The translations under genes and the position numbers were made by a program. Shown here piece by piece: positions 1 to 64,000 of a stretch of 64,000 bases of DNA. Source of the DNA: Perkinsela sp. CCAP 1560/9 (lineage: Eukaryota; Protista; Euglenozoa: Kinetoplastea); NCBI GenBank assembly GCA_965644495.1, contig CBFFSA010000001.1, positions 1,302,001 through 1,366,000 on the forward strand, given 5' to 3'. Under the pieces are notes generated by a model, which was not told the origin of the DNA, searched no databases, and saw only the letters and a program-made list of their open reading frames with translations. How positions within the stretch are numbered: the stretch's first letter is position 1; the number at the start of each line of letters is the position of its first letter.

Positions 1-613
1 TTGCCACAAAAAATGATTGATAAAACTGTTTTGAGTTTCGATGCTCGCCTCAAAGCGTGTATAAGATTGAAAGGCGAAAAAGTGAAAAAATGGTACAGTG
101 CACACAATTATTAGTGTAACAATAATTCGTAAAACAAAAATTAGTAAATTTTTAATTAGTAAAACATTTTGCAAAATTCAGGTTTTACACCTTACATTTT
201 TTTGTTTTTTTCGGAATTCTATCTTTTTTTACGAAACGTTTTCAGATTACTATTATTCAGATTATGTCGCACGAAAGCGAGCAAGATTTCTGTGAGCAAG
301 ATTTTTATTAATATTATTTTTTGGGGGTGTTTTTTACTCTGTGCTACAGACACATGTTACTTTCCCCGCTCCTGATTTTTTTCTGAATCTCCGACTTTCT
401 TGTTCGTTATACTCCTATTTTTAAAAGACTTTCTCCGCTCCGCGAACGCGAAACATCGCTCTCTTGTATTTAAGAGATTTTTTTCATATTTAAGAAAATA
501 CTCATGTAGGGACATTGTATGGGAGGGGGTAAAAGTCAATCCCTTTTGGGGGAATATTCTTTGTAAGGATTTTCTTTGTAATACGCTTCACTGAAGCCTG
601 ACACACTCAGCAT

Positions 614-686
614 GGGGAAGCATGGTCGGGACCTCCTCGCGGTCTTCCCTAGCATTACCATTTTGCAGATGGTACTAACGCCGACC
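614..686 (+). ncRNA. HDV-like self-cleaving ribozyme (copy 1)
   Basis: P1 GGGGAAG/CUUCCCU with G1-U wobble; P2 GGUCGG/CCGACC; P3 ACC/GGU; L3 UCCUCGC identical to antigenomic HDV; P4 UACCAU/AUGGUA; J4/2 CUAA. The P1.1 partner is AG rather than GG. Confidence 0.85.
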
Positions 687-702
687 TTAGAGGAGGCAGC
701 CT

Positions 703-738
703 ACTCAAGCGACAGAAATACCGTTTCTGTAAAAATTG
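703..738 (+). other. Spliced-leader-exon-like motif
   Basis: TACTCAAGCGACAGAAATACCGTTTCTGTAAAAATTG resembles the kinetoplastid SL ...GATACAGTTTCTGTACTATATTG; no GT donor follows. Confidence 0.6.
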
Positions 739-3521
739 ATTTTATCAAGTTGGCAAATTTTTTGTGGCAGTGCAAAAATTAGTAAAACAAAAATTAGTGA
801 ATTTTTAATTAGTAAAACTTTTTTACTATTTTACAATAAAAGTTTTACTAATTTTTGCGAGCACTGTAAATGTTAAATATAAACTATCATGAATAATTTT
901 TTTGATTCCGGTTTTTAGCGCGCAAAGCCTTTGTGTTGAGATCTGCAAAATGCAACAAAAATCAGTTCAAACGGACACTTGGCTGAAAAGTTAGGTGGGG
1001 TGACTTTTGACTGCGGGGGGTTTATGTGTTCTTTCCTTCTCTCCGACAAATTACCTCTAAACACTCCGTGGCGTTCTATGTTGTCAAAAACTATTTCTTT
1101 TAATATCACCTTGTGTTTTTCAATTAGATCAGTAACATCTTTGTCAACTTTTTTCACTGTATGTTGCCGCTCGTAGTTAAAGCCCCTTTCTCTTTTTTTT
1201 CGTCTACCGCCATTATTCACAATGGCTTGAAAAAAAGCTGCACCCTTCTTGATCCTGGAAACCGCGCGAACACTTACCGAGTATTTTTCGCCGAGCTTCT
1301 CATCGGATTCGACTCATCAGATTGACATAGAGCCAGCTTCTGTTGAGTAGTTAAATGATTGTGTGTTATAATTTTTTTCTCGGGCGGCAATGTACTTGGG
1401 TTTTCTTTTATCAAACCGCTATAAGGTATGGGGTTTTATAGAGCACCGACTGTGGGGCAGGAGGAATGGTTGCCCGGTCAACCATGTCGCCCGTGCTGCA
1501 ACACAAAAAGAATTAAAAAAACTTTATGAACGGGTTTCCCCAGTTGGGAGTCTGGACGTGGAAAATATTGGCAACGGAGTCCGTCTCTATCTTCCCCTGT
1601 TCAGATTTCCCATAGTTTCGTACTATGACTCGTTTTGTTTTCTTGTACTATTACTTGTTTTTTATTTTGCTGGGACTCGATGAAAACTCGACTGGCCAAA
1701 AACAAATAAAAAAAGAGTTTGGAGGTTCAAATCAAAGACAAAATGCGTGCAATGGTCCGCAAAATGGTAAAGATACGGGGTCTGTAAACGGCTGTAGAGT
1801 TAATCAAGGACCGATTGTCACGACGAAGAGCTATTATTTCAGTACAAGGAAATTCCGCATTGGACTCATTGTGAACTAATGTGGTGAACCAAAAGTAGTG
1901 ATTCACTACATAAATGTAGTGAGCTAACCCCGTGTAGTGAATCACTACGGGTAAACTCCAGGGTATGAATCGGCGTATACCGTATACCCCCCCAGTAATA
2001 GAATCGATTTTGGGCCAAAATGGTCAAATTTCTGTTACTGGGGGGGTATGCTTTTTTGGTGGGAAAAGACCTTTTTGGTTCATGGGTGCATTTTTCTCCA
2101 GAAAGTGCAGATCTGCCTTTTGTATCTTAGCCCTCCCTTCATTACTCTATGGGCACTTAAGCAAATATTTATCGTTAACATCTCATAATTATCATCTTTG
2201 TTTACCCGAATTCTATCCTTACAGCGAAACAAATTTGATCATCCTATCAGCTAAAGTGTTGTATATCATGTCCTTCCACCTACCCTCTCTCATTAATTCT
2301 AATGAATATAATTATAAATTTTCTTTTTTGTTATACCGTGGAAACATTAATTAAGAGACACATTAAATAAGGGAACGCCAATTAAGGGAACACTAAGATG
2401 GTTAAAACCTGTTAGGTTTTGCCAGGATTTGCCAAGTTTTACCTGGTTTTGCCAGGACACCTATTTTTTGGGGCGCCATTTTGGGAGACGTGCCACGGCT
2501 TCAGGAAGGGGTATCTAGTAAAAGCAACGGCGTAGAAAGCTAGTATAGGTCCCAAACTCTCAAACTACTATAGGTGAAACGATTTTGAAAAACTATTTTT
2601 TAAGCCATGTTTTTCGCTAAGTTGACTTTTTTTAGTTTTCTTTTCAGAAAAAACTGAACTTGGCGGCCCCGCCCTGTTGATACCAGGGGGAGTCGTCCCC
2701 GAGTACGGGGGTGGAAAATGTGCGCCAAGACCTCGGCTACCCTTTCTGGGGGTGTATTTCGAAAAATATTATTTTCAAAATCTTCATTTTTTGTGGCGCA
2801 AAAAATGTTTTGCAGCGCACGATGGAGACCAAGTATGTTCTTCACTATTTTTGACAAAGTATTTTTCTTCGCCACGTCAATGAGGAATATGTGGGTTTTG
2901 CCAGGTTTTGCCTTTCATAGGTTTCAACCCTCTTAGGCGGGTGATGGTGTATTTTTACACGCTTAAAATGGCCAACGCTTAGCGATGGGGCTAGCCCCCG
3001 AATACAAGGGAAGATTGTATTCTTGGGGTGGTGGTGAGGCTTCAGCCCCTTTACTTGCTTCACCCTGAAGCCAATTAAGGAAACACTAATTTATTTAAGG
3101 GAATAATTATTTTTCGTCGATTTTTGGCATTTTCAGGCAATTAATAATTATTTTTTCCACCCATGGCCCAGGCTGAGATGATATTGAATACGAACTGAGT
3201 CTCATGAAACTAGCTCGGGTAAGTACATTAGTTCTCATTCTTGAACGACACGGATACCGTAAAAACAGATTGATACGCCCAAAAATGATAATTCCAAGAA
3301 TTGTGTTATTGAATGAGATGGTGAATGGATTGCTCTTTTTCAAGGGTTGGATTTTTGTTGCCTGAAGCCCAAGTTATCTAGGTTTTATCTGGGTTTACCC
3401 CAATTTAAAAACATTGTAGAAGTTTTTTATATGCAGACGAAGATAACAGACGCCCATATCAGTATTAGTTTCTGTAAATCAATAGGTACATAATGCACTT
3501 ATCTGAACTCATCTCACAAGG

Positions 3522-4007
3522 CTACGGCTTGCGAAATTCGTCGTTCCGGGCTTCGCTTTCGTTACCACGCTTATAGTTTTTGTCTGGCGCGTGCGAATCA
3601 TGAGTTTGCACGTGTTTCGCCCTGCAATCCCGGATTTCGTGCCCTTTTTTCCCGCAATGACGGCAAGTACCGTGCGGATCGTGGGGATAATTCCACAGCT
3701 TGATCGATGAGGTGCCTGTATTGGAGGCCACCCGCTTGTAGGAATTTCGTGCCGCTGGAGCACGAGAGACGAAAGGAGATGATACAGAATATGTTTTGCT
3801 GACGACGGCCGCACTGCGGTTAACAATTGCTAGCGCACGTTCGTGCCCAGAAAGGATGGCGACAATCGCTTTATTGCCGGTTTCGCTGGCGTCGTCGAGC
3901 ATGAGGTGTTCGAGTGTCTCTGCAGACACAGCAGCACCCTCGTGTCGCAAGCGGTGCATGAGAAGCACGAAAATTAGAGCGTTTACCGCCGTTTGTTTGC
4001 CTATCAC
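3522..4007 (-). CDS. Gag-like CCHC zinc-knuckle protein, probable retroelement fragment
   Basis: CRHCGKKGHEIRDC = CX2CX4HX4C; no adjacent pol seen. Confidence 0.55.
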   Translation of the reverse strand: MIGKQTAVNALIFVLLMHRLRHEGAAVSAETLEHLMLDDASETGNKAIVAILSGHERALAIVNRSAAVVSKTYSVSSPFVSRAPAARNSYKRVASNTGTSSIKLWNYPHDPHGTCRHCGKKGHEIRDCRAKHVQTHDSHAPDKNYKRGNESEARNDEFRKP

Positions 4008-4571
4008 CCCCCCCCCTGGGTCAAAAATATTTAGGAAAAAACACGAAAAAATAGCATGATTTTACTAAAAAATCCCAATATTTCAAAAATTTGGGAGTTT
4101 TTTATTCGAACATGGTTTCTCATTCTATGAATTTGAGGGATACTCCAGTCAAATCTACTAAAGACCAGTACTAAAGGCCAGTACAACTGGACCCAGTATA
4201 CCTGGACTGTACTTGAGTAACTCAAAAAAGTGTTCAAATGTTTCGAAATTTTTTAATGTTTTTATTTTTTACCAAAGAGAATCAGAGGATAACGCTGTAG
4301 TATACAGGGGGATCACGAAAAAAGTGGGGGGTCTAAAATTTGTACCGTGCGAGCTTTTGACCTAATTCCTTCGGCATTCAACAGATCTCGAAATTTTAAG
4401 ACTACTGGCACCATTGTTGCCGCCCCTGAAGCTGATATGACGTCATGATAAAATTTTACTGAATTTTTTACCTGAAAATTCTGCAAAAAATCAGATTTTT
4501 ATCATTTTTTATCATTTTAGCCCATTAATCTATGAATAAAATACCACTTAACTCTTTCTAACACATCTTTT

Positions 4572-5509
4572 ATGCCGAAAACACTTCGCCGCCAGAGGCG
4601 CACCCTCTCGACGCAACAAATCACTTATGAAACACGTGTAATTTGCGTCCATGAGGTACAAAACCAGGGACGTTCGATTACAGACACTGCTGCTCTTATG
4701 AAATGCAGTGAAGTAACTGTCTCTCGATGGGTTAAACGCCACCGGGAGACAGGAGGGTTAGAACGTATAAAATACATACGTAAGAATGCGATTGATAATG
4801 AAGACTTTCGAATAATGTTAGAATCTATTGTAGATGAAGAAAATCAACGTAGTCCCATTGGCTGTCCATCTTGGAGGTGGGTTCACCGCCAGATCGATCA
4901 AACCAAGTACCCATGCTCTCTTTCGTCTGTGAAAAGATCACTGAAAAGGAGCGGGTACATAAGCAGAAAAATGAGGAAAGTTCCTCATCTCACGCCTCAG
5001 CACAAATTCGACCGCCTGGAGTTGGCAAATCGTTTGGAGAGGTTCACCCCTTTTCAATACGCCCGTATTCTGTGGACGGATGAAAAGATTTTTAAATGCG
5101 GGTACCACTCACGCAATATTTGGTACATTTGCAAAAGGTCAGATGAACCCCTTGAGGTACCAAAAGATGTTGAGAAATATTTCGGAGGAAAGGGGGTTCA
5201 TATTTGGATGGCGGTGAGCCTTGAATGGGGGGTTCCCATTCAAACGCTCGCCGCGTCGGCAGAGACATGGGTATCAGCATTCCTGATTGGCCTGCCAAGT
5301 CGCCGGATTTAAATTTAATTGAAAATTTGTGGAGCATGATGGCTCACCACATAAAATTTACTCTCCGCCCAACAAACCGTAAGGAACTACAAGCTGCAAT
5401 TCCAAAAGCGTTTGATTATCTATTATCTGATATGAAAGCATCGTATAATAATACTTTGACGAGCTTCCCGTCCCGAATCAGACTTCTTCGAGAAAAAAAC
5501 GGGGGATAA
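4572..5509 (+). pseudogene. Tc1-like transposase, internally deleted and frameshifted
   Basis: N-terminal HTH, ILWTDEK, WPAKSPDLNLIENLW in a second frame; second catalytic D region missing; candidate left end TA|CAGGGG at 4305. Confidence 0.85.
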
Positions 5510-6396
5510 ATCATTCCTGCGGGTGGGTCGGGGTAATCTGCCGTTGCCTTTTTCAGTTCAACCCATAGGTTTTCTATGGGGTTTAAGTCGGGAGACTGAG
5601 GGGGCCAGTCAAGCACACACAGCTCCTGCGAATTTAAAAAATCGCGAGCCTTCTTACTCGTGTGCTTCGGATCGTTATCCTGTTGGAAGACGATCCAATC
5701 CTTCGTGACACTCAGCTTTTGTAGGGAAGGGGGCAAATTTTGTTGCAGTATTTGAACGTACTGCTCGGCGTTCATATTCCCGTGAACCAGCTCAATGGTT
5801 CCCACACCGTGCCCCATCATGCAACCCCATATCATGATGGAGCCGCCACCATACTTGAGCGTACCTTGTGTGTTTCGCTCAGACAGCTCCTCCCCAAAGT
5901 CTACCCAAACCCACCGGCTACCATTCGACTCGAAACGGCAGATCTTCGTTTCATCCGTGAAAAGTACACGTCCCCAGTCGGCGTGCGTCCAATGCTCGTA
6001 CTTTCTTGCAAAAGCAAGACGTAGAGCCTTGTGACGTTTCGTAAGGTAGGGCTTCTTGACCCTCTTCTTTCCCTTCATACCACACTTACGAAGGGAAACC
6101 CGAATGGTTTCCGGGCAAACATCCGCAATACCTTCGTCTCTCAACCTTTTGCTGGCGGCAACTGCGTCTTTTGTGGCGCCGCTAGTGATAAGAAGGCGGA
6201 CGCGCCTACGGCAAGTATCACTCAGCTTACGTGGGCGACCGGTTGGTTGTCTAGATAGCGATGGAAGATATTTATTTATAATGCGGCTGACATTTCCTAC
6301 GCTTAAGTTTAAATCGGCGGCCACTCCACGAAGTGCAGATCCGTTTTCAAGTTTTTCAATGGCAATCTTTCGTAAATAACTCGGTGTACTGTGCAT
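5510..6396 (-). pseudogene. Tc1 DD34E transposase, C-terminally truncated
   Basis: GRPRK, VLFTDETK, FQQDNDPKH, WPPQSPDLNPIENLW with 34 residues between D and E; abuts the opposite-strand Tc1. Confidence 0.9.
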
Positions 6397-6492
6397 AGTA
6401 GAACAAAAATCTACAATAGGAGAATAAAACCAAGTTGCTCTATTTACTACATTACTTATGCACAGTACACCGAGTTATTTACGAAAGATTGC

Positions 6493-6822
6493 TATTTTCG
6501 GGTAAAAATGGGGTCATTTTTGCGTATTTTTGCTCTCAGAGCACTAAATCCGACATTTGCGTGCGGGAAATCACTCGTAGGCATGAATGAAAACCTATCG
6601 AACGTATTGGGTGGAGAATACGACTCCAACCGCACCATTCTTTCAACACAAAAAGTCTCCTTGGGGTCCGAAAAATACTTTTTCACCGTTTCTATTCAAA
6701 AATGGACCAATTTCGCGGGCATACCACGGCTCGAAGAAGCGATAGCCTGCGAAAACAACTGCGCAGAAAGCTAGTATAGGTCCCAAACTACCAAAATACA
6801 ATAGGTGAAACGATTTTGGAAA
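6493..6822 (-). repeat. Internal fragment of hairpin-ended repeat family A
   Basis: Similar to the middle of full copies such as 47719-48612. Confidence 0.8.
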
Positions 6823-7453
6823 AACTAAATAACTCCTAACTGAGTGGTATCTATGAGAGTCGAGGACTCAATACGCCCTATGGCGAACTAAATAACTCCT
6901 CACTGAGTGGTATCTATGGGATATTTCTTCTGATGCATATGCGGTATGCTCCATGTATTATGAAGAATGTTTTTATCTAAAACCTAGTTATAGAAAATAA
7001 ATTTACAAAAATTGTAAGAATGTGCGATATTATCTGGATATTACTACCTAGTCTCAGAAATGAAATGCCGTCGTCATTCTGATAATGATTTTTTAAAAAT
7101 ATACATTAGGACTCACAGTAGCCCTCTGCGCTGCAGTACCAGGCTAGGCGTCCGACCTCCGCCCGTTGCAGGAAGTGCGCATCACTGCCCTGAGCAGGTT
7201 CTAGTGAAGCATAACTTCCTATTACGCGGCTAGTTCTCCTTTAACCCTGCTGGTCAAAGCCCATAGTCGGACGCCTCAACCCCCCACCTCTCTTTTTCTG
7301 CCCTGCAATATTCGTAATCCTCCTTCCATCCCCATTTTTACCACTGATGTGAAACACAACAGATGGTGACCCCGGGCTTTGGACCGGTTTAGCAGGGTTA
7401 AATGAGAACTAGCCGCGTAATAAGAAGTGTTTATTCATGATCTTTTACCAATT

Positions 7454-7570
7454 TTTCTTTTTTAGGCTCTTCGTTAAACGCGGTGGTAGTTTTCAACGCG
7501 AAGCGCGCAGCATGAGTGACTTCTAAGTTGAAAACAACCACCGCGTTTAACGAAGAGCCTAAAAAAGAAA
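7454..7570. repeat. Solo terminal palindrome of repeat family A
   Basis: AGGCTCTTCGTTAAACGCGGTGGT...ACCACCGCGTTTAACGAAGAGCCT long inverted repeat. Confidence 0.9.
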
Positions 7571-8430
7571 TTAATTAACGTAAACATTTTTTTCTCACCA
7601 GACATTACGTTAATTAATGTTACGCTTTATTAAAGTTTCACCGGTAATGAGAGGGAAAGTACATGCGTCCGTACCATCACCGGCACCTCCATACTGCAAG
7701 GAAATTTTCCATGATACTAGAGGTTTTCTCTCTCTTTCAGTAAAGACTACACTTCTCAGAGACAGAACTGTGCCTCTAGGACTGCAACGTATAATATGGG
7801 AGTATACAAGAAAATGATATAGAAGTGCACATTATTTTTGAACATGAAAAGTTGGCAGCAAGCTTTGAAAAAAACGCCAAGTAGAAATCGCCATTGGTTT
7901 CAATGGGATTGGGTCGGTTCGCTTCGGTTCGTCCAGGTGACGTTTTCTTAAGTTTCACCCCTCTAAGGGTGCGAGTTTTATGCGTTATAAGGGTACGTGT
8001 TCCCCCCCTTGCCCCCCTCTGCCCCCCCCTAGACCCCCCATTTAATTCAATTTTGTTTTTCAATGTTTGTACCTACGACGACTATGTTGTATGCGAGGTG
8101 ATATTTCGGGCAGTCCGCCCATACCCCTGTCTACTGCCAAATGAAAATGATGAAAAAAGACAAGTTACGACACCTTTAGAAGATAGATGGGTATCGCAAA
8201 TTTCGATTTTTTTCGACATGAAACATTTTTTTCTCCGCCGCAGTCCTCGTTAACAGCAGATTATTGCCCATTTTTGCCATATTCTGCCGATCACCACAGA
8301 CGCGTGCCCCCCCTCTTAATTTCCCCTCCGTAATCGGGAATGTGGTTTAATACACCTATGAAGTTTTTCATTAAAATGTTTGTTCCCACCAATCGTAGGT
8401 TATCCCCTGATTCTTTACTTTGTCGCTTTA

Positions 8431-9330
8431 ATGTCGCGGGAATGTCTGTCTTTAAAAATTACCGTAAGACACCTTCCGCCAGACATGAAAGAGAAGGAAT
8501 TTGTCAAGCTTATTGGTGACCAACGAGCTCAAGTAACTTGGCATCACTTTGTTGCCGGACATTCGCCGTCAAATGAACATAAACCGCTTCGATACTCATA
8601 CGCATTGGTGTACATGAATTCTGAAACTGCAATTCGCTCTCTGGCAACTCGTCTCAATGGGGTCATAGTGTATGACAAGAAGGGGACACCGCACAACCTC
8701 TATATCGAATACGCTCCCGTACAAGCTACAATCACTCCTTTTCGTCCTGTGACTAGCAATATATCGAATGAGACACATTACAAGACTTTTGTGCGAAGCG
8801 CTGACCCTGCTCTTTCTCCAATCCCCCGAAATGTTGTGGAGTGGCTAGAAACAAAAATATCAGAAGAAAATGAAAAACAAGTGACAGTACTGGTTCAAGA
8901 CGTTTTAGAGCGCGTATTTAGGAAGCAAAGCGTAAAATTCAAATTTTCCAGAGAAAGAAAAAAGGCAAAAGAGAACACAAAGAAAACGAAAAAAGTTCCT
9001 GAATCCAAAAAATCTGTAAAGTTATCAAATAAAACACTCGATGGAGAAAAAAAACATGGAGAGTCTATAGCGCCACGCGAAACTTCAGTACAAAAGAGTC
9101 TTCGATCCGTAAAAAAAACAGATGAGAAACCTTCGAAACCAAAAGAGCGTTTTTTTGTAAAGAACCGTATCATCGAAAAACAGGAATCAAAATTCGCCTT
9201 TAATACACTAAACCAGACCTCTGTCAAAGATCGTAGTGGTTCTCCTTGCCTTGAGAAAACCGCTGGAAATATGCGCTCTTCATTCACGGTAAGCAGCACC
9301 AAATCTATTCAAAACTATCACAAACCTTAA
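8431..9330 (+). CDS. UPF3: UPF3/Smg-4-like nonsense-mediated decay factor
   Basis: N-terminal RRM-like pattern KITVRHLPP...YSYALV...IEYAP, then a Lys-rich tail; first ATG at 8431. Confidence 0.75.
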   Translation: MSRECLSLKITVRHLPPDMKEKEFVKLIGDQRAQVTWHHFVAGHSPSNEHKPLRYSYALVYMNSETAIRSLATRLNGVIVYDKKGTPHNLYIEYAPVQATITPFRPVTSNISNETHYKTFVRSADPALSPIPRNVVEWLETKISEENEKQVTVLVQDVLERVFRKQSVKFKFSRERKKAKENTKKTKKVPESKKSVKLSNKTLDGEKKHGESIAPRETSVQKSLRSVKKTDEKPSKPKERFFVKNRIIEKQESKFAFNTLNQTSVKDRSGSPCLEKTAGNMRSSFTVSSTKSIQNYHKP

Positions 9331-9590
9331 TCTTTCAACTTCGAATCTTTTTCTCTGTTCCCAATACGTACAGGGGTTCAGGTCTGACTCTCAGGGAGTT
9401 ACTATAAAATTGTTAACTTTAGTTCAATTTAGGAAAATAAGATTACCGGTGCAGACAACGAACGTATAGTATCCACTTTCACAATATTTTTCTTTTCGTC
9501 TTTTTTCTAAACTATAACCTGATTTTTCGGTTTATTCCCTTTCGTTTTACAAGATGAGCTGTTGTAGCATGCTCCACGTGTCATCTTCAC

Positions 9591-9620
9591 CCTCGTTTCT
9601 TTCTATTTTTTTCCCTTCAG
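9591..9620 (+). promoter_or_regulatory. Polypyrimidine tract plus AG, putative trans-splice acceptor of RPB11
   Basis: CCTCGTTTCTTTCTATTTTTTTCCCTTCAG about 95 nt upstream of the ATG. Confidence 0.5.
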
Positions 9621-9715
9621 AGGAGTTTTCGAGCTACATTTCCTGTATTTTAGAGTAATACAGTGATATACACATCAAACTTTTCATTCAAAATTCTTAT
9701 TGAGTCCATTTTCAC

Positions 9716-10108
9716 ATGAGTGTACACGCAGAACGTATTCCATTTAATTTCCTCCCGCGCGGAACAAATGTAGATATGCCGGAGGATGGTCCTAAGGTAA
9801 GTATTGCTGTTGATGACAAAATGCCCAGTACGCTCAATGTTGTGATTAACAAAGAAGATCATACGTTAGCAAATTTACTTCGAATGCGATTAAATGATGA
9901 TAACTCAGTTGCCTTTTCAGCTTACAAGGTACAGCATCCCATTGAGCACAAGGTTCTACTAAAGGTCCAAACTATTGTAAGGGATACTGAAAAAAGTGGT
10001 GGGCCCAAGGAGGCACTTCTTCAAGCTGCGGATTGTGCTATAGCAGAATTGACTACATTTTTGAGCTTGTTTGAGACCGAATTTTCTCGCTTTTCTGTTC
10101 TCAGGTGA
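9716..10108 (+). CDS. RPB11: RNA polymerase II subunit RPB11
   Basis: KEDHTLANLLR...FSAYKVQHP...KVQT, RPB11-type rather than RPC19-type. Confidence 0.9.
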   Translation: MSVHAERIPFNFLPRGTNVDMPEDGPKVSIAVDDKMPSTLNVVINKEDHTLANLLRMRLNDDNSVAFSAYKVQHPIEHKVLLKVQTIVRDTEKSGGPKEALLQAADCAIAELTTFLSLFETEFSRFSVLR

Positions 10109-10796
10109 GACGAAGAATCGAACGAACTTGTTATTCTGCTAATAAATAATATGATTATAAGAAGCATAATACCGTCCGAGCAGAAAATTTGGTCCACTTT
10201 TATTGGGCCCCAATAAATTTGGTCAACATAAATATTGGTCCGACTTTATTTTTCCTTCCGCGGCGGACCAAAATACTTTTTGACTTTATTGTCGGTCATT
10301 TTCAAAGTTCAGAACAAGTCATTAGAAAATTTTGCTTTTTCCAAGCGACACTTCTTTTTTTGTTCTCTTGTAATGTCTCAGTCTGTTGAATGGGTGCAGC
10401 AAACCCTTGATCAAGATGTTTACCCTGCGCACGTTGTTGACCTCGTTAACAATCATCACTCGAAAAAAATGTCAAATTTTTTGTTCGACCAGTAATTCAG
10501 TAAGCTGATTACTGCACATTTAAAGCAAGATCGGGGGGACAAGGTATCGTCAAAAGTTCTGTGAAACACTTTTACTCATAACTCATAAAGTTCAAATTCG
10601 ACGTCTTGAAAAATCACTTGTTAGTTACGAGAAATTAAAAAGTCACTTATTAAATACATATCACCTATTAGTAAAATAGGCCAAAATACTATGTAACTAA
10701 TGCGCGCGGGGGTATGCTATTACCTTCAACGTAATTACCACTGTATGTTCGTCACGGCACTACTGTGTTTCTCTTTATTTTCAATGAAGCCATGTG

Positions 10797-12986
10797 ATGG
10801 TTTTCCTATGTACATGTATGTCTAAAATTTTACCTCCAATTTTCTCTGGTGATGAGCGGGGTTTACCTAAGAGCGCCCAGGAATGGATTACGGAGCAATT
10901 GGACTACTACTACATAAATTTTACCAAGCGAATTGAAATACCTATTGTGGTGTGTACATTTAATGTCAATGAGCGCCGGACGACTGAGGATCTTAGCTCG
11001 TGGCTTCGAATTGAATCGAACCCTGCGCTCCTTGTTGTTGGTTTGCAAGAAATTGATATGAGTCCTCAAGCATTGGTGCGCAATGAAACGGACGCATCCT
11101 TGTATTGGACCAACTTGCTTACCTCCTACACCAGATCAGCTGCTTTTAAAAAGCAAGCTGAATACGAGTTGCTAACATCCAAACAAATGGTTGGACTTTA
11201 TCTGGCTGTATTTGCACACAACTCTTTAAAGAATTCCGTGAAAGATGTACAAGTCACAACGCTTGCTACCGGTTCAATGATGGGCACTTTAGGAAACAAA
11301 GGTGCCATCGGCATTCGACTCGTTATTCATCGCACTTCGATACTTTTCGTAAACTTGCACTTAGCCGCACATGTAAGCGAGGTGAACAAAAGGAACCGCG
11401 ACTTCGAGTCTATTTTGCAGAGCCTCGTTGTAGAGAGCAGTAATTCTGGATGTCCTGTTCTACCGAAGGATCATGACATTCTTCTTGTTTTCGGAGATTT
11501 GAATTATCGTGTCCAAGGATATACTCAGGAGCAAGCTTCTCTACTTGTTAAGCAAAAACGTTGGGATCTTTTGATGGAAAAAGACCAACTGCATGAGCAG
11601 CTAGCTTCTCGTTGCTCTTGCTGGACTAATTTTTCAGAAGCTACACCAAATTTTCCTCCTACGTACCGTTATGATCCAGGCTCTTCTACTTTTGATTCAT
11701 CCGAAAAGAAAAGAGTTCCGGCCTATACAGATCGTATTTTGTGGTGGGTGCGTAACACCGCTGTTCGAAATTCGTCTTTAGGGTGCATGGTTCAATTGCG
11801 TCAAGTAAATACTTTCAGTGACATCAAATGCAGTGATCACAAGCCTTTGTCAGCAGTTTTTTCCCTTTCAGTTCTAAAGGAAGTGCCCCGCAAACGGAGC
11901 ATAGTGATTCAGTCTCTTAGAAAGCAAATTGATTCTCAGGGCTATGATAACGTAATTGTTCCTGGTCTGCAACTAAACACACATACAGTTCTGTTCGAAA
12001 AGTTGTTCTACGGTGCAAAAAAGAAAATGATAGTTCTTGCAAGGAACTTGGGGCATTCAGTTATCAAAGTTAACGCTTATCGCTTTGAGTATCCGGCATC
12101 TTCCACGGAAATACCGCCCTTTAATGCCCATACACCTTTGATTCAATCCGAATGGCTTTCTGTTACTCCATTGGAAAGAATTATATTTCCTTCTGAAGAG
12201 GTTTCATTTACTTTTGAAGCCATAATAGATACAGAAAGCCTGCAATTTCAAAAGCACTATCCACCCTTTTGTGGCGTTGAGCGCTTTTTAATAAGCAAAT
12301 GCATCGTCTTGCAACCCTCTTATGGGCCTCCGAAACATATTCTGGCTTCTGCTTATTTGTATCCCTCTTGTTTCGGCAACACTTTAGATAACATTCACTC
12401 CTTAGGACTTACTTCATGTATCGAGGGATTTAGGAATCTGAGAAAGACCGAATTTTCACATGAATTTTACTCCGTAAAGGAACTCTGGCACTTAATTAAT
12501 TGCCTTTATACTACAAATGTTCGTTTCGCTGATTTTGAAACAATTGATCATATCGACACATTGAATCCTTTCTTTTACGACCTGGATTGTGGAAACTTTG
12601 CCGCTCTAGCAACTTGTGACGCAAAAACAATTGCTTCCATTTTTGTCCATTTTTTAAGTTCACTACAAGATCCAATTGTACCGCTTTTTTATCAGCACCT
12701 TTTTTCAGAAAGTCATCCAACTGAATATGTTCGTGTCCTTTCCCTGCTCCCAAAGGTAAATTACCATAGTTTTCTGCATGTCGTGTCATATCTGAAGTAT
12801 TTGTTGGGTAATGATAAGGACACGGACAGATCCATAGTGGAAGCTGTGGTTGCTTCTTTCTCTAAAATTATGTTCAAAGGTTTCACTGATTTGCGACTGG
12901 ACTCGTCGAATAACTCGAAAACGTCCACTTTTCCGTCATTTTTCTTTATGTTGCTTTCCACAGACATCACATTGGCAACGCATTAG
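10797..12986 (+). CDS. OCRL: OCRL/INPP5B-like inositol polyphosphate 5-phosphatase with ASH and RhoGAP-like C-terminus
   Basis: TFNVN, VGLQEI, GNKGA, HLAAH, FGDLNYR, PTYRY, PAYTDRIL, SDHKP; PSCFG and FLSSLQDPIVP in the C-terminal part. Confidence 0.9.
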   Translation: MVFLCTCMSKILPPIFSGDERGLPKSAQEWITEQLDYYYINFTKRIEIPIVVCTFNVNERRTTEDLSSWLRIESNPALLVVGLQEIDMSPQALVRNETDASLYWTNLLTSYTRSAAFKKQAEYELLTSKQMVGLYLAVFAHNSLKNSVKDVQVTTLATGSMMGTLGNKGAIGIRLVIHRTSILFVNLHLAAHVSEVNKRNRDFESILQSLVVESSNSGCPVLPKDHDILLVFGDLNYRVQGYTQEQASLLVKQKRWDLLMEKDQLHEQLASRCSCWTNFSEATPNFPPTYRYDPGSSTFDSSEKKRVPAYTDRILWWVRNTAVRNSSLGCMVQLRQVNTFSDIKCSDHKPLSAVFSLSVLKEVPRKRSIVIQSLRKQIDSQGYDNVIVPGLQLNTHTVLFEKLFYGAKKKMIVLARNLGHSVIKVNAYRFEYPASSTEIPPFNAHTPLIQSEWLSVTPLERIIFPSEEVSFTFEAIIDTESLQFQKHYPPFCGVERFLISKCIVLQPSYGPPKHILASAYLYPSCFGNTLDNIHSLGLTSCIEGFRNLRKTEFSHEFYSVKELWHLINCLYTTNVRFADFETIDHIDTLNPFFYDLDCGNFAALATCDAKTIASIFVHFLSSLQDPIVPLFYQHLFSESHPTEYVRVLSLLPKVNYHSFLHVVSYLKYLLGNDKDTDRSIVEAVVASFSKIMFKGFTDLRLDSSNNSKTSTFPSFFFMLLSTDITLATH

Positions 12987-13103
12987 CGATCATTCAATAA
13001 GAACTTTTTGTCAGCTATAATTAATTCTTTTCCAGTCTCAGCAACGGTACCCCTTTTCACTGAAGGCAAACGAGGCAACTCTAGGATAGGGGGAGTAATA
13101 TTA

Positions 13104-13683
13104 AAGGGGGGCTCGTTTATTGTTACCATTCGATTATTGTTAACAATCAATAAATTCATTTATTGTTAACATTCGATTATTGTTAACAATGAATTAATTT
13201 CGGTTTTTTCGTGTGGCTTTTGAATTTTTTTGTTCCCTATGGTCATGTTTTATAGCGTTCATGATAAGAAAAATGATGCGCTTAACGATATTCGAAACTA
13301 TGTTATTGAAACAACTTTCAGTCGCCCGACGATGGCAGCCTCCAGAGATAAAACGTTGAGAAGGCAAGTAAACGGTACCTCACCCGACATCGCACTTCGA
13401 TTCGCATAACTCAGTTTTGTATGAAACTGTATGGCAATTGAAAACTGCGCAGTTCCCTAAAGAGGTGTCATTGGAGAGTCGTTAGTAGCTCTGGCGATTG
13501 CCAGTGACCTTCAGTGACCTCCAGAGAGTGCCCAAATACTCCTCATTGTTAACAATATTCGAACTTTCATTGCAACTCGTATAATGTTAACATTGGGGGG
13601 TAAAAGTTCGATTATTGTTAACATTCGATTATTGTTAGCAAAAAATGCTCGAAAAAAATGTTAACAATAAACGAGCCCCCCCT
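13104..13683. mobile_element. PIF/Harbinger-type (Tourist-like) MITE
   Basis: TIR GGGGGGCTCGTTTATTGTTA, TTA target duplication, subterminal TTATTGTTAACA repeats. Confidence 0.75.
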
Positions 13684-14557
13684 TTAGGTATAAAGAGGAA
13701 GTGCAGAAGCTGTATGGAACTTTTTTGGTCATTCTCATTTTTGGTATTCAAATGGAGTTGCACGTTGACGTGGTCATTCAGAGACGCATTCTCATTTTTT
13801 GGCTACAGACGGGTTATATTGCACCCATTCCTAAAAAAAACATAAAAAAACCTGATCATACATTTTTCAGACGTAACTTCATTTTTTAACACAAAACTTT
13901 GTTTTATACCATATTTTCGAGTACAAACTTCCTTAGGACTTCACTTCTGTCACAAATAATTATGAAAATCATAAAAATTGACCACGTCTTCACCATAAAT
14001 CCTACCGTCAAAACACTTATTAAGGTAATTAAAATTAAGGTACCAGAAAGTAAGGTAATAATTATGTGTCACTCATTTTTCCGAAAATCTGCTGTAATAA
14101 TTAATTTCTATTCTAGTCGCTTCGTGAAAGGCGGTGGTTATTTTCAACTTAGAATCTATCAGCGTGCATTCAAAAATCGTACAAGGTAGGCATGTTTAAA
14201 ACGCGAGCTAACCAGAGTAATGTGAATGCTACTACCAACTTACACGTATTTGGGCTAAACCAGGCTGAACATTGCTTACTTAAATACACAGGTGCGCGAG
14301 TTTAAAGGTGTGTTATCTAATGTTCTAATTCCGAATGATGATTCTACGCATGGACTATATTCTGTATGGACTAATATTCTAACTCATCTGGTCAAAGGTG
14401 TTGTAGGTACTTTCAACTAAATTTTATTCAAGTTTCGAAGGATATCGACATCGGAAATATGAGCTCCAAATAATAATTAAGGTACCAGAAATTAAGGTAA
14501 TAATTATGTGCCAAAAAAAAGTTACCTTAATTTATGTTATTCTTAATTAATATTTTA

Positions 14558-15287
14558 AAAATTAGTAAATTCTTAATTAGTAAAACATTTTGCAAAATTC
14601 AGGTTTTACACCTTACATTTTTTTGTTTTTTTCGGAATTCTATCTTTTTTTACGAAACGTTTTCAGATTACTATTATTCAGATTATGTCGCACGAAAGCG
14701 AGCAAGATTTCTGTGAGCAAGATTTTTATTAATATTATTTTTTGGGGGTGTTTTTTACTCTGTGCTACAGACACATGTTACTTTCCCCGCTCCTGATTTT
14801 TTTCTGAATCTCCGACTTTCTTGTTCGTTATACTCCTATTTTTAAAAGACTTTCTCCGCTCCGCGAACGCGAAACATCGCTCTCTTGTATTTAAGAGATT
14901 TTTTTCATATTTAAGAAAATACTCATGTAGGGACATTGTATGGGAGGGGGTAAAAGTCAATCCCTTTTGGGGGAATATTCTTTGTAAGGATTTTCTTTGT
15001 AATACGCTTCACTGAAGCCTGACACACTCAGCATGGGGAAGCATGGTCGGGACCTCCTCGCGGTCTTCCCTAGCATTACCATTTTGCAGATGGTACTAAC
15101 GCCGACCTTAGAGGAGGCAGCCTACTCAAGCGACAGAAATACCGTTTCTGTAAAAATTGATTTTATCAAGTTGGCAAATTTTTTGGGGCAGTGCAAAAAT
15201 TAGTAAAACAAAAATTAGTGAATTTTTAATTAGTAAAACTTTTTTACTATTTTACAATAAATGTTTTGCTAATTTTTTCGAGCACTG
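14558..15287. mobile_element. Second, left-truncated copy of the ribozyme/SL-motif MITE
   Basis: Near-identical to 137-866 at offset 14421; ends CACTG|TA. Confidence 0.85.
15035..15107 (+). ncRNA. HDV-like ribozyme (copy 2)
   Basis: Same sequence as 614-686. Confidence 0.85.
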
Positions 15288-15647
15288 TAATTCACACTTC
15301 TTAACTTAACAACACTCTTTAACTTAACAACACTCCTTAAAACCCCACTCACTTCACACATTCCTTCACAGATTCATGAAACTCTGGATCATGTTCCATG
15401 TTTCTGTGTCTTCTGCCTCCGTTGCTGCTTCTTCCTCCTCTTCCATAAATTGCTCACATTGTTCCTCTTCTGTTTCACTTTCATTGTCCTCTTCTTCTAT
15501 ATTCGGCAGGCATTACCGAAATTTTAGACAGAGAAATAATGATTGCAGACGTTTCTGCCACGTGGTTCTTTTGAACCAAAGTGTATATAAGGCAATGCAT
15601 TTCTCTGCTTCTCTCGGATTCATAGACAACCTTCCTTGCCTTCGGAC

Positions 15648-16409
15648 TCAGCGCTTCACCGACGAGTGAGCTGATTCTGCATGATTCGTGTGCACCCCCT
15701 CCTCTGTGACAAACCGGTATTTTACGCTTCTGGAATGGTTCACAGTTCGATGTCGCACTGTATCGCCCAGGCCTCTATAAGCACGCCATCCATCGGTGTA
15801 CACTACTGTTCTTTTACTCTGCACAGTGTGTTTTTTCACTAAATTTTGCAGTGTTACAGCGTCCCTTTTCGCCACGCGGTACCATATTGTCGAAGTGCAA
15901 CCACCTTGTGAGCATCCAAAAGGATTGACTTCGAGTCCTTCCTTATACTTCCGCTTAAAGAAAAATATTTCGTCCGCTGCACATAGAGAAAACAAGACAG
16001 TCTCATTCTGTACCTTTGAAGACTTCCACACCCAGCGCAACATTTCACGCTTCCACTCTGTTACTGTGTCCCTATTGACGCAAAGTTGCGAAGCAGATGC
16101 TTGTGCATCGACTTTTTGGCAGATCTTAATCCAGAACAAGAATTTTTCTTTGGCTCGTTTATGCTTTGAAGAAAAATACGGTGAAAGACGAGAAAGGCGC
16201 TTCCGACACTTATTGTTGCCCTTCCTTTTCCAGCATATGTTTAGCATAGGGTTTGTTTTTCCTGGGGTTCCACTCGCTCTATGCTCAGAGCAAACTTCTT
16301 CGTGCAAAACCTTGTGCGAAATCAGAAACCTCATAAAATTTGATGGAATATGCCCATCATTGCGCCAAGTAAGGATACAGCTTAGGTCTTTGCAAGCGCA
16401 CTCGGACAT
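15648..16409 (-). pseudogene. Merlin/IS1595-family transposase, degenerate
   Basis: AADEIFF, VYTDGWRAY, HRTVNHS, VHTNHAES motifs. Confidence 0.85.
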
Positions 16410-16775
16410 AGATTTTCAACTGAAATCAAACTAACAAAGTTTCACAAGCAGAAAAAAGGAAAAGAGGTGATAAAAGAAAGGAATTATTTTTTGGGTGCAA
16501 TGGATCCCATGCAGTTTTGGCTCGCAGTGGCTGGCAGCGTTTGACAGCGAACGGCAGTATATGGCGGCGTATGACACGCAAAAATGACGTATAGAAATTA
16601 ACTTTCTTTTTTGGGGTCTTCGTTAAACGCGGTAGTTGAGGGGCTGCGGGTACTTCGAACGAGACCGCGGTTTGTATTTTCGGTGGGAAGAAATACAAAA
16701 ACTGGCAAACGTTTACATTTGTTTATTATTTTTATGTGCAATTTCCGATTCGGTATACGCTTCTAGCTATATTTT

Positions 16776-17100
16776 CATACCCTGGACTTAGCTCCGAGTA
16801 AATTAAGCATCATTAAGCACAACTAAACCACATACCCATTTAACATACCCCCCGGTATGTTATCAAAGTATAGGTATGTTTATCAAGGTATAGGTATGTT
16901 AAGTAGACTGGCAATGAAATAGGAAAGAGAAGAAAATCACTTTCACTGTTAGAACCTGTATCTAAAGATGTACCGCGCGTAGTAGCAAATGCTAAAACGT
17001 ATCAAAATACATCTAAAAACGCATAAAAGAAACATTTTGTTAAGAAGGTACGTGATACTACGGTTGGATTTTTGTACCGTTCCACAAAAATGACTACGAT
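16776..17100. repeat. Repeat family B / CATACCCTGG-type transposon end
   Basis: Related inverted segments at 20543-20790 and 21383-21500. Confidence 0.6.
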
Positions 17101-17139
17101 CGACGTGACGTGCTACAAAAATTTGTATGCGTTTTCTTT

Positions 17140-18129
17140 AGGCTCTTCGCTTTAAACGCGGTGGTTGTTTTCAACTTAGAAGTCACTCATGCTGCGCTCT
17201 TCGCGTTGAAAACTACCACCGCGTTTAACGAAGAGCCTTAAAAAGAAAATTTGGCCTGGAAAATTGACCAAAACGGAAAGATTATAGCCAAAAATAGTCG
17301 AATTTCGGGTAAAAATCGGGTGATTTTTGGGTATTTTTGCTCTGAAAGCACTAAATCCGACATTTCCGCGTGGGAAATCACTAGTAGGCATGAATGAAGC
17401 CTACCGAACGTATTGGGTAGAGAATGCAACTCCAACCATACCATTCTTTCGACACAAAAATGCCCCTTTAGGTCCGAAAAATACTTTTTCACCTTTTTTA
17501 GTCAAAAATGGGTCATTTTGAGTGGCGCACCACGGTTCGAAGAAGGGATACCTTGCGAAAACAACTGCGGAGAAAGCTAGTGTAGGTCCCAAATTATCAA
17601 AATACAATAGTATATTACCTATATTAAATACAATAGTATAGTAAATACAATAGTATATTACCTATTCAATAGTATAGGTCCCAAACTCTCAAAATACAAC
17701 ACCGGAAAAGATTTTGGAAAAATAATTTTTTTGCCATTTTTTTCGCCAAGTTGAAATTTTTTTTAATTTTTTTTTTCCGAAAAAATCCGAAGTTGACGGA
17801 TCCGTCCTGCGGATACGCAGGGGGGTCACCCCCGGGTATGGGGGTGGAAAATGCGCGCCAAGACCCTGGCTACCCCTTCTGCGGATTATTTTCGAAAAAT
17901 AATTTTTTCAAAAAAAAAATCGTGCGGTATGCCCCCCCCTAGACCCCCCCATAGACCCCCCATTTTTTTCAATTTTTTTTTTCAATTTTAGACCACCGGA
18001 GCCCCCTTTTACAATTTTTTCTTCTATTATAAAATATTTATTACTGTGTTTCACTTTATATTTTCACTGTTTTTGTTCACTTTTTTTCAATAATCGAGGG
18101 TAGGGCGGTAGTTATACAACCACCGCAAT
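17140..18129 (-). mobile_element. Family A element, full length (Helitron2/Helentron-like, non-autonomous)
   Basis: Large palindrome at one end, CAACCACCGCAAT at the other; no TSD seen. Confidence 0.75.
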
Positions 18130-18509
18130 AAGAAAAAATATGATGGGGAAAAAGTGGATTAAAAAATAAGGAAACGTGCACGGAAAAAAACTCAGAAAAA
18201 CAGTAAAATTTGTCCATTAAAAAAGCTTCATTCGAACCCTTGACTCCTTACCAATCTTAATCCCGTTCCTTCCGCTTTTTGCTTTTTCCTTTTAGATGCA
18301 CTTACATGCATCGGCATGCGTGTTCAGCACGTTTCTCCTGTTTTTGAATTCTTGTCACTCCGCCACCTCCGCCCCCTTGGACAAGCGGAAACTGGTAGAG
18401 GACGTCGGCCTCGGAACTTCCAAATCTGTCTGTGCAGGGTCCGACTTGCCAGTGACCGTCCGGAGCAATCCGGAATGATTTGTATTTTTTGGTTCTTGGG
18501 CCTGAGACA

Positions 18510-18770
18510 AGTGGCGGAGTGGCAAGAATTCAAAGTTTGAAGCACATGGTGCTCAGACGGCGAGTTCAAACCCGATCATCGCATTATTCCTGGCGGCCTC
18601 ACTCTAAGAGACTGAGATGAGAACCGACTAGGCCCAGTACTCGGAAGACCGTCCCGGACCCTCCCCTCAGGGAACCAGCTCCCTTACCCGGCTTACACCT
18701 CTTGGGTAAGCCGTGTTGACGTACAGTTCGTCGACGCAGCGTGTTGGCAACAGCACGTTGGTGCCGCCTT
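18510..18770 (+). mobile_element. tRNA-headed SINE-like repeat
   Basis: A box TGGCGGAGTGG, B box GAGTTCAAACC, core CCTGGCGGCCTCACT...AGGCCCA...GGAACCAGC...TTGGGTAAGCCGTG shared with 54853-55267; inverse copy at 62246-62450. Confidence 0.65.
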
Positions 18771-19394
18771 GTACTAACGAAAACAGGTAGAGGACTTCGG
18801 CCTCGAAACTTCCAAATCTATCTGTGAAGGGTCTGGCTTGCCAGTGACCATCCGGAGCAATCCGGAATGATTTGGATTTTTTTTTGCCTGAGACAAGTGC
18901 CGAAGACAAACTCTTCGATGTCATCATGGCTTCGACAGTCCGGGTCTTTACAAAGAGGCCCGACGTTTTCTCCGAGCAACGATTGGAGATAAGCAATGCG
19001 GAGCTTAGTAGTAAAGTGGATGAAATCGCGGGGCGCGTTTCATGCACGGTGGACAACTTCCTATATTTTGCGCGCTCTGTGTGTGGCATTGAATTGACCT
19101 CGTGCATCGTGACTCGTGTCCTGTTTCACTTGGTTGACCTCCGGGGCCATCTGCTTCTTAGCGTCCGCTCTCGGAGCGCGTACTCAACCGCCGACCTTGA
19201 AGCGTACCTTCAAGACATGAAGGACTAATTGTTCGAGTAACCAGATGGTTTTGCTTCAGGGAGAAAGGCTCTCAGAGGACGTTTTTGGCTCGCAGTGGCT
19301 GGCAGCGTTTGTCACTGGCTCACAGTGGCGGTCTGCATGGGTTCCTATGACTTAATGATCAATTCAAAAGTACACCACATACCCGTTTAACGTA

Positions 19395-20540
19395 CTGTGC
19401 CCCCCCACTTATTTGTCGTAGTCCCCCCCCCCCCCACGTAATTGTCCTTTTTGACGAGACTGGGCAGGAGGCGCCGCGAAGCGGCGCCGGAATTTTTTTT
19501 TTTGGGGGGGGGGGGGGGGCAATTTTTCCCTACGAACCTCATACATACAGTGTATCAGAACCCGGTGTCAGTAAGTAGTATTGTTTGTATATACTTTCTA
19601 CTTCAAGTTTTTCATATCACAATACGCTATACCTAGCTACGTTTTTTTTTCTTTGAAACTTAGTCCACCTCTTCCACAGAGTGGAAGAGTGACGCGTCTG
19701 TGGAAGTATAAAGAGTTACTCCTGTTGTGCGCGGTTTGCTGGCTTGGTTCCAGGTTCGGTTTATGGCCAATCGGAAAATATCCGATTTTCCAGTGTTCCA
19801 TTGCAAGAGAAGTACGCTAGATAATCTTGAATCCCAATTATGGACATGCGCCTGACTTGTACATTCGAAGAGGAGTTCCATAGCATAATCAACTTCATAC
19901 AGCGGTTTGCGTGCGATTCTGAGTACCCAAAGGCAAGCCAGCGTACTGCCGTACGAACAGTAAAGTCATCATAAGTAGACTTTGGTGTCACCCGCGATGA
20001 GACCGTTTCACTACGAACTCGCCAAAAAAGAATGTCCTTCTTCCATTCGTATTCAACTCCCCAAAATTGGCCTTCAGACTTTCGCAGAATGGTTTTGGTT
20101 CTTTCCAGTACGCCTGTAAAATTTTGGAATCCTCCCTGCGAACAACCATTCCCCACCACCACCACTCCCTTCTTCCTTCACTGCGAACAGTCATTTCCCA
20201 CCACCATCCCGGTCGTCTCGCCCATGCCGCCTTGATGCTTGGGTTACAATATGGCCTCCTGCCCCACGAGTCGGTGCTCTATCAAACCCCATACCTTATA
20301 GCGGTTTGACAAAAGAAACTACTACTACTATAAACTTTACTAGTACGGGAAAGGTAGAAAAACTACTCATTCGATAAAGATACCGTTTCTGTAAAGCCAA
20401 CTTTATCCGAACGCATTGGAGATTCCTAAAATAATGAAAAAAGTTTGGGACTTTTGTTTCATCTAACCAAATAAATTGACCTCCCCCACTTAATTGTCCT
20501 TTTTTTGAAAAAGTGGTGACAAATAAGTGGGGGGGCACAG
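19395..20540. mobile_element. TIR element with TA TSD, cargo ORF remnant and SL-like motif
   Basis: Perfect 23-bp TIR CTGTGCCCCCCCACTTATTTGTC flanked by TA; inserted in a family B copy. Confidence 0.85.
20364..20393 (+). other. Spliced-leader-exon-like motif
   Basis: TACTCATTCGATAAAGATACCGTTTCTGTA. Confidence 0.6.
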
Positions 20541-21219
20541 TACCTATACCTTGGATAACATACCGGGGGGGTATGTTATTATGGCCTGCGACACTTAACA
20601 TACCCCCCCTCGTCCCACGGCTTTTTTGTGCAACGGTTCAAAAATCCAACCGTAATATCACGTACTTTTTAACAAAATGTTTCTTTTATGCGTTTTTAGA
20701 TGTATTTTTATACGTTTTAGCATTTGGTACTACGCGTGGTACATCTTTAGATACAGGTTCTAACAGTGAAAGTATTTTTCTTCTTTTTTATATATCTTCA
20801 CTAGAGTTTGTTTATCATGCGCTCTTTGGCGCAGAGATAATCCCCTTAATGCGACGGCCGATATCATCGGCACATAATCCGCCCACAACGGATGTCGCCA
20901 AAGGGGGTTCGACACGGACTCGGTCGGTAGAGGAGGTCCAGGCAACTCGCCCTCTTTTTACGCGGCCGGAGGGGCGTACTGCAACCGACTCGGTCCCAGT
21001 CGGTAGAGGTGGTCCAGGCAACTCACCACCTCTTTACGCAGCCGGAGGGGCGCTCTGCAACCGACCGCTGCCTCGCGATAATGCGAGGCAGAGTCACGCC
21101 CAGTGGTCCTCAAGGGAGGCCACCATGGCGCATAGCTCCCGGGAAGAGACAGGCGCGAGAAGAAGAAAGCCGGGGAGGGAAGAAAACTCACTCAAGGAGT
21201 GAGCCGGGGAGGGGTGAAA

Positions 21220-21382
21220 AGTCGGAAGTACGTCCCCTACTTCCACGGCAAAGAGGGACAGTCCCTGCTAGCCGTCAGCCGGAAACGGGCATTTAAAAGG
21301 AAAATGTATGCCCGTTTCCGGGAAAAGAAATGAAGGGCTAGCAAAATGTACCAACAAGGTACAGAAACTGTATCTTTATCGT
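21220..21382 (-). ncRNA. SL RNA gene-like sequence, 5'-truncated, possibly a pseudogene
   Basis: ACGATAAAGATACAGTTTCTGTACCTTGTTG|GTACA has the SL core and donor at canonical spacing, a TGTAC/GTACA stem across the donor, then further hairpins and a short T-run. Confidence 0.55.
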
Positions 21383-21989
21383 AACATACCTATACCTTGA
21401 TAACATACCGGGGGGGTATGTTAAATGGGTATGTAGTTTAGTAAATTAAGCATCATTGATTCATGCCGAGTAAATTACTCGGAGCTAAGCCCAGGGTATG
21501 GATATCACGTATAGTTTCTCTGTCTCTGCCAAAATTTTTGGCCAACTCATGAACACTAAGCTCCTTTTTACATTGGCGGACAATTTCAAGGCCCTCTGGG
21601 AGGGTACATCGCACTATTTTATGAGTGATTGGGGGTGTTTTGTTTTTGGGAGAGTTGGCATACTGTCCTTGTGTAGATTTAACGGGAGTATCCCACAAAT
21701 TCATTGAATGAGAAACCATTTATAAAGAAAAAAAGCTCTGAAAAATTGGAAAAAATGGATTTTCTTTGTAATGGATTTTTGGGAACCTTGGATGACGTGA
21801 TGATAGAAGCCTGTACCGTACGATGTGAATTAAGGAGTTCTTGTAATCCGCTGTTTAAGGAATTTGAAATTATTGTCCAGGCTCAGAACCAGAACCAAGA
21901 TATAGCTCATACATTTTCTTGTTTGGTATATTTTATTAAGGGAAGTACGAAGTTAAACGTTTTTGGGGGAAACAAAGTCCCTTTTGACC

Positions 21990-22689
21990 AAAAAGTGAAC
22001 AAAAACAGTGAAAATATAAAGAGGAACACAGTAATATAATAGAAGAAAAAAATATAAAAGGGGCTCCGGTGGTCCAAAATTGAAAAAACAAATTGAAAAA
22101 AATGGGGGGTCTAGGATGGGGGTCCATGGGGGGGGTCATGGTCGAGCAAACTTTTTTGAAAAAATTATTTTTCGAAACAAAAGCGCAGAAGGGGTAGCCG
22201 GGGTCTTGACGCGCATTTTCCACCCCCCTACCCGGGGGTGACCCCCCCGCGTATCCGCGGGAAGGGTCCGCCTAGTTCGGATTTTTTCGGAAGAAAAAGC
22301 TGAAAAAAAACTCAAATTGATGAAAAAAATGGTAAAAAAAAAAAATTTCAACATTTTTTTCCCTATTGTATTTTTATAGTTTGGGACCTATTCTACACCG
22401 TCGTTTTCGCCAGATACCCCTTCTTATGTCAAAGGAATGGTGTGGTTGGAGTCGCATTCTCTACCCAATACGTTCAGTCGGCTTTCATTCACGCCTGCGA
22501 GTGATTTCTCACACGCAAATATCGGATTTAGTGCTCTGAGAGCAAAAATACGCAAAAATCACCCCATTACCCGAAACTCGGCTAATTTTGGCCATAATCT
22601 TTGTAAACGCGGTGGTAGTTTTCAACGCGAAGCGCGCAGCATGAGTGACTTCTAAGTTGAAAACAACCACCGCGTTTAACGAAGAGCCT
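21990..22689 (+). mobile_element. Family A element, 5'-truncated, in tandem with the next copy
   Basis: Ends in the palindrome; the next copy starts 11 nt later. Confidence 0.75.
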
Positions 22690-22699
22690 AAAAAAGAAA

Positions 22700-23576
22700 A
22701 TTGCGGTGGTTGTAAAACTACTGCTCTACCCTCGATTATTGAAAACTAAGTGAACAAAAACAGTGAAAATATAAAGAGGAACACAGTAATATAATAGAAG
22801 AAAAAAATATAAAAGGGGGCTCCGGTGGACCAAAACTGAAGAAAAAAATTGAAAAAAATGGGGGGTCCATGGGGGGGGTCCAGGGGGGGATCATGGTCGA
22901 GCAAATTTTTTCGAAAAAATTAGTTTTCGAAAAAAAACCGCAGAAAGGGTAGCCGGGGTCTTGGCGCGCATTTTCCACCCCCCTACCCGGGGGTGACCCC
23001 CACGCGTATCCGCAGGATGGGTCCGCCAAGTTCGGATTTTTTCGGAAAAAAAAATTTGAAAAACATTTCAACTTGCCGAAAAAAATGGCAAAAAAAATAT
23101 TTTTCCAAAATCGTTTCCGGTGTTGTATTTTGAGAGTTTGGGACCTACACTAGCTTTCTCCGCAGTTGTTTTCGCAAGGTATCCATTCTTCGAACCGTGG
23201 TGCGCCAAAAATGACCCATTTTTGACTAAAAACGGTGAAAAAGTATTTTTCGGACCTAAAGGGGCATTTTTGTGTCGAAAGAATGGTATGGTTGGAGTCG
23301 CATTCTCTACCCAATACTTTCGGTAGGCTTCCATTCATGCCTACGAGTGATTTCCCACGCACAAATGTCGGATTTAGTTCTCTGAGAGCAAAAATACGCG
23401 AAAATGACCCCATTTTTACCCGAAATTCGGCTATTTTTGGCTATAATCTTTCCGTTTTCCAGGCTAAATTTTCTTTTTTAGGCTCTTCGTTAAACGCGTC
23501 GGTAGTTTTCAACGCGAAGCGCGCAGCATGAGTGGCTTCTGAGTTGAAAACAACCACCGCGTTTAACGAAGAGACT
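22700..23576 (+). mobile_element. Family A element, full length
   Basis: ATTGCGGTGGTTGTA start, terminal palindrome. Confidence 0.8.
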
Positions 23577-23914
23577 AAAAAAGAAATTATTAAGTTGGCA
23601 AGTTATTATTGAGTTGCAACAACTTAATATTGTGCCGTCCCCCGGTTTAATTAATGTTATTCTTAATTAAAGTTTCACCGGTAATCCGTCCCGTAATAAC
23701 ACCACGCACTGTATTCGAATGCTCCGTTTGGGTTGTTTCGTTGAACGTGAATCGATTGACTTTTCCAACAAAGAATGTCCCGTAGATACAGGTACTGCTC
23801 TTTGGCTTGTGCCTTTTCTAGTTCGCTGAGTTTTAAGACATTTTGAGGTATTATTTTGCTCTGATTTTCTCTTTCCATTGCCGTGCAATATGTCCCCGTA
23901 GTACTTTATGGCTA

Positions 23915-24223
23915 CCGTATACCCCCCCAGTAAGAGAATAGGTTTTGGGTCGAAATGGCCAAATCTCTCTTACTGGGGGGATATGCTTTTTTGGCCAGTT
24001 ACCTCTTTTCTCCCAACTTTTTTGTCTATTTTTTTCATTTTTTCTTGTGAAAATGTGTTAAAACGCTTACCCCCGAGGCCCCCAACATGCAGACACCCGC
24101 CCCCTATCCCCTATACGCCCCCTGTGGGGCTCCCGAGCCAAATCTCTCTTACTGGGGGTCATCCCAAAAAGGGCCAAATCTCTCTTACTAGTGTGGTATC
24201 TTACTGGGTGGGGGGGTATACGG
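23915..24223. mobile_element. Tc1/mariner-superfamily MITE with CCGTATACCCCC TIR
   Basis: TA|CCGTATACCCCCC...GGGGGGTATACGG|TA; related end at ~1980-2060. Confidence 0.8.
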
Positions 24224-24536
24224 TAGTTCATTTCCTTCCAGCTTGCACGCCTTTTTGTCTAAAGAATCTGCGGTATCGTTGTAAGCATATTTTCATTGTG
24301 TGATTCGACCTTGATACAGTAGAATTTTTTAACCCGGGGGGCGGAAATATATGAGGGGCGGCGTGTTAGATTTGTGAAACACCGCGAAACAGCGCGAAAC
24401 AGCGGGTTGTTTTTTGGTGTTCTAAAGCCGGTTTGTACTCCTATATGCTGAGGAATAGCGTGTATGAGATTGAAAACCTCGATAAAATATCTTTTCTTGA
24501 CACTTCTCTGTTCATACATCTTTCTTTTACCTTTTA

Positions 24537-25416
24537 ATGTACGGAATAACACATCAACAGGTTACTCAAGTCTTTTCTGAATTACAGCAGGTTCACGGCG
24601 CCTATGTAGGAGAAACAGACATGAGGCGTTCGAAATCTTCCCTCTGTATGTGCGCCTTGAATTGCACGTGGGAACAGCTGCATGACTTGCAAGGGATCTG
24701 GACAAGCCCAGATCACCCGCCAGTCTCTATTTGTACACTACGTAAAGATTTCACCCGTACTGCAAGACTGCTTTCCTTCCCCAAACTAATGAATCCGAAT
24801 TTGCGGTTTCGCCACGGTGTTCCATGGCTTTCTGATGTGATATGTATCATGGATGTCACGACGATTCCTTGCCGCAGGACCAACACTGTACGCAGGACCA
24901 ACACTGTACGCAGGACCAACACTGTTTGGGATAGCAAGCGGGGGGAGTACGTACAAAGAGATGAAACGTACTCTGGAAAACATCAAGAGCATTGTTTTAA
25001 AATTGAGTTTTGGATGACATTGGCGGGAGTTCCTTCCTTTTTTCGAGGACCCGTGAATGGTAGCATATATGATTCCAAGATTTATAGTAGCACTACGACA
25101 CACAAAACTCCACTTTTCGATCATCACAAGGATGAAATGTTTCCCGGAGATCTTGGTTATATCGGTTGCAACCACTGCTTCGGACCTTCAATCTGGTATA
25201 GATCCTCAATATGATGACCCTCAATATGATGTAGATAACTCCGTTGTTAAGTCATTGCGAAAGATAGATGAATCCACTATGTGTTGGTGTAGTCGGGGGT
25301 GTGGTGTAGTGGAGCCGATAAGGTTGCGTCGTAATTTTCTAAAACAACACATTTGTGATGTTCCGTACGACCCAAAGAAACCAGGCAAAGGTAAGAAGGA
25401 TAAGTTTTCAGAATAG
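24537..25416 (+). pseudogene. DDE_Tnp_4 (IS5/ISL2EU/Harbinger-like) transposase remnant
   Basis: CIMDVTTIP, YSGKH..HCFK, GSIYDS, GDLGYIG; 18-bp triplication (RRTNTV)x3; catalytic-E region deleted. Confidence 0.8.
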
Positions 25417-25615
25417 AAATACGAAAGCATTCCATATTTTTTAATTCAAAACGAATACACGCAGGTATCGATACAAATACTTTCTTATACGCTTATATGC
25501 ATGTGCTTCATGAATAGAGCCACGTATTTCTCCTAGAGCCACGTATTGTGTCACGTATAGAGCCAGTTATTGTGCAGGGGGGGCACAATAACCCGGAACA
25601 GGGTTTATTATATTA

Positions 25616-26207
25616 CAGTGGTCGTCACTATTCTCAGAATCCGTAGTTGAACATTGACAGGAATTCTTCATTCTCTCTCATTTTCGCGACCATTCTCATT
25701 TTCGCGTTGATTTTGCCGTTGAACGTTGACAAGAAATAGAACAGAAGTAGAAAAAAAATCAATATAAAGTCATGCTGGGAGAGCGGTGGCTATTACGAAA
25801 AATTGGGCAACTGGGTAGGAAACAAGAAGTATGGCTCCGCACGCAGCCCGACGAAGGAACTAAATTTCCCACAGTACCGAATTCCTTGCAGGATTCAATA
25901 GACGTTGAAGACTTCATTTAAGTGAGTGACTCAGAATCTGAAGTTGCAGAGGGAGAAGCCGCAGTAGAAGGCATTTTACACTTACAAATTAATTAAAGTT
26001 CTGATGCTAATTTTTTTTAAACCATAATGCCTAGACGCTGAGATTCCGATTCCGGCTGGCGCTGCAGAGCCCTCCGTGTCTTCTTCTTCACTTTCGATAC
26101 ATTCTCATTTTCAAGGGGCTTTTTGAGTTGAACGTTGACACGATCATTTGTCATTTTTCAGAGGGTCATTCTCATTTTCGTGACTCTCAGATTGGTGACG
26201 ACCACTG
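25616..26207. mobile_element. Tc1-type MITE
   Basis: TA|CAGTGGTCGTCAC...GTGACGACCACTG|TA; contains a SINE/LINE 3' tail fragment at ~26055-26089. Confidence 0.8.
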
Positions 26208-26510
26208 TACTTTATTCCTCTCTATATTTTCACTGTTTTTGTTCACTTTTTATTTCAATAATCGAGGATAGAGCGGTAGTTACATAACCACTGCAATTAA
26301 CAAATATACTGTGGCTGAAGTTAGAGCAATTTGTGAATTGTGTATGACACAAAAGGTCGCAAGTGTTGTGAGCTACTGGAACAGCGCACAAAGCAAAAAA
26401 CCTAAAAGTGCGGTCTTTCGTTTTCTGGAAAACGAAAAATTGAATAACAACGTCAAACCTCGAGGGAGGCCTGGAAGATATTTTTTTTATGTTTCAATGC
26501 ACGAAAAATT

Positions 26511-27864
26511 GGTCAGATTAACCCAATATTGCACACTTTCGAAAAAAAATGTATTTTGAAATTTTCGATGAAAGCAAATGCCTAACACAAAATTATCTCT
26601 GAAAAGAAGTATTGTATGTCCTCAAATATTCTTTTTCGGGGGTATTTTTGATACTTTTTTAACGAACCGTTCCACTTTTCGGCTATAACACGCAGGCGTG
26701 CCTCTCGAGAGTCCTCATTTCTTCCCAGACTCCCCCCTCGGATGTCAATCGCTTTTTAAGCATAGAATTTGCCCCTTCCACCGTGTTAGTATGAACCCCG
26801 TCTTCTGTCACCCGTTCATCCCGATGGATCACTTGTTTCAATCGATAATGTTCGGCGAAGCCTGGAGCATTGTGTCCCGCCCCATCCGTCCATATCCTGG
26901 TTCGTGGCCGCGAGCCATCTCAGCCACAAGCGGAATCAAAGTTTCTCCTTTTTTATCCGAGACAGGCGTGGTAAAAATTTCTTTTAGCTTACCATCCCTG
27001 GAGGTTTCGCATAGAGTTTGTGCAATGTCGCTTCCTGCCTGACGGACTCTACGATTACGGTTAGTCCCTCCTACTTTAATCTTGGAAAAAAACGTTTCGT
27101 CCACTTGCATAAAGTCAAGGGTTCCCTCCGCCTCTTGTCTTCGATATTGGTGAGCCCACGACATGATGTGGTCCAACATCTGACGAAACCTGCACGTCGC
27201 TTGTTCAGAGAGCCCGCACTCTTCGGCTACATCCTTTTCTTTCATTGAGCTTGAATACCCAATGAGGCTTAGGATAACTTGTGTGGGGGTGAGTCGACAT
27301 TTAGAGGAGAGAAGAGGAGACTCCAGCGCGTAGCGGGCGCGACAAGTACGCACGGGACATACCCATCGCCCCCCTCCCCCCTTGATAACACATGTCCTCG
27401 TTCACATGTGGCCTAGGATAACTTGTGTGGGGGTGAGTCGACATTTAGAGGAGAGAAGAGGAGACTCCAGCGCGTAGCGGGCGCGACAAGTACGCACGGG
27501 ACATACCCATCGCTCCCCTCCCCCCTTGATAACACGCGTGGTTTGTTAATGTCCTCGTTTACATTTCACGGTTTGACCTATTAGTTTGTGCCCCCTGAGC
27601 CATAAAATGCAGTCACCTGCATCCCAGGAGCCAACTTTGCTTATGACCATGCTCTGAGCACAAGAAATATCCGGGCATCTTGCGCAAACCGGAGTAAAAT
27701 TTTCGTAAGTCGTGCGGAAATGGCTGTTGTAAGATAAAAATGAACAAAAATATGCTAAAAAAGGATGTCTAATGTTTTTACGAGACGAAAAGAAAAATTG
27801 GAAAAGTGTTAAAAAATTGAGGAAAAAAAAAATATTTTTTGTGCAATATTGGGTTAATTCCACC
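26511..27864 (-). mobile_element. Merlin/IS1595 element with a disrupted transposase
   Basis: TIR GGT..ATTAACCCAATATTGCAC; degenerate 8-bp TSD GAAAAATT/GAAACCTT; MQVDETFF and HTNTVEG motifs; ~120-bp internal duplication. Confidence 0.85.
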
Positions 27865-28049
27865 GAAACCTTTGGCCCCAATAATTTTGATCCACAGTAA
27901 TTTTGGTCCGCAAACATTGGTCCGACTTCTTCTTCGAGCTCGAAGGGCCAAATTAAAAAAAATGTCTAATTTTTTGCTAGACCGGTAGGTATGAATATTA
28001 TACTGATCTCGGATTATGGTTTTGTTTTTATTAGACCACCCCAGCTACA

Positions 28050-30452
28050 ATGACAAATTCTCTTATCCTTCCAGGCGCAGCTCATTTGCACCATTCAGAC
28101 GTATATTCCCCTAGTATTGATAATTCTGTATCGCATGTGGTACCGACGTCTTCCATAGAAGAAAATGAAATATTCGAGTCTGTTTCTTCTCCGAAAAGAA
28201 GAAAAAGGAGATCGAATTCAAAAGAGCAGTCAAAATTCGTACAAAACGTGGAATTCACGAACGCAACTCACGATTCCTCGTGTGCAGAGTTACCGCACGA
28301 CAGTTGCAACGATCAGAAAAACACTTTATCTACTGCTCATCCATTACTCACTGTAACATCGCTTACAATAGAACACCTTCGGGAAAAACTTAAAACGTAT
28401 TTTCGATTTGATGATTTTCTACCGGGACAGCTGGAGGTAGTTCAATCTGTTCTACATGGTCGCTCTGTGATTGCATTGTTGCCCACGGGTTCGGGAAAGT
28501 CATTATGTTATCAACTTCCAGTGGCCATCCTTCGAGAGCACCATCCTTCGTGTTTCTGCTTAGTGATTTCTCCTCTAGTTTCGTTGATGCATGACCAAGT
28601 TGGTCATCTCCCTGCTTCTATTCCTGGTGTAGTGCTGACAGGTTCGCGAAAAACGGAAAATGTTTTTAATAACATACGCTCGAGAAAGTGTGCCGTAGTA
28701 TTTACTTCACCGGAACGCTTTTCGACCGATCAAATATTTCTTCAGGGACTGCTTCAGATTCGCGAGTTATGCGCCTTTGTTTGTGTTGATGAGGCTCATT
28801 GTATTAGCCAGTGGGGTTACGAGTTTCGCCCTAGCTATTTGGGCTTGTGTTCACGTATCCAAGAAATTTTGACGGCTACAAAGCCTATATTGGCAACGAC
28901 GGCCACTGCTACTTGCCGAGTGACGCAAGACCTGCAACGTATGTTGAAGCCGTGCTCAGTGGTTTCTCAGCTCTCACTACGCACCAATTTACTTTTACAT
29001 TCTCACCTATTGGATACTTCCGCATACGGCTCTGTTTTCGTGGAAAATTCGTTTCTATTCCAAAAAAGGCTTGATTTGCTGCTTTCGATTCTTCAAAGCG
29101 TTAATTCGTCAGAATCCATAATTATATATGTATCAACACAGCGACTGTCGGAAGAGGTAGCGACATTTTTGGCGAAGCAGCACACTTTTCTGGCTCGATG
29201 TTATCATGCGGGTATGTCGCGCAAAAATCGTATGGAATGTCAATCATCGTTTCTTAAGAATGATACACAAATCGTCGTGGCCACCGTAGCGTTCGGTATG
29301 GGTATTCACAAACCGGACGTTCGGGCCGTAATTCACTTTTACATGCCCTCTTCCATAGAGGAATATATTCAAGAAATCGGACGCGCTGGGCGTGACGGTA
29401 AGATTTCACACTGTCATGTTATTATAGATCGTGCAACCTATGCCAATCATCTCAGGCGCTTTATTGCCCCTGCTTTGGATTGTCCGCATGCCGAGGCACT
29501 TTGCGTACGATTGATGAAACCCTCCCATCAGAGGAGCAAAGTTCAATATCCTTTTGAAGCCGCACTTGATGTTTCTGATCTCTCTGTTGTAGCGGACGTG
29601 GATGAATCCCACGTCATGGGAATATGTTATATCTTATATCGCATGTTGCCCTCTGCTCTACGAATTGGTCCCTGTCGTGCTTCACTTGCGACACTTTGCG
29701 CTCGTCGCAGCCAATCCTTCCGTAAATCTATTCTGTCATCCGCGTGTACAAAGGATATAGGGGTTAGTTCAATTCTTAATCAACTAGCTATTCCCGATTA
29801 TTTCTTATCCTATATGCAAGAACTCGAAGGCGCTCTTCAAACTGGGGCCGCTCAACAAATTGATCTCTATCATGCTTGCTGTGTTACCCAACTGCAGTAC
29901 GACAATTTATCCGAGCGATTGCGGCAGTACGCAAAAGAACGAAATCTTTACGTACGATTTTACCGTCCACTACCTAGTGTAGTTCTCTCAAATGATGTTC
30001 AAGTTGATACACTAAGCTTTCTATCTCGTAATCTCGTTCGTGCGCTTTCTGATCGTAGAGCTTTGGATTTCACACGATTAGATAAACTTTACCGAATATT
30101 GCTTTCGCTTTTCTTGAATCAAGATTCTGAAAAATCTCACGAGTCTTTGAGTCATTACATGAGTTCTCTTCGCCCAAGTTGTTCTGGCGAAGATGATATT
30201 TCCGATAATTATATGTACATGCTTAACTCCCAAACAATCAGCAATGAGAATGAATCGTGTGTACGTTCTTTGGTAAAAAGTGCAAAGGAGTTGACCCTTT
30301 CTCCTATTCAATATTGTAAAGTTCTTTACGGCATTTCGACTCCTTCAATACATAGAGGTATCGGCTGTTTGGCTCCGTACTGGTGTAGGCTTTCCCATCT
30401 TGCCTTTGATTCGGTCTTAACATTGGTACAGGAAGTGGTTAATGCTTGCTAA
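28050..30452 (+). CDS. RECQL4: RecQ-family DNA helicase, RecQL4-like
   Basis: LPTGSGKSLCYQ, VDEAHCISQW..FRPSY, TATAT, YHAGM, ATVAFGMGI, QEIGRAGRDG..SHCH; C-terminal LYGISTP...YW...HLAF resembles RecQL4. Confidence 0.85.
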   Translation: MTNSLILPGAAHLHHSDVYSPSIDNSVSHVVPTSSIEENEIFESVSSPKRRKRRSNSKEQSKFVQNVEFTNATHDSSCAELPHDSCNDQKNTLSTAHPLLTVTSLTIEHLREKLKTYFRFDDFLPGQLEVVQSVLHGRSVIALLPTGSGKSLCYQLPVAILREHHPSCFCLVISPLVSLMHDQVGHLPASIPGVVLTGSRKTENVFNNIRSRKCAVVFTSPERFSTDQIFLQGLLQIRELCAFVCVDEAHCISQWGYEFRPSYLGLCSRIQEILTATKPILATTATATCRVTQDLQRMLKPCSVVSQLSLRTNLLLHSHLLDTSAYGSVFVENSFLFQKRLDLLLSILQSVNSSESIIIYVSTQRLSEEVATFLAKQHTFLARCYHAGMSRKNRMECQSSFLKNDTQIVVATVAFGMGIHKPDVRAVIHFYMPSSIEEYIQEIGRAGRDGKISHCHVIIDRATYANHLRRFIAPALDCPHAEALCVRLMKPSHQRSKVQYPFEAALDVSDLSVVADVDESHVMGICYILYRMLPSALRIGPCRASLATLCARRSQSFRKSILSSACTKDIGVSSILNQLAIPDYFLSYMQELEGALQTGAAQQIDLYHACCVTQLQYDNLSERLRQYAKERNLYVRFYRPLPSVVLSNDVQVDTLSFLSRNLVRALSDRRALDFTRLDKLYRILLSLFLNQDSEKSHESLSHYMSSLRPSCSGEDDISDNYMYMLNSQTISNENESCVRSLVKSAKELTLSPIQYCKVLYGISTPSIHRGIGCLAPYWCRLSHLAFDSVLTLVQEVVNAC

Positions 30453-30455
30453 TTA

Positions 30456-31434
30456 CAGGGGGGAAAAAAGGTTATCGCAACAAAGTCGAAGCAACAAAAG
30501 TTGTGTCAACAAAAGTCGTGTTAATGCGAAAAAGGTGGTGAGGAACAAAAGTATGTTAAAAAATAGATTTTGTTTTCTTTTTTTAAAAAATGGATGCATA
30601 TTTGCTCACCCCCCTTGAAGCGAAGGTCTTGGGCGACCTAAATTCCATAGAGACCCCAAAGCAGTACAGTGCGGAACATTATTACGGGATACCTTAATTA
30701 AGGGAGACCCCCTTTTTGGTCAAAAGTGTCCCGTAATTAAGTGTCCCTTAGCTTTGACCTGTGAGATGATCTGTGAAATGTAGTGAGTGATTGTACTAAA
30801 GGTTCTGTTGTTATATTTTTTGTTATTTTTATACACTGCTTATTTGGGCATGTAAAACTGTTTTGCGGAGAATACGCCGGCCTAGCCTGATCCTACACAC
30901 TTCGTTCCAGGAAGTGGGAGCGAAACTCACTCCAAGACCCAAGTGTCCCTTAATTAAGTGTCCCGTAATTGAGTTGTCCCGTAATTGAGTTGTCCCGTAA
31001 TTAGCGTGTCCCGTAATAAAATCCCGCACTGTACCCTTCTTTCCTAGAGGAAAAGTTCATGATGACACATCTTAAAACGGTCACCTTTGATAGTCCGAGC
31101 GGCTAAAGAGCGCGAGTTCCGCTACAAAATGTCACTCGATTGATTGGTAATTGTCTTTTGTAAATTGTAATATATATTTTTGGAATCTTCTGTACATGGA
31201 CCCGTGCTCTAATAAATATTTTATTGCGTTTGAAGTTTCCAATTTTCTTTGTAAAATGAGTGACTAAATGAAACTGTTCTTCAATGGGCGTGTTTTTCTA
31301 ACAAACAATAAGAATTGGTAAAGTTTGGTAAAAAAGTGAACATATGTTGTCGCAACATAAGATGTGTCAACATAAGTCGTGCTAATCTCAGAAATTAACA
31401 CGACTTTTGTTGACATAACTTAATTTCCCCCCTG
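30456..31434. mobile_element. Tc1/mariner-type MITE just after the RecQ stop codon
   Basis: TA|CAGGGGGGAAA...TTTCCCCCCTG|TA, subterminal CAACAAAAGTCG repeats. Confidence 0.8.
30667..31031. mobile_element. Nested Tc1-type MITE
   Basis: TA|CAGTGCGG...CCGCACTG|TA, GTCCCGTAATT repeats; a related left end is at 35808. Confidence 0.8.
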
Positions 31435-31545
31435 TAGCTACTTTAAACTAAAATATACAGAGTAGTTTAGAATTGTCTTTGATCTTGCTAGCTCGGAGAG
31501 AACTTCGTGCAGGGAGATACAGTGTACACAGTTATTAGACTAATA

Positions 31546-31975
31546 ATTGCGGTGGTTGTATAACTACCGCTCTACCCTCGATTATTGAAAAAGAAAGTGA
31601 GCAAAAACAGTGAAAATATAAAGAGGAACACAGTAATATAATAGAAGAACAAAATATAAAAGGGGCTCCGGTGGTCCAAAAATTTTCAAAAAAAATCGAA
31701 CCCTTGGGGAGTCCAGGGGGGGGCATACCGCACGAATTTTTTTTGAAAAAATTACTTTTCGAAACAAAATAGCAGAAGGGGTAGCCGGGGTCTTGGCGCG
31801 CATTTTCCACCCCCCTACCCGGAGGTGACCCCCCCTCGTATCCGCAGGACGGATCTGTCAAGTTCGGATTTTTTCGGAAACTTTTTTTTGAAACGCGGTG
31901 GTAGTTTTCAATGCGAAGCGCGCAGCATGAGTGACTTCTAAGTTGAAAACAACCACCGCGTTTAACGAAGAGCCT
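31546..31975 (+). mobile_element. Family A element, internally deleted
   Basis: Both termini present, middle missing. Confidence 0.75.
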
Positions 31976-32049
31976 TTTAAACCAACTATACAGGTATTAT
32001 TCGCATTTTTTTTATTATTCGCAATACACTTATTATTCGCAAATACACC

Positions 32050-32918
32050 ATTGCGGTGGTTGTAAAACTACCGCTCTACCCTCGATTATTGAAAACTAAG
32101 TGAACAAAAACAGTGAAAATATAAAGAGGAACACAGTAATATAATAGAAGAAAAAAATATAAAAGGGGGCTCCGGTGGACCAAAACTGAAAAAAAAAATT
32201 GAAAAAAATGGGGGGTCCAGGGGGGGGGGTCCAGGGGGGGATCATGGTCGAGCAAATTTTTTCGAAAAAATTAGTTTTCGAAAAAAAACCGCAGAAAGGG
32301 TAGCCGGGGTCTTGGCGCGCATTTTCCACCCCCCTACCCGGGGGTGACCCCCCTGCGTATCCGCAGGAGGGGTCCGCCGAGTTCGAAATTTTTCGGAAAA
32401 AAAAAGTTCAACTTGGCGGAAAAAATGGTAAAAAAATATTTTTCCAAAATCGTTTCCCCTATTGTATTTTGATAGTTTGGGACCTACACTAGCTTTCTCC
32501 GCAGTTGTTTTCGCAAGGTATCCCTTCTTCGAACCGTGGTGCGCCCCTCAAAATGACCCATTTTTGACTAAAAAAGGTGAAAAGGTATTTTTCGGAGCTA
32601 AAGGGGCATTTTTGTGTCGAAAGAATGGTATGGTTGGAGTCGCACTCTCTACCCAATACGTTCAGTAGGCTTCCATTCATGCCTACTAGTGATTTCCCAC
32701 GCGCAAATGTCGGATTTAGTGCTCTGACAGCAAAAATACGCGAAAATCACCCAATTTTTACCCGAAATTCGGCTATTTTTAGCTATAATCTTCCCGTTTT
32801 CCAGGCTAAATTTTCTTTTTTAGGCTCCTCGTTAAACGCGTCGGTAGTTTTCAACGCGAAGCGCGCAGCATGAGTGACTTCTAAGTTGAAAACAACCACC
32901 GCGTTTAACGAAGAGCCT
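32050..32918 (+). mobile_element. Family A element, full length
   Basis: ATTGCGGTGGTTGTA to GAAGAGCCT. Confidence 0.8.
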
Positions 32919-33540
32919 AAAATTATTCGCATTTTTTTGTATTTTTTATTTCTTTTTCCTTTTGCATATCTGAGGGGCTACGGGTGAAACCTCGTGAAAC
33001 CTCCCCACCCGCAGCCACTCATCTGAATGAGTGTTCGAAATTTATAGGAGCTGCAGCGCGAAACCCATGCCGACATTTTATTAGGATTTTATTAGGATTT
33101 ATTATATAGGATGGTGCAGAGAGTGTGTAGGGAGCGAGTACCCTGTAATGGGGTGTCTCCCCTGAGGGTGCGGGGCAGGGGGGGCATTCGATGAAAATTC
33201 ATCGAACGGGCAGTGCGTTCTGTCAGCGAAGCCCAAGTCTGCAATCAACGCCCCCGTCTGCGAGCAAGGCCCAACTGTCAGCGAAGCCCACTTCTGGAGG
33301 CAAAAGTCCCCGTTTGCGAGCAAGGCCCAACTGTGAGCGTATAAGGGTTTCGTATATTCATACTCACTGATGCTGCAGCATGTGGTGCTAAAAAAAACTT
33401 GAAGACCCCAGCAGATTACTAAATTTCGAGATCAGAGATTTTTGGATAAGTCATCCCTTTGAGCAGTTTTTTCGATACGTACGCTACTTATCAAAAAAAT
33501 TTTGGACCAAAAATGACAGATAACTAAGGGGGGGTCACGG

Positions 33541-33587
33541 TATCTCTATTTCTTTTTATTTTTACGCTTTGCTTTTTTTATTTTAAG
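33541..33587 (+). promoter_or_regulatory. Polypyrimidine tract plus AG, putative trans-splice acceptor
   Basis: T-rich tract ending in AG 10 nt before the ATG at 33598. Confidence 0.5.
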
Positions 33588-33597
33588 CCCTTATAAA

Positions 33598-34500
33598 ATG
33601 ATTCCTGGAAGAACACCTGTCCGACTTCCCACATGGGATTACCTGACCCTTGACACTCCGTGGATACGAAAGAACAAATGGATGACAATACCTCTTACCT
33701 GCGGCATCCCTTGCGTCATTTCTTATCAAGAAATCAAATTTCCGTTTCCTAGTCCGTATAGTAGAATTACGCCTCGCCAAAAGCATCCGCTCAGCATGTT
33801 ATTTGAGCCATTTCGCGCTTTGCTCAACCGTTCGGAGGTACCACATCTCAAAATTGAAGCTGAACTTTGTTGGACCGCGTTAGATTCTACATTCTCTTTA
33901 GCGCAATGTACTCATGCGCTTTTTTCGGAAACTCCTAACCACACGACAGAACATATCCTACGCAACATGCGACTGCATCTGCTTGATATCCTTCCCTCCT
34001 CTCTACATCATCGTTGTCCTATACACGTGTCCTGTTCGACTCCTATAGAGGATAGAGCCAAGGGTCTGTGGTGGTTGTTATTTGGTAAAAAGCGTTTCGA
34101 AAATATTTACTGTGCACAGTATACCTCTACTATATTGAACGAAGAGGTTGCCTCATTGTTTCACCGAAACACGCGGGGGATACCTGGACCTCACGGGAGT
34201 ACTGGTGTTGTGTTTAACGCAGCCCGCTTTGTCGCTGCTCGGAGTACATTTACCTCTGACCGTCCCGTCTTTCAATTCAGCCCTAGGTTAGTGCAAGAAT
34301 CTGTGCAGGTTACAAAGAATGATACTCCTTATCTCGTAAAGTGTCAGACACAACATGGTACTCATTTTGACTTACTCCGTGTTCATAATCATGAAGGTAA
34401 TCTAGTCTCTGGTGTCTCGGTACCTGTACTACACTTCGGTTACTGTGGTTTCGACGGAAGGCCCCATCAAGCCATATCGAATTATGAGCTACATGGATAA
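33598..34500 (+). CDS. Hypothetical host protein, 300 aa
   Basis: Long ATG ORF in single-copy sequence on the host-gene strand; no motif recognised. Confidence 0.65.
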   Translation: MIPGRTPVRLPTWDYLTLDTPWIRKNKWMTIPLTCGIPCVISYQEIKFPFPSPYSRITPRQKHPLSMLFEPFRALLNRSEVPHLKIEAELCWTALDSTFSLAQCTHALFSETPNHTTEHILRNMRLHLLDILPSSLHHRCPIHVSCSTPIEDRAKGLWWLLFGKKRFENIYCAQYTSTILNEEVASLFHRNTRGIPGPHGSTGVVFNAARFVAARSTFTSDRPVFQFSPRLVQESVQVTKNDTPYLVKCQTQHGTHFDLLRVHNHEGNLVSGVSVPVLHFGYCGFDGRPHQAISNYELHG

Positions 34501-35451
34501 GCAGTACACAGCGTGTAACGTCGAATATTTACACCTAGGATCTAAAGATTTTACACAAGAAAAATCGAGCTTTGCAACAGAGTCCATTGAACGAGCTTTC
34601 GCAAATCTTCTGTAGAAACTTTCCGCACACGCCTTCACTTTATCGTCTGTCCGTGCGAATACAGCACGATTCTGGCGTCTGGGAATTTTTCTTGCCATTG
34701 CGAATTTTATCTTACAGTCTGCGGTTAAGTTAATGTTTACGTGGTTAAGTTATAGTTTACGTGGAAACCATTTGGGCAAATGTACCGGGTGAAGACAATG
34801 TTGTGTGCCTGAACCATGTTTCCAGGTGAAGAGGTATTTACGATAGCATTTATTTCTGGATAATTGCGGTGGTTGTATACAGTAAAAGTCCCAATTTTGA
34901 GAATGGTCAGTTGCACACTGCCGCGTAAAAAAGCACTTCTTTGCGAATTTTCTTCACTATTTTCAGAATTGACCTGGTGCACGTTGGCAGCTCTTTTTTT
35001 CGTAAAAATTGAATGGATTCTCATTTTTCCTTATTTTTTCATCAAAAAAACAGGCTAAAGTGAGCGAGGGAGATGAAAAGAATAAACCCCCCTCCCACTT
35101 AATATTTACACACTTTTATTATTTACATGGCTTTTAATCTCTCAAATTTTTGAAAAATGGCACTGAAGCAAATTACAAAAACGCGATGAAAGCAGTTCCT
35201 ACGACTCAAGAGGCGCTCCCGAACACTCATCGGAAAATCTATCCGATGAAGGCGTCCAACCTTCAGATGAGCAGCCCAACCGGACATTCGCAATGAGTCA
35301 CAGCAGAGACATGAGAAACCTAAGATCAGGAACGAATGGACACTATAAAGATCTGGATGGCACTGGATGGCAGCGGATGACTAATTTTTATGTATGTATG
35401 GGCTACCAAAAGTAAAGAATTGAAGAAAAGTAAGGATATAAAGCGGGGGTA

Positions 35452-35762
35452 CACCCACTATTGGCAATCGCCCACTCTTGGAAATCACCCACTATTGGCA
35501 AATTCACCCACTATTGTCAATCACCCACTATTGGCAAATAATTAAAGGGAGGTACACCCACTATTGGTAATCACCCACTATTGGAAATCACCCACTATTG
35601 GAAATCACCCACTATTGGCAAACTCACCCACTATTGGTAATCACCCACTATTGGCAAATAATTAAAGGGGAGGTACACCCACTATTGGTAATCACCCACT
35701 ATTGGAAATCACCCACTATTGTCAAATTCACCCACTATTGGCAATCACCCACTATTGGCAAA
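35452..35762. repeat. Minisatellite CACCCACTATTGG(C/A/T)AAT
   Basis: About 15 copies of an 18-20-nt unit with a higher-order ~68-nt period. Confidence 0.9.
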
Positions 35763-36086
35763 TAATTAATTACCTCAAATTTTGGTAAGGAAGAATTTCT
35801 AAATGTACAGTGCGTAACATTATTACGGGACACCTTAATTAAGGGATACTCCCTTTTTGGTCAAAAGTGTCCCGTAATTGGACCTTCTACAAGTTCGCCT
35901 TTTTAGAAGTTTCTATGGGTAACACTGGGTAGCACAGGTTGCACTGGGTAAATTATTTTCAAAAAAAATCTTTCTTTAATTAATATTTTTGAAATTGGTA
36001 CTCTTTGAGATTACGTTTCTGAATACAAAAGAAGAGAAAATAATTTACCAAGCAAACTCTGTATCATGATTTCCTCCTCTGTAGCT

Positions 36087-36990
36087 ATGTCTGGGCAAGA
36101 TTCTCTTCCGCAGCTGTATTGTGCGGAATGCGAAAAGAAAACGTTTTTTTTCCGTGTTGGCGCCTAGGCGCTGTCTCGTGTGTCAAGCACCAGAAGACAC
36201 AGCATCTACCATTGTGGATGTAGAGACATGCCTGCGCTGTAACTACAAAAACGTGCCCGCCACCGCCAACATACAGGTTTCCATCTGGGGGGGATCTAAA
36301 TTTTGTAAAAATTGTCCAATTTTGGAAAATAATAGCGCATTGGAGAGATCTCGCAGAGTTGTATGTCTTTGGCGTATTCGGAACGCTCGGCTTGAAAGAT
36401 TTAACCAGATGAGAAAAAAACATGTTTTTTTTCTTGTGAAAATATGGCAATTTTTCATTTTTGTCCCATTTTACGCCCCAAAAGCGACTTCGCTCAAGGA
36501 ATTCTCATGGTGTTTCGAACGCCCGTTCTTATGCTTTGCCAGGGAAGATTAAAGAACAACCATTTTAGACCCCCCCCAGATGGAAGTTTACACCTGTATG
36601 TCCCGTATGTACCGCTCCTAAAAATATTGAGGAGATATCTCGTGCATTCAAGGAAAAGCTGAGTGCCGTGGGCATCAATGTGGAAAGCGCACAACGGGTT
36701 TGCTGCACATACAGTAAATACAGGTTGTGCATGAAACAGCTGACTTCCGATGATGTCGCCTAAATTCTTTGGCAAGGAACTACGTGCAAAAAAATGGGGC
36801 CGCAAGATGCCTATATTCGTGCATCACGTTTCCTCGCGCTTTATCATTTCAAGACAGCTCTTCATCCAGACGATGAGCGTCCCATGTCTCTCCTCATTAA
36901 GAACATGTGGCGAGCTCTGGATGAACAAGGAAAGTCTGCCTTATCGGCCGAGCGTGCAGGTGAAGGTTCATCAGATAGACAAAAAAGTAG
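36087..36990 (+). pseudogene. Degenerate multi-CxxC zinc-ribbon plus HMG-box-like ORF
   Basis: YCAECEK / PRRCLVC / TCLRCNY similar to 63730-63981; KNMWRALDEQGK resembles an HMG helix; frameshifts and stops. Confidence 0.45.
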
Positions 36991-37797
36991 ACCCCCCTCA
37001 CAGTTATTATTCACATTTTTTATTATTCACAAGTACAGTTATTATTCACAAATACAGTTGTTATTCACATTTTTTATTATTCACATTGGAGGGCCTGGAC
37101 ACCCAAGGGTGTTGTGAACGCTGAATTTTATCAAAATAAATTTCTTCCTTCTTTGAAACATAAATTGGGACAGCTCCACCTTGAGCGCGGCATTGCAGTT
37201 TTGGATTCTTGCCGAGTTCACTTAACAGAAGGTTCGCTCAACGGTCTTTGCGAAACTGCCGCCAAAAATTATTGAATTTTTAATTGGTGTCGAAGCCGGA
37301 CAACTTTTAATTTTAAATTCAATTTTTGTGCCAATAATTTTTGTAGAAATGTGTACATGCGCAAATCTTGGGCTGTGGGAAATTAAGCGCCCGTCGTAGT
37401 GTTTTCACGTTCTTATTGACTACCGTGGGCTGGCGGGTTGCTCGTCTCATGGCCTTCGTCAGGTAGGAGTGAAATGGTGCGAGGGTGCATTCCAACAGAG
37501 AATTTATCATTGTACTCTTATTGGTAGATAAAAGCAATGCATGTATTAAAACAATGCAGCTAATGTTGCGTACAAAGGTGAATAAAAAAAAGGGCGCGCG
37601 TTAAAATATTTCATTTTAATATCTAGTGCGGGGAAAAAGTGTAGACCGATAGAACAAAACATGGAAAAAAACCCACAAAATATCAGCATAAAATCTGAGT
37701 AAATGTTATTGCGCACTTTCACAATTCAATACCATCAGAAAATTCAATACACTCAAAAATATTTTGGAGGTGCTCATCAAAAGGGGAGTCACAGCAA

Positions 37798-39471
37798 CTA
37801 AACTTTAGGACCGATTCCGTACGATGAGAGAGGAGTAAACGTCAGACTCTGAGCGGATTTATAGCGCTCCTTTTGTCTTCGCGTCATTCCACGAAGTCGC
37901 TGGCGTAGATTCGTGATATCTTCAGCCTCTCGTCTCTGGAGTTCCAGTTCTTCAGTTGAGAGTACCTTACGAGGTCGGCCGCGTTTTCGCTTTTCTCCAG
38001 GTGCGCTTCTTTCGATTGTGGCGTTTGCTGTCGAATTTTCGTTCTCTTCTATTATATTGACGTCCCCTTCTGCGTTCCCCATGGATGAGGTATTAATTTC
38101 GTCGGAACCTTCATCATCCAAGAAAATCGCACCACTACGTAGACATATGTAAATGAGTTTGCAAATGCTTGTAGGCATCGAGACGTGACGGTCGGTTTTT
38201 TTTGCTGCCAAATAACACCACTGGAATTTCGGTTATTTCCCAGGAGGCCATAATCTGAGCTTGGGGAAGTTCTTGCATAGCCTGCACAATGTACGACACT
38301 TTTTTCTCTCGGAAAAGTGTTCGCGATGTGCAAATAACGTTGGAGATGGCTGAATTGAGGTCGGAACGCGCAAAGATGCGGGATACATCATCGTTGTAGA
38401 GCTGAATAGCGCGTTGTTTTAGGCCAGAGATTACAAACTGATCTGCAGGTTGAAAGACATGCGTCATTTTCTTGGGAATACGAACTACGTCGCAAGAAGA
38501 ACCAATAAGAATCTCATCAGTACCACTATGCTGAGTGGCTTCATCAATAATCAAAAGGGCGGGGGCAACGGGCTTCTTCATAGCTTCACGTTCGGAGGCA
38601 AGTCTCTCCTTAAAGCGACTCAAAAAAGTTGCCCACGTCGAGGCGTCTTGAAAATGAGATCCTTTCGGGGCACATTGTAGAACACGTGGGTCGCTACCAA
38701 CATTGACGAATACGCGACTCGTTCCCTGGAATATAAACTGTAACATTTTGATTTCTCCAGCTGCAGATGAAAGAACGTTGCAAGTGAAACCCTGCTTTTC
38801 ACGACGAACTGAAATTGTGCGGGACTCGCCTGGATCAATGCGTTCCCAGGTCCAAGTGGCATTTGCTTGTCCTAATCCCAGACACACAAAGAATTCGTCT
38901 GTGTTAAACACAAGCCCTTTTTCGCAACGATTTTTATAGCTTTCAAGCTGTGAAAAGAATGTTTTAGATGCCTCAACAACTTCATTCGGCGTAACAGTTC
39001 GATCGCTAGTAGCGTGGCGGACACGAATGTTATTTTGCTTCATCCAGTCCTTTGCCCATGATAGCGAAAACTTCAGAGGACCCCTCTTTAGGGATGTGGA
39101 TTTCGGGGAAGATTGCTCTTTGATACCGCGGGCCACACTAGCTACAAGAGCCGCGTACACTGGGACAGCTTGCTCCCTCATTTTGTCGAAAGCTTGGACA
39201 AGTGAAGATTCCTCTCCCGTAAGTAGGCCACGCCGGCCGCGACTACTGAGCGCATGCCCTTATATTAAGAAACGCAAGCAGCCGAAATTACTCGTCCAAA
39301 TTGATCCAAAAATCTCTCCATAACTAGTGCATTTTTACATGCACCTCGAGTGTTGTCAAAAAGCCATTCGCGCTCGTCCGTCGCTAAACCTTTCGAGGAC
39401 GGCTGACTTTTCTTCGTCTGATGGATCGAATTCGCTACCAAAAAATGCTGAGCAATGTCCTGGTTGACCAT
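37798..39471 (-). pseudogene. pogo-like (DDE_1) transposase with AT-hook tail, frameshifted
   Basis: FSLSWAKDWMK, VFNTDE, LLIIDEATQH, IPKKMTHVFQPAD (D33D); KRGRPRK in the downstream frame. Confidence 0.85.
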
Positions 39472-39715
39472 CTCGAGCGGTTGACAAAAAATAAAAATAA
39501 ATAAAACGCAGGCAAAAAACGACCATTTTTAATTAAAAATTCAATAATTTTTGTACCATGAATATTAGCGACAATAAAATTTGACTGGGGTGTAGGTTGC
39601 ATGCCCTGCATTATTCCTTCCGGGTGTACTTCTTGTCTGCAATGGGTCGATACCGACTTTGCTGCAACATATAGCCCGGGGAACGGTATATTATTTAATA
39701 ACGCTATAATATTTT

Positions 39716-40589
39716 AGGCTCTTCGTTAAACGCGGTGGTTGTCTTCAACTTAGAAGTCACTCATGCTGCGCGCTTCGCGTTGAAAACTACCGACGCGTTT
39801 AACGAAGAGCCTAAAAAAGAAAATTTAGCCTGGAAAACGGAAAGATTATAGCCAAAAATAGTCGAATTTCGGGTACAAATCGGGTGATTTTCGCGTATTT
39901 TTGCTGTCAGAGCACTAAATCCGACATTTGCGCGTGGGAAATCACTAGTAGGCATGAATGGAAGCCTACCGAACGTATTGGGTAGAGAATGCGATTCCAA
40001 CCATACCATTCTTTCGACACCAAAATGCCCCTTTAGGTCCGAAAAATACTTTTTCACCTTTTTTAGTCAAAAATGGGTCATTTTGAGTGGCGCACCACGG
40101 TTCGAAGAAGGGATACCTTGCGAAAACAACTGCGGAGAAAGCTAGTGTAGGTCCCAAACCATCAAAAAACAATAGGGGAAACGATTTTGGAAAAATATTT
40201 TTTTTGCCATTTTTTTCGCCAAGTTGAAATTTTTTTCACAAACATTTTTCCGAAAAAATTCGAACTCGGCGGACCCGTCCTTCGGATACGCAGTGGGGTC
40301 ACCCGGGTAGGGGGGTGGAAAATGCACGCCAAGACCCCGGCTACCCTTTCTGCGGTTTTTTTTTCGAAAACATTTGCTCGACCATGACCCCCTGGGCCCG
40401 CCCCCTGGACCCCCCCCCCCTGGACCCCCCATTTTTTTCAATTTTTCTTTCAATTTTGGACCACCGGAGACCCCTTTTATATTTTTTTCTTCTATTATAT
40501 TGCTGTGTTCCTCTTTATATTTTCACTGTTTTTGTTCACTTTTTTTTCAACAATCGAGTGTAGAGCGGTAGTTTTACAACCACCGCAAT
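39716..40589 (-). mobile_element. Family A element, full length
   Basis: Palindrome on the left, CAACCACCGCAAT on the right. Confidence 0.8.
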
Positions 40590-40999
40590 TAACACTATAT
40601 TATTCAAATAACGCTATAATATTCAAATCGCTAATTTTTGGCATGATGAACCGGATTTTAGACAAACCTTTGCTTTGTCATCCACCAAAATCATATTTTT
40701 CGCTAATCAGGGCGCTACTTTATTCAAATTAACACTATAATATTGAAATTGAGGGAGATACGGAGTATCTAACTCGCTTACTAATGTTAATTCCAAAAAC
40801 TGAAAAAGATCGCCAAAGAAGCATAAGATCGAGTTTTTTCAAAATTCCAAAACGTAGCAGTAGGTCATTAGATGAACTCTTAAATACTCTAAAAATCATC
40901 TAAAACAACCTTATTTCTCAAATTTTAGAACGTTTTTCGTAAAACAAAGTGCGTGTGCAAACGTCTGCGATACGACAAACTGGTTGACTAAGGAGCGTG

Positions 41000-41073
41000 C
41001 TTTGAGTAGTCCAGTTGGTAAAGGGGTTCCATTTTGACGCTGAAAGTCCGCGGTTCGATTCCCGACATCGACA
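41000..41073 (+). pseudogene. Degenerate tRNA-like sequence (tRNA pseudogene or SINE head)
   Basis: A box TAGTCCAGTTGG, B box GGTTCGATTCC, TTTT after; stems poorly paired; 3' end ATCGACA as in the SINE head at 55193-55266. Confidence 0.55.
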
Positions 41074-41458
41074 TTTTACTAAAAAAATCGAAAAAAAAAT
41101 TATTTGCTCAAGATCGCCAAAAAAACAAATTCGGAACAATTTTTTTTTCAGATTTTTTTTTCTCGAAAAATTGGCCAGCTGGCCACCAAAAACACGGTTT
41201 GCATTTTGTACATACTGTCCCCCCCACTTAGACGCAACCAGGTTTTGGCCTAAAATTGCGTTTATGTAGCCGGGTCAAAAGAAAGGGTGAAAAAAAAATT
41301 TCGCGCCGCTTCGCGGCGCGTGTTTCTATCATGAGTTATATACGCGGAGTACCCTTCGGGGCTGCTTTTTATATACTATCCCCCCTAGCAATCCGCTTTC
41401 TGCTTTGTGCCTTGTTCCCCCTTCCTCCTCTACGGTCCTCTAAAGTCGATATCAAAAG

Positions 41459-41757
41459 TCACCCCCGGGTAGGGGGGTGGAAAATGCGCGCCAAGACCCC
41501 GGCTACCCTTTCTGCGGTTTTTTTTCGAAAACTAATTTTTTCAAAAAAATTTGCTCGACCATGACCCCCCCCTGGACCCCCCCACCATGGACCCCCCATT
41601 TTTTTCAATTTTTTTTTTCAGTTTTGGACCACCGGAGCCCCCTTTTATATTTTTTTCTTCTATTATATTACTGTGTTCCTCTTTATATTTTCACTGTTTT
41701 TGTTCACTTTTTTTTCAACAATCGAGGGTAGAGCAGTAGTTTTACAACCACCTCAAT
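41459..41757 (-). repeat. Family A 5'-terminal fragment
   Basis: Matches the terminal 300 bp of full copies. Confidence 0.8.
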
Positions 41758-42885
41758 AAGTGTCAGTTCCACATATTATTCACAATTACACTTATTATTC
41801 ACAAAGCATCTGCTTTTGAATGTGAATAATAACTGTGGGGGGGGGGGGGGGGTTAAAGATTAAGATTACATGTCTCGGTCGCGTCAAAGGTTTGGATTTG
41901 GAAAGTATGTCTCCACAAGAGACCCTAGACGTTCTCTTACAAAATCGTGCAGCTTTTATACCGGAATGTCATGTGATGAAGATGAAACGAGGTAGCGGAT
42001 CCCAAACAGAGGTTGAAGTTTTGGAAGTGGATGATATTCCTGAAGAACGTACAAGCAAGCGTGCAAAGATTGTTGCTAATACCAAGGTAAGTGGTACGCT
42101 AGAATTAAGCCTACGTAAATAGGGTGGAGAATGCCAAGTGTAAGTAAGAAAGTAGGTAAGTACGTTCCTATTCTTGTAAGTGTGTAACATAAAAGATCTT
42201 TTGGGGGCGTGAGATCGATATATTAAGGTAGTATAAACTCCGAATTACTATTTTAAATTTTTTTGCCCAATATTTGCCATATTTCCTTTTTATAACTTTA
42301 ATTTGGTGCTTTACATGCCATCAAAGGAAAGCGAGCTCATGTGGTTGTTTTCAACTTAGAAGTCACTCATGCTGCGCGCTTCGCGTTGTAAACTACCACC
42401 GCGTTTAACGAAGAGCCTGAAAAAGAAAAATCGGCTTAAGATAGATGGGGATTAGATGAATAATCTATTTTTTTGGGTGAAAAAGCTGGATTATTCGGCG
42501 AAAATTGCGAAATTTCAAACCGAATTTGGGCCGTTTTTGATGTATTACCAGTAGGAGCAGGAGTCGAATCTGTCGACAAAAACGTCGTAAAATGGTAGCT
42601 GAGGTCCCAAACTCTTAAAATACGTTTTAGGACACGATTTTGTAAAATTAATATTTCTACTCTTTTTTGGGTCAAAAAAATGTTTTTTTTGGTCACCCCA
42701 AACATTTCGGAAATTTTCACCTTGTCGGACCCCAGCGCTCGATTTCGAAAATCGAGAGTTTGCAAATTTCAAAAAACGACGTATGCCCCCCCCCTGGACC
42801 CCCCCATGGACCCTCTATTTTTTGCAATTCTGGACCACCCGATCCCATATCTAATATTTTATATTTTTTTCTTCTATTATATTAC

Positions 42886-44670
42886 CATAGCTTAGACTAG
42901 TAAACTAGTAATTACTATAGTAGTTACTAAAGTTACTACTTAAAAAGTAGTAATTACTACTTTTTTCCCACACGTAAATTTTGCATACAATGTATATTTT
43001 AAATATACATTGTATTAAATAATTTAGTGCGAAGAAAATAGAATGTACGTGACATCCTCATTATTTGACGTTCTAAACTTATTTTAAGCTCCAGCACTTT
43101 TTCACAAAATGAAAAGTCCGATCGAGTACCCTTCTCCCCCGAACACTCGAAGACGCAGGAACGCCACTGCGCAAGCTCATCGAGAAAACGCGGCTGCCGT
43201 AATGGAGCGACTAGAAACAACTCCAACACAAATAGCGGTTAACGCGGAAAATGCGTTGATCCAGGATTCTCCTCGCCCTCGTAGAGGAAGAAGCAATATT
43301 GGAAATGACCCCCTATCGTTCGATTCTCTCAGAAATCAAAACATCTTGGTTTATGAGAGATGTGACTTCACATGCGCTGAAAAAGGATGTGAAGCTTGGG
43401 CCGTAAAAAATGCCGAAAACCCCGTCAACACCATTAAATGCGACAGCATGGGTCACGCTAGACACGTGAAATGTACGCAATGCTCTTTTATAACACACAG
43501 TAGGATTGAAGCATTGTGCTATAAGCACTTAAAGACTTGCACAGGCGCAATCAGCGACAACGACGCACAAGTAGATGCGAAATCACAGAAAGCCCAAGTC
43601 CAGCAGTTTGTACAAATTGATTGGCCACGTCTTGCCGCGAAACATAGTCTGTCGACGGATGCTTTCCTTAAGTTCGTTGCAGAATATGAAGCTCTCCGCC
43701 CCTCGAAAATAGTTTCAAAGGATGTCATCGACGCAACACCTAGTGCGAAGGTGTTTCACCGCTACGAACGCCGCGTCGCCGACAAGGTGTGGGCCTTGGT
43801 CAATGAACAGCTTGATCGAGCAACGTTTTTTGGCATGGCAGTGGATGGTGGGGTTGATACCGTATTACATGAGCATGTCCTGATTGCGATTTTGTACGTT
43901 GGTCGTAAGCATTTCGTACTGCCCCCGATTTACCACCCCAAGCACAAAGGCTACTTTGTGGCTGTGACTCTATACTCTCCATATTAGGTCACAAGTACTC
44001 AGCTCGCCAAGCTTCTATTGGTACTGACGTTGTGTCAACGCAGATGTTTCTTCGAGGTAATTTACGGGTTTTGTAGAACTCTTATTTGCATTACTCTATT
44101 GTGCGCAAACTGTACGAAGGATTTCGAACTTGGGCGAACCCTCGATTTTGAATTATCATCATTTTTTCTTTTTGCATCATTGTGCGAGATATGCAGGACG
44201 GACTTTGAACTTGGGCGAGCATGTCATTTTCGGAGCTGGTAAAAATTAAATTATGTGCTCGATTGTGCTTACGAGTTTTGCTTCTGTTTTCATGTGGATT
44301 TTTTCCGTGGGCTCTATTCAATCGCTTTGTTTTCCCCCATGTGAACAGAATGACTAAGTTTAAAAATTGATATCAGTTTATTTATCGGAGCTTACGTTTT
44401 GGAGTATGTTTTGTAGTACACATCAATATTGAAATATTAATGTTGAGAATAGTATTGAGATATTCAGATGAATGGAGGATGGTGATATTCAGTCTCCACA
44501 ACAATAAAAATACCGTTTCTGTAAAGTAGAGCTCTTCCAAAGCTTAACATGTTACCTAAATCTGACCAAAAGTACGTGACCAAAAAAGTAGTAACTTTAG
44601 TAATTACTAGTAGTAATTACTAGCCTGTTTACTACTTTTAGTAATTACTAGTTTACTAGTCCAAGCTATG
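42886..44670 (+). mobile_element. hAT-like element with 6-bp TSD and truncated transposase (43109-43987)
   Basis: TIR CATAGCTT(A/G)GACTAGTAAACTAGTAATTACTA; TSD TATTAC checked against the uninterrupted family A sequence; CxxC..H..C finger and FFGMAVDGGVD first-D motif. Confidence 0.8.
44497..44523 (+). other. Spliced-leader-exon-like motif
   Basis: CACAACAATAAAAATACCGTTTCTGTA. Confidence 0.55.
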
Positions 44671-45340
44671 TATTACTGTGTTCCCCTTTATATTTTCACT
44701 GTTTTTGTTCACTTTTTTTGGCAATAATCGAGGGTAGAGCGGTAGCTATACAACCACCGCAATTTTGTTTAGGCTCTTCGTTAAACACGGTGGTTGTTTT
44801 CAACTTAGAAGAAACGGAATGATCGTAGCCAAAAATAGCCGATTTTTAGGTAAAAATGGGGTCATTTTTGCGTATTTTTGCTCTCAGAGCACTAAATCAG
44901 ACCTTTGCGTGTGGGAAATCACCCGTAGACATGAATGAAAGCCCACCGAACATATTGGGTAGAGAATGCAACTCCAACCACACCATTCTTTGGATACAAA
45001 AAAGCCCCTTGGGGTCCGAAAAATACTTTTTCACTTTTTCTATTCAAAAATGGGTTATTTTGGGAGGCCTACCACGGCTGCAAGAAGGGATATCTTGCGA
45101 AAACAACGGTGCGGAAACCAAGCTATCAAAATACAATAGGGCAAAGGATTTTGAAAAAATATTTTTTTTGCCATTTTTTTCGCCAAGTTGAATTTTTTTT
45201 CAAAAACAAAATCCGAAAGAATCCGAACTTGGTGGACCCGTCCTGCGGATACGCAGGGGGGTCACCCCCGGGTAGGGGGGTGGAAAATACGCGCCAAGAG
45301 CCCGGCTACCCCTTCTGCGACTTTATTTCGAAAAATATTT

Positions 45341-46906
45341 TGGTAATATGCAGTCAAACTGTACCCTAAATTTCATTTTTTTTTACTTTTTTTTGTCAAA
45401 AAAATATGTGTGATTAATTATTTACTTGATAGTTTTGAGTCATTTTCACCCACTTTTAAGCTTTGTTTACGTCTGAAACCATTGAATGGACTGCTCAGGG
45501 TGTAGACCTTTTGCGTGCTTGACGCTACTTACGTCAATTTTGCAAATAACGTCAGAGAATGTTGTTTCCTGGCTAGTAAATCACTCTTTCGGGGCTTATA
45601 CACAGTGTCTTCGCTGCAAAGAGAAACCGAGAAGCGATCAATGCTTCAAAAAACTCGAAGACGGTTCGAAGTGCCGCCTAAAAATTCCGAAATTTGGCCC
45701 CTTTTTTCCTTTAAACTGTCGAATTGTTGATAAATTTCGATGTTGGCTGCTTCTAGCGCAAGGTAACCTGCCCTTGAACGCAGCTTTGCAAGCGCTCAGG
45801 TCTCTTCGTTCAGTTCTTACAGACCTAAGTGAAATTGAACGCATATTCAGCATTCCCCGTTCCCCGCACATGCTCATGAAGTACGTTATGGTGGATGAGA
45901 CATACATTGGGAAACGCCTGCACCATCGCGGGAGACAAGTCCGCAAACAAAAGTTCTGGTTTATGACGGCTACAGAGGTTGATCCAAACACCGGGAAATC
46001 ATTGCAAACATACTGGGAGGCAACGGTTCGCCGAACGAGAGAGGTTTGCCACAGATTTGTCCGATCAGTCATAGAAAATAGAAATGCCATGGTAATTACT
46101 GATGAATGGGCTGCATATCGTGGAATCGATGCCTTTTGCCGACATTACACTATTTGCCACGCTGATGCATTCTCGCGAGAGCACTCCCCGCACGTCAACA
46201 TTCATATCAACAACGCAGAGTCTGCCCATGCCAGTGTAAAGGGTTACTGCAAGCGTTTTTTTCACAAATGGGGCAGAAGTTTGGAAAGCTCTCAGGCACG
46301 AGCGCATTTTATTTGCACAGTCTTCTTCAAGGCGGAAGCTAAAAAGCGTTTTCAGAACCTTATGACTGTTATGGCGAGATACTCCTCTGACAATAGCGCG
46401 GTATACGGAGATCAGTCAAATGAAGAAGATGCGGAAGTTTCCAGTGACTCTAGTGAGGACTTTCAGGAAGATTATGAAAGCCCAACCACGCGACTAGGTC
46501 GAGCGCTCACTGAACATATAAGACTCAAACGCAGATATGGAAGGGATGAAATGGGATTCCACAAGTATATGATAAAAAGTGCCACTGACCGCCACTACAC
46601 TATTTATGTTGGTCCTGGTGGTGCTCGATGCACTTGCCGTGACGGACGTCTGGGCAATCGATGTAAGCATATATATTTCATTTTGATGCGGGAACTTGGG
46701 GTGGATGAAAACCATTCAGTTCTATTAAAATCGGAATTTTCATCAGAAGACCTATCGAATTTGTTGTAGACGAGGCAGGAATTATCGGTAAATTGTCTTA
46801 TTCATATGCAAATTTGCGTAAAAACAAAAAAGGAACACATATGTGATGGAAATATACAGTTTTTAGAAAAAACAAATTTAGGGTACATTTTGACTGCAGT
46901 TGACCC
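45341..46906 (+). mobile_element. Intact Merlin/IS1595 transposon
   Basis: ~32-bp TIR (TGCAGTCAAA.TGTACCCTAAATTT), 8-9-bp TSD AAATATTT(T), inserted in a family A copy. Confidence 0.9.
45486..46769 (+). CDS. Merlin transposase with C-terminal SWIM zinc finger
   Basis: VMVDETYIG, VITDEWAAY, HYTICH, HINNAES; CTCRDGRLGNRCKH. Confidence 0.9.
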   Translation: MDCSGCRPFACLTLLTSILQITSENVVSWLVNHSFGAYTQCLRCKEKPRSDQCFKKLEDGSKCRLKIPKFGPFFPLNCRIVDKFRCWLLLAQGNLPLNAALQALRSLRSVLTDLSEIERIFSIPRSPHMLMKYVMVDETYIGKRLHHRGRQVRKQKFWFMTATEVDPNTGKSLQTYWEATVRRTREVCHRFVRSVIENRNAMVITDEWAAYRGIDAFCRHYTICHADAFSREHSPHVNIHINNAESAHASVKGYCKRFFHKWGRSLESSQARAHFICTVFFKAEAKKRFQNLMTVMARYSSDNSAVYGDQSNEEDAEVSSDSSEDFQEDYESPTTRLGRALTEHIRLKRRYGRDEMGFHKYMIKSATDRHYTIYVGPGGARCTCRDGRLGNRCKHIYFILMRELGVDENHSVLLKSEFSSEDLSNLL

Positions 46907-47588
46907 AAATATTTTTTTCATAAAAAATTGCTCGACCATGACATGAAATGTCAATTGCTCGACCATGAAATTTATCGAACGCTATTTCTTAATTTTTTTG
47001 TAAACCAAAGAATTTTTTCTGTTATTCTACTTAAGATGGATTATTTTGTGAACGTGGATGGACGCGCTTCGAAGAAATTTCTTACAGAAAAGCGCAAATG
47101 GTTGATTTCTATGCTGGAGGCATAGAAGGCATGTAATATCACTTACTTTCTTAAAGAAATGTTTCTTTTATGCGTTTTTAGATGTACCGTCACCCCCCCT
47201 CCCTTGACTTAGCCTGCCAAAAAGTCGAAAAAATAGGAAAAAGCGGATAAGTCGCCCAGCCGACTGCGGGCCTAATTTGTCCGAAGGAGCGTCTTCGTTG
47301 CTCGGTCGCAATCCTATGTCGTAATGCATATTGCACTGCCGGATCCTAGGAGTTCTTCTAGAACTCGCGTTTTCACCAAGTCTTTTCTTCCACGTAAATT
47401 CAACCAGGACAGGTGGGATCGGTCGGGATCGTAAATCTCTAGTTTCAACCCGCTCAGCTTCAGATATTAGATTGATTCGTGAAAAAATGCACATGTAGGG
47501 GAAAAGACAATCTTTTTGGGGGGGATTTTCTTTCTGAGATGAAGATACTGATTTTTGTAAAACGCGATTCACTGAAAAAAAACAGCAT

Positions 47589-47661
47589 GGGGAAGCATGG
47601 TCGGGACCTACTCGCGGTCTTCCCTGGCACTACCATCTTACAGATCGTACTAAAGCCGACC
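47589..47661 (+). ncRNA. HDV-like ribozyme (copy 3, diverged)
   Basis: Same P1/P2/P3; GG P1.1 partner intact, L3 UACUCGC, J4/2 CUAA; followed by T7. Confidence 0.8.
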
Positions 47662-47718
47662 TTTTTTTGGAATAGCGGTCATTTATACGGGATCATTAAT
47701 TTTTATATTTTCTTTTTT

Positions 47719-48612
47719 AGGCTCTTCGTTAAACGCGGTGGTTGCTTTCAACTTAGAAGTCACTCATGCTGCGCGCTTCGCGTTGAAAACTACCGCCGCG
47801 TTTAACGAAGAGCCTAAAAAAGAAAATTTAGCCTGGAAAACGGAAAGATTATGCCCAAAAATAGCCGAATTTCGGGTAAAAATGGGGTGATTTTCGCGTA
47901 GATTTGCTCTCAGAGCACTAAATCCGACATTTGCGCGTGGGAAATCACTCGCAGGCATGAATGAAAGCCTCCCGAACGTATTGGGTAGAGAATGAGACTC
48001 CAACCATACCATTTTTTCGACACAAAAATGCCCCTTTAGGTCCGAAAAATACTTTTTCACCTTTTTTAGTCAAAAATGGGTCATTTTGGGGGGCGCACCA
48101 CAGTTCGAAGAAGTGATACCTTGCGAAAACAACTGCGTAGAAAGCTAGTGTAGGTCCCAAACTATCAAAATACAATAGGGGAAACGATCTTGGAAAAATA
48201 TTTTTTTACCATTTTTTCCGCCAAGTTGAACTTTTTTTCAAAAAAATTTTTCCGAAAAAATCCGAACTTGGCGGACCCGTCCTGCGGATACGCGGGGGGG
48301 TCACCCCCGGGTAGGGGGGTGGAAAATGCGCGCCAAGACCCCGGCTACCCTTTCTCCGGTTTTTTTTCGAAAACTAATTTTTTCGAAAAAATTTGCTCGA
48401 CCATGCCCCCCCCCCTGGACCCCCCCCTGGACCCCCCCATGGACCCCCCATTTTTTTCAAATTTTTTTTTCAGTTTTGGACCACCGGAGCCCCCTTTTAT
48501 ATTTTTTTCTTCTATTATATTACTGTGTTCCTCTATTATATATTTTCACTGTTTTTGTTCACTTTTTTTTCAATAATCGAGTGTAGAGCGGTAGTTTTAC
48601 AACCACCGCAAT
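47719..48612 (-). mobile_element. Family A element, full length
   Basis: Both termini present. Confidence 0.8.
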
Positions 48613-49318
48613 ATAATTATAACTCACTTCTTGTTATAATTTATAATATATAAAAATTAATGAGAGGGAGAGTATACAGGTATAGAAGGCTCCAAACTCT
48701 CAACAATTTTTATGAAGATAACAATTTTTATTAAGATAACAATTTTTATTAAGATATTTTTATTGCGGTGGTTGTAAAACTACCGCTCTACCCTCGATTA
48801 TTGAAAACTAAGTGAACAAAAAAAGTGAAAATATAAAGAGGAACACAGTAATATAGTAGAAGAAAAAAATATAAAGTAAAGGTTTTCTGTCCTTGGGCGG
48901 AAAACTATATTTCACACACAAGCGCAGAGGGCTGATCTCATAATACAAGATCGTGAATATGTATATGGTGACAGATTAGTAATGCTATGATATACATGCA
49001 AGGTAGCGTGAGTACATACAGAATGAAAGTATGGTTGTTTTGGGGTTGGTGTGGAGGAGATCAAAAAAAGGGCAGGGGTGTCCTGGACCTCCTCCGGCGG
49101 GCATTACCGCCAGCAGGGTACCTGGAGTGAGCCGCACAGTACGGACGCATAGTTCCGCACCATTGGTTATTCACTTGGTAATTCCTACTGCATTATCCCC
49201 TGCCCCAAACCTGTATCACATTATTCTCTACTCTCGAACAGGACGGACAAAGTTCACTATTTGATGCGCTCAGTATGTGCCTCTAAATGTACTCGGCAAA
49301 TACATGTATGAGTTTTCT

Positions 49319-50770
49319 CTAACTGTGTTCAAGGTCACACCTGCTTAGATACGTCCTACCATATCTAAGATAGTCATGAATAGCAGCATCTAATGCTTTA
49401 ACCGTTGAATCCATTCGAGAGGATTCATCCAAAAAGTGATATTCTTTATGCGGCCTATTTCCGACGTCAGCAATGTTGTCGGTAGTGCGTAAATCAGCAA
49501 CTGTGAGGGAGGCGTTACAGCCCTCCAAGCTTTGACATATACTACGAACAATATTGTCTACTTCTTCTGATCTTGAATAGCCGCGTTCCAGAGAACGACC
49601 TGCTACTGTATTGTCCGTCGAAACTGCTATAGCTTTTGACTTTCTGCGGAGCGCCGCTTCAATTCCTTTGTGAAGCGCGTAAGTTTCGGCACTCTCAATC
49701 CGAATTTCTTTCGCAAAACTACCCTCCAGTTTTTCTTGAACTACATCTTCCCTTGTTAAGGTCCATTCCGCCCATCGAAAAGGCGTCGCATCGCAAGCAA
49801 TTAAATCAAAGCCATTCTTTGTGAATGAGTTGAACGAACCCGCGTAGGACCATACCCTTTTAAAAGATAGAATCAAGTCTACAAGACCCCCGAGCAATAC
49901 AATAATGCGAGAATCCTCTCGGTCCCAATTTGGATCGATTTTTCCCAAAACACTTTGCAATTTCGTGTATCTTCCTAAAGTTCTCTTAGGAAGACGAAAC
50001 AAAGGGAGAGCGAAGCGTACGAATCCAAGAAAACTAAAATATGTACGTGGGGTTGGGCGAACTGGAAACTTAGCAGCCGCCTGCCATTTTTCAAGCGATG
50101 AATTCTCTATAGACCAAGACAGTCCCACGGAGGATTGCTGGATAGATATGCCGCAAAAATTGAACACAGAACAAGTCGATTCTGACTTAATATATTTTAG
50201 ATGCATTTTTGCACGAGATATAAAATTGCGCTTCAATACTAGTTCCCAACGTTTCTGGCAAGAGGCAGAGACGTGCATACAAACTGAATCGTATACTACT
50301 ATAATGTAGCCTCCATCTTCCAAGCGTAAAACGCTTGGTGCTTCCTTCCATGATAGGACTTCTTCCGGTACATGAAGCTCAACTCGCTCGGCATGTGTAA
50401 GCTTGATTAACACTCCCCAGACAAGCGCCTGGCATATGCCGCACGCTTTAGAATAACCCATTGGCAAAACACAGGCCTGTAGGACAATATTTCCCAGACG
50501 AACACAGCAACGTCGCCGTAAGGCTATTCCAATTGGAATTTGATAGTATGCGTTTCTTATGTCAAAATGTATTGCCCTGAGACGACAAAGAGAAGTATCG
50601 GTTGAGCTCAAAACTTGAAGCATATCTTCGATATTTAATAATGAAAATGCTATCGTGGAGTTGCTCGACATGCTGTTTAATTCGCGGGGATCAAAAATAG
50701 CTCGTGCCAAGTTTTCTGTTTTATTTACTCCGAAATAACGACTCAATATCGGCCCCCGGGACCCAGCCAC
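49319..50770 (-). CDS. DIRS/VIPER-type reverse transcriptase plus RNase H (5' part degraded)
   Basis: FDIRNAYYQI, LPMGYS, VVYDS, FLGFVRF; IACDAT, AETYA, STDNT, NIAD. Confidence 0.85.
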   Translation of the reverse strand: MAGSRGPILSRYFGVNKTENLARAIFDPRELNSMSSNSTIAFSLLNIEDMLQVLSSTDTSLCRLRAIHFDIRNAYYQIPIGIALRRRCCVRLGNIVLQACVLPMGYSKACGICQALVWGVLIKLTHAERVELHVPEEVLSWKEAPSVLRLEDGGYIIVVYDSVCMHVSASCQKRWELVLKRNFISRAKMHLKYIKSESTCSVFNFCGISIQQSSVGLSWSIENSSLEKWQAAAKFPVRPTPRTYFSFLGFVRFALPLFRLPKRTLGRYTKLQSVLGKIDPNWDREDSRIIVLLGGLVDLILSFKRVWSYAGSFNSFTKNGFDLIACDATPFRWAEWTLTREDVVQEKLEGSFAKEIRIESAETYALHKGIEAALRRKSKAIAVSTDNTVAGRSLERGYSRSEEVDNIVRSICQSLEGCNASLTVADLRTTDNIADVGNRPHKEYHFLDESSRMDSTVKALDAAIHDYLRYGRTYLSRCDLEHS

Positions 50771-51268
50771 GTGGACGTAGGGATCAAAAACACCTACGTC
50801 CCAAAGGTATTTTAGATGAGCTGCCCACTTTGTGTTGGCGGGACGCGAAATACACAGATCTTCAAATCTATCTTCCGAAACAGGATCTTCCTGGAGTAGT
50901 TACAGGGCTTGACAAACGACGGGCATTGCGATGACTGTTCCGGTTGACTTGTCCTCAGATGTCTTAAGGATAGCCCCCTTCACATTAACTAATTTATCTA
51001 AAGGTGTAGAAGGATTATTAATGCTCCCTCGATACGATGCTCTCTGTCCAATGTCATGACTATTTCCCGACAGAAGAGGGATGTACATGCCGGACTATAT
51101 CCTATCAATAAGATGTACAAGAGTAGTAGTACTGGTTTCATTTAGTGTACAAGACCATTTGAACGTCCATAACATCAAACCCTTTGACGAACGTTAAGCC
51201 GTTCGTATAGAATTCCGCTAATATAGTAGTATCATTAAGTCCCTAATATCGTAAACATATCCTTTGTA

Positions 51269-53487
51269 CATACCCCTGCCGGGTAAATGGGTAATTACCC
51301 GGGCCTGCGACCCAGTTACCCGCACCGACCCGCACCGACCCGCATTGACAGGTCGTCTTAGAAAGCTACATATACATGTATACATCTGTTTGTTGTATCT
51401 TGTCATCGGGAAATAAACGTGCATCTTTGTTTCGGACCTTATGGTGAAGTGTTTTAAGGCTAAGTAAGAAATCAATAATCATATTACTCTTGTGTTTGAT
51501 CGCACTAACTAATCTCTTCTTACTTAAACTTATCTGTACTCATGGCTCGTCAACGACGATTAGAGCAGACACCTAGCACGCCTGAATTATTTTCTTCATC
51601 TGATACTGACGATGGTAATACCCCTGAGTCAAAAAAAATGAAGCATCGCGATACTATACGGCACAAAATGACTGTAGAATCCTTATCTGGGCAATTCGTG
51701 CTCGTGCGCTGTCCTCCCGGAAGCACCCACGCACACAGATATTCTCACCGATCCTTTGGGCCAAAAGCTTCATTTCATATGTACCAAGGAAGGATGCGCT
51801 TTTGAATCTCACTCTCGTTATAAAAATGTGTATCACAAGCATCGCCGCGAGTGCTCAAGATCTCTTGAAAATTCCCGATTGGCACAGGTGGCGAGTGCGA
51901 ACAATCAGGGAGTAATTGTACAGCGCTTCGTAGGAAAAGTACTGCCATGCTTACAGACCCTAACGAATCTTTCTTCTAGTCGGTTTTTCTGGCTCGTGCA
52001 TAAGTACGAGGATTTACGCCCTGATGTACCTGGAACAAAGATAAAAAGAGACCTTCCGGAATCAAATTTAAAGAAGTGGCACCACTATTGTGAAGTTCCA
52101 CACCCCCTACATGGGTGTGGAAAAAGAATGTTCTTCCTGTCTTAAAGGCTTCTGATCGGGTTGGAAACTTGGCAAGAACGGAAAGACGTTATACCGTGCG
52201 AGAACCAAATGTTCGACACTGTCTTTGTCAGGAAATCGGATCCAACATAGAGGAAGCCTATGACATGGAGTTTCGTAGGATCCGAAACATAGTCGAACGC
52301 TTCATTGCTCGCTTAAAGCAGCATCAACTTTTCTATAACAATCGCCATAAGAAGCACGTTCTACGTTCATTCTTTGGCTTGCTATGGAACGCTGAGTGCA
52401 TTCACTGGGAAGTCGAAAATCCAAATCTTTACCCCGATTCCGTGGAACACTTAAAGGAAAGTGATTCGCGAGTCGCTGAGTGGAAGACACGAAGTTTCTG
52501 CTCCTGTAAGTTTCATAAGGATGATAAAGAAGATCAAGCGTATATCAAAAAGTATCGCGATCATACTAAACTACTAGTTCATATGGTCGGAGTGCGCCCT
52601 GGTAAATGTCCTGCACACGGGTTAAAAGGAAAAACTACGTATGAGAGATTGACGAAGAGCGAGATAAAGGACAGAGATTCTGAAATAAGAATTCAGAAAA
52701 GAATTGATCAGCAGGAACGAAGGAAAAAAAGCGAACGGCTTAATCGTCAAGCTCTTTCGGAATTTAAGCAAGGTGAATGAAGCAGTCACATTTAGTAGCC
52801 ATGTACATGTATGTATGGACAGATTGATATTAGTAGTTGACACTGAAAGCAATGATAATTTCGTACGATTTGCATGGACCTCGAACTAGTCTCCCTGCAC
52901 CCCCCACCTGGACCCGCCTTCCACCCCCGGGAACCCCCACCCGGATCCTCCAGCGAACACCATAGCCGAAAAAACGCCAAGTACCTTTGCCATTGGTTTC
53001 TCTTGGGACCTGACTGGGTTTGCCTGGGTTTGCATTTTACTGGTTTCAGCCCTCTAAATGTTTTCTATGTGGTGATTCTTTATAGTTTCACCTTAGTTGC
53101 TAGGACTCGAGGGTAAACTCGACTGGCCAAAAAAAAATAAAGAAAATTGGTACCATTGCGGTGTTAGGGGTAGGCTTCTTGTTGGCCTAGGGGGTTCACA
53201 CCAAAAAAAAAATAAAAAAAATAGATGGGCGACACAAGCAAATCAGTAGAGGGAATTCTTCTTATGGAAGGAATTCCTCAACGCTAAAGATACCGTTTCT
53301 GTACATAGAGCATTCCGTGCCAATCCTACAAATCAGCACACTTGAGAGGAAATTATTTTGTATTTAATGGCTAGTGCGCCGATGCGTGTCTGTGTGGGTC
53401 GGTGCGGGTAACTGGGTCACAGACCCGGGTAATTTACCCGCACAGACCCGCTAATGGGTAATTACCCATCGACCCGGCAGGGGTATG
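51269..53487 (+). mobile_element. CATA-ended TIR element with 6-bp TSD nested in the YR element; chimeric transposase remnants
   Basis: TIR CATACCCCTGCCGGGT, TSD TTTGTA; 51756-52145 resembles the N-terminus of 43109-43987; 52115-52780 has DDE_Tnp_4-like RNIVERFIARLK. Confidence 0.85.
53277..53304 (+). other. Spliced-leader-exon-like motif
   Basis: CTCAACGCTAAAGATACCGTTTCTGTAC carries both SL blocks AACGCTA and GTTTCTGTAC. Confidence 0.7.
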
Positions 53488-53550
53488 TTTGTATTATTAA
53501 TAGTTTTAGTTATTGAAATGTAGGTTTTTAAATAATTCGTGTTCCAATAA

Positions 53551-54503
53551 TTAATGTTCCAATACTTTACTCTTCTGCTTATGAGTTCGTTTGTCTAGCC
53601 CTCGGGTGTAGTGTTGGAGAGATGGTATCGTGGCATCACAAAGGGCAGCGGCAAATGTGTCTGTAGCTTTCCGTTTCCGGGCTGTGTGTCCCGTGTGACG
53701 GAGACAATGCGTGGAGAATACAAGCCCACTTGGCCATCTAAATCTTTCTTCCGCTAATTTTAGTAGCATTGATAGGTGGGTGGATATGCAACGCGAAAAA
53801 AGAAAATCGTTCGATGTTGGCCGTTGCCGCAATAAGCACATACCAGCCTCGGAACACTCGATCCATCCACCCGACGATGCCGTTTTTAGACGAGATATGT
53901 GAATCGAAGTTTTATCTAGGTCAATCAATTTTAGATAACGAAGGTCACCTGGTCGAATGGGTGCTTCCAAAAATAATTGGGTGGCATCATGGAGCATGTT
54001 TCGAAACTTTTTATCGTGAACAATTCCTTTATTTGTGCGCCACGAACAATTTCGACCGATATCTGACTTTATCAGATATCATTTTTTATCAGACTCATAA
54101 AGTCTAATGTCATTTGTGGCGTTAAAACACCTCGAATCTCATGCTTTCCTTCGCGGCCCGCCCCATTAACCATTTTTCTCATCTCACTTGTGAACAGCCA
54201 AGGACTTTGTACTGAATTGCAGCGTATGGCAAACGCCAGCGCGCTCCAGACCCCGGCCGGAGAACAGAGACCTTGTACTTTCCAACTTACTAAAAAAGAC
54301 AAGAATTCCTTTTCGGAGCAGGTTTCCACAGGCACACTTCTGGTCTTCCTGGTGTTCGCTAGAAACGCACGAAGAGGCTTCAAATTTCTTTCATAAGTTT
54401 TTAGTGTGGACGTTTTTACTGACGCTTTCATTAAGATGTTACGTTCTTTCTTAGTATGGACGATGGAGGCGCCTGAGGCTGAGAATTTCTTAGGCTGTGT
54501 CAT
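53551..54503 (-). pseudogene. Tyrosine recombinase, split ORF
   Basis: N-terminal STLKTYERN; catalytic-like IRPGD, HCLRH, LQHY. Confidence 0.85.
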
Positions 54504-54852
54504 GAGTTCTGTAAGAGCAATGCAATATTTTTTCTAGGATACAGAACGAAGCGTTTTTCTTTATTCAAGCCCACATCAAAACAAATATAAGCCAGTAGTC
54601 TTGTCCAAGCCTCTCCCGTATATTCAGGCCTGCCCAGCAAGTTTTGATACTAAAGTACTTTATTATGCTGCGAATTGTTAACATCGTAAGAAACTACATA
54701 CCTCAGGCTCATAAAACTTGATACGTTTAGTCATTAGTTTTTTGTAACAGAATCCTTCAAAAGAACCAACAATGCATTCTTCACTGGTTAATGTTATTCT
54801 TGTTGAAAAGCCCCCCGTGGCAATATAATTATAGCTTTTTTAATTTGTTAAG

Positions 54853-55267
54853 AAGACACGGAAGGCTCTGCAGCGCCAACCGTTAGGGTAGAGTCTCAGG
54901 TCACCGACCTTCATTGTCTTGCTACCCCCTTCCCCGACGGCACTCGACGCCTTGCGGCCCGAGCACGGCTACCCAACCGTAGCTACCAGGACGGGCGTCC
55001 ACCCCGTTGCATCGTGTAGGCTGTGTCTCAAGCCTCCTTTGCGTAAGCAGCTCGCAATTTAGCGGCTGCGCTAGAGCCTGGTTCAGCTCGCTGGTTCCGG
55101 GTCGGTCCTCCAGGGGATCGGGGTTGGGTGTGGGCCTTGAAGGCACTCCTGATCGCTTTCCCTTTGTAGTGAGGCCGCCAGGTTGCGAGTTTTGTCGATA
55201 GCGGGAATCGAACAAGCAACCTGCAGGTTGTAAGGCCCACCGTCTACCAAATACGCCCACACCGCTC
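54853..55267 (-). mobile_element. tRNA-derived SINE, full length, 10-bp TSD
   Basis: TSD ATTTGTTAAG at 54843-54852 and 55268-55277; tRNA-like head 55193-55266 with GTTCGATTCC; tail TGGCGCTGCAGAGCCTTCCGTGTCTT also at ~26058. Confidence 0.8.
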
Positions 55268-55591
55268 ATTTGTTAAGGTTTTGCAGTTTCCACTAGGGTT
55301 TAAGTATTTCTACGCCAGCTAATTATTTTCGTAGTGCGAATAAGGAAATTAATTGGTTTATTATAATTTCATTTCGTTGAAGAACAGAGGCGACATCATG
55401 GTAATTCGTTTTCGTGGACTTCAGGCTGCGCAAAAAACGTTGTCTACTTCACTTCTTTTCTATTCCCTCCTTTACATATGCTTCCTTCACATATGCATCC
55501 TTCACGTATGCATCCTTCACGTATGCATCCTCCCGCCTCAGCTTGTGCGAGGAGCCTTCTTGAGTGGGACAGTTTCCACTTCGATGACCTA

Positions 55592-56590
55592 TTACCATTT
55601 TTTACCACAGCTGAAACATCGGATCACACGATGCCGTCCATCTTCTCGAAATCCATGCGACCCTCCACGTCGAGCATATGGAAAGCGAGGACTGTAAGAC
55701 ACACGTTGCGGTCCCATTGTAGATTGCCCCATTGGCTGAAAAGGACGATCATCGAGACACGCGCCCGCGCCCTTCAAGGTGAATGAAGCTGTACCCCAAC
55801 CATGTACCACTTGCACAAATTTCTCACGATCTCCACACTCTAGGAGACCCCGATAACAAAGTACTGAGAGTCCTATAGGAGACAAAAGTCCTCCACGGAA
55901 GCCTTTATCAGTAGCCAGTTCACACTGAACTGTTTCGTCTCCGATCAATGCTTGATACAAACTATCATAGCATACGTAGTCGTTCGTCTGCTGCTGACGA
56001 CGACGCAAAGACACAAGAGAAAACAAGTCTGCCAAGATTGAGAAAAACGAGAGACGGTCTGACGCTGGAGCAACCTTCCAGTTTCTACCACCGCATGGGT
56101 TAGCCTCCAGTTCCACAATCGTTTTTGAAAAGACTCCTTCGGCAGCGATTCGGGAACGCAAGAAAACCACTTGGCGTAACCCGCCGGTAAGTTCGCCAAC
56201 CTCAGTCGGGAAACTGCGCAGGTGCCGAAGTTTTTCAAGGAATGATGGTGATACTTTGGGAAACTCAAGAGTTCCAATGTCATTGCGTGCCTGTTGCAAA
56301 AGACGTCGGCATACAATACCAAGAGATTTCTCATGTTTATCGCGCATTTTTTCCCTTTTCTCATTTTCTAGATTTTTCTCTTCACGGCAATCTTCAGGGA
56401 CCTCCGATTCAGTGGATGATGATACTGAAGACCAGGGGGGATATCGCGAGCCTCTTCGCGTTTTGCGCGTGAGTAGAGGAGAAGGAGGGACCATGTTCCG
56501 ACTCATATCTCCAGCTTGTGACGACGGAGGAATGCGCACACCCTTTCCTTTTGAATTCGAGGCCTTCGGCCTTTGAGTTTTGGCTGCCAT
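55592..56590 (-). CDS. Gag-like ORF1 of the YR retroelement with decayed zinc knuckle
   Basis: First ORF of the element; ends CFSCGK with a frameshift in the knuckle. Confidence 0.7.
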   Translation of the reverse strand: MAAKTQRPKASNSKGKGVRIPPSSQAGDMSRNMVPPSPLLTRKTRRGSRYPPWSSVSSSTESEVPEDCREEKNLENEKREKMRDKHEKSLGIVCRRLLQQARNDIGTLEFPKVSPSFLEKLRHLRSFPTEVGELTGGLRQVVFLRSRIAAEGVFSKTIVELEANPCGGRNWKVAPASDRLSFFSILADLFSLVSLRRRQQQTNDYVCYDSLYQALIGDETVQCELATDKGFRGGLLSPIGLSVLCYRGLLECGDREKFVQVVHGWGTASFTLKGAGACLDDRPFQPMGQSTMGPQRVSYSPRFPYARRGGSHGFREDGRHRVIRCFSCGKKW

Positions 56591-57159
56591 AAACTAATAG
56601 TAAAGTAAAATGTATAATGTAATACCCAGCGTTTGAGCACGATTGAAAAACAATTTTTCTACTGTCAACACCGATTGCTCTGAAATAGCCCAAAGACTTA
56701 AATTACAACTGCTTCATAGTAGGAAAGTCGCATTCCTCGTCTCATTTCCTTGTCACGAAAATGTAAATACTTTCAGCCACCGGGCGGCTGATACAGACAC
56801 ATTTTTTTTGATCTCCTCCACACCAACCCCAAAACAACCATACTTTCATTCTGTATGTACTCACGCTACCTTACATGTATATCATAGCATTACTAATCTG
56901 TCACCATATACATATTCACGATCTTGTATTATGAGATCAGCCCTCTGCGCTTGTGTGTGAAATATAGTTTTCCGCCCAAGGACAGAAAACCTTTAGTTCA
57001 CACACCATGTTTAATGGGCTTCCTTAACTCCAGCGCTACCTGTACATAGACAGGCATAGGTCTATAAGGCTTCACATGCTGCTTATGAAAACCTGTTGGA
57101 AAAACTGATCAATCATGACTCGGCATGCTATGCCTCGGAGAAACACGTCCCCACAGTTA

Positions 57160-57352
57160 CCCCTCGGGGAACACGCCCCGGCATCTACTCCTCGGGGAAC
57201 ACGCCCCGGCATCTACTCCTCGGGGAATACACGCCCCGGCATCTACTCCTCGGGGAACACGCCCCGGCATCCACTCCTCGGGGAACACGCCCCGGCATCT
57301 ACTCCTCGGGGAAAACACGCCCCGGCATCTACTCCTCGGGGAAACATACCCC
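57160..57352. repeat. 27-29-bp minisatellite in the 5' leader of the YR element
   Basis: About 6.5 copies of CTCGGGGAACACGCCCCGGCATCTACTC. Confidence 0.9.
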
Positions 57353-57606
57353 GACGATTACTTCACAGGATATCGGCATTGTCTTTCACTTACAAGCTAT
57401 ACAGTTGCAAGTTATACATGTATTAGCATTAAATGTTAGTGCTGATAATAACCAATAAAGTGAGGTAATAACACAGTAAAGCGTTGTAACCCAAATTAGA
57501 TTTCTTCCAATTATATCTCCCCCCTCCTCCTCTGGGCTTAGGGGCCCAGTACCTGGCTTTGGACAGGTTAAGCGGAGTTAAGGAAGCCCATTAAGCATGG
57601 TGTGTG

Positions 57607-58325
57607 AAAGGGGGCTCCTGTGGTCCAAAATTGGAAAAAAAAAATTGAAAAAAATGGGGGGCCCAGGGCGGGGTCATGGTCGAGCAATTTTTTTCGAAAA
57701 CAAAACCGCAGAAAGGGTAGCCGGGGTCTTGGCGCGCATTTTCCACCCCCCTACCCGGGGGTGACCCCCCTGCGTATCCGCAGGAGGGGTCCGCCGAGTT
57801 CGAAATTTTTCGGAATAAAAAAGTTCAACTTGGCGGAAAAAATGGTAAAAAAATATTTTTCCAAGATCGTTTCCCCTATTGTATTTTGATAGTTTGGGAC
57901 CTACACTAGCTTTCTCCGCAGTTGTTTTCGCAAGGTATCCATTCTTCGAACCGTGGTGCGCCCCTCAAAATGACCCATTTTTGACTAAAAAAGGTGAAAA
58001 GGTATTTTTCGGACCTAAAGGGGCATTTTTGTGTCGAAAGAATGGTATGGTTGGAGTCGCACTCTACCCAATACGTTCAGTAGGCTTCCATTCATGCCTA
58101 CTAGTGATTTCCCACGAGCAAATGTCGGATTCAGTGCTCTGACAGCAAACATACGCGAAAATCACCCCATTTTTACCCGAAATTCGGCTATTTTTAGCTA
58201 TAATCTTCCCGTTTTCCAGGCTAAATTTTCTTTTTTAGGCTCCTCGTTAAACGCGTCGGTAGTTTTCAACGCGAAGCGCGCAGCATGAGTGACTTCTAAG
58301 TTGAAAACAACCACCGTGTTTAACG
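57607..58325 (+). mobile_element. 3' part of the family A copy split by the YR element
   Basis: Resumes at AAAGGGGGCTCC, continuing 48762-48875. Confidence 0.8.
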
Positions 58326-58329
58326 ATTA

Positions 58330-61300
58330 ATGGCAATTAATAAATGGGCGGAGGCGTCCGGACCTTTTGGGGGTTTCTTGGCGGTCAAAGAAAAACTCGG
58401 ATTGGCCACGTGTTGTCGGGGAAACCTGTTTCTACCTAAAAAGCGGAAATGGGGAGTAGCCAAACTCCGGCCGCGGGACCTGTTTCGAATGTCATGTCTT
58501 TCTTCTCCTGGAAAACGCTTTGCTGTTGCCTGGAGTATGTCATATGATTTACGTACGAGGTTGTCGGAGGGGACTGTTAAATCTATACTTCCGGACGGTA
58601 GACGCCTAGTGAAGTATGATTTAGTGGATGATCGCCTTTTCCTGTTTCCTCCGAAAGATGAACGAGTTCAAATTCTGGGTGGTAGGGTAGGTTTCTTGGG
58701 AAAATGGAAATCCAAACGGAATAGGAAACGCACCAACTGTCCTCGAAGTGGCTACCGGGGCCAGGGATCCGAGAAGAATGCTAAGAGAGGGGGTTTTACG
58801 ATAAGTACCCTAAACGTGGACACCTTGAAAGTCAAAGCGACTGATACTTTCACGCTCCGGAAGTCGATTATACTATATCAAGTGGCAGGTTTCATGAGGA
58901 GTCAACATGTTGACCTCATGGCGCTTCAGGAAACAAGGTTAAAATTTGATGATAAGGATTCTATTTTACATAGGCAGCTCTTTTTAAAAGGAATCTCACT
59001 TCACCTCTACCTGATGAGTGCAATCAACGGGTACAATGGCATGGCATTTTTGAGCACTAAACCTCTATCTGTTCAGAAGATTAGCGATCGCATTATGAGT
59101 GGACACTTCATTCTAGGTGAAACGAAAGCCTGCATTTACAACGTCTATTCACCTACAGCGAAAGCTAGCAAATCGACGCAACAAAGTTTTGACGAAGACT
59201 TATTCGATGCACGGTATGACGATGATAGTATGGTAAGAATCATTAGTGGAGATCTAAATTCGTCGCTACTCAACCCAGGGGGGAGAAAATGTTAAACAAA
59301 GCGTGCAAAACAGTTACGAAAGCTACCATGCTCGCTTGGAGCTCAATCTGTACATGAAGTCTGTTGTGCAAGAAGAAAATGGACGTATAGGTTTCCTAAA
59401 ACGCGTCGGTATCCAGAGGGAATGACCAAGCAACTTGACCACATCGTTGTTAACAAAATGTTTTTCTCTTCTATACGACCCACGAAATGCCACATCGCAC
59501 CAATACCTATGAGACATTGTGCTTTGACATCGAACTTCAATTTTCGATGGAAAATTCAAAAACTGTCTCAACAAAAGCCTTTTTGGGAGGCATTGAAAAA
59601 TGATGAAATCCGAAATAAGTTTGTTTCGAAAGTAAAGGAATCATTAAAATCTGTGCCAAAAATAATTCGGTCGGAGGATCAGAAGTCCGAAAACGCGCCA
59701 AAAATGGAAATAGATAAGGCCAGCGAAATATCTTGGACAAGACTCTCTTCTGCTGTTAGAGTGTCCGCATCTAGTCTGCCTAAGAAAACTAGTAACGCAA
59801 AAGAAATTCGCATTGATGCTGAAACAGATCTATCCGGATTTGACATGAAGTCTCTGCTGAAGATTGTGGGCAATAAAACTATGTTTGCTACTGCATCAAA
59901 AGAATTCTCTGAAAAGCTGGACTCCTCTATTATAAATGAGTGCGACGCCCTGGAAAAAGAGCTTAAATCAACTCCAAAATCCGCGTACAGAACAATTCGA
60001 AAAATTGTAGTGGACAAGAAGCAAGATTTTCCTCTCTTTTCAACTACGGTAAACAGCAGCCTTAATATAGTGAAGAATCATTTCAGCATGTTAGGGGGTA
60101 GTGCTTACAAAGGTCATGAAGCAATAAGTTTACCTACTTCACCAAAACGACTGGCAAAAATTGATGATGGTGAATTTCGAGTGGAGGAACTAACTGCTGC
60201 GATGGTAAAGGTTAAGTCAGGAAAAGCTACAGGCGATGATAATATCCCGGTTGAAGCTCTACATGCTATTTCAGCTGATCAAGACTTGCGTAATGCTCTC
60301 CTGGATATAATGAACGAAGTACGAAAAACCGGAAAATCGGATGAATCTTGGAAATCGATATTGCAGGTCCCATTGCCAAAGAAAGGTAATTTGCGCTCAC
60401 TCACAAATTGAGGACCACTCTGTATTGTGAATCATGTAGTGAAGGTTTTGAATCGAATCATTTTAGACAGAATACAACCAGCAGTGGAAAGTTCGCTTCG
60501 CTGGAATCAATTCGGCTTTCGACCTAACCGCTCAACAGCTGGCGCTCAGGCGACGTTTTTAGAAATAATGGAAAAATCACGACGAGGGGCTAGGGTGTTC
60601 GTCTGTTTCGTCGACTTTCAACAAGCCTTTCCTTCATTATCATTCGCTGCGATAAAAGAGACATTACGTGCCTTCGATATTCCCGAAAATCTCAGTTCTA
60701 CGATCATGTGTATTTATCAAAATCTCAAATCGCACGTGAAAACACCATACGGTAACACAGACTCATTTCCACTTTTACAGGGGACTCTTCAAGGTGACGT
60801 TCTGGCCCCATACCTGTTTATTATGGTTCTTGATCGTATTTTGGTTGAATCTATCGACATAAATCGCTTAGGGCTTGTGACACATAGCTCAGGAACTAGG
60901 AGCAGAGGCCTAAAGGAACTGCGTGTATCTGATATAAATTATGCGGATGATATAGTTCTCTTCTCTGAATCCAAGGAGGAGCTAAGCACAATGTTGCACA
61001 AACTTAAAACTTCCGCAGAAAAAGCTAATTTGAAAATAAATGTCGGACCAAACAAAACGGCATGGATGACACTAGGTAAAGTTAAGGGTGATGGAAGACC
61101 TTTGCAAGTAGTGACACTCGGCGATATACCAAAAGTCAAACAAAAAAAAAATATACCAAAAGTTACATCTTATCGCTACTTGGGTAGCACTCAGAACGAG
61201 GAGGATCGCAGCTCAAACTCACAAGAACGTGTACGATTAGGTTTGGCAATAGTGCACAAACTCAAATCCGTATGGAGTTCTACTATATCACCAAAAAGCA

Positions 61301-62262
61301 AATTACACATCTTTAAGCCCCTCGTTCAATCAGTGGTCTATTATAATCCAGGGACTTGGAATTTAAATCAGAAAGAGCTACATGAAGTGGAAGTCCAAAT
61401 GAACAGAATGAGTAGGGTCGTATTGGGAGTCAAGTGCTCGAAAGAGGCGCATTGCAGAGTAGACTCTCTTTACCCCACTGACCTAAAGCCCAATACTGTG
61501 ATACAATTACAACGTGCTTCGCTAGTAGGCCACCTTATTCGTCACCCTACTCTATTCGTAACTGCCGTACTATGTAGAACGAATGATGAGAGTTCCAAAC
61601 CCTCGCTATCAGAAAGATGTGCAAAAGAGTTACATTCTGACGTATCTGAGATTCTAAAACTTGGTCAAAATCGGTCTCAATGGTGCAAGAAACTTGCAAA
61701 TCTTCAAAATCATCTTGAACTCAGGCCCTCGTACACTAAAACAACTTCAAAACTATGGGAAAATCTTTTGCTAAAGGGGGTAAACAAGGGGTGCTACGAA
61801 ACCCTACAATACATTGAAGAAGGGCGGCAACCATTTCCAATCGGGCCAAATGAAACACACATTTATACAGATGGAGCACGAATCGTTAAAAATGATGAAA
61901 CTCACACAGGTTGTGGGGTAGTCTGCCTACGCCGCCGCGAGCCCTCTATATCTCTTGGGTTAAAACCTCCTCATGCATTCTCTCAATCTATTCAGGAAGT
62001 CGAATCCTTTGCCGCGCACGAGGCTCTTCTCATCGCATTGTCCTACGACGGAGATGTCATTTTGCACACGGACTCTGAGTATGTTTGGGATTTCTTTCAT
62101 GGAGCTATCTATAGGTTCAGATTCATAGGATTTAAATCGTTTGAGGGAGGCGCTATACTTCAGAAATTGCAAGAAACATATATTTCGCTAAGAGGGACAA
62201 AGCGCTTCTACTGCGTAAAAGTTAGAGCGCATAACGAAAATCCGTTTACCCAAGAGGTGTGA
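58330..62262 (+). pseudogene. Non-LTR retrotransposon, single APE-RT-RNase H frame with two in-frame stops
   Basis: TLNV, LQETR, YSPT, GDLNS, QLDHI; QFGFR, FVDFQQAF, GTLQGDVLAPYLF, YADD; IYTDGA, HTDSEY, VRAH. All three ORFs share one frame (stops at 59293 and 60409); 3' end cut by a SINE. Confidence 0.9.
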
Positions 62263-62450
62263 GCCGGGTAAGGGAGCTGGTTCCCTGAGGGGAGGGTCCG
62301 AGACGGTCCTCCGAGTACTGGGCCTAGTCGGTTATCAGCCCAGCCTCTTAGAGTGAGGCCGCCGGGAATAATGCGATGAGCGGGTTTGAACTCGCCGTCT
62401 GAGCACCATGAGCTTCAAACTTTGAGTTCTTGCCACTCCGCCACCTACCC
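62246..62450 (-). mobile_element. tRNA-headed SINE-like repeat, 3'-truncated
   Basis: Close inverse copy of 18510-18710. Confidence 0.65.
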
Positions 62451-62584
62451 CTATAACGCATATAGAGGGAGATACTACTCCCTCGCTACCGTATATTAAT
62501 GTTTTGTCAGAAATTTCCTGGGAGGGTGGGGTCCCTCCTCACACCTTGCCATAAAATCACTTTTAACCCACCCTCGCTCCCATA

Positions 62585-63228
62585 TATTAATTCGTCGCCA
62601 AAGATTTTGTTCACCTTTTCCCGAAATTTGGCCCGGACCTGGCCCGGACCTGTTCACTTTTGTTTGCCGATTATTTTTAGCAAAAACAAATATAGGTATG
62701 TATAACCCAGGCTAAAGTGGACGAGGGAGATACCAAAGGCGCTTTGGAAAACGATCACAAAACTGGAACCGCATCCCCCGGTTTGTAGAGAAAAAGGTTT
62801 GTAGAAAACTGGAACTGTATCTCACGTTAAAGACCCTTTTGCCACATCAGAATGCTCTGCAAACCGGGAGATATTCGTGGCCTTCGGCCGCTCGTGCGCA
62901 CTTTGAAAACACTCATGCAAAAAAATGACTTTTCTTATCGTCAAAAAATACCTATTTTAACTTTTGTTTCGATCAAAAAAATATTTTTGGGTCGCCCCAC
63001 AAATTTTTTTGAAAATTGGGCCGGACACATCCTGCAAGCACAACGCAGAGTTACCACTTGTTGTGTCGGTAAAAAATGTTCTTCAAGGCGTGTGGTATCA
63101 CTTCCCCTAACTCAAGTTTGAAAATCAAATACATTTGTTTTCGCTAAAAAGGAATCGGCAAAAAAACGGGCCACGTCCGGGCCAAATTTGGGGAAAAAGT
63201 GAACAAACTCTTTGGCGACCAATTAATA
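62585..63228. mobile_element. MITE-like element with ~60-bp TIRs
   Basis: TATTAATTCGTCGCCAAAGA...TTTGGCCCGGAC inverted at 63168-63228. Confidence 0.65.
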
Positions 63229-63232
63229 ATTA

Positions 63233-63508
63233 AGGTCTTCGTTAAACGCGGTGGTTGTTTTCAACTTAGAAGTCACTCATGCTGCGCGCTTGGCGTTGAA
63301 AACTACCACCGCGTTTAACGAAGAGCTTAAAAAAGAAAATTTGGCTTGAAAAGCTGAAGTAAACGAAAAGATTATAGCCAAAAATTGCCCATTTTGGGGT
63401 AAAAATGGGGCCATTTTTGCGTATTTTAGCTGTCAGAGCACTCAATCCGACATTTGCGCTTAGGAAATCACTCGTAGGCATGAATGGAAGCCTACCGAAC
63501 GTATTGGA
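63233..63508 (-). repeat. Family A 3' fragment with palindrome
   Basis: Palindrome plus adjacent ~180 bp. Confidence 0.8.
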
Positions 63509-63729
63509 CACTGTGCAATTATATTATATTATATAATATAATAATTAGGAATCTTCATCCTCCTAAGTAGATCTTTAGAAAACAAAATATGGAATGTAAC
63601 ATGAATCTATTGCATTGGTGTTTGTAAATTGATTCTACTGAGTATGAATGGCTTCTGCGTTTATAAGCGCGTTTTAAACTGAGTTTTAAAAATGATGGTA
63701 GTAGGTTTCATTTCTTCAAAAACATTGAC

Positions 63730-63981
63730 ATGGCTGAAAGCGTTCGGGCTGGAGGTGACGTTATCCCTGCTCTGTTCTGCGTTCAATGTGAAAAGGTTAC
63801 ACCGTTCACGCTATGTTCTCCACGACGGTGCTTGTATTGCGAAACACCGATTCAGAGGAACACTGAATCAAGTGTGGAAGTAGAGCAATGTGCCAACTGC
63901 GATTACGCAAACGTGCCGATTCTGGCCAAAATATGTCCTCGCTGCTCCTCGTCGAAAGACCTCGAACAATTGTCACGATGA
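63730..63981 (+). CDS. Four-CxxC zinc-ribbon protein or fragment
   Basis: CVQC, CLYC, CANC, CPRC; paralog at ~36087. Confidence 0.5.
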   Translation: MAESVRAGGDVIPALFCVQCEKVTPFTLCSPRRCLYCETPIQRNTESSVEVEQCANCDYANVPILAKICPRCSSSKDLEQLSR

Positions 63982-64000
63982 CAGAAAGAAAAGCTTGTTT

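Follow-up and report, generated by a model that had tools for sequence, protein, structure and literature searches.

The window, i.e., the whole 64-kb stretch of DNA analyzed here, carries at positions 614-686 of the + strand a segment that, judged by its sequence, is a genuine HDV-like ribozyme, arranged as a nested double pseudoknot and predicted to cleave. The best overall explanation, which we consider reasonably probable, is that this ribozyme belongs to a selfish RNA-processing cassette that has spread in DNA transposons. The cassette would have been copied or inserted into these elements and then passively amplified by their transposition. A read-through transcript of the non-autonomous inverted-repeat element (MITE) that holds the ribozyme would be cut 5' of G614, the substrate being either a polycistronic transcript of the host or an RNA trans-spliced at the acceptor that the element itself provides. 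The upstream product would end in a 2',3'-cyclic phosphate, and the downstream product, headed by the ribozyme, would begin with a 5'-OH. In family A, to which this MITE belongs, cutting is probably slowed by an A.C mismatch in P1.1.

That more than a hundred copies of an HDV-virus-like ribozyme are spread over unrelated families of DNA transposons could have two meanings: a new small mobile module colonizing DNA transposons, or transposons managing their transcripts by self-cleavage in a polycistronic genome.

The ribozyme fold

Two of the ribozymes of the window are listed here, the scores being those of model R1, a search model built in this analysis and run on the 21-Mb genome; one more is given below with its host element.

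614-686, + strand: HDV-like self-cleaving ribozyme, predicted cut 5' of G614, 110.6 bits
47589-47661, + strand: third ribozyme in the window, in a family B MITE, with GG at P1.1 and UACUCGC as L3, 109.7 bits

Every helix of the double pseudoknot could be assigned at 614-686, and the complete fold proposed in an earlier note on this DNA stands. P1 joins G614-G620 to C644-U650 (7 bp, with the wobble G614:U650 at the cleavage site) and P2 joins 624-629 to 681-686 (6 bp), while P3 consists of ACC (631-633) and GGU (641-643), with UCCUCGC (634-640) as L3, and P4 of 656-663 and 667-674. J4/2 is CUAA and its first base, C675, is the predicted catalytic C. The identity with antigenomic HDV that had been claimed for P3/L3 is also borne out, the string ACCUCCUCGCGGUC being the one found in the published antigenomic-type ribozyme (bioRxiv 10.1101/2022.09.17.508400). 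P1.1 is indeed weakened, as had been supposed: its bases AG (651-652) provide the pair C635-G652 and the mismatch C636.A651. The AG is present in both copies for which it had been noted, but it is a trait of the entire family A and not of these two alone. In both of them, the catalytic C and all helices other than P1.1 are intact.

A chance match is ruled out for this fold. A generic HDV descriptor, made up of the helices, the catalytic C and one P1.1 pair and using no sequence motif, matched the window only at 614-686 and 15035-15107, i.e., at the two family A copies, and had 0 matches on both strands of 55 Markov-1 simulated 64-kb sequences. A 13-base core motif, in turn, occurs three times in the window, against 0.02 expected. 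No Rfam family reaches its gathering score within the window; RF00094 scores 22.4 bits at 614-686 (E 0.26), its gathering threshold being 50 bits, and an Rfam scan of seven relatives returned nothing at E<=1.

The host element and its autonomous partner

The element that carries the ribozyme presents the following features:

94-95, no strand: left TA target-site duplication, a single TA at the paralogous empty site
96-866, + strand: family A MITE, a 771-bp non-autonomous inverted-repeat element that starts with CAGTGC and ends with GCACTG
196-266, + strand: pyrimidine-rich tract, then AG dinucleotides and ATG, within the portion that is common to the MITE and the autonomous element
769-866, + strand: right terminal inverted repeat and its internal mirror copy (sub-terminal repeats)
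867-868, no strand: right TA target-site duplication, from the sequence and the empty site
14558-15287, + strand: second MITE copy, with its ribozyme at 15035-15107

Segment 96-866 is an insertion, because a paralogous empty site with a single TA exists in the genome (L122: ...ATGG TA AATGTT...). With TA on both sides and inverted repeats as well, the TA-flanked CAGTG element of the earlier note is confirmed. The duplicate reported at 14558-15287 does exist and holds a ribozyme, but the first 40 bp are absent from it; over element bases 41-505 the identity is 100%, and over the last 124 bp, flanking TA included, it is 97%. About 11 copies of this MITE are present in the genome.

The description of the element as a Tc1-type MITE holds at the level of the Tc1/mariner superfamily, with which the TA duplication agrees, but family A is pogo-type and not Tc1 proper. 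This assignment follows from its autonomous partner: a 2.37-kb element (L124), whose ends are identical in type to those of the MITE, has a 666-aa ORF that matches the transposase domain DDE_1 of Pfam at 32 bits. L124 is devoid of the ribozyme, as are all four copies of the autonomous partner, and the ribozyme would thus have arrived within the extra ~261 bp of the MITE. The left end of the autonomous copies finds its counterpart in segment 96-253, and 196-266 is probably a trans-splice acceptor followed by the start of a lost transposase gene.

The family A MITE of the window landed in a host element that is Tc1 proper (DDE_3). The idea that two ribozymes form a processing device on either side of the Tc1-like transposase ORF was discarded, since both sit in separately nested MITEs; neither ribozyme is present in the sister copies of that Tc1-like transposon.

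The ribozyme family across the genome

A genome-wide search for the ribozyme had been proposed in the earlier note; model R1 matched at least 126 sites, and 86 of these had E<1e-10. A scan of metagenomes with a gapped core pattern pointed to two contigs, both of which turned out to be chance matches when model R1 was applied.

The comparative alignment comprises 84 copies (77 distinct), all from one genome. In it, 88.3% of the cells are paired, against 32-53% when the partners are slid, and across copies the figure lies between 88 and 93%. Perfect copies amount to 28/84. The base at -1 is U in 74/84, and G1 pairs with U in 60 of the 77 distinct copies and with C in 7; the catalytic C is kept in nearly all copies and lost from decayed ones, here called A'. 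Changes on both sides of a pair are found in P4 (C-G to U-A in 14 rows, U-A to G-C in 5), in P1 (three pairs, in single rows each) and in P1.1, where C-G became U-A in 2 rows, the change to U-A being compensatory in L081-83 and L096. Cells with both-side changes number 31, against 14.1 in shuffles, and the covariation score is 0.127 against 0.109, both figures being drawn from the sequences of one genome; eight pairs are affected in this way, no more than in the shuffled or slid controls. The support from covariation is modest.

P1.1 is complete, with its two pairs, in families D, D', E and F, while families A and B have one Watson-Crick pair, so that copies of the latter two may be slow or dead. 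Individual copies of family A also carry uncompensated hits in P1, P3 and L3, as expected if selection on the MITE-borne ribozyme were absent. Altogether, the natural variants (GG, AG and GA at P1.1, variants of L3 and swaps of P4) constitute a ready mutational series.

Between families, ribozymes are 78-92% identical, and the adjacent 74 nt 45-68% (Fisher p 2e-4 to 2e-6 in five of six family pairs). By this comparison, conservation since the split of the families has been stronger for the ribozyme than for the remainder of the cassette. A hint of cleavage in vivo may be seen in L025, a retro-copied chimera that starts exactly at G1, straight after a poly(A) tract, and whose junction with a retroelement tail is an AAAA microhomology.

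Anatomy of the cassette and its spliced-leader relics

Alignment to the autonomous partner L124 delimits the cassette, whose parts are as follows:

about 477-737, + strand: ribozyme cassette, ~261 bp extra with respect to the autonomous partner
567-584, + strand: degenerate upstream block similar to the spliced leader (SL), which aligns with the clearer blocks of L009, L011, L127 and family B
585-597, + strand: short hairpin (5-bp stem and 3-nt loop, by eye) between the SL-like block and the leader
598-613, + strand: conserved leader ending in AU before the cleavage site
703-731, + strand: SL-like motif, a decayed copy of SL exon bases 2-30, with no GU donor

From left to right, the cassette thus presents an SL-exon relic and a hairpin, then the leader with its final U, the ribozyme and, behind it, another SL relic. 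At the borders stand imperfect direct repeats of 10-11 bp, of which the partner has one copy (alignment read by eye). Taken alone, block 567-584 gives an SL alignment score not above that of shuffles. Hairpins occupy the equivalent place in other families with different stem sequences, as read by eye, and RNAalifold, run on a MAFFT alignment of the region upstream of the ribozyme, returned no pairs and no consensus structure. A leader of the type GACACMCTCARCAT recurs in several families. An origin of the hairpin and the leader from the SL RNA intron was considered and rejected, since the alignment scores are no better than those of shuffles.

The genome has a true SL RNA gene (L120); a functional mini-exon of kinetoplastids is a full 38-nt exon followed by a GU donor. 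Against the organism's own mini-exon, 703-731 matches at 21/29 bases, with a score of 15 and a shuffle maximum of 12; the motif includes a 7-bp hairpin (713-719 with 724-730) and its region has no similarity to the SL RNA intron. It starts 17 nt after the ribozyme, leaving 16 nt in between in family A, and the earlier note was right in placing such a motif close behind the ribozyme. This arrangement is seen again in L125, and an SL-like motif likewise stands between the tandem ribozymes of L128. The majority of the other families have the SL-like block some 45 nt upstream of their ribozyme; downstream of the family B ribozyme there is none. The motif at 703-731 does not have what a functional mini-exon needs: the last eight exon bases (31-38) are absent, and there is no CCTTGTTG and no GT. 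Rather than working leaders, the SL-like motifs are most likely what is left of an RNA to which the spliced leader was once attached.

Other host transposon families

Related cassettes can be recognized in a minimum of four families of inverted-repeat transposons, and probably in five; these families belong to two or more superfamilies. This census of host elements is partial, covering 100-bp flanks on each side for about 50 further matches and flanks of ~500 bp around six of them. The inverted repeat of family B starts with CTCCCTCTC and is flanked by TA; its elements always carry the ribozyme, even in subfamilies 72-81% diverged from each other. Family D' has the inverted repeat CAGTCACCCC, and family F is hAT-like, with an 8-bp duplication. 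In families A, B, D' and F, the ribozyme is placed nearer to the right end and points towards it. Among the loci covered by this partial census, no clean free copy of the cassette with target duplications was found, and the Tc1-like autonomous elements examined had no ribozyme. On contig 9, there is no long ORF between two ribozyme pairs, and the notion that these ribozymes flank a transposase was abandoned, the 165-aa ORF that ends before the second pair being without a Pfam match.

Passenger or working part

The first alternative to a selfish cassette is that the ribozyme serves the DNA transposons, cutting the RNA of the element free of the polycistronic host pre-mRNA, the copy in the MITE being either retained or a relic. 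We regard this as possible but doubtful. In variants of this explanation, the ribozyme might form the 3' end of the RNA behind the transposase gene, or might part the inverted-repeat arms and so avoid a hairpin that triggers RNAi. Its distribution over at least four, probably five, families and two or more superfamilies, along with its constant presence in family B, would agree with an advantage for the transposon no less well than with hitch-hiking. The retention by the family B lineage through 72-81% divergence, the position near the right end and the right-pointing orientation in families A, B, D' and F, the location of the family A ribozyme in a former 3' untranslated part and the conservation of the ribozymes beyond that of their flanks all speak in the same sense. 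Flanking ORFs lie on the ribozyme strand in about 17 cases versus 7, but this orientation bias is weak and based on raw ORFs. Against such a service stand the lack of the ribozyme in the four family A autonomous copies and in the Tc1-like autonomous elements examined, the fact that a MITE moves without need of RNA, and the lack of poly(A) at a 3' end made by a ribozyme. Nor was any TnpB/Fanzor-type partner found that could use such an RNA. The TnpB zinc-ribbon PF07282 has no match in the genome, in a scan with a 60-position domain that cannot prove absence, and for this reason we dropped the idea that the RNA which begins at the ribozyme and runs to the right end acts as a guide similar to the omega RNA of TnpB/Fanzor.

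It can only tentatively be proposed that several superfamilies of DNA transposons of this kinetoplastid (pogo-like, Tc1-like, TA-targeting with CTCCCTC ends, and hAT-like) use the shared cassette as a working part. If true, these transposons would live in polycistronic units by cutting their own RNA from host pre-mRNA. HDV-like ribozymes would then have a new role, and DNA transposons would have adapted in a new way to genomes that lack gene-specific promoters.

A replicon similar to retrozymes is improbable. According to this proposal, units of ~110-150 nt with one ribozyme, transcribed from tandem or partly duplicated copies, would be cut, ligated into circles and copied back, and the MITE would hold ~1.3 units. 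Tandem ribozyme units spaced 108-148 nt apart do exist in L084, L128, L130 and L125, family A has SL-like blocks on either side of the ribozyme, and the ends left by HDV-type cleavage can be joined by ligases of the RtcB type. Nevertheless, most copies have a single ribozyme, the two SL-like blocks of family A have diverged strongly from each other, and long arrays of whole units are lacking, the 1692-bp array on contig 2 holding only half a ribozyme. Segment 96-866 itself contains one ribozyme, and not two in direct repeats as retrozymes do.

Even less credit can be given to the device suggested in the earlier note, in which the ribozyme cuts the read-through transcript so that the downstream SL-like motif becomes the leader of the RNA behind it. 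The similarity to the SL is real, and so is the family A order of ribozyme, 16 nt and SL-like motif, found again in L125 and L128. However, an HDV-type ribozyme cuts at its own 5' edge, so the SL-like motif would remain internal and uncapped behind a structured head of 73 nt with a 5'-OH. The motif lacks exon bases 31-38 and the GU donor, and nothing coding lies between it and the inverted repeat. In most families, moreover, the block is upstream of the ribozyme and would be cut off, and in family B none is downstream. The proposal is not supported.

Least probable of all is an inactive fossil, i.e., a motif that cleaved once in another context and is now neutral MITE sequence: the P1.1 mismatch fixed in family A, the uncompensated damage in sister copies L004, L005, L008 and L009 and the loss of the catalytic C in the A' copies would agree with it, but the two copies of the window keep this C and every helix except P1.1, and natural HDV-like ribozymes with a one-pair P1.1, such as CPEB3, still cleave.

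Relation to known systems

HDV-like ribozymes of eukaryotes are known from the 5' ends of retrotransposons, from a few introns and from the Pr77 sequences of trypanosomatids. A full-text literature search on HDV-like or self-cleaving ribozymes and transposons yielded no report of one inside eukaryotic cut-and-paste transposons.

The ribozyme at 614-686 shares with antigenomic HDV the nested layout, a 7-bp P1 with G1:U, P3 and L3 identical over 14 nt, a J1/2 that starts with CAUGG and the J4/2 CUAA with the catalytic C. Unlike it, the sequences of P1, P2 and P4 are different, P4 is a short 8-bp hairpin, P1.1 has A.C and C-G in place of two C-G pairs, and the whole is encoded in nuclear DNA inside a transposon. 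The CPEB3 ribozyme of mammals is also HDV-like, with a weakened, effectively one-pair P1.1, and is expected to be slow. It resembles the present ribozyme in this pair but, being single-copy and intronic, differs from a transposon-borne ribozyme of unrelated sequence.

The 5' ribozymes of R2, RTE and Baggins, HDV-like as well, free the RNA of non-LTR retrotransposons from a host co-transcript. They head an RNA that is reverse-transcribed, whereas the present ribozyme lies some 520 bp within a DNA element for which no RNA intermediate is required. As to ribozymes in DNA transposons, a precedent is provided by the IStrons of bacteria, which rely on group I splicing. The retrozymes of plants and animals, in turn, contain hammerhead ribozymes in direct repeats and move via circular RNA (PMC4918200). 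As in retrozymes and IStrons, a small ribozyme is carried by a non-autonomous mobile element; unlike in them, the ribozyme here is of the self-cleaving HDV type and its carrier is an inverted-repeat element of a eukaryote.

The closest setting is that of L1TcRz/Pr77, the HDV-like hallmark of the trypanosomatid retroposons L1Tc, ingi, NARTc and SIDER. The first base of the Pr77 ribozymes is C1; they occupy the 5' end of these retroposons and cut read-through co-transcripts, and SIDER2 carries two tandem signatures (PMC3185411, PMC4035085). By description, the G at +1 and the inverted-repeat element set the present ribozyme apart from L1TcRz/Pr77. Both are multi-copy, dispersed HDV-like ribozymes of kinetoplastid genomes; in contrast with the C1 and the retroposon 5' end of Pr77, the ribozyme described here has G1 and the canonical L3 of HDV, and resides inside cut-and-paste transposons.

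The ribozyme fold

An HDV-type fold is present at 614-686, which confirms the earlier observation, and its helices and joining segments were read from the sequence as follows (the P1.1 entry gives the facing bases).

Elements of the ribozyme at 614-686, + strand
P1: G614-G620 with C644-U650; 7 bp, with a G1:U closing pair
J1/2: CAU
P2: 624-629 with 681-686
P3: ACC 631-633 with GGU 641-643, enclosing L3 (UCCUCGC)
P4: 656-663 with 667-674; 8-bp hairpin
J4/2: CUAA, its first base being C675
P1.1: A651 and G652 opposite C636 and C635; one Watson-Crick pair and one A.C mismatch

Every helix of the full HDV fold claimed in the earlier note is found within 600-745, and the stated identity of P3/L3 with antigenomic HDV is borne out by a 14-nt string identical to that of a printed antigenomic-type ribozyme (bioRxiv 10.1101/2022.09.17.508400). 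Chance is ruled against by a structural descriptor without sequence motif, which demands a 7-bp P1 opening with G, a 5-7-bp P2, a 3-bp P3, an L3 7-8 nt long, one or more P1.1 pairs, a stem for P4, and C-N-R-A ahead of the P2 3' strand. It matched the window, both strands included, only at 614-686 and 15035-15107, and gave zero matches in 55 Markov-1 simulations of the window. An Rfam scan at the gathering score called no family on the ribozyme; RF00094 reaches 22.4 bits (E 0.26), a low score that is expected, since this model has no means of scoring the pseudoknot and is built for a long P4.

The host element

The ribozyme is carried by the family A MITE, which extends from 96 (CAGTGC) to 866 (GCACTG), with TA at either flank and long terminal and sub-terminal inverted repeats. 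The insertion interrupts a Tc1-like transposase gene (Pfam DDE_3, HTH_Tnp_Tc3_2) at the TA of its stop codon. A sister copy of the interrupted transposon (L122), 97% identical, is uninterrupted and has a single TA, and therefore the 771-bp element is a true TA-duplicating insertion. The TA-flanked CAGTG MITE described earlier stands, but its Tc1-type assignment does not, the autonomous partner being pogo-type. A search with the left 505 bp and right 124 bp of the element retrieved about 11 ribozyme-bearing family A copies and four 2.37-kb elements sharing its ends. One of the four (L124) contains an ORF of 666 aa whose product has a DDE_1 (pogo-type) domain and, when checked, no ribozyme.

Compared with this partner, the MITE no longer has the ORF and has acquired about 261 bp (477-737), a cassette lying between imperfect 10-11-bp direct repeats of which the partner has one copy (from the alignment, with junctions placed by eye). 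Both share the region 196-266, where a pyrimidine tract, AG dinucleotides and the lost transposase's start codon lie. In the duplicate reported at 14558-15287, identity is 100% for element bases 41-505 and 97% for the final 124 bp, flanking TA included; its first 40 bp are absent.

The interrupted sequence (1-95 and 867-1017, extending upstream into L063, 489-3095) belongs to an autonomous Tc1-like transposon about 1.3 kb long, which encodes a DDE_3 transposase of 334 aa and has G/C-run inverted repeats; its relatives number at least 40 copies in the genome. The transposon holds two independent nested insertions, the family A MITE in the stop-codon TA and a family D' MITE that itself contains a third small MITE.

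The flanking genes include one with a Tc-38 (p38) domain, typical of trypanosomes. The window also contains a DDE_1 ORF (38135-39181), a reverse transcriptase with RNase H (60427-62262) and an ORF resembling a transposase, in which an IS1595-type DDE domain is combined with a SWIM zinc-finger domain (45486-46769). A family B MITE with a third ribozyme lies about 800 bp downstream of this last ORF. A 42-kb contig in ENA assembly ERZ24900291 encodes a protein identical to that of an 800-aa DEAD-box helicase ORF in the window (28050-30452), and that sample therefore contains the organism or a very close relative.

Copies across the genome

The genome-wide search for HDV-like copies proposed in the earlier note was carried out over 21 Mb in 110 contigs. 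BLAST with the ribozyme region found 42 places, and a covariance model (R1) built from an alignment of 24 copies (A1) found 126, 86 of them at E<1e-10; the third window copy was located by R1 at 47589-47661. Homology between families extends from about 14 nt upstream of G1 to the final P2 base. The census of host elements is partial, covering families A, B, D', D and F, with E, G, H and several singletons outside it.

Host elements of the ribozyme
Family A: pogo-derived MITE
Family B: inverted repeat starting CTCCCTCTC; TA flanks; about 710-890 bp
Family D': inverted repeat CAGTCACCCC; TA-flanked
Family D: very short element related to D'; partly defined
Family F (L130): contig 1, about 209.9-211.2 kb; about 900 bp, ends CAGGGGTCC, 8-bp duplication GTTATATT; hAT-like, non-autonomous

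In family B every element has the ribozyme, even in subfamilies just 72-81% identical. The family F element, with three near-identical genome copies, has a complete ribozyme and, at a distance of 108 nt, an internally deleted one; tandem repeats of ribozyme units, whole or partial, occur at four loci, with spacings of 108-148 nt. On contig 9 (217.9-222.0 kb; L131 and L128) two tandem-ribozyme pairs lie about 2.3 kb apart on one strand, the second immediately behind the stop codon that ends a 165-aa ORF with no Pfam match, and this arrangement recurs 55 kb away (about 274-276.6 kb). On contig 2 (about 618.8-638.3 kb; L117) a 1692-bp unit, repeated in tandem at least 12 times, combines three family B pieces: a ribozyme 3' half, an incomplete right end and a left part. 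A metagenome scan with a gapped core pattern found no relatives beyond this genome.

Conservation of the ribozyme

Structure statistics were obtained from 84 copies, all from one genome (A2), in which standard pairs occupy 88.3% of cells, as against 32-53% with the 3' partners shifted by 1-3 columns. Both sides of a pair change in P4 (C-G to U-A in 14 rows, U-A to G-C in 5, and two more pairs) and in three P1 pairs, in a single row each. A further such change, C-G to U-A, occurs in P1.1 of F-type copies. The covariation score (0.127) is above all 500 shuffles, but the number of pairs with both-side changes (8) is not above controls; for this reason, and because all rows come from one genome, covariation is graded as supportive of the helices, not decisive.

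Perfect helices together with G1 and the catalytic C are found in 28 of the 84 copies, 17 of these 28 with both P1.1 pairs, and U occupies position -1 in 74 of 84. From one family to another, identity is 78-92% over the 73-nt ribozyme versus 45-68% over the adjoining upstream 74 nt of the same cassette (Fisher p from 2e-4 to 2e-6 for five of the six comparisons), which argues that the ribozyme itself has been under selection. Uncompensated damage in family A sister copies, and the missing catalytic C in copies of the decayed relatives A', show that individual MITE copies are free to decay.

The SL-like blocks

The true SL RNA gene (L120; contig 1, about 661.3-661.7 kb) is present in two or more units spaced about 297 bp apart. 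Its 38-nt exon begins with AACT and has GTATG after it; downstream, on the opposite strand, there is a tRNA-like sequence. The SL-like motif announced soon after the ribozyme is indeed there: 703-731 matches bases 2-30 of the organism's own exon at 21 of 29 positions (score 15, shuffle maximum 12), and better matches exist elsewhere (L029 22/24, L125 23/29, family B 18/22). In every family the similarity stops at exon base 30, the final 8 bases and the donor being absent, and the sequence 3' of the motif has no similarity to the SL RNA intron. The blocks accordingly descend from one old exon copy, most simply via a trans-spliced RNA, an origin that fits the SL and donor heads dispersed at 119 genome places. 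These belong to a repeat opening with the last 23 or so SL exon bases and the donor GTA (67 forward, 52 reverse), one of them at window 21349-21374, minus strand.

Usually an SL-like block comes first, then a short hairpin, the leader and the ribozyme; in family A the upstream block is decayed (567-584) and the downstream one good. The idea that the element cuts the transcript and then presents a leader fails on this anatomy, given the missing final 8 exon bases and donor and the usual upstream position of the block.

Probable cleavage and spread

HDV-type ribozymes require only sequence 3' of the cut, so any left-to-right transcript through the element would be cleaved between U613 and G614. 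Polycistronic read-through in kinetoplastids is expected to yield such transcripts, and we infer that the MITE RNA may also be trans-spliced at the 196-266 tract, since its pyrimidine tract, AG dinucleotides and start codon are kept. The AG in place of GG at P1.1, from which reduced activity had been anticipated, leaves in family A an A.C mismatch that should slow cleavage, as should an A in L3 in family B.

At a retro-copied chimera (L025), the ribozyme plus 12 nt is joined at an AAAA microhomology to a poly(A) retroelement tail, and the copy starts exactly at G1, immediately behind the poly(A) with which the preceding copy ends. This looks like a template-switch retro-copy, in which a reverse transcriptase would have jumped onto an RNA with G1 as its 5' end, and constitutes indirect evidence that relatives of the ribozyme are cut in the cell. 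The locus (L025/L026; contig 20, about 148.6-150.4 kb) has a purine-rich tail, a 23-nt A run before G1 and stacked 5'-truncated tail copies.

Altogether, we lean towards the ribozyme being part of a small selfish cassette that spreads into DNA transposons, which afterwards multiply it, the last step being held with less confidence than the whole. The main rival, that the transposons themselves profit from the ribozyme, could account for its presence in several superfamilies, its persistence along the lineage of family B and its place close to one end, towards which it points; we nevertheless judge it less likely, as the autonomous pogo-type and Tc1-like elements examined have no ribozyme and neighbouring ORFs favour the ribozyme's strand weakly (about 17 to 7).

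Relation to known systems

Our full-text literature search found no report of HDV-like or self-cleaving ribozymes in a DNA transposon, MITE or SL setting like the present one. The window ribozyme has the same fold and core sequence as HDV-like ribozymes. The nearest biology is that of the trypanosomatid Pr77/L1TcRz hallmark and the SIDER elements, where the Pr77/L1TcRz ribozymes begin with C1 and stand at the head of retroposons (PMC3185411, PMC4035085).

Follow-up and report, generated by a model that had tools for sequence, protein, structure and literature searches.

The hAT-like transposon at positions 51269-53487 of the 64-kb stretch of Perkinsela DNA analysed here (the window, 64,000 nucleotides in all) carries near its right end, downstream of its transposase, a short motif that resembles the body of the spliced leader (SL). 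What is part of a leader exon doing at this end of a cut-and-paste transposon, and where did it come from? The element belongs to a family that we call F1, and its parts are as follows.

51269-53487, + strand: hAT-like DNA transposon F1, with TIRs of ~32 bp and the 6-bp TSD TTTGTA; relatives at loci L001, L002 and L013
51542-52096, + strand: N-terminal part of the F1 transposase, frameshifted, in sense with the box (91-93% identity to the L002 ORF by tblastn)
52097-53048, + strand: foreign PIF/Harbinger-like (DDE_Tnp_4) segment that stands in place of the hAT core in this F1 copy
53099-53127, + strand: second bulged stem-loop, then an A-tract
53249-53279, + strand: stem-loop in place of SL nt 1-5
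53279-53303, + strand: SL box, SL nt 6-30 with A21 changed to C, 22 of 25 positions identical; the exon 3' end and the donor are missing, and the right end lies 184 nt away

We searched the whole window for the motif. A 19-nt query gave seven matches at three or fewer mismatches, against 0.01 expected, and a profile scan returned the same seven and none in shuffled DNA. A preliminary description of this DNA had reported the motif in four host elements, and the recurrence holds at each place (cores at 719-731, 15140-15152, 20381-20393, 44511-44523 and 53291-53303), as do the TSDs given for the four hosts (TA, TA, TATTAC and TTTGTA), the outward-pointing subterminal position (the core ends 135-184 nt before the right end), the hairpin of different sequence ahead of each copy, and the lack of the TTG|GT end. 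Its consensus was idealised: AACGCTA occurs in the 53 kb copy only, and the host SL reads AACGATA. Two + strand copies had been overlooked, a divergent one at 1762-1786 and a degenerate one at 47535-47559. A copy on the minus strand, at 21352-21382, retains the complete exon end followed by GT; it is of another class, that of the SL-headed retroposons. The other relevant features of the window are listed here.

96-866, + strand: F9 MITE, TA-flanked, with Tc1/mariner-type ends
614-686, + strand: HDV-like ribozyme of F9, with P1, P2, P3, L3, P4 and J4/2 all present
690-731, + strand: F9 stem-loop (690-706) and SL box (707-731, 19 of 25)
1744-1786, + strand: F10 stem-loop and divergent SL box (19 of 25), 181 nt inside a hAT-type right end at 1967
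15035-15152, + strand: second F9 copy, whose HDV-like ribozyme (15035-15107) likewise shows every canonical pairing and is followed by a stem-loop and the SL box (15128-15152); the element ends on the right at ~15287
19395-20540, + strand: F2 pogo-type element, TA-flanked
20353-20393, + strand: F2 stem-loop and SL box (20369-20393, 21 of 25)
20807-21382, - strand: SL-headed non-coding retroposon, the contrast class; it begins with SL nt 8-38 and retains A21 and the complete exon end
42886-44670, + strand: F5 hAT-like element, TSD TATTAC, with a transposase fragment at 43109-43987 on the + strand
44473-44523, + strand: F5 stem-loop and SL box (44499-44523, 21 of 25), 147 nt from the right end
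47499-47661, + strand: degenerate cassette of a stem, a decayed box (47535-47559) and an HDV-like ribozyme (47589-47661); the pogo-type left end of the host element lies near 47187

We examined the genome for the leader of this organism itself. Exon ends of the kinetoplastid type occur at 106 sites, and among these a full SL RNA gene was located at L033/L034 (G000:C1 ~661.3-661.9 kb). Its exon is 38 nt long and begins with AACT, a GT donor follows, the intron can be folded into stem-loops, and a 5S rRNA gene is linked to it. A divergent tRNA-like element with A and B boxes lies ~95-100 bp upstream of the gene. A JGI metagenome contig (L117) has an identical SL exon and the same layout of 5S, tRNA-like element and SL, with diverged spacers. 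The gene with its intron and gene context is present in these two places only; the box copies are without it. The divergent tRNA-like element gives the SL gene the layout of a Pol III snRNA gene, unlike the Pol II SL genes of trypanosomatids. The snRNA genes of trypanosomatids have such a tRNA-like layout and also need an intragenic element (PMC4950102).

Compared with this gene, the six clear window copies are identical at 19-22 of 25 positions over exon nt 6-30, and match at 0-3 of 5 positions over nt 1-5 and 0-3 of 8 over nt 31-38. The upstream part of the box matches the SL at 7-11 of 11 nt in 21 of 22 family representatives. Part of the SL varies between kinetoplastid species, and the box includes that part; it therefore comes from the SL of this host. 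The box is a copy of the organism's own SL, as the preliminary description had supposed. It is not itself an SL gene: nt 1-5, the exon end, the GT donor, the intron stems and the 5S or tRNA-like neighbours are all missing.

Several minor observations concern the SL gene. Loci L048, L053, L054 and L055 are retro-pseudogenes of unspliced SL RNA, slightly 5'-clipped, which end after the last stem in an A-rich tail and are accompanied in three cases by tandem repeats. The F2 element shares a 12-nt match with the region upstream of the SL gene, and the match is not seen in the L117 promoter. A compact ENA metagenome contig (L051) with a RecQ orthologue (50% identity) near an OCRL-like gene, and without an SL-like motif, appears to come from a TE-poor relative.

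Two classes of SL copies are found in the genome (21 Mb), where an SL 18-mer has 516 matches at one mismatch. Most of these keep A at nt 21 and continue past the exon end into retroelements; they are ordinary SL-headed relics and number several hundred. The transposon class follows a different rule at nt 21, which is a pyrimidine: C at 66 exact sites and T at 27, the latter against 7 for the control G/T pattern. The A-form is followed by a base other than the C of the exon 7 times only. Every one of the 66 C-form sites lies in a DNA-transposon-type family and none has the exon end, and 17 of the 19 inspected T-form sites lie in further families of this type. There are about 100 copies of the transposon-type box in more than 20 DNA-transposon families. 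Where an element terminus is recognisable (59 of 82 rows, a few of them doubtful), it lies 112-244 nt downstream of the box.

The orientation of the box with respect to host genes is random. It had been described as always on the + or host-gene strand, which is true inside the window, where the + strand carries all the long intronless host ORFs (UPF3, OCRL-like, RecQ), but fails genome-wide, with 54 boxes forward and 50 reverse; a host-strand bias is rejected. Next to LRR or Alg9 host genes the box is antisense in six cases and sense in four, so the earlier rule arose from looking at this window. Of the 66 exact C-form sites, five fall inside the window and one more lies immediately upstream of it; this density is ~25 times that of the genome on average and probably reflects local transposon density. 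The inspected sites, which were chosen by intact motif, are uninterrupted, and insertion of CRE/SLACS/CZAR-type retroelements within the SL sequence was found in none of them. The transposon-type box was not found in the JGI metagenomes or viral contigs searched, where ten of 11 looser matches are due to chance and the other is a true SL gene. The hAT-like transposase, searched in other genomes, gave three matches only, 74-100% identical. The box class is known so far from one genome.

With respect to its own host elements the box has a fixed position and sense: wherever a transposase remnant could be tied to an element (hAT-like, pogo or Merlin), it lies 3' of the transposase and in sense with it. 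Random placement is thereby contradicted, as the place near the 3' end is the same across unrelated transposon superfamilies. The four hosts in the window had been taken for unrelated. The motif does cross superfamilies, but the two elements with 6-bp TSDs encode related hAT-like transposases (~31% identical), and the hAT-like transposases of the box families are in general 31-38% identical to each other and go with 6-bp TSDs. For F1 the assignment draws on motifs, a relative matches Pfam Dimer_Tnp_hAT weakly (E=0.018), Hermes takes ranks 1, 3, 5, 6 and 9 among the fold matches of a low-confidence model of the hAT-like transposase (best E=0.06, weak), and a PDB profile search with this transposase gave no match; the predicted hAT-like nature of the F1, F4, F5 and F7 hosts is thus weakly but consistently indicated. 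The pogo hosts F11a and F13 match DDE_1 at E=2.4e-14 and 7.4e-5, and F11a has a TA-type right end. The Merlin host F19 matches the Merlin of the window at E=4.5e-23, has an IS1595-like transposase between TIRs starting with GG and carries a sense ORF ~160 nt before its box. A further superfamily is probably Tc1, as a DDE_3 ORF lies 650 nt upstream of a box in an element whose left end was not found. Downstream of six other transposase ORFs of the window, no clear box was seen over a distance of 900 nt.

The Merlin elements of Bodo saltans and Perkinsela are the only DNA transposons reported in kinetoplastids, in a study that did not establish TIRs and TSDs for the Perkinsela Merlin and did not mention the spliced leader (PMC8101967); trypanosomatids are without cut-and-paste DNA transposons (PMC12278014). 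We also observed an intact Merlin-SWIM ORF in the window at 45486-46769, with at least four near-identical full-length copies elsewhere, and a hAT-type TIR pair at 16776-21500 around several nested elements, F2 and the SL-headed retroposon included.

Partial copies of SL exons are known in genomes as relict SLs of retroposed mRNAs, in dinoflagellate retrogenes (PMC6050394) and likewise in the SL-headed retroelements of this genome, and such retrocopies are the likely source material of the box. Relict SLs stand at 5' ends, keep the 3' end of the exon and are decaying, whereas the box stands 3' of the transposase, stops at nt 30, has a fixed substitution, follows a helix and is conserved between families. 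The preliminary description was therefore right to deny that the box is a simple retrocopy relic. Nor is it the end of one small nested repeat, since the flanks cannot be aligned between most families. The SL gene, a relict SL and a single nested repeat are accordingly ruled out as identities of the box.

Such copies could also have been captured and then simply carried along. On this account the 5' end of an old SL-plus-HDV retroposon was taken up once or a few times and has been hitchhiking since, and the position of the box reflects tolerance only. The abundance of SL-headed retroelements and the existence of decayed boxes agree with this, as does the order of SL and then HDV, which resembles the 5' end of a trypanosomatid retroposon. 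The island of conservation formed by the box argues the other way: in more than 20 families its core is conserved between flanks that can no longer be aligned, hAT, pogo and Merlin elements agree in the change at nt 21 and in where the box stops on its 3' side, and a helix is kept ahead of it with different sequences. A neutral relic appears disfavoured by these comparisons, and we consider it the least probable of the explanations weighed here. The feature is real and SL-derived, and it is very probably under selection.

We examined the surroundings of the box for conserved RNA structure. The flanks are mostly unalignable between the more than 20 families and the core is kept, and a helix of unrelated sequence ends 12-13 nt ahead of the core, where the cap-4 nucleotides of the SL would be. 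The helix is held in register: minimum free energy (MFE) folding places it so in 14 of 22 representatives (shuffle mean 4.6, maximum 10), and a positional profile has two peak positions, each with a strong helix in 10-11 of the 26 representatives (shuffle mean 1.2, maximum 4), with the reservation that the representative families are partly related, so that the shuffle counts overstate independence. The sense strand gives the more stable hairpin in 16 of 22 cases, and the hairpin alone does not fix the strand. Whole-region folding z-scores are weak. Inside the box, having a pyrimidine at nt 21 disrupts the 5-bp hairpin that the SL forms with itself and also removes a CAG.

Further parts of the cassette are common to families of different superfamilies. 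The second bulged stem-loop and A-tract occur with compensatory changes in the hAT families F1, F10 and F18 and in Merlin F19 (53099-53127, 1669-1696, L103 and L108; eight exact-pattern copies genome-wide), pogo F11a and hAT F16 have a common downstream hairpin (z 8.3), and hAT families that are sisters and agree fully in their TIRs nevertheless differ in their cassettes. Neither a downstream hairpin in fixed position nor an A-tract as a general feature is supported, a polypyrimidine acceptor upstream of the box is not above background, and the cassette matches none of the Rfam covariance models.

In some families the cassette is accompanied by an HDV-like ribozyme. A cut site, or the start of a decayed remnant, lies 33-45 nt past the box in pogo F11, F11d, hAT F20 and the F9-type elements, and by descriptor an HDV-like fold stands beside the box in F9 and F11, with the box outside the fold; most box families are without a recognisable ribozyme. 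The F9 order is box, ribozyme and box in tandem, with a decayed first box just upstream of the ribozyme (clearer in L056 and L132) and the best-kept box downstream of it. An obligatory link between box and HDV was rejected, as a box is found nearby in ~11 of 30 exact-L3 copies, and about two thirds of the HDV copies lack a clear box. Inspection and Rfam led us to reject a hammerhead, hairpin or twister reading of either strand. At L164 (G000:C20 ~148.7 kb) we observed an HDV-like copy that begins exactly at G1 after a poly(A) run, which fits a retrocopy of cleaved RNA and suggests that the HDV-like ribozyme may cut in vivo.

These structures bear on whether the box acts as DNA or as RNA. As DNA, it could be an outward-facing promoter or transcription-factor site, in line with the suggestion of the preliminary description that it may restart or cap transcription, if the SL exon doubled as an intragenic promoter element firing toward the right end. 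The box does point outward near the end of the element, and the divergent tRNA-like element of the SL gene in two organisms is that of an snRNA-gene layout, with its need for an intragenic element (PMC4950102). There is also a precedent in Pr77, the 79-bp signature of the trypanosomatid retroposons ingi, L1Tc and SIDER, which combines a ribozyme with a promoter bound by TBP and SNAP50 (PMC8190864, PMC12278014). Pr77 resembles the box in being a short kinetoplastid mobile-element module tied to an HDV-like ribozyme, and through TBP and SNAP50 it is linked to the machinery of the SL gene. It differs in standing at the 5' end of retroposons, in being a tested promoter and in not being reported as an SL-exon copy in these two papers, whereas the box stands at the 3' end of DNA transposons and is known here from sequence alone. 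Duplex DNA, however, has no need of a sequence-variable helix at a fixed spacing, the cap-proximal nt 1-5 of the SL are not conserved and a stem-loop stands in their place, and no tRNA-like boxes were seen upstream of the copies inspected. The random orientation to host genes also means that rescue of downstream host genes cannot be the general purpose of the box. We therefore regard a promoter as unlikely, and a restart or capping of transcription at the box is not supported. The variable-sequence helix at fixed spacing and the downstream ribozyme point instead to an element that acts as RNA, at the 3' end of the transposase mRNA.

An RNA element at this place could be a 3'-end signal in its own right, as a mimic of a spliced junction or as a histone-like stem-loop with a downstream element, which would trigger cleavage or polyadenylation as an alternative to the HDV ribozyme. 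The cassette occupies the same subterminal position as the HDV ribozymes and is found mostly in families without one, and its anatomy of a stem-loop, a purine-rich linker and a fixed box would suit such a signal. Yet it coexists with an intact HDV in pogo F11a, no retrocopy was seen with a poly(A) end at a fixed distance from the box, and there is no Rfam ribozyme match to the cassette. Polyadenylation in kinetoplastids, as far as it is known, is coupled to polypyrimidine tracts. A signal of this kind is slightly harder to credit than a promoter.

We favour a reading in which the cassette is a selected RNA element in the 3' UTR of the transposase, where it would recruit a reader of the SL body for an RNA that is ended outside normal processing, and we give this a probability of roughly 0.45. 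The poly(A) site of a kinetoplastid gene is tied to the next splice signal, so a mobile gene cannot count on host 3'-end formation. Kinetoplastid mRNAs are cut from polycistronic RNA by trans-splicing and polyadenylation (PMC6597758). Transposase RNA would be made by read-through, and the coupled trans-splicing and polyadenylation of the host would be unreliable for its 3' end. The box may have been captured from SL-bearing cDNA, which is abundant here, and then passed on between transposon families. The complete cassette would begin with a stem-loop and continue with SL nt 6-30, which have a pyrimidine at position 21. A second hairpin often follows, and some families add an HDV-like ribozyme at a distance of 33-45 nt. 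The RNA would end near this cassette, by the ribozyme where one is present. The change of A21 to a pyrimidine would break the SL self-hairpin and leave the box single-stranded, and the box could then recruit the factor by which the host normally reads the SL body of its mRNAs, with a gain in stability, export or translation. This function is what we infer from the arrangement of the conserved parts.

The part of the SL that is kept would suit such a role. Zeiner reportedly found in 2003 that nt 10-29 of the L. tarentolae SL, and not nt 28-39, are needed for cap 4 and polysome loading, which would be the part kept in the box. Structured 3' elements that replace the normal marks of an mRNA end are also known from the 3' cap-independent translation enhancers and tRNA-like 3' ends of RNA viruses and from the histone stem-loop; the likeness to the box is a functional analogy only. 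Several points count against the 3'-UTR reading: most box families are without a ribozyme, most HDV copies are without a clear box, several transposon families in the window are without a box, and the best-kept box of F9 lies downstream of the ribozyme. The weak folding z-scores of the whole region and the hairpin's failure to fix the strand weigh against it as well. It is possible that an upstream splice acceptor places the box on a separate short RNA.

A short RNA with the box could serve another end, as a decoy that titrates an SL-binding factor or SL-targeting machinery, or as a means of making silencing costly, since small RNAs derived from it would resemble anti-SL. In sequence the box comes very close to an RNA that is essential to the host, from which it departs by a fixed mismatch in the middle, and the ribozyme, and possibly an upstream acceptor, could release such an RNA. 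The mismatch, however, is not needed to avoid toxicity, because several hundred retroelements carry perfect SL copies in both orientations, and the helix register is left unexplained. We rate a decoy or anti-silencing role as about as improbable as a 3'-end signal.

The 3'-UTR reading has a wider form, which we hold with similar reserve, at somewhat less than even odds: three or four DNA-transposon superfamilies would have converged on, and exchanged, a structured mimic of the SL body, so that their transcripts could be matured or translated outside the rules of trans-splicing and polyadenylation, and this would reveal that the host has a factor able to read SL nt 6-30 without relying on the cap. 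The feature is apparently undescribed, and no report of an internal SL mimic in DNA transposons was found in the open-access literature searched. It touches on two questions. One is what accounts for the strong conservation of the SL exon body in kinetoplastids, and what reads that body; the other is how cut-and-paste transposons obtain usable mRNA where genes are transcribed polycistronically. The natural variants, more than 20 in number, set nt 6-30 apart as a unit, apparently able to work behind a hairpin without a cap, and these variants are a ready bait and mutational series.

Other possible structured RNAs were observed in the window outside the cassette. Sub-threshold matches to twister-P1 occur at 57518-57584 (- strand, E 0.001) and 7322-7404 (- strand, E 0.024). 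A repeated segment at ~20255-20310 (+ strand), upstream of the F2 box, and at ~1385-1450 (- strand) may form an H-type pseudoknot and is a candidate for a further structured RNA.
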